Below, in pieces: positions 1 through 6,075 of a DNA stretch of 6,075 nucleotides. This stretch comes from a virus. Position 1 is the first letter of the stretch. Each line of letters starts with the position of its first letter. The notes under the pieces were generated by a model. The model searched no databases. It saw nothing but the letters and a program-made list of their open reading frames with translations, and had not been told where the DNA came from. Both the position numbers and the translations under genes were made by a program. Location: positions 1 to 6,075 of IMG/VR virus record IMGVR_UViG_3300045988_003265. One strand, written 5' to 3'.

Positions 1-99
1 TAAACTTTTTGTGCTAAGTTGAGTGCATCCATTGACAAACTGCCATCTGAAACGTCTACGGATGAAATTTCATTTATTCCGTTTACTCCTTCAATCCAA
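1..99. repeat. Terminal overlap copy 1 (identical to 5977-6075), the signature of a circular genome
   Basis: I compared the two copies base by base and all 99 nt are identical. Confidence 0.97.
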
Positions 100-1172
100 T
101 CTGTGTTTATCCAATTTTGATACAGGTCACTGTTATATGTTTTTAGTGCTAGTCCGAATTGTGGAGCTGTTGTTTTTAAATATCCGGTTTGCTTTTCTCC
201 GGACCTTTCGTTGAATTGTTGTAATATAGGTACACTGTCTATTCCTGTTACGCTGAATGTAACATTTCCTTTTGTTGTTAAAATATTATCTCTTAGTGTG
301 TCTAGTGATTCTAGTTCCCATTGTTGTAAACCTACGGATAGACCATTGTAAATTGCATCTAATTCGTATTTACTTGTTGCTTCTAATCCTTGTATTACTA
401 GTTGGTTTCCGGCCCATATACCTATGTCCTTTCCCTTCCAGCGTCTGTATCTTAAATTTTGGCTTCCTATGAATGTAAAGTTTGCTTTTTCTTCGTCTGT
501 TGGTGTTGGTGTGAATGCAATTTTATCTCCGTTTGTGATTTGTTTATTTATTTTTGTGGTATTATAGCCCGTATCGTTTATTGTAATTGTGAATTTTCTT
601 GCTCCTCCAATTGTATAGAATTTGTCTTCTTGAGTATTAGCGTAGTAATTCTTGAATATATCGTAATATCCAATTAGTGGAACTGCATTTTTTTCAACAT
701 TTTTTGTTGTTACTCCGATGAGTGAGCCGTATCCCCTGATTCCTAAGTATGCTAGTAGACAACTTGGATTTACTTGTGTCCATTCGTCTTCCGGTTTTGG
801 GTTGTCTGTATTTTTTAAACCTACATTTAATTGCGGTATTTTTACTTGTGACATATCCAGGCCGATTTTTGTTCTATTGTTGTGTAACCAACTGTTATAT
901 AGTCTGAAAGGTACTGTATACACGTGGTGTTCTAGTTTGAAACTTCCGAATAATGGTCCTACTGTTGGATGTGTAAGTACATTTGCTTCAATATCTATAT
1001 CAATTATGTCTCCTTTTTGCACTAATAGTGTTAAATTAGGTACTAATGTTCCAGGTGCTTGTGTATTCCTGACCACTGTACTTAAGTCGTGAGTTGACAT
1101 GTTGTATGTCTTCAAGTCCACGGACATTTTATTATTGTCCCCAATGGTGTTTTTGCCTATATTTCTTTCCAT
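1..1172 (-). CDS. VP1: Major capsid protein VP1 (phiX174 F-like), 5' part (aa 1-390). It continues across the circular junction into 5976->5226.
   Basis: This ORF is absent from the supplied track because it has no in-window stop. The minus-strand ATG at 1172-1170 is preceded by AGGAGG (1185-1180) with a 7-nt spacer. Hand translation is open down to base 1: MERNIGKNTIGDNNKMSVDLKTYNMSTHDLSTVVRNTQAPGTLVPNLTLLVQKGDIIDIDIEANVLTHPTVGPLFGSFKLEHHVYTVPFRLYNSWLHNN... I checked the first 300 nt triplet by triplet and found no stop. The frame is continuous with ORF 5226..6014 through the 99-nt overlap (1172+751=1923 nt, i.e. 640 codons plus stop). I recognise the N-terminal block (PGTLVP ... HPTVGPLFGSFK ... 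VPFRLYNSW) as the microvirus F/VP1 capsid N-terminus. Confidence 0.9.
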   Translation of the reverse strand, partial: MERNIGKNTIGDNNKMSVDLKTYNMSTHDLSTVVRNTQAPGTLVPNLTLLVQKGDIIDIDIEANVLTHPTVGPLFGSFKLEHHVYTVPFRLYNSWLHNNRTKIGLDMSQVKIPQLNVGLKNTDNPKPEDEWTQVNPSCLLAYLGIRGYGSLIGVTTKNVEKNAVPLIGYYDIFKNYYANTQEDKFYTIGGARKFTITINDTGYNTTKINKQITNGDKIAFTPTPTDEEKANFTFIGSQNLRYRRWKGKDIGIWAGNQLVIQGLEATSKYELDAIYNGLSVGLQQWELESLDTLRDNILTTKGNVTFSVTGIDSVPILQQFNERSGEKQTGYLKTTAPQFGLALKTYNSDLYQNWINTDWIEGVNGINEISSVDVSDGSLSMDALNLAQKV

Positions 1173-1399
1173 TATTTATCCTCCTGATTTTTAATTGATT
1201 TTTCGAATTCGTCTGCTTCCTTAAGTGCATAAACCATTGCTGCCACTAAGTTCCAATCTGTTTTATTGATTCTCATTTCAGCGGCTTTGCGGCTTTTGAA
1301 TTTTTCCTCTGTTGCCAAGTGGTTACCGATTGTAATCATAAATTCGTTTTCGTCTGTATCAGTTGGTCTGATTATAAATGCTTCTTTTAGATTTGCCAT
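1172..1399 (-). CDS. Hypothetical acidic small protein (75 aa), translationally coupled to VP1
   Basis: The ORF starts at ATG 1399-1397, and its TAA stop (1174-1172) shares one base with the VP1 ATG (TAATG). The product is MANLKEAFIIRPTDTDENEFMITIGNHLATEEKFKSRKAAEMRINKTDWNLVAAMVYALKEADEFEKSIKNQEDK. I recognise no family. Confidence 0.6.
   Translation of the reverse strand: MANLKEAFIIRPTDTDENEFMITIGNHLATEEKFKSRKAAEMRINKTDWNLVAAMVYALKEADEFEKSIKNQEDK
1180..1185 (-). promoter_or_regulatory. Shine-Dalgarno-like AGGAGG upstream of VP1
   Basis: The minus strand reads AGGAGGATAAATAATG, which places the SD 7 nt from the VP1 ATG. The element lies inside the 3' end of the 75-aa ORF. Confidence 0.5.
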
Positions 1400-1404
1400 T
1401 TTTT

Positions 1405-1608
1405 TTAGTATTTAGGATTAATATTGATGTGTGTACTATCAACGCTTGACGTTGTTGTTTGTTCGGTCTTTTGCGTTGAGTTTTGATTGTTTTTGCTGAC
1501 GCTTAAACTCATCGTGCAACTTTGCACACAAAGCGTAGTAATGATTGCAATTATTGCGGTCGAAATAGCTCGGATAATTTCTACCCATTGAGTCCCGTTG
1601 ATTTTCAT
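1405..1608 (-). CDS. Small membrane protein (67 aa) with an N-terminal TM/signal-anchor segment, a lipobox-like VQSC and a polar S/T/N/Q-rich tail
   Basis: The ATG at 1608-1606 is preceded by GGAG (AAAGATGGAGACTTATG) and overlaps the micro-ORF stop as ATGA. The product is MKINGTQWVEIIRAISTAIIAIITTLCVQSCTMSLSVSKNNQNSTQKTEQTTTSSVDSTHININPKY. A competing ORF in another frame (1439..1648) covers the same DNA, so the choice of frame is uncertain. Confidence 0.5.
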   Translation of the reverse strand: MKINGTQWVEIIRAISTAIIAIITTLCVQSCTMSLSVSKNNQNSTQKTEQTTTSSVDSTHININPKY

Positions 1609-1697
1609 AAGTCTCCATCTTTAATGTATAAATAACATCCGCTTGCAAAAGCGATTATTAGTAATAGTATTACTAGCCCAAATATTTCTTTTGGCAT
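1605..1697 (-). CDS. 30-aa micro-ORF encoding a hydrophobic peptide with a lipoprotein-type signal (lipobox-like FASGC)
   Basis: This ORF is below the size cutoff of the supplied track, so I translated it by hand from ATG 1697-1695: MPKEIFGLVILLLIIAFASGCYLYIKDGDL, ending at TGA 1607-1605. It starts 2 nt after the stop of the 84-aa ORF (TAAACATG). Its stop overlaps the next ORF's start as ATGA. It has Lys at position 3, an uncharged h-region, and A-S-G-C with Cys at position 21, which fits the general prokaryotic lipobox rule. Confidence 0.4.
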   Translation of the reverse strand: MPKEIFGLVILLLIIAFASGCYLYIKDGDL

Positions 1698-1699
1698 GT

Positions 1700-1954
1700 T
1701 TAAAATAATTTAAGTTGTAAATTTTCTAATTGTTGTAGGTGTTCCTCCCACATGTCATAAATTTTTTCTGTTATCAACCTCCTTTCTTTTCTATTTAATT
1801 TGTATTCTTTAATTACCGTATCTTCGAATATTTCGAATCCTTGAGTAACTTCGCCTGGTTTCATGTTATACCAAGCGAATGTTTTGAACGCCTTGAATGT
1901 ACTAAATTCTTTATTCAGTATCACAAACATTGTCTTTCTTTTTGGTTTTTTCAT
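1700..1954 (-). CDS. Hypothetical small protein (84 aa) with a basic N-terminus (MKKPKRK). An alternative ATG at 1930 would give 76 aa.
   Basis: The ATG at 1954-1952 overlaps the previous ORF by 44 nt, and the TAA stop at 1702-1700 is 2 nt before the micro-ORF ATG. The product is MKKPKRKTMFVILNKEFSTFKAFKTFAWYNMKPGEVTQGFEIFEDTVIKEYKLNRKERRLITEKIYDMWEEHLQQLENLQLKLF. I recognise no family. Confidence 0.55.
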   Translation of the reverse strand: MKKPKRKTMFVILNKEFSTFKAFKTFAWYNMKPGEVTQGFEIFEDTVIKEYKLNRKERRLITEKIYDMWEEHLQQLENLQLKLF

Positions 1955-2132
1955 TTTCTTTAGGATATAATTTCCACGATTCTACTACGCATACTAGTTT
2001 TGTTTCTTCCGGGTCGTTTAGCATAATAGCAAATTTTGTTGCTATTGTGTATGTGTTCATACCTGGAATTTCTCTTTCGATAATTTTGCCTTCATTGTTT
2101 ACATAAATTGCTGTAAATTTTGTTGCTGCCAT
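1911..2132 (-). CDS. Hypothetical small protein (73 aa), first gene after the promoter
   Basis: The ATG at 2132-2130 lies about 55-60 nt downstream of the predicted promoter and has an A-rich leader with no SD. The product is MAATKFTAIYVNNEGKIIEREIPGMNTYTIATKFAIMLNDPEETKLVCVVESWKLYPKENEKTKKKDNVCDTE. I recognise no family. Its composition looks like the other genes. Confidence 0.55.
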   Translation of the reverse strand: MAATKFTAIYVNNEGKIIEREIPGMNTYTIATKFAIMLNDPEETKLVCVVESWKLYPKENEKTKKKDNVCDTE

Positions 2133-2194
2133 AATTAAAAATGTTTTTTAGTTACTATTAGTTTTATTTCTCTTCCTTGTTTTTGATTACATTG

Positions 2195-2226
2195 CAAATA
2201 TACGTGTTTTTTTTGATATCTGCAAA
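2195..2226 (-). promoter_or_regulatory. Bacteroides-type promoter: -33 TTTG (2226-2223), 20-nt spacer, -7 TATATTTG (2202-2195)
   Basis: The minus strand reads AAAATTTGCAGATATCAAAAAAAACACGTATATTTGCAATG. This matches the Bacteroides primary-sigma consensus TTTG-N19-21-TAnnTTTG as I recall it. It is positioned to drive the small-ORF cassette and VP1. Confidence 0.6.
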
Positions 2227-2304
2227 TTTTCTGATATTTGTCTGAAGCTTTTAACTATGATTAACACATCTGTACGGTAGGATGCGCGCCGCTTGAGCGC
2301 TGAT

Positions 2305-2346
2305 GGTGCAATAGAGGGCGCATAGCCCTCCTTAGCGTCTAGCACC
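2305..2346. repeat. Nested inverted repeat: GGTGC/GCACC (2305-2309/2342-2346) enclosing GAGGGC/GCCCTC (2314-2319/2325-2330, 5-nt loop)
   Basis: Direct base-by-base pairing check on the sequence. Confidence 0.7.
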
Positions 2347-2360
2347 TTGATATCGCCAAA

Positions 2361-2393
2361 GGCGCACACCACGGCTTTTGCCGGGTGCACGCC
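2361..2393. repeat. 12-bp interrupted GC hairpin (GGCG-CA-CACC-A-CGGC TTTT GCCG-GGTG-CA-CGCC). On the minus strand it is followed by TTTGG, so it could be a weak terminator for the rep transcript.
   Basis: Pairs 2361-2364/2390-2393, 2367-2370/2384-2387 and 2372-2375/2380-2383 were checked by hand. The minus-strand U tract is only 3 nt, so the terminator call is weak. Confidence 0.6.
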
Positions 2394-2550
2394 CTCATAT
2401 AGGTCTGTTCCTTAGGAAACTGTCCTTTACTTTTTCACTGTCGGTCTTTCCCGCTATACCCCTTGGCCACCCGGCCGGAGGTGTTAAATAAAACTTGTGT
2501 TTGATTATTCAGATTCTCGCCTTTGGACTTGGTTTCCTTGCGCTAGCCTA

Positions 2551-2575
2551 GGCGTATGAGTGGAACTCATTCGCC
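2551..2575. repeat. Hairpin GGCG-T-ATGAGT GGA ACTCAT-T-CGCC (10 bp, one T/T mismatch)
   Basis: Direct pairing check. Confidence 0.7.
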
Positions 2576-2576
2576 T

Positions 2577-2608
2577 GCACGTAGACGACGTCCCGTGTCG
2601 TCCAGTGC
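2577..2608. repeat. Hairpin GCAC..GACGAC(G) TCCCG (T)GTCGTC..GTGC (about 11 bp with a small internal loop)
   Basis: Direct pairing check: 2577-2580/2605-2608, 2582/2604 and 2584-2589/2597-2602. Confidence 0.7.
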
Positions 2609-2691
2609 CGCCGTCGCGTTAGCAGGCGTTAAAATCGGAGCGAAGCGACTTCCTAGAGAAAATTACCCTTTTGGCGGCTGGTCAGCAGCCA

Positions 2692-3690
2692 TCAGAACGG
2701 ACACGTCTCTAGCTGTGTATAGTCTTTGGCTCTCTCTATTGCCCAATATGTTTCTAATTGTTGCAAATCTTTATCTTGTCTTTTCTTTTGTCTTCTTAAT
2801 CTTGATAAATATTTTTGTTGTTCCCAATTTTGTAGATTGTAACCATATAGTCTACATTCTGTTTTACGTCCTTCGTTTAGTAATTGTAAATAATATTCTT
2901 CATCATCTCTATGGACTTTTTGTCCCATTACATAAATTATTCCTTTTTCTATTTTATCCAGGAATAGAGCTTCTTTTTCTTCTTCTGTAAATAGTTGATT
3001 CCTGTAATAAATTGGTAGGTTTATTTTAGACCCATTTCTTAATCTGTAAGTTTCTATTGTTTGTCCCGGTTTGTATGTATGTTTTTTTGCGTCATCTCTT
3101 TTGATATATCCAGCTCCTATGCCTTTGGAGCATAGCACTTTCCCTATAAAGTCTTTGTGTTTTTCATCTATTTTAGTCATGTATTTTGTGATATATTGTA
3201 TTGTTTTTTCATTCACGAAGAGTCCGGTGAATGTTATCCCGTAGTTCCATTTATTTGTAATTAGTTTATCTGTTCCTATTCCCCAAACTATACCGTGCAG
3301 GTGCAATCTCTCTGTTTTTTCGTGCCCTAGTTCTGTAATAAACCAATGTTTAATAGATTTACCTGTTTGTTTTCTGATTCTTTCTAGGCATAATCTAATT
3401 GCCTTGGTGGCTATTTCATTATTGTCTGTAATATTATATGTATTTGATAGTTCGCTATATGATTTATCATCAATTGTTAATGTGATAAAATATGCGTTTG
3501 GTTCTTGTCTTAATTCTTCGCTCATTCTAACTAACCATTGTCTTTGTTTTTGTTGACGGCATTCCATGCATTTTCCACATGCCGCGGTTACGTATAATAG
3601 TCTTTCGTCCGGACATTGAGGCGGTACGCCTCCATTCTTTTTGTTTGGTACATACCGCCTGTTTTTGATTAGTTTTGGATATAGACACAT
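2692..3690 (-). CDS. VP4: Rolling-circle replication initiator VP4 (HUH endonuclease, phiX174 A-like), 332 aa
   Basis: The ORF starts at ATG 3690-3688. Three RCR motifs are visible: motif I-like FITLTI, the HUH motif LHLHGIVW, and the double-tyrosine motif YITKYMTK (phiX174 A has YVAKYVNK). The N-terminus carries a Cys cluster (MCLYP...QCPDE...ACGKCMEC) that is common in microvirus Reps. Confidence 0.93.
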   Translation of the reverse strand: MCLYPKLIKNRRYVPNKKNGGVPPQCPDERLLYVTAACGKCMECRQQKQRQWLVRMSEELRQEPNAYFITLTIDDKSYSELSNTYNITDNNEIATKAIRLCLERIRKQTGKSIKHWFITELGHEKTERLHLHGIVWGIGTDKLITNKWNYGITFTGLFVNEKTIQYITKYMTKIDEKHKDFIGKVLCSKGIGAGYIKRDDAKKHTYKPGQTIETYRLRNGSKINLPIYYRNQLFTEEEKEALFLDKIEKGIIYVMGQKVHRDDEEYYLQLLNEGRKTECRLYGYNLQNWEQQKYLSRLRRQKKRQDKDLQQLETYWAIERAKDYTQLETCPF

Positions 3691-3692
3691 AA

Positions 3693-4733
3693 TTATTGAA
3701 AACCTGTTTTACCTACTTTTGCTCCTAGTGCTGCTCCTGCTCCTTTTGATGCTATTTCTAGCATTCCTAGTATAATGTCTTTAACGAGCTTTTGTTCTTC
3801 AATGTCCAGGCCTTTTTTGCCTAGTTCGTATTTGTTTATTACGTCTTGCACATAGGCTTCTATTTGTTCTTTTTGGTTAATGAGTGCTTTTCCTTTTTTG
3901 GTAAGTTCTTCCCATCCTTGTAAAATTTGTGCCGGAATAGCCTTTGCTTGCTCTTCATTGACTTTTCTTTGGCTTCCTTTGAGTAATATTTCAGCCATCA
4001 GATTTTGAAGTGTTAGAGCGGATTCTTTCACTTTATTGTCAATTGTTCTTTCCTTTAACTCGTTGTCGAGTTTCATTCCGTTGATTTCTTCAGCTAGTTT
4101 ATCGATTCCTTTTTGTAGGCTTTTGATATTCCAGCGTGTTTCCTCGGCTTTGTCTTTTGTCCAATCGGCCATGTTTCGTTTAAGTTCCTCTTCTGCATCT
4201 GCCACTCTGATTTGTCCTAAGATAAGGCCTTTCTTTACTTTTTCATTTGAAGTTTGTGCGATTAGGTTATCGATGGTAGCTTTTTGCAAGTCTGTATCTA
4301 CTCCGGCAATTTTGTCCGCTTCTACTTTATTTTTTTCAGCTTGACTCTTGTTGAGGTCTACTTGCGATGCTATGCTTGCTAATTGTAGTCCTAGTCCTTG
4401 TTGTTTTAGTCCCATTTCTACACTACGGTCTGTTGGTTGTGTCACTCCTTGCCCTTGTGCTCCATTGGCACTTACACCTCCGCCACCTCCCATTCCATAC
4501 ATGAGCGCTGGATTTAGTCCTGCGTTTTTTATATGTTGTTTTTGGTTTTCGTAGTTTGTATAGTCCCACAGGTCTTTGTTTCTTTGTTGATTGTTTTTAG
4601 CCATTTGTTCATTATACCTGTTCTGGATATCCATTAGTCTTAGTTGGTTTCCCCATTGTTCGTTGGCAGTTCCGGAACTCATTGCTGCGTTCAGTCCTGC
4701 CCCGAATATGCTGAATATTCCGTTTCCTAACAT
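3693..4733 (-). CDS. VP2: Minor capsid / DNA pilot protein VP2 (phiX174 H-like), 346 aa
   Basis: The ORF starts at ATG 4733-4731, and its TAA stop is 2 nt before the rep ATG (TAATTATG). The N-terminus is hydrophobic (MLGNGIFSIFGAGLNAAMS). It is followed by a Q/N-rich block, a Gly run (MYGMGGGGGVSANGAQGQG) and a long charged, heptad-like region (KSQAEKNKVEADKIAG...EELKRNMADWTKDKAEETRWNIKSLQKGIDKLAEEINGMKLDNELKERTIDNKVKE). This architecture is typical of microvirus pilot proteins. Confidence 0.8.
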   Translation of the reverse strand: MLGNGIFSIFGAGLNAAMSSGTANEQWGNQLRLMDIQNRYNEQMAKNNQQRNKDLWDYTNYENQKQHIKNAGLNPALMYGMGGGGGVSANGAQGQGVTQPTDRSVEMGLKQQGLGLQLASIASQVDLNKSQAEKNKVEADKIAGVDTDLQKATIDNLIAQTSNEKVKKGLILGQIRVADAEEELKRNMADWTKDKAEETRWNIKSLQKGIDKLAEEINGMKLDNELKERTIDNKVKESALTLQNLMAEILLKGSQRKVNEEQAKAIPAQILQGWEELTKKGKALINQKEQIEAYVQDVINKYELGKKGLDIEEQKLVKDIILGMLEIASKGAGAALGAKVGKTGFQ

Positions 4734-4793
4734 AGTTTTAAGTATTAATTGTTTACATTTTCGAGCTTTTTATTTAAAAGCTTCTTTCCTATT

Positions 4794-4821
4794 ACTTGAT
4801 ATAATATATCACATGCGTACC
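4794..4821. other. AT-rich palindromic cis-element (TGATATA-A-TATATCA core at 4797-4811), candidate Rep nick site/ori or XerCD dif-like site
   Basis: The + strand ACTTGATAT-AATA (4794-4806) matches the phiX174 ori nick-site core ACTTGATATTAATA apart from a 1-nt gap. The minus strand GGTACGCATGTGATATATTATATCAAGT matches E. coli dif GGTGCGCATAATGTATATTATGTTAAAT at 20 of 28 positions by hand alignment. Both reference sequences come from memory. The element lies in the only sizeable AT-rich intergenic region (VP3-VP2). Confidence 0.4.
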
Positions 4822-4837
4822 ATCGTAGTTAATTTTA

Positions 4838-4859
4838 GGGGAAATTTTTACATTTCCCC
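4838..4859. repeat. Perfect 8-bp inverted repeat GGGGAAAT / ATTTCCCC with a 6-nt loop (TTTTAC)
   Basis: Direct pairing check: 4838-4845 pairs with 4852-4859. No T-run follows on either strand, so it is not a canonical terminator. Confidence 0.7.
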
Positions 4860-4903
4860 CCTAGATATCCATGTGATACGTTTTGCAGCTTTAGCTGCGA
4901 CCG

Positions 4904-5221
4904 TTAATTTTCGCTTGGTGTTCCTCCTTCCGTTTTGTTTGGTACATTTCCAAAGTCTTCCGGTTTGGGAGCATTTTCTTTTTTCGCCTTACTCCGGCCA
5001 ATTTTATCCATAGCTTCTAGTGCTATGTCGAATCTGTCTGTACGAATATTATAAGCCGGAAGTACTCCGTCTTTTTTTTCTGTGAATATGATAGGCGCAC
5101 TATCTGTAATCGGTTCTTTGTTTTGAGTGATTCTCGCTACTTTGGTTTCGATTGTTTCACCTTCTTGGATTTCTACACTTTGTATTCTTCCAAGTAAATT
5201 TGGTATGATTGTTGTTTTCAT
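4904..5221 (-). CDS. VP3: Internal scaffolding protein, VP3-like (105 aa from the ATG at 5221). The track's 124-aa version starts at a TTG inside VP1.
   Basis: The ATG at 5221-5219 lies 4 nt after the VP1 stop (TAACAATATG). The product is MKTTIIPNLLGRIQSVEIQEGETIETKVARITQNKEPITDSAPIIFTEKKDGVLPAYNIRTDRFDIALEAMDKIGRSKAKKENAPKPEDFGNVPNKTEGGTPSEN. The assignment rests on its small size, charged composition, position directly after VP1, and an IRTDRFDIA-type motif that I recall from microvirus VP3 proteins. It was not verified by a search. Confidence 0.65.
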   Translation of the reverse strand: MKTTIIPNLLGRIQSVEIQEGETIETKVARITQNKEPITDSAPIIFTEKKDGVLPAYNIRTDRFDIALEAMDKIGRSKAKKENAPKPEDFGNVPNKTEGGTPSEN

Positions 5222-5225
5222 ATTG

Positions 5226-6075
5226 TTATAAATTTGGAATTTGTTTTGCGCTGATAAGCCTTCTTGCCTTGATGTCAAACTTTGTTTGTATCCAAAAGTT
5301 CATAGCTTCTAGATTTGTATCTGCAAATATGTAATTGAATTTCACTGGATCTATATATGTAGATAAGTCTCCGATTGTGATTTTTGTCGGAGACGATCCA
5401 CCTATTATTTCTAGTTCGTAGTTTCTGTTCATTACCATGAATGCTTCATTATCTTTGATAGCAAAGTTTCCGTATGTTCTGTTTACATTTGTCATGTAAT
5501 TGATCCATGCTACCGTCTTACCTGCTGCTGTTTCTTTTTTATCTGGGTCTGCATTGTAGTATCCTGCCCACCATGCTCGTTCACTGTTGATACTGTCTTG
5601 GTATCCGATTCCGTCGAGTGCTGGTTTATGGAGGTCGTCCATTGTTTTGAGTTCTGTATCCCATTGGTTACCCTGTGAGTAGTCGATTCTTGGTGTGATA
5701 CTACAGATACACATGATATACCCCGGTTCGGTTACTTTTATTTTGATGTGTCCGCCTCGTTGTTTGTTGGTTGTTACACCTCTTCCTGCAAGTGCTCCTA
5801 ATGGTTCTTGTTCTGTTGCACTGTTACTGATTACTTCTTGGAATACAATTTCTTGACTTGTTCCTCCTTCGAATACAGGTGTCTCGCATCTTTCCATATA
5901 TTCTCCACCTGTGAATACTGTTTCTAGCCAGTCTCTGTATGTTCCTCCGCTTACTGCAATTCTGTTTAACATGTTGTAAACTTTTTGTGCTAAGTTGAGT
6001 GCATCCATTGACAAACTGCCATCTGAAACGTCTACGGATGAAATTTCATTTATTCCGTTTACTCCTTCAATCCAA
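5226..6075 (-). CDS. VP1: Major capsid protein VP1, 3' part. Bases 5977-6075 duplicate 1-99, and the TAA stop is at 5228-5226.
   Basis: The track ORF 5226..6014 begins at an internal TTG, and the frame stays open to the window end. The sequence ...SMDALNLAQKVYNMLNRIAVSGGTYRDWLETVF...GGHIKIKVTEPGYIMCICSITPRIDYSQGNQW...IPNL is the C-terminal half of the same capsid protein. It joins 1..1172 in frame once the terminal repeat is collapsed. Confidence 0.9.
   Translation of the reverse strand, partial: WIEGVNGINEISSVDVSDGSLSMDALNLAQKVYNMLNRIAVSGGTYRDWLETVFTGGEYMERCETPVFEGGTSQEIVFQEVISNSATEQEPLGALAGRGVTTNKQRGGHIKIKVTEPGYIMCICSITPRIDYSQGNQWDTELKTMDDLHKPALDGIGYQDSINSERAWWAGYYNADPDKKETAAGKTVAWINYMTNVNRTYGNFAIKDNEAFMVMNRNYELEIIGGSSPTKITIGDLSTYIDPVKFNYIFADTNLEAMNFWIQTKFDIKARRLISAKQIPNL
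5977..6075. repeat. Terminal overlap copy 2 (identical to 1-99)
   Basis: Same comparison. Collapsing the overlap restores an uninterrupted 640-aa VP1 frame. Confidence 0.97.

Follow-up and report, generated by a model that had tools for sequence, protein, structure and literature searches.

Very small lipoproteins that compromise the bacterial envelope are known as colicin lysis proteins and as the o-spanins of the lambda Rz1 type. Their precursors of ~45–67 aa carry a lipobox, and their mature products of ~30–40 residues have no enzymatic domain. In phiX174, protein E is encoded out of frame within gene D, with a transmembrane domain that is conserved and essential and a C-terminus that can be replaced. 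The known single-gene lysis proteins are fast-evolving and diverse. Small lipoproteins are also a recurrent solution for exclusion (T5 Llp, Cor, TP-J34 Ltp), with the T5 Llp and Cor proteins acting on FhuA. Microviruses of the type considered here rank among the most abundant human-gut phages, and those of their genes that do not encode capsid, pilot or replication proteins are blanks. M15 peptidases have already been proposed for Alpavirinae and Gokushovirinae (PMC3394797, PMC9239249), and the statement of the first-pass annotation that no lysis gene is established outside the phiX174 group was thus too strong. Our literature search found no description of a microviral lipoprotein or of DUF6486.

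The stretch of DNA that we have analyzed (the window; 6,075 nucleotides of the IMG/VR record IMGVR_UViG_3300045988_003265) is the complete, circular genome of a microvirus, and all of its genes lie on the minus strand. The virus is a member of a Bacteroides-infecting, Alpavirinae-like group, the host genus being indicated by the presence of its 67-aa gene in integrated prophages and MAG contigs of Bacteroides and also by a promoter motif of the Bacteroides type. This gene is free-standing, between the 84-aa and 75-aa genes in the VP4–VP1 interval. The features of the locus are the following.

2195..2226, minus strand: candidate promoter of Bacteroides type (TTTG-N20-TATATTTG), located before the small-ORF block (context only)
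1700..1954, minus strand: 84-aa gene upstream of the micro-ORF, soluble product, no Pfam or PHROG match
1605..1697, minus strand: 30-aa micro-ORF for a lineage-specific hydrophobic peptide, MPKEIFGLVILLLIIAFASGCYLYIKDGDL, between the 84-aa gene and the putative lipoprotein gene
1626..1696, minus strand: 71-nt part of the micro-ORF, absent from the closest relatives (PV067927, L005, L011), with ACA microhomology flanks
1405..1608, minus strand: 67-aa gene (ATG 1608..1606, stop 1407..1405), predicted prolipoprotein of a large Bacteroides-microvirus family
1519..1608, minus strand: signal-peptide-like part, codons 1–30, with n-region MKINGTQWVEIIR and h-region AISTAIIAIITTLCV, followed by Q-S before the Cys
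1516..1518, minus strand: invariant lipobox cysteine, codon 31 (TGC), predicted site of acylation and cleavage
1408..1518, minus strand: predicted mature 37-residue S/T/N/Q-rich lipopeptide, codons 31–67, CTMSLSVSKNNQNSTQKTEQTTTSSVDSTHININPKY
1432..1440, minus strand: O-glycosylation sequon D-S-T, codons 57–59, matching the Bacteroidota consensus D-(S/T)-(A/I/L/V/M/T)

For the candidate promoter, the Bacteroides consensus was taken from PMC7366714; TAnnTTTG has a single occurrence on the coding strand, with a TTTG 20 nt upstream of it. An Rfam search of the window gave no match.

The two ORFs lie on the minus strand where the first-pass annotation had placed them. As it described, the micro-ORF starts 2 nt past the TAA of the 84-aa ORF (1954..1700) and its TGA overlaps the ATG of the 67-aa ORF as ATGA. 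The hydrophobic segment ascribed to each product was also found, with Kyte-Doolittle 19-residue maxima of 2.63 for the 30-aa and 1.92 for the 67-aa ORF. All remaining small ORFs of the genome have maxima below 0.6, and the two are the sole predicted membrane-targeted products of the genome. The GGAG noted before the 67-aa ATG is present 8–11 nt upstream, but it is not conserved in relatives and we have rejected it as a ribosome-binding site; Bacteroidota make little use of Shine-Dalgarno pairing. In most relatives, the start of the putative lipoprotein gene directly follows the stop of the 84-aa gene (TAAACATGAAA). Among the 88 loci analyzed for spacing (four of them without any upstream ORF found), the family gene overlaps the upstream gene or starts no more than 10 nt past its stop in 62.

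The family of the 67-aa gene comprises 740 protein clusters at E ≤ 0.01 and 72 clusters at 50% identity, with 84 IMG/VR loci, and it is nearly universal and syntenic within the virus group. The viral proteins are 63–68 aa long, with a tail of 36–37 residues past the Cys. We have compared 87 distinct nucleotide sequences of the family at the codon level. All six Ser codons are used at the invariant Ser34 and Ser36 and four codons at Thr32. Median dN/dS values are 0.12 in the mature and 0.21 in the signal part. Stops close both remaining reading frames in all 87 relatives; the alternative frame at 1439..1648, interrupted in every one of them, was discarded. Because invariant residues are encoded by many synonymous codons, dN/dS is low and the other frames are closed, the 67-aa ORF is without doubt a genuine gene under protein-level selection, read in its annotated frame.

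Some departures from the common form of the gene were found. One near-complete genome (L095) carries a natural 11-nt deletion that takes out the Cys31 codon, so that the gene may be dispensable, or the genome may be defective or misassembled. The longer database homologues that we have inspected (76–96 aa) owe their length to N-terminal extensions from upstream in-frame ATGs or to read-through C-termini. None of them contains the micro-ORF, and we have rejected the earlier idea that the two ORFs could yield a holin-like fusion of ~97 aa with a pair of transmembrane segments. In profile searches of Pfam, PHROGs, NCBIfam, PADLOC and PDB, neither the 67-aa nor the 30-aa ORF had a match related to lysis, spanins, holins, exclusion or defence.

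The 67-aa protein is best read as a Sec-exported prolipoprotein, and we infer both export and lipidation from its sequence features. The lipoprotein-precursor layout that had been proposed for it is borne out: the window protein has Lys2, Arg13 and the h-region AISTAIIAIITTLCV, and its Cys, invariant across the family, lies at position 31, within residues 15–35. AlphaFold predicted a helix in the N-terminal part (pLDDT 87–96). The first 30 residues are variable, with a median identity of 43% across loci, and such a variable signal part joined to a constant mature part is as expected for a cleaved signal peptide. Cys31 was found in 87 of 87 distinct sequences (codons TGT in 48 and TGC in 39), preceded by Ser in 75 and by Ala in 12. 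Among 32 diverse members, down to 23% identity, just two columns are invariant, Cys31 and Asp57, and the Cys is also kept in the representatives of the 50%-identity clusters. The lipobox takes different forms in the wide family (QSC, TAC, VSC, TGC), always with the Cys in place; in a few distant members, a Glu, Asp, Asn or Lys lies close to that Cys. Against the lipobox rule that we have applied (PROSITE PS51257-type, [LIVMFWSTAG]2-[LIVMFYSTAGCQ]-[AGS]-C), the window sequence C-V-Q-S-C falls narrowly outside, solely through the Cys at −4. The strict rule fits 51 of the 87 relatives (TAQSC, FVQSC, LSTAC and others); the other 36 fall outside it, mostly for the same reason.

These features bear on whether the product could be exported and remain unlipidated, either as an uncleaved type II signal-anchored protein or as a soluble glycopeptide that signal peptidase I would release to act on neighbors as a signal or toxin. 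We consider this unlikely. The V-Q-S before the Cys is compatible with signal peptidase I under the −3/−1 rule, and the imperfect fit of the family to the strict lipobox rule leans the same way, as does the conserved N-terminal segment of the cellular smalltalk relatives described below, which is unusual for a discarded signal peptide. The O-glycosylation sequon demands export only, and the topology would be no different from that of the lipoprotein if the signal anchor stayed uncleaved. Set against this, the Cys is the most conserved residue of the family while its surroundings vary, a Ser, Ala or Gly nearly always occupies position −1, and a phage signaling peptide would be expected to diversify, whereas this one is nearly invariant. 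We know of no reason except lipidation for an exact requirement of Cys at +1.

The strongest conservation lies past the cysteine. Residues 31–66 have a median identity of 92% to the window over 86 loci, compared with 39% for VP4, 33% for VP2 and 52–57% for VP1 in the same loci. The mature peptide is 86–94% identical even where the capsid and pilot proteins are no more than 25% identical or undetectable by tblastn. Judged from these identities, the 67-aa gene is the most strongly constrained coding segment of this microvirus group. AlphaFold gave no confident fold for the tail (pLDDT ~50). Positions +2 to +6 of the mature peptide contain no acidic residues and do not match SDDDD, the surface-export signal of B. 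fragilis (PMC5080379). The sequon was kept in 87 of 87 loci sequences, in 117 of 118 close matches and in 79 of 81 sequences of the smalltalk-like subfamily, with only T, I, V, A or L as its third residue, all within the allowed set. The Bacteroidota O-glycosylation motif is restricted to noncytoplasmic proteins (PMC8550257, PMC12871550). Since the conserved sequon is used only on such proteins, the tail would lie outside the cytoplasm, and the mature peptide is probably O-glycosylated on Ser58. The first-pass annotation had overlooked the conservation of the tail, the sequon and the link to the smalltalk/DUF6486 micro-proteins.

Those micro-proteins, found in Bacteroidales, are related to the N-terminal part of the 67-aa protein, as indicated by profile comparisons. 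The window protein scored 20.6 bits (E 2.9e-4) against NCBIfam smalltalk NF033879, below the 24.7-bit cut-off, and had no match to Pfam DUF6486 (PF20096). Other viral members of the family pass the NF033879 cut-off (P0177 with 53.7 bits, P0149 with 50.6, P0157 with 44.1 and P0181 with 32.1). Against the smalltalk/DUF6486 models, some microviral members reached 32–56 bits and exceeded the cut-offs; over 29 residues, they share ~72% identity with cellular smalltalk proteins. When the window subfamily was aligned to cellular smalltalk with hhalign, the probability was 86–94%, with Cys aligned on Cys. Thus, although it falls below the cut-off, the window protein would be a diverged relative rather than a member by the curated test, because its kin pass and hhalign connects them.

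The viral and cellular proteins have in common a short Lys-rich start, a Trp/Ile-rich helix followed by x-x-(S/A/G)-Cys, and the same host phylum. Cellular smalltalk proteins are 35–37 aa long, with a highly conserved N-terminal segment and ~8 residues (MGHGPIAF) past the Cys, whereas the viral proteins carry an unrelated tail of 36–37 residues with the sequon. The gene neighborhoods differ as well. Cellular smalltalk genes follow an HU-HIG (PF18291) gene in five of six distinct contexts, the sixth locus starting too close upstream to tell. No HU-HIG similarity was found in the viral upstream genes, and a captured HU-HIG and smalltalk pair was rejected for the virus, since neither the 84-aa nor the 73-aa product is similar to HU-HIG. 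An N-acetylmuramoyl-L-alanine amidase next to the cellular genes, which would have been a hint of lysis, was not confirmed in the six contexts, where HU-HIG was the constant neighbor.

With narrow search patterns, we have found no cellular-type smalltalk genes in viral contigs, and a tblastn search of annotated phages gave only two weak matches, both in unannotated phage records (6.5 kb, of microvirus size, and 12.3 kb). One cellular smalltalk protein (P0274) matched Holin_SPP1 (PF04688) with E 0.018 and 15.7 bits, below the 27-bit cut-off; Holin_SPP1 is the name on one database entry. The kinship with smalltalk/DUF6486 informs on ancestry, not on function.

Conservation in relatives, by which the pair of ORFs was to be judged, holds for the 67-aa ORF in its large family but not for the micro-ORF. 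Among ~90 related loci, the latter occurs in only eight other contigs (L004, L006, L007 and L094 to L098; ~7 distinct sequences including the window), and more than 90% of the genomes with the 67-aa gene have no micro-ORF. In the window, its product does show the lipobox that had been pointed out (F-A-S-G-C with Cys21, and Lys3), and it is the sole ORF of 72 to fit the PROSITE-type rule, with a chance of a lipobox match on the coding strand of 0.3% in 300 shuffles. The lipobox does not extend to the relatives: residue 21, the most variable codon of the micro-ORF, is Cys in the window and L094 to L097, Ala in L098, Ser in L006 and L007, and Gly in L004. The lesson of this micro-ORF is that a lipobox in a single sequence can mislead.

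One copy (L097) is truncated by a TAA at codon 24. The three closest relatives that miss the 71-nt segment still keep the last ~20 nt of the micro-ORF and are hence deletion derivatives. We have also considered the micro-ORF as a decayed smalltalk-like gene or as a duplicated lipoprotein signal peptide (MPKEIFG vs MKKEIWG) and have rejected both, as hhalign gave less than 1% against each. At the same junction, two loci (L022 and L024) contain a decayed partial duplicate of the 5' end of the lipoprotein gene itself.

Whether the micro-ORF encodes anything useful is finely balanced. It could be a non-functional open frame that an insertion left behind at a junction where indels and duplications readily arise, and that was tolerated since the punctuation for the lipoprotein gene was kept, a reading that we place only somewhat below even. 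It would account for the narrow distribution, the loss by deletion and the truncation by a stop, as well as for the other debris at the junction, and the micro-ORF has no homologue and no family match (Pfam, PHROG, NCBIfam). A dN/dS of 0.26 (Fisher p = 0.02) points to some purifying selection, and this test is effectively one comparison between two lineages. Against a non-functional frame, those lineages differ at 17 nucleotides (~18%) and have nonetheless kept the frame, the 30-codon length, the start position and the ATGA. Eight of the 17 differences are synonymous, among them three switches between Leu codons, and those that alter the protein are conservative. Moreover, the other two frames of the locus are closed and the hydrophobic core is invariant. 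From these comparisons, the micro-ORF may be at most an accessory transmembrane peptide, being neither a lipoprotein nor an obligate partner. It would represent a recent dispensable insertion that now occupies the place where the lipoprotein gene used to start, with the ATGA overlap handing ribosomes on to that gene, so that translational coupling would be kept.

The first-pass annotation had instead seen the two ORFs as one module, spanin-like in the manner of Rz/Rz1, or holin-like after fusion. The ORFs are indeed adjacent and both predicted to be membrane-targeted, and the selection on the micro-ORF together with an ATGA overlap retained in all copies except the truncated L097 would suit such a partnership. 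Nevertheless, the distribution of the micro-ORF, with its absence from most genomes, its deletion in the nearest relatives and its truncation in L097, has largely refuted the two-component reading. The peptide has only ~9 residues past the hydrophobic core and no periplasmic domain, hence no periplasm-spanning coiled coil; no Rz/Rz1 family match was found, the genome encodes no endolysin or holin, and no fused forms were present among the inspected homologues. The 67-aa protein alone does not resemble a holin either, having no holin family match and a single hydrophobic segment. We regard the two-component module as highly improbable.

As for the 67-aa product itself, lysis or exclusion remains the most reasonable kind of function, judging by analogy. 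The explanation that we favor is that of an exported, glycosylated lipoprotein acting in lysis, with the micro-ORF as a dispensable add-on; taken as a whole, we give it about an even chance. The variable N-terminal 30 residues would serve as a Sec signal peptide, Cys31 would be acylated and signal peptidase II would cut before it. The resulting 37-residue polar lipopeptide would be tethered to a periplasm-facing membrane leaflet and probably O-glycosylated on Ser58 in D-S-T, and the most likely binding partner of its near-invariant tail would be some conserved part of the Bacteroides envelope. A single small protein would bring about host lysis and the release of progeny, a lipoprotein-type analogue of the single-gene and colicin lysis proteins. 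The lysis role is the most tentative part of this explanation. Its more specific form, in which the mature glycolipopeptide acts as a "protein antibiotic" of the lipoprotein type that blocks a conserved step of periplasmic or outer-membrane biogenesis and derives from a host smalltalk/DUF6486 micro-lipoprotein to which a new tail was added, is possible but clearly less probable than the explanation at large.

Several observations point to lysis. Micro-ORF aside, the 67-aa protein is the sole predicted membrane-targeted product of the genome, in which Pfam and PHROG searches found no peptidase, amidase, E-like gene, endolysin or holin. An M15 peptidase was found in none of the lipoprotein-bearing loci, and the 67-aa family was absent from all three Bacteroides-type microviruses with an M15 peptidase that we have examined, among them the cultured phiHBP1; this complementary distribution has only three peptidase-bearing genomes behind it. 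Since phiHBP1, the only cultured Bacteroides microvirus, carries an M15-peptidase-like ORF and no member of the family, it offers no direct model. Lysis-associated accessory genes of other microvirus families also sit in the VP4–VP1 interval (PMC9239249). At the same position, Dulem virus 214 encodes a 31-aa cationic amphipathic peptide instead. Against lysis, a polar peptide more conserved than the capsid would be unusual for the single-gene lysis class, and the presence of the gene in prophages fits an exclusion role equally well.

The main rival, which we judge rather unlikely and a little less probable than the specific lysis effector, is a lipoprotein for superinfection exclusion or receptor masking. 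Made by a prophage or during infection, it would act from the periplasmic side and block further microviruses or the sticking of progeny to debris. The small periplasm-facing lipoprotein layout is the same, a lysogen could benefit from the family members in integrated Bacteroides prophages, and the natural frameshift variant in L095 suggests that the gene can be lost. However, one would expect a factor directed against a receptor or the incoming virion to diverge together with its target, whereas the tail stays 86–94% identical despite divergent capsid and pilot proteins. The gene is also nearly universal and syntenic rather than sporadic like the typical exclusion morons, and no match was obtained in PADLOC or any exclusion family.

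With the lipoprotein lysis effector as the favored explanation, the 67-aa gene gives concrete biochemical predictions, namely Sec export, lipidation at Cys31 and O-glycosylation at Ser58, for which the prophage of the cultured isolate Bacteroides sp. f07 (locus L088) would be a natural test bed. It also provides a first functional handle on the smalltalk/DUF6486 micro-proteins. If the lysis-effector reading is true, the gene would be the first for lysis in this major group of human-gut phages and would point to a vulnerable target in Bacteroidota; should the peptide kill or lyse, its near-invariance would imply a conserved and exploitable envelope target. If it excludes other phages instead, it would have a bearing on phage-host dynamics in the gut.

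Compared with the known systems, the 67-aa protein resembles the colicin lysis proteins and Rz1 in precursor and mature size, in layout, in being encoded by a mobile element and in the need to exit from a diderm cell. The likeness is one of layout only, and Pfam gave no match to Lysis_col or Rz1 at E ≤ 0.1. In contrast to both, the viral tail is S/T/N/Q-rich and not Pro-rich, has no second Cys, carries the sequon and belongs to a phage of Bacteroides; unlike Rz1 systems, the protein comes without an Rz-like partner, endolysin or holin. With phiX174 E it shares the economy of a single small membrane-targeted protein in a genome of ~6 kb without a muralytic enzyme. Yet the 67-aa gene stands alone, its hydrophobic N-terminal part is variable (43%) and its tail near-invariant (92%), and its invariant Cys points to a lipidation that is absent in E. 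Like T5 Llp and Cor, it would be a small phage-encoded lipoprotein, predicted to face the periplasm, of a phage able to reside in its host, with no homology to these proteins found in Pfam, PHROG, NCBIfam, PADLOC or PDB searches. Unlike such receptor-matched factors, the 67-aa peptide shows much stronger conservation than the capsid and pilot proteins encoded alongside it.

All genes of the window lie on the minus strand. The gene for the major capsid protein VP1 spans the window ends (1-1128 and 5226-6075, minus), and joining the ends gave a 672-aa ORF with no internal stop, with a Pfam Phage_F match in the part at 5226-6014. Since this ORF is uninterrupted across the junction, the window is one complete circular microvirus genome, with the following further features:

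5278..4904, minus strand: 124-aa ORF
4733..3693, minus strand: VP2 pilot protein
3690..2692, minus strand: VP4 replication protein
between VP4 and the small-ORF block: GC-rich noncoding stretch of ~500 nt
2132..1911, minus strand: 73-aa ORF, small-ORF block
1954..1700, minus strand: 84-aa ORF, small-ORF block
1697..1605, minus strand: 30-aa ORF (micro-ORF), small-ORF block
1608..1405, minus strand: 67-aa ORF, small-ORF block
1399..1172, minus strand: 75-aa ORF, small-ORF block

The capsid gene directly follows the small-ORF block, over which the closest annotated relative, the human-gut Microviridae genome PV067927, has ~83% nucleotide identity. The noncoding interval (2190-2690, minus) has 52% GC, vs ~35% elsewhere, and its single-stranded DNA fold is more stable than that of shuffles (z = -3.4). 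Its 60-nt core block at 2334-2393 contains a long hairpin (GGCGTGCACCCGGCAAAAGCCGTGGTGTGCGCC...) and recurs at 92-95% identity in rodent microviruses that are otherwise unrelated, and 7 of the loci retrieved carry an exact copy of one of its 22-mers. A Bacteroides prophage (L088) has its genome opened inside the VP4-to-small-ORF interval. This stretch may serve as an origin, of replication or of the complementary strand, or as the site of prophage integration. At 2195-2226 (minus), TTTG-N20-TATATTTG fits the Bacteroides primary-sigma consensus of -33 TTTG and -7 TAnnTTTG (PMC7366714); no other TAnnTTTG occurs on the coding strand of the genome, and the 73-aa ORF has its ATG 63 nt downstream of this candidate promoter. 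Such a promoter would be consistent with a Bacteroides host and a single transcript over the small-ORF block.

The first-pass annotation had proposed that the 30-aa and 67-aa ORFs form a coupled lysis or superinfection-exclusion module. Both ORFs were confirmed in the sequence, as were the GGAG, the ATGA overlap and the 2-nt gap that separates the micro-ORF from the stop of the preceding gene. The two ORFs encode the only hydrophobic products of the genome, with Kyte-Doolittle maxima of 2.63 (30-aa) and 1.92 (67-aa), the other small ORFs staying below 0.6. Among 72 ORFs, the micro-ORF alone fitted a PROSITE-type lipobox rule, which was matched by 0.3% of shuffles on the A-rich coding strand. 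The single sequence was, on its own, enough to justify the proposal.

The comparison of related loci led us to set the two-ORF module mostly aside. Besides the window, the micro-ORF was present only in eight related loci (L004, L006, L007 and L094-L098), that of L097 carrying a TAA at codon 24, and none of the homologues inspected encoded the fused 30-aa plus 67-aa protein that had been envisaged. In most genomes, the gene for the 67-aa protein, a predicted lipoprotein, itself starts (TAAACATGAAA) at the position of the window's micro-ORF start, and in 62 of the 88 analysed loci (4 of them without any upstream ORF found) it overlaps the upstream gene or begins at most 10 nt past its stop. The nearest relatives (PV067927, L005 and L011) keep the last ~20 nt of the micro-ORF and miss 71 nt flanked by ACA, which indicates that they are deletion derivatives. 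Residue 21, the presumed lipobox Cys, is Cys, Ala, Ser or Gly and is the most variable codon; thus, the lipoprotein reading of the micro-ORF fails its main test. Across 17 nucleotide differences between the two lineages, 8 of them synonymous (dN/dS 0.26, Fisher p=0.02, in this single lineage comparison), the micro-ORF retains its hydrophobic core, its ATGA overlap, its start and its length. The micro-ORF is about equally likely to be an accessory transmembrane peptide or a tolerated insertion that preserves translational coupling. In two other loci (L022 and L024), a further short ORF (MKITGSHRAEIIRTIYTDIITTIKK...) lies 134-140 nt ahead of the lipoprotein gene. It appears to be a tandem copy of part of that gene's own 5' end, now decayed, and shows that duplications and indels occur readily at this junction.

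The 67-aa ORF is a genuine gene with wide conservation. We found it in 84 IMG/VR loci and in 740 homologous clusters of a large protein collection, none of those listed having a precomputed Pfam domain; the family forms 72 clusters at 50% identity. Copies are also present in Bacteroides genomes, and the isolate Bacteroides sp. f07 carries one in a ~6.5-kb integrated prophage, flanked by a TPR gene and a Usp gene, in a 3.7-Mb contig. Cys31 never varies among the 87 distinct nucleotide sequences compared (TGT 48, TGC 39); Thr32 (four codons) and Ser34 and Ser36 (all six Ser codons) are likewise invariant, and five codons are in use for Ser58. A TCN to AGY serine switch, in either direction, takes two or more changes, so the invariant serines reflect selection at the protein rather than the DNA level. 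The mature part has a median dN/dS of 0.12, the signal part one of 0.21. Both remaining frames are closed by stops in 87/87 sequences, which disposes of the alternative ORF considered in the first-pass annotation. One near-complete, micro-ORF-bearing metagenome contig (L095, OGKB01003417.1, 5913 bp) has an 11-nt deletion (AAAGTTGCACG) at about 1675-1690, equivalent to window 1513-1523, that shifts the frame of the lipoprotein gene; the truncated product is also in the protein collection (P0139). Either the variant is natural and has lost function, or the assembly is in error here.

The N-terminal 30 residues of the 67-aa protein are hydrophobic, helical and poorly conserved (median identity to the window 43%), and residues 31-66 have a median identity of 92%. 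In the same loci, the values are 39% for VP4, 33% for VP2 and 52-57% for VP1, and the tail is 86-94% identical even where the capsid and replication proteins are at most 25% identical or undetectable. When 32 diverse members with identities as low as 23% were aligned, Cys31 and Asp57 were the sole invariant columns, with Ser58 conserved in over 90%. The residues preceding the Cys vary (VQS, AQS, TTA, STA, VVS, ITG and others), position -1 being Ser, Ala or Gly in almost all cases. A hydrophobic leader that varies, followed by a fixed Cys with a small residue before it and then a constant tail, is the pattern expected of a cleaved lipoprotein signal peptide. The window lipobox, C-V-Q-S-C, is one residue off the strict pattern, which 51 of 87 relatives pass. 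We infer lipidation from these features, and the 67-aa product is quite probably an exported lipoprotein.

The residue after Asp57-Ser58 is T, I, V, A or L. This D-S-x motif was found in 87/87 loci sequences, 117/118 close matches and 79/81 sequences of a divergent subfamily, and the failures among 50% representatives were mostly frame-shifted tails. The Bacteroidota general O-glycosylation system, which is periplasmic and acts on noncytoplasmic proteins, uses the sequon D-(S/T)-(A/I/L/V/M/T), with Glu not tolerated for Asp in B. fragilis (PMC8550257; PMC12871550). The strict retention of the sequon argues for a noncytoplasmic, probably glycosylated tail. No acidic residue is present at positions +2 to +6 (T-M-S-L-S), which thus differ from SDDDD, the signal for surface export in B. 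fragilis (PMC5080379); hence, the mature peptide is predicted to face the periplasm.

Lysis is the leading but tentative role for this product, somewhat short of an even chance. We counted in its favour that the window genome has no muralytic enzyme or E-like gene and that the lipoprotein is its only conserved envelope-targeted product. M15 peptidases, proposed as lysis enzymes in some Alpavirinae (PMC3394797), were absent from every lipoprotein-bearing locus, and the peptidase-bearing Bacteroides-type microviruses examined, a small sample of three genomes, all lacked the 67-aa family. The gene also sits within the VP4-VP1 interval, the site of lysis-associated accessory genes in other microvirus families (PMC9239249). 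At the lipoprotein-gene position, Dulem virus 214 (L099, PP511460.1, 5458-5553), which has no 67-aa family member, encodes a 31-aa cationic amphipathic peptide (MKKGWKIVITILKVIVKTVESIFGKKNEPNN), and Microvirus mar40 (L100, MZ089786.1, 5289-5486) a distant homologue whose lipobox is I-T-A-C and whose sequon is D-S-T; both were likewise counted for lysis, and this position may hold an exchangeable cassette that encodes an envelope effector. Counted against lysis were the small peptidase sample, the L095 deletion, which takes out the lipobox Cys codon, and the fast evolution of known single-gene lysis proteins. Superinfection exclusion by a periplasmic lipoprotein, the main alternative, would fit the temperate lifestyle. 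We consider it less likely than lysis; it sits badly with the constancy of the tail across viruses whose capsid and pilot proteins are no longer recognisably similar.

The only cultured Bacteroides microvirus, phiHBP1 (L084, PV598014), encodes at 84-488 (minus) a 134-aa 'hypothetical protein', unannotated in the record, with motifs recognised by eye that we take to be typical of an M15-family peptidase (SGYRS...H...D). It has relatives at 78-79% identity in two other contigs of microvirus size.

The window 67-aa protein had no match in Pfam, PHROGs, PADLOC or PDB, and a literature search found no paper on a microviral lipoprotein or DUF6486. Database entries of the family are 'hypothetical protein', except for one automatic label, 'SPP1 phage holin', that does not hold up. 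Against NCBIfam NF033879 ('smalltalk protein'), the window protein scored 20.6 bits over residues 7-32, under the 24.7 cut-off, and other members of the viral family clearly pass this model and Pfam DUF6486 (32-56 bits). When the window's subfamily was compared with cellular smalltalk proteins profile to profile, the probability was 86-94%, Cys aligned on Cys. The cellular proteins (Prevotella, Bacteroidaceae) have 35-37 aa (MKKETWKTIIQVIVSILTAALTALGTTSC-MGHGPIAF), and their genes lie directly downstream of a HU-HIG gene in 5 of 6 distinct contexts, the upstream sequence of the sixth being too short. In the metagenome contigs examined (Prevotella/Bacteroidaceae; L101-L111, L115, L116), smalltalk/DUF6486 thus always follows HU-HIG (PF18291) where upstream sequence is present. 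The flanking DNA varies by contig, often with restriction-modification, HNH, SMC-like ATPase, HigB/HicB and RhuM genes, and the pair may lie at the border of a variable island rich in defence genes. The idea that smalltalk genes sit next to an amidase was not borne out in the contexts examined.

The viral protein thus resembles smalltalk in its leader and Cys, but has a virus-specific tail of 36-37 residues. This sequence likeness speaks to ancestry, not to mechanism. By its predicted features, the 67-aa product belongs among the small phage-encoded lipoproteins, a known kind.

Follow-up and report, generated by a model that had tools for sequence, protein, structure and literature searches.

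Replication origins of microviruses have been experimentally mapped mainly in the phiX174 group. The complementary-strand origins of ssDNA phages, including the phiX174 ori(-)/primosome assembly site, G4 oric and the M13 intergenic region, are non-coding, intergenic and hairpin-dense, and they act on the packaged strand. In phiX174, ori(-) is an intergenic hairpin that is bound by PriA and overlaps the end of a transcription unit, while in M13 the minus origin, the plus origin and other hairpins share one intergenic region of about 500 nt. The phiX174 viral-strand origin, in contrast, is a 30-nt sequence inside gene A that is not flanked by hairpins and is cleaved by the gene A protein at G4305|A4306. 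A comparable function is served in rolling-circle plasmids of Firmicutes and in ICEBs1 (sso1) by single-strand origins (ssoA, ssoU, ssoT, ssoW), which are orientation-specific, active only as ssDNA, and 150-300 nt long with several stem-loops, and which depend on the host and so are modular and exchangeable between replicons (PMC4595007). Among microviruses, intergenic hairpins with compensatory substitutions have been reported in reekeekee- and roodoodooviruses and proposed by their authors as possible ori(-); according to that paper, these are one or two hairpins conserved among closely related genomes within each clade (PMC9865509). Here, we examined a GC-rich region of about 400 nt in a microvirus genome, and we found that it is composed of two conserved modules, one of which is shared across clades and contains a nearly invariant unpaired motif.

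The window, meaning the whole 6,075-nt stretch of IMG/VR record IMGVR_UViG_3300045988_003265 that we analyzed, is a circular microvirus genome of 5,976 bp with a 99-nt terminal overlap. All of its genes are on the - strand, including rep (3690..2692; Pfam PF23343). An earlier note had described an abrupt GC-rich, hairpin-dense island between rep and the promoter, and this observation held up exactly. Positions 2281-2700 hold 228/420 G+C (54.3%), while the flanking segments 2161-2220 and 2761-2820 hold 15/60 and 14/60. Within the island, 2275-2480 is 57.8% G+C, the linker 2481-2515 is 22.9%, and 2516-2691 is 56.8%. The island is the G+C maximum of the genome: all 417-nt windows that do not touch it have a mean of 0.361, a standard deviation of 0.033 and a maximum of 0.441, against 0.544 for the island. 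The left border of the non-coding region is marked by a Bacteroidetes-type promoter for the downstream small ORFs (TTTG-N19-TATATTTG, - strand, 2226-2195), which contains the only TAnnTTTG on the coding strand and was also hit by a sigma-70-like scan.

No ATG-initiated ORF spans the island. The GTG-initiated 67-aa ORF and the + strand 144-aa ORF that the note had mentioned do exist, but they match nothing in Pfam or PHROGs, and loop lengths vary by 1-2 nt among relatives; we do not regard the island as a decayed gene. A covariance-model search of the whole window against Rfam at E<=10 gave only a chance hit outside the island, and ARAGORN found no tRNA or tmRNA. Folding energy alone provided weak evidence for structure, since with DNA parameters z was only -1.5 to -2.2 relative to shuffles, although with RNA parameters z for the whole island was -4.5 on the - strand and -3.4 on the + strand. 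The case for structure rests on covariation, which the note had named as a test of its proposal.

Module 1 (2279..2490, + strand) belongs to a family with 81 distinct cores in gut microviruses. A blastn search found it in 27 GenBank microviruses, and an exact motif scan of IMG/VR returned 71 stretches, of which 54 lie in microvirus genomes that carry the element and 17 were excluded by eye as chance matches in unrelated contigs (one of these, L015, is a CRISPR spacer that matches the 16-mer described below). A covariance model of the element, R1, matches the window at 2296-2402 with 106.9 bits and gave 55 further hits. A relative, L081, has the minimal version, which ends at CCCTATATGCCC. Across three hairpins of the module (P2-P4), 91.4% of cells are paired, against 44% or less when the partners are slid, and 13 of 18 pairs change on both sides, a result that 0 of 500 shuffles reached.

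The first hairpin, P1 (2284..2300), has the form GCGC / GCCGCTTGA / GCGC, and its stem varies as GCGC/GCGC, CCGT/ACGG and GCGT/ACGC among relatives of subtypes A and C, as read by eye rather than counted. In P2 (2314..2330; GAGGGC / GCATA / GCCCTC), five of 6 pairs show changes on both sides, and twenty distinct variants are all fully paired. P2 is followed by TAGCGT (2333..2338), which is identical to the CS-6 hexamer of ssoA-type single-strand origins (PMC4598088). We regard this match as a lead only; it is six bases long, lies in an unpaired spacer, whereas ssoA-type origins carry RSB and CS-6 motifs in defined hairpin positions, and is found as TAGCGT or TAGCGA in subtypes A and C but replaced by AGCGTT in subtype B. 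Next comes an unpaired 16-mer, TAGCACCTTGATATCG (2340..2355), which is invariant or nearly so in 40 aligned sequences, with variants CTCCTTGATAT, CACTTTAGTAT and CACCATAGTAT in close relatives. Within it, CACCTTGATAT matches phiX174 CAACTTGATAT at 10 of 11 positions (CACCTTG|ATAT against CAACTTG|ATAT; the phiX174 rep_origin is at 4306), on the T-rich strand in both cases. If the 16-mer is a Rep nick site, the cut would fall between G2349 and A2350. Our comparison with phiX174 was limited to the 16-mer and model R1: apart from this 11-nt stretch the 16-mer finds nothing there, and R1 finds nothing in L078, the 601-nt phiX174 segment around ori(+).

Downstream of the 16-mer, P3 (2354..2364; CGCC / AAA / GGCG) is a 4-bp stem with a triloop, in which the inner pairs vary as CG, GC, AU and UG and the loops across relatives are AAA, GAA, GGA, AGA and GTA, each closed by C:G. 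P4 (2367..2387; CACC-A-CGGC / TTTT / GCCG-GGTG) contains a bulged A; six of 8 pairs change on both sides, 96% of cells are paired, and nine G:T cells lie in this helix on the + strand. The 3' half of the module (2420..2462) is pyrimidine-rich and ends in the conserved CCCGCTATACCCC, with the end motif CC(C/T)CCC(G/T)(C/T)TATA(C/T) in the alignments. It is followed by hairpin P7 (2465..2476; GGCC / ACCC / GGCC), which has compensatory variants GGTC/GACC in L186 and GCCCG/CGGGC in L083, both relatives.

An AT-rich linker (2485..2515), conserved in the three homologues L184, L185 and L186, joins module 1 to module 2 (2516..2691, + strand). An exact search of IMG/VR for the module 2 motif found nothing, but a metagenome scan then returned these three homologues, which align at 95% mean column identity over the module while their flanks are 74-81% identical. 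In module 2, 96.9% of cells are paired and 6 pairs change on both sides, against 0-2 when the partners are slid. A closing helix pairs 2518-2522 with 2624-2628. In hairpin Ha (2551..2575; GGCG-T-ATGAGT / GGA / ACTCAT-T-CGCC), the stem is largely rewritten in L185 but stays paired and keeps the GGA loop, with four pairs changing on both sides. Hairpin Hb (2577..2608) comprises GACGAC / GTCCCGT / GTCGTC inside an outer stem GCAC/GTGC, and A:T changes to G:C in both the inner and the outer stem of L185. A conserved 25-mer, TTAAAATCGGAGCGAAGCGACTTCC (2629..2653), is shared with L184-L186, with a civet microvirus (L002) and with one bacterial intergenic region (L188). It contains GCGAAGC (2640-2646), and d(GCGAAGC) is reported to form a very stable DNA mini-hairpin (Hirao et al.). 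Finally, hairpin Hd (2672..2691; TGGC-G-GCT / GGTC / AGC-AGCCA, 7 pairs with one bulged G) ends at the rep stop codon; 100% of its cells are paired in 4 genomes, and the changes in L186 give two G:T wobbles on the + strand.

We also examined the pairings listed in the earlier note and found that every complement is present in the sequence. The local stems at 2314-2319/2325-2330, 2361-2393, 2551-2575 and 2577-2608 are kept by compensatory changes in relatives, as is hairpin P7 (GGCC 2465-2468 / GGCC 2473-2476), which overlaps a stem that the note had placed at 2468-2483 and that pairs at 4 of 5 positions. The pairing 2305-2309/2342-2346 (GGTGC/GCACC) is compensated in the relatives L079 and L082 but mismatched in several others. 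The three long-range pairs (2356-2364/2518-2526, 2414-2420/2532-2538 and 2572-2578/2622-2628), the last of which the note had taken to suggest alternative folds, are not kept in L184-L186, and we treat them as chance. A pairing of the 16-mer with the downstream AAGGTAGCTG, suggested by RNAalifold, has no covariation and is degraded in the window's own subfamily, and CTTGATAT-like matches inside the capsid gene of three further genomes (L130, L134 and L139) look like chance.

The pairing data indicate that the folding strand is the + strand. In P3 and P4 there are 12 G:T cells against 2 A:C cells, both of the latter in one misaligned row, and in module 2 the standard-pair changes on one side only are all to G:T. 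The excess of G:T over A:C is partly expected from a C-to-T mutation bias on that strand, so it is not independent of the T skew described below. In addition, several loops resemble DNA loops, being C-GNA-G triloops typical of DNA mini-hairpins: P3 carries C-GAA/AAA/GGA/AGA/GTA-G triloops, Ha has a GGA triloop, and module 2 contains GCGAAGC.

Near-identical module 1 cores occur in two microvirus clades. Cores are 90-100% identical between clades in 3 subtypes, even though VP1 is about 21% identical and the Reps cannot be detected by BLAST. One CRISPR array carries spacers against both clades, so they share a host. Relatives that lack module 1 carry other GC-rich hairpin islands at the same position. 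The orientation of the element follows the T-rich strand and not the genes, which held for 59 of 59 loci; in loci fetched by capsid protein, all 34 model hits in the window's clade are antisense to the genes and all 21 in the other clade are sense. On the coding strand, 4-fold sites are 54-75% A in every member of the window's clade that we sampled, down to 35% capsid identity and with one odd 4.1-kb contig excepted, and 55-70% T in the other clade, and when expressed on the element strand the two spectra are nearly the same. Three controls are T-rich on the coding strand (phiX174, 63% T; SpV4, 65% T; Chp2, 50% T), although phiMH2K, a cultured gokushovirus, has an A-rich coding strand (47% A), so either reversed polarity is more widespread or the skew rule has exceptions. 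The agreement between orientation and skew rests on two clades and at least three transfers, not on a hundred independent events. Polarizing substitutions by majority rule gave an apparent T>C excess, which we judged to be an artifact of saturation in genomes about 78% identical; using sister pairs plus two outgroups instead, we found G>T well above C>A (191 against 50) but C>T only slightly above G>A (612 against 514), which supports the model only mildly.

Given these results, we consider it somewhat more likely than not that the island is the phage's replication-origin region and works as ssDNA on the packaged strand, chiefly as a host-primed complementary-strand origin. In this view, after entry or after displacement during rolling-circle replication, the + strand of the window would fold into P1-P4 and P7 in module 1 and Ha, Hb and Hd in module 2, and these hairpins, with the unpaired 16-mer between P2 and P3, would be recognized by host priming machinery (primase, a primosome or RNA polymerase) that lays down the primer for complementary-strand synthesis, as at the phiX174 and G4 complementary-strand origins, the M13 intergenic region and the sso elements. 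Because such a signal would depend on the host and not on the phage Rep, it could move between unrelated microviruses of the same host, but only in the orientation that puts it on the packaged strand. The 16-mer may in addition be the Rep nick site, cut as CACCTTG|ATAT. Our analysis demonstrates the conservation, the covariation, the strand bias of wobble pairs, the sharing of cores between clades, the agreement with T skew and the shared host. That the element works as DNA rather than RNA, that it directs primer synthesis and conversion to double-stranded DNA, and that the T-rich strand is the packaged one (by extension from phiX174, SpV4 and Chp2) are inferences from sequence alone, and the exchange between clades fits dependence on host factors without demonstrating it. 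No host priming signal is known for Bacteroidota, the type of bacterium to which the host belongs, so nothing in the sequence can be matched to a recognized primase or RNA polymerase site. The interpretation offered in the earlier note was partly supported: of its three hypotheses, ssDNA hairpins serving complementary-strand synthesis is the best supported, a phage-carried structured ncRNA is weaker although not excluded, and a captured host fragment is not supported. The note had missed the resemblance of the conserved 16-mer to the phiX174 nick site, the two-clade distribution, and the implication for which strand is packaged.

It is also possible, though we think it unlikely, that module 1 is mainly the viral-strand origin, with Rep nicking the supercoiled replicative form at CACCTTG|ATAT and the flanking hairpins exposing or positioning the site; this could hold together with a complementary-strand origin, as in the M13 intergenic region, where both origins are adjacent. 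The 16-mer is the most conserved stretch and lies between hairpins, the chance of such a match to phiX174 is about 0.002-0.005 by our rough estimate (although we noticed the resemblance only after looking at the sequence), and the central variants TAGTAT recall the nonanucleotide of eukaryotic Rep-encoding ssDNA viruses. However, the remaining 19 nt of the 30-nt phiX174 origin, comprising the AT-rich spacer and recognition sequence, are not matched, and the motif does not follow Rep. Reps 71-91% identical to the window's carry three different central variants, while a Rep only 39% identical, and Reps of the other clade, carry the identical 16-mer, and L088, a relative whose Rep is 57% identical, has an unrelated island without the motif. 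A structured RNA read from the + strand (regulatory, decoy or anti-defence), a transcription terminator or an mRNA-stabilizing 3' structure appears less likely still. Covariation with G:U-compatible wobbles on one strand is also what an RNA would show, the island folds 3.4-4.5 sd better than shuffles with RNA parameters, and in both clades it lies at the end of a transcription unit and just upstream of a promoter. Nevertheless, in addition to the lack of any Rfam, tRNA or tmRNA match, no TAnnTTTG lies upstream on the + strand, the aligned upstream sequences in the other clade share no obvious promoter motif, and no intrinsic-terminator-like site was found. A terminator or 3' UTR role would require a fixed orientation relative to the genes, which is not seen, and triloops closed by C:G are typical of DNA rather than RNA hairpins.

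We consider it very unlikely that the modules are selfish or recombination-related DNA, either a small mobile ssDNA element that spreads between co-infecting microviruses or a folded attP for Xer-type integration as in CTX phage. Near-identical cores do occur in deeply divergent genomes, modules are combined in different ways among relatives, and Xer-mediated integration has been proposed for Bacteroidetes microviruses (PMC3091885). However, a motif scan of 185,579 species genomes gave only two chance hits, one of them inside a coding region, and no integrated copy. There is one copy per genome, always at the same position within a clade, with no dif-like 28-bp palindrome in the core, and the strong purifying selection (95% identity in module 2 against 74-81% in the flanks) points to a function for the phage. 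The absence of host copies in the same scan, together with homologous islands bearing the same flanks in L184-L186 and in many IMG/VR and GenBank genomes, also effectively refutes an assembly chimera or a recently captured host fragment, despite the sharp compositional borders. One metagenome contig that holds this sequence, L187, is itself chimeric, but its junction lies inside the pilot gene (window 4259) and not at the island, and the island and both flanks are contiguous there over 3,822 identical bases.

If our reading is right, it supplies the first candidate origin for the abundant gut microviruses, it would be a concrete exception to the published view that microviruses rarely exchange material across families (PMC9239249), and it offers a cheap sequence marker for which strand is packaged. 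It would further follow that the window belongs to a large clade of gut microviruses that package the strand complementary to all of their genes, that is, negative-sense ssDNA phages, with the orientation of a horizontally exchanged origin module marking which strand is encapsidated. We hold this inference, too, to be only slightly more likely than not; such polarity has not been described for this phage family, and our literature searches for negative-sense microviruses or for this element found nothing among the papers searched. The base composition of the clade is the mirror image of the T bias seen in phiX174, SpV4 and Chp2 and in a second clade that infects the same host. The possibility that a whole clade is negative-sense runs against a standing assumption (Roux et al.), and it would affect strand-aware virome methods, mutation-spectrum analyses and the design of synthetic phage genomes.

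The genome is a circular microvirus of 5,976 bp, with positions 1-99 and 5977-6075 of the window repeating each other as a 99-nt terminal overlap. All long ORFs lie on the - strand, including rep at 3690..2692, which matches Pfam PF23343, and the pilot protein gene at 4733..3693, which was identified by a PHROG match. The 640-aa capsid gene runs across the junction of the circle, which is why it is missing from a plain ORF list. The small ORFs downstream of the promoter (73, 84, 67, and 75 aa; window 1172-2132, - strand), two of which overlap (1911-2132 and 1700-1954), had no Pfam match, and the three that were compared with PHROGs, which did not include the 67-aa ORF at 1405-1608, had no match there either.

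The earlier note's observation of an abrupt GC-rich, hairpin-dense island held up in full. Its counts are exact: positions 2281-2700 hold 228/420 G+C, while the flanks hold 15/60 and 14/60. The island is the G+C maximum of the genome at 0.544, whereas windows of the same length that do not touch it have a mean of 0.361, an sd of 0.033, and a maximum of 0.441. Every complement that the note listed is present in the sequence, although folding energy alone is weak evidence for structure. With DNA parameters, z was -1.5 to -2.2, and with RNA parameters for the whole island, z was -4.5 on the - strand and -3.4 on the + strand.

We next asked whether the island could be explained by something already known. 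It is not a known RNA family, as a search of Rfam at E<=10 returned no match and a search for tRNA and tmRNA found neither. It is not protein-coding, as the ORFs that overlap the island match no protein family. It is not a host fragment, as a scan of one genome from each of 185,579 species for the 20-base core pattern gave two chance hits, one of them inside a coding region. Nor is it an assembly artefact, since homologous islands with the same flanks occur in other genomes. In addition, positions 6272-10093 of the metagenome contig L187 (ERZ773277 NODE_3109; 1-10093) are 100% identical to window 438-4259, and the chimeric junction of that contig lies inside the pilot gene, not at the island. 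The remaining 6.3 kb of L187 is unrelated DNA of about 61% G+C, so this contig is most likely a chimeric assembly, perhaps from the same or a closely related sample as the window.

The island is composed of two modules, the first of which spans 2279-2490. A blastn search of GenBank phages found the core of module 1 in 27 microvirus records, in stretches that are unannotated in most of them (three records annotate a hypothetical protein there). An exact scan of IMG/VR for TAGCACCTTGWTATCG returned 71 stretches, 54 of which are in microvirus genomes of about 6 kb that carry the element. The other 17 were excluded by eye as chance matches in unrelated contigs, although one of them, on contig L015, turned out to be a CRISPR spacer. 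The alignment shows three hairpins, P2 at 2314-2330, P3 at 2354-2364, and P4 at 2367-2387, together with an unpaired 16-mer, TAGCACCTTGATATCG, at 2340-2355, which is invariant in most copies. In close relatives (L083, L084, L086, and L184-L186), the center of the 16-mer changes from CCTTGATATC to CTTTAGTATC, CCATAGTATC, or CCTTAGTATC, and TAGTAT recalls the nonanucleotide TAGTATTAC of eukaryotic Rep-encoding ssDNA viruses.

To determine whether this structure is maintained in evolution, we examined base pairing across 40 aligned sequences. We found that 91.4% of cells form standard pairs, against 44% or less when the 3' partners are slid by 1-3 columns, and that 13 of 18 pairs change on both sides, values that 0 of 500 shuffles reached. 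Twenty distinct P2 variants are all fully paired. In subtypes A and C of the element, a further hairpin, P1 (2284-2300), varies as GCGC/GCGC, CCGT/ACGG, and GCGT/ACGC, while hairpin P7 (2465-2476) has the compensated variants GGTC/GACC and GCCCG/CGGGC. Genome L081 has a minimal element that ends at CCCTATAT(G/A)CCC just before rep, which fixes the core at about 190 nt. A covariance model built from this alignment, R1, scores 106.9 bits on window 2296-2402.

The second module spans 2516-2691. The closest relatives in IMG/VR have other GC-rich inserts at this place or none at all, but a metagenome scan for a 20-mer from module 2 found three microvirus genomes, L184-L186, that carry it. Module 2 aligns at 95% mean column identity, while the flanks of the same genomes are 74-81% identical, and the few differences are concentrated in stems and are compensated. 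We found that 96.9% of cells are paired and that six pairs change on both sides, against 0-2 in the slid controls, and every change on one side only that keeps a standard pair gives a G:T pair on the + strand. The hairpins are Ha (2551-2575, with a GGA loop), Hb (2577-2608), and Hd (2672-2691, ending at the rep stop codon), and a closing helix pairs 2518-2522 with 2624-2628. The three long-range pairings proposed in the earlier note are not kept in these genomes. The 25-mer TTAAAATCGGAGCGAAGCGACTTCC of module 2 (window 2629-2653) also occurs at 1837-1861 of a bacterial contig, L188 (SDBT01199579.1), in an intergenic region between what we read from the translations as an amidohydrolase-like gene and an aminotransferase-like gene, where it is followed by TTTTCAAT repeats. 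Five matching bases beyond the 20-base search pattern make chance unlikely, although we have no explanation for this occurrence.

To see which strand folds, we counted 12 G:T cells and 2 A:C cells in P3 and P4, both of the latter in one misaligned row. This indicates that the structure is selected on the window + strand, which is antisense to the genes here. However, a C-to-T mutation bias on that strand would by itself favor G:T over A:C, so this evidence is not independent of the compositional skew described next.

Among the first 59 loci, 48 carry the element antisense to their genes and 11 carry it in the sense orientation, and at 4-fold degenerate sites the coding strand is 53-68% A in the first group and 55-80% T in the second. 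We then fetched genomes by capsid protein and found that all 34 R1 hits in the window's clade are antisense to the genes, whereas in a second clade, whose VP1 begins MAHFTGLKELQN, all 21 hits are sense. With one exception, every sampled genome of the window's clade, with or without the element, has 54-75% A on the coding strand, and every genome of the second clade has 55-70% T. The exception, L108 (IMGVR_UViG_3300045988_182640), is an odd contig of 4124 nt with 30% A and 34% G; part of its capsid gene is 97% identical to the window's, and it is possibly chimeric or recombinant. Expressed on the element strand, the two spectra are nearly the same, at about 65% T, 13% A, 11% G, and 11% C.

The control phages behaved like the second clade, with coding strands of 63% T and 7% A in phiX174, 65% T in SpV4, and 50% T in Chp2, and it is established that ssDNA phages are T-biased on the packaged strand (Xia and Yuen 2005; Cardinale and Duffy 2011). 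In contrast, the coding strand of the cultured gokushovirus Bdellovibrio phage phiMH2K (NC_002643; VP1-VP3) has 47% A, 23% C, 23% T, and 7% G at 4-fold sites, so either its packaged strand is also antisense to its genes or the T-skew rule has exceptions. The simplest reading of our results is that the T-rich strand, which carries the element, is the strand that spends time single-stranded, that is, the packaged strand, in which case the genes of the window's clade would lie on the complementary strand. Substitutions polarized with sister pairs and two outgroups lend mild support, with G>T at 191 against C>A at 50 and C>T at 612 against G>A at 514 on the T-rich strand.

The opposite biases of the two clades cannot be explained by host codon usage, given that the clades share a host. 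Contig L015 (IMGVR_UViG_3300008060_000094; 1-12288), although filed as viral in IMG/VR, is a bacterial type II CRISPR-Cas locus that encodes the C-terminal part of Cas9, a Cas1 of the NMENI subtype, and 65 repeats of 47 nt (20 of the 65 lie at 7823-9310, with the spacer at 8483-8512). At E<=0.01, 35 of its 64 spacers hit the fetched loci; about two dozen of these are near-full-length matches to microvirus genomes of both clades, while the rest are short (15-21 nt) and may be chance. One spacer matches the 16-mer plus P3 exactly, showing that the host targets the putative origin core.

The VP1 proteins of the two clades are about 21% identical, and their Reps are not detectable by BLAST, and yet the 76-nt cores are up to 100% identical between clades. 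Examples among the sampled genomes are L046 against L031 (100%), L014 against L085 (98.7%), L006 against L050 (96.1%), and L020 against L069 (89.5%), which together cover three element subtypes. This requires at least three recent transfers, each ending in the orientation that matches the T-rich strand. Members of the window's clade that lack R1 carry other GC-rich hairpin islands at the same position. One such family (CCGCCGGTAGGCGTG..TCGTCGCCA.TCGGGCGAGACCGA) is shared by L088 (about 2067-2330 on the T-rich strand), L089, L112, and L113, and L112 also carries a third module that is shared with the L079 group. The intergenic region is a mosaic of interchangeable structured modules.

Every microvirus needs two origin signals, one on the packaged strand for complementary-strand synthesis and a nick site for Rep on the same strand. 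Several properties of the element fit a complementary-strand origin: it is structured as a single strand, its orientation is tied to the inferred packaged strand, it is independent of Rep, it is exchangeable between phages of one host, and it is replaceable by other hairpin modules. These are the properties in the sso definition of PMC4595007 and of the phiX174 ori(-) hairpin bound by PriA. Three smaller features also point to DNA rather than RNA, based on what is characteristic of DNA mini-hairpins, namely the C-GNA-G triloops of P3, the GGA loop of Ha, and the GCGAAGC heptamer at 2640-2646. TAGCGT at 2333-2338 equals the CS-6 hexamer of ssoA, but this is a match of only six bases and is absent from subtype B. 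The conservation, covariation, orientation, composition, and sharing between clades rest on the sequence comparisons themselves, whereas priming of complementary-strand synthesis, action as DNA, and packaging of the T-rich strand are inferred, and none of the functional steps has been shown experimentally.

Two other roles remain possible. The 16-mer contains CACCTTG|ATAT, which matches the phiX174 cleavage site CAACTTG|ATAT at 10 of 11 positions, suggesting that it could also be the Rep nick site; however, the motif does not follow Rep similarity, so we rank that role second. An independent ncRNA is likewise not excluded, but we found no Bacteroidetes-type promoter on the + strand upstream of the island and no terminator-like site, and a 3' UTR or terminator role would need a fixed orientation relative to the genes, which is not seen. 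The interpretation offered in the earlier note was partly supported: of its three hypotheses, a complementary-strand origin is the best supported, a structured ncRNA is weaker, and a captured host fragment is rejected.

In the literature we searched, we found no report of this element and no report of negative-sense microviruses. Among the papers bearing on these points (Roux et al. among them), Kirchberger et al. 2022 state that all microviruses have genes facing one direction and rarely exchange genes across families. The nearest precedent is Olo Ndela et al. 2022, who describe clade-specific intergenic hairpins with compensatory changes and propose them as possible ori(-). The finding is real and biologically meaningful, and on the best-supported reading the element would be an ssDNA replication-origin signal, a class of signal that is already known, but with two properties that were unexpected: it is exchanged between deeply divergent clades, and its orientation would imply reversed genome polarity in the window's clade.
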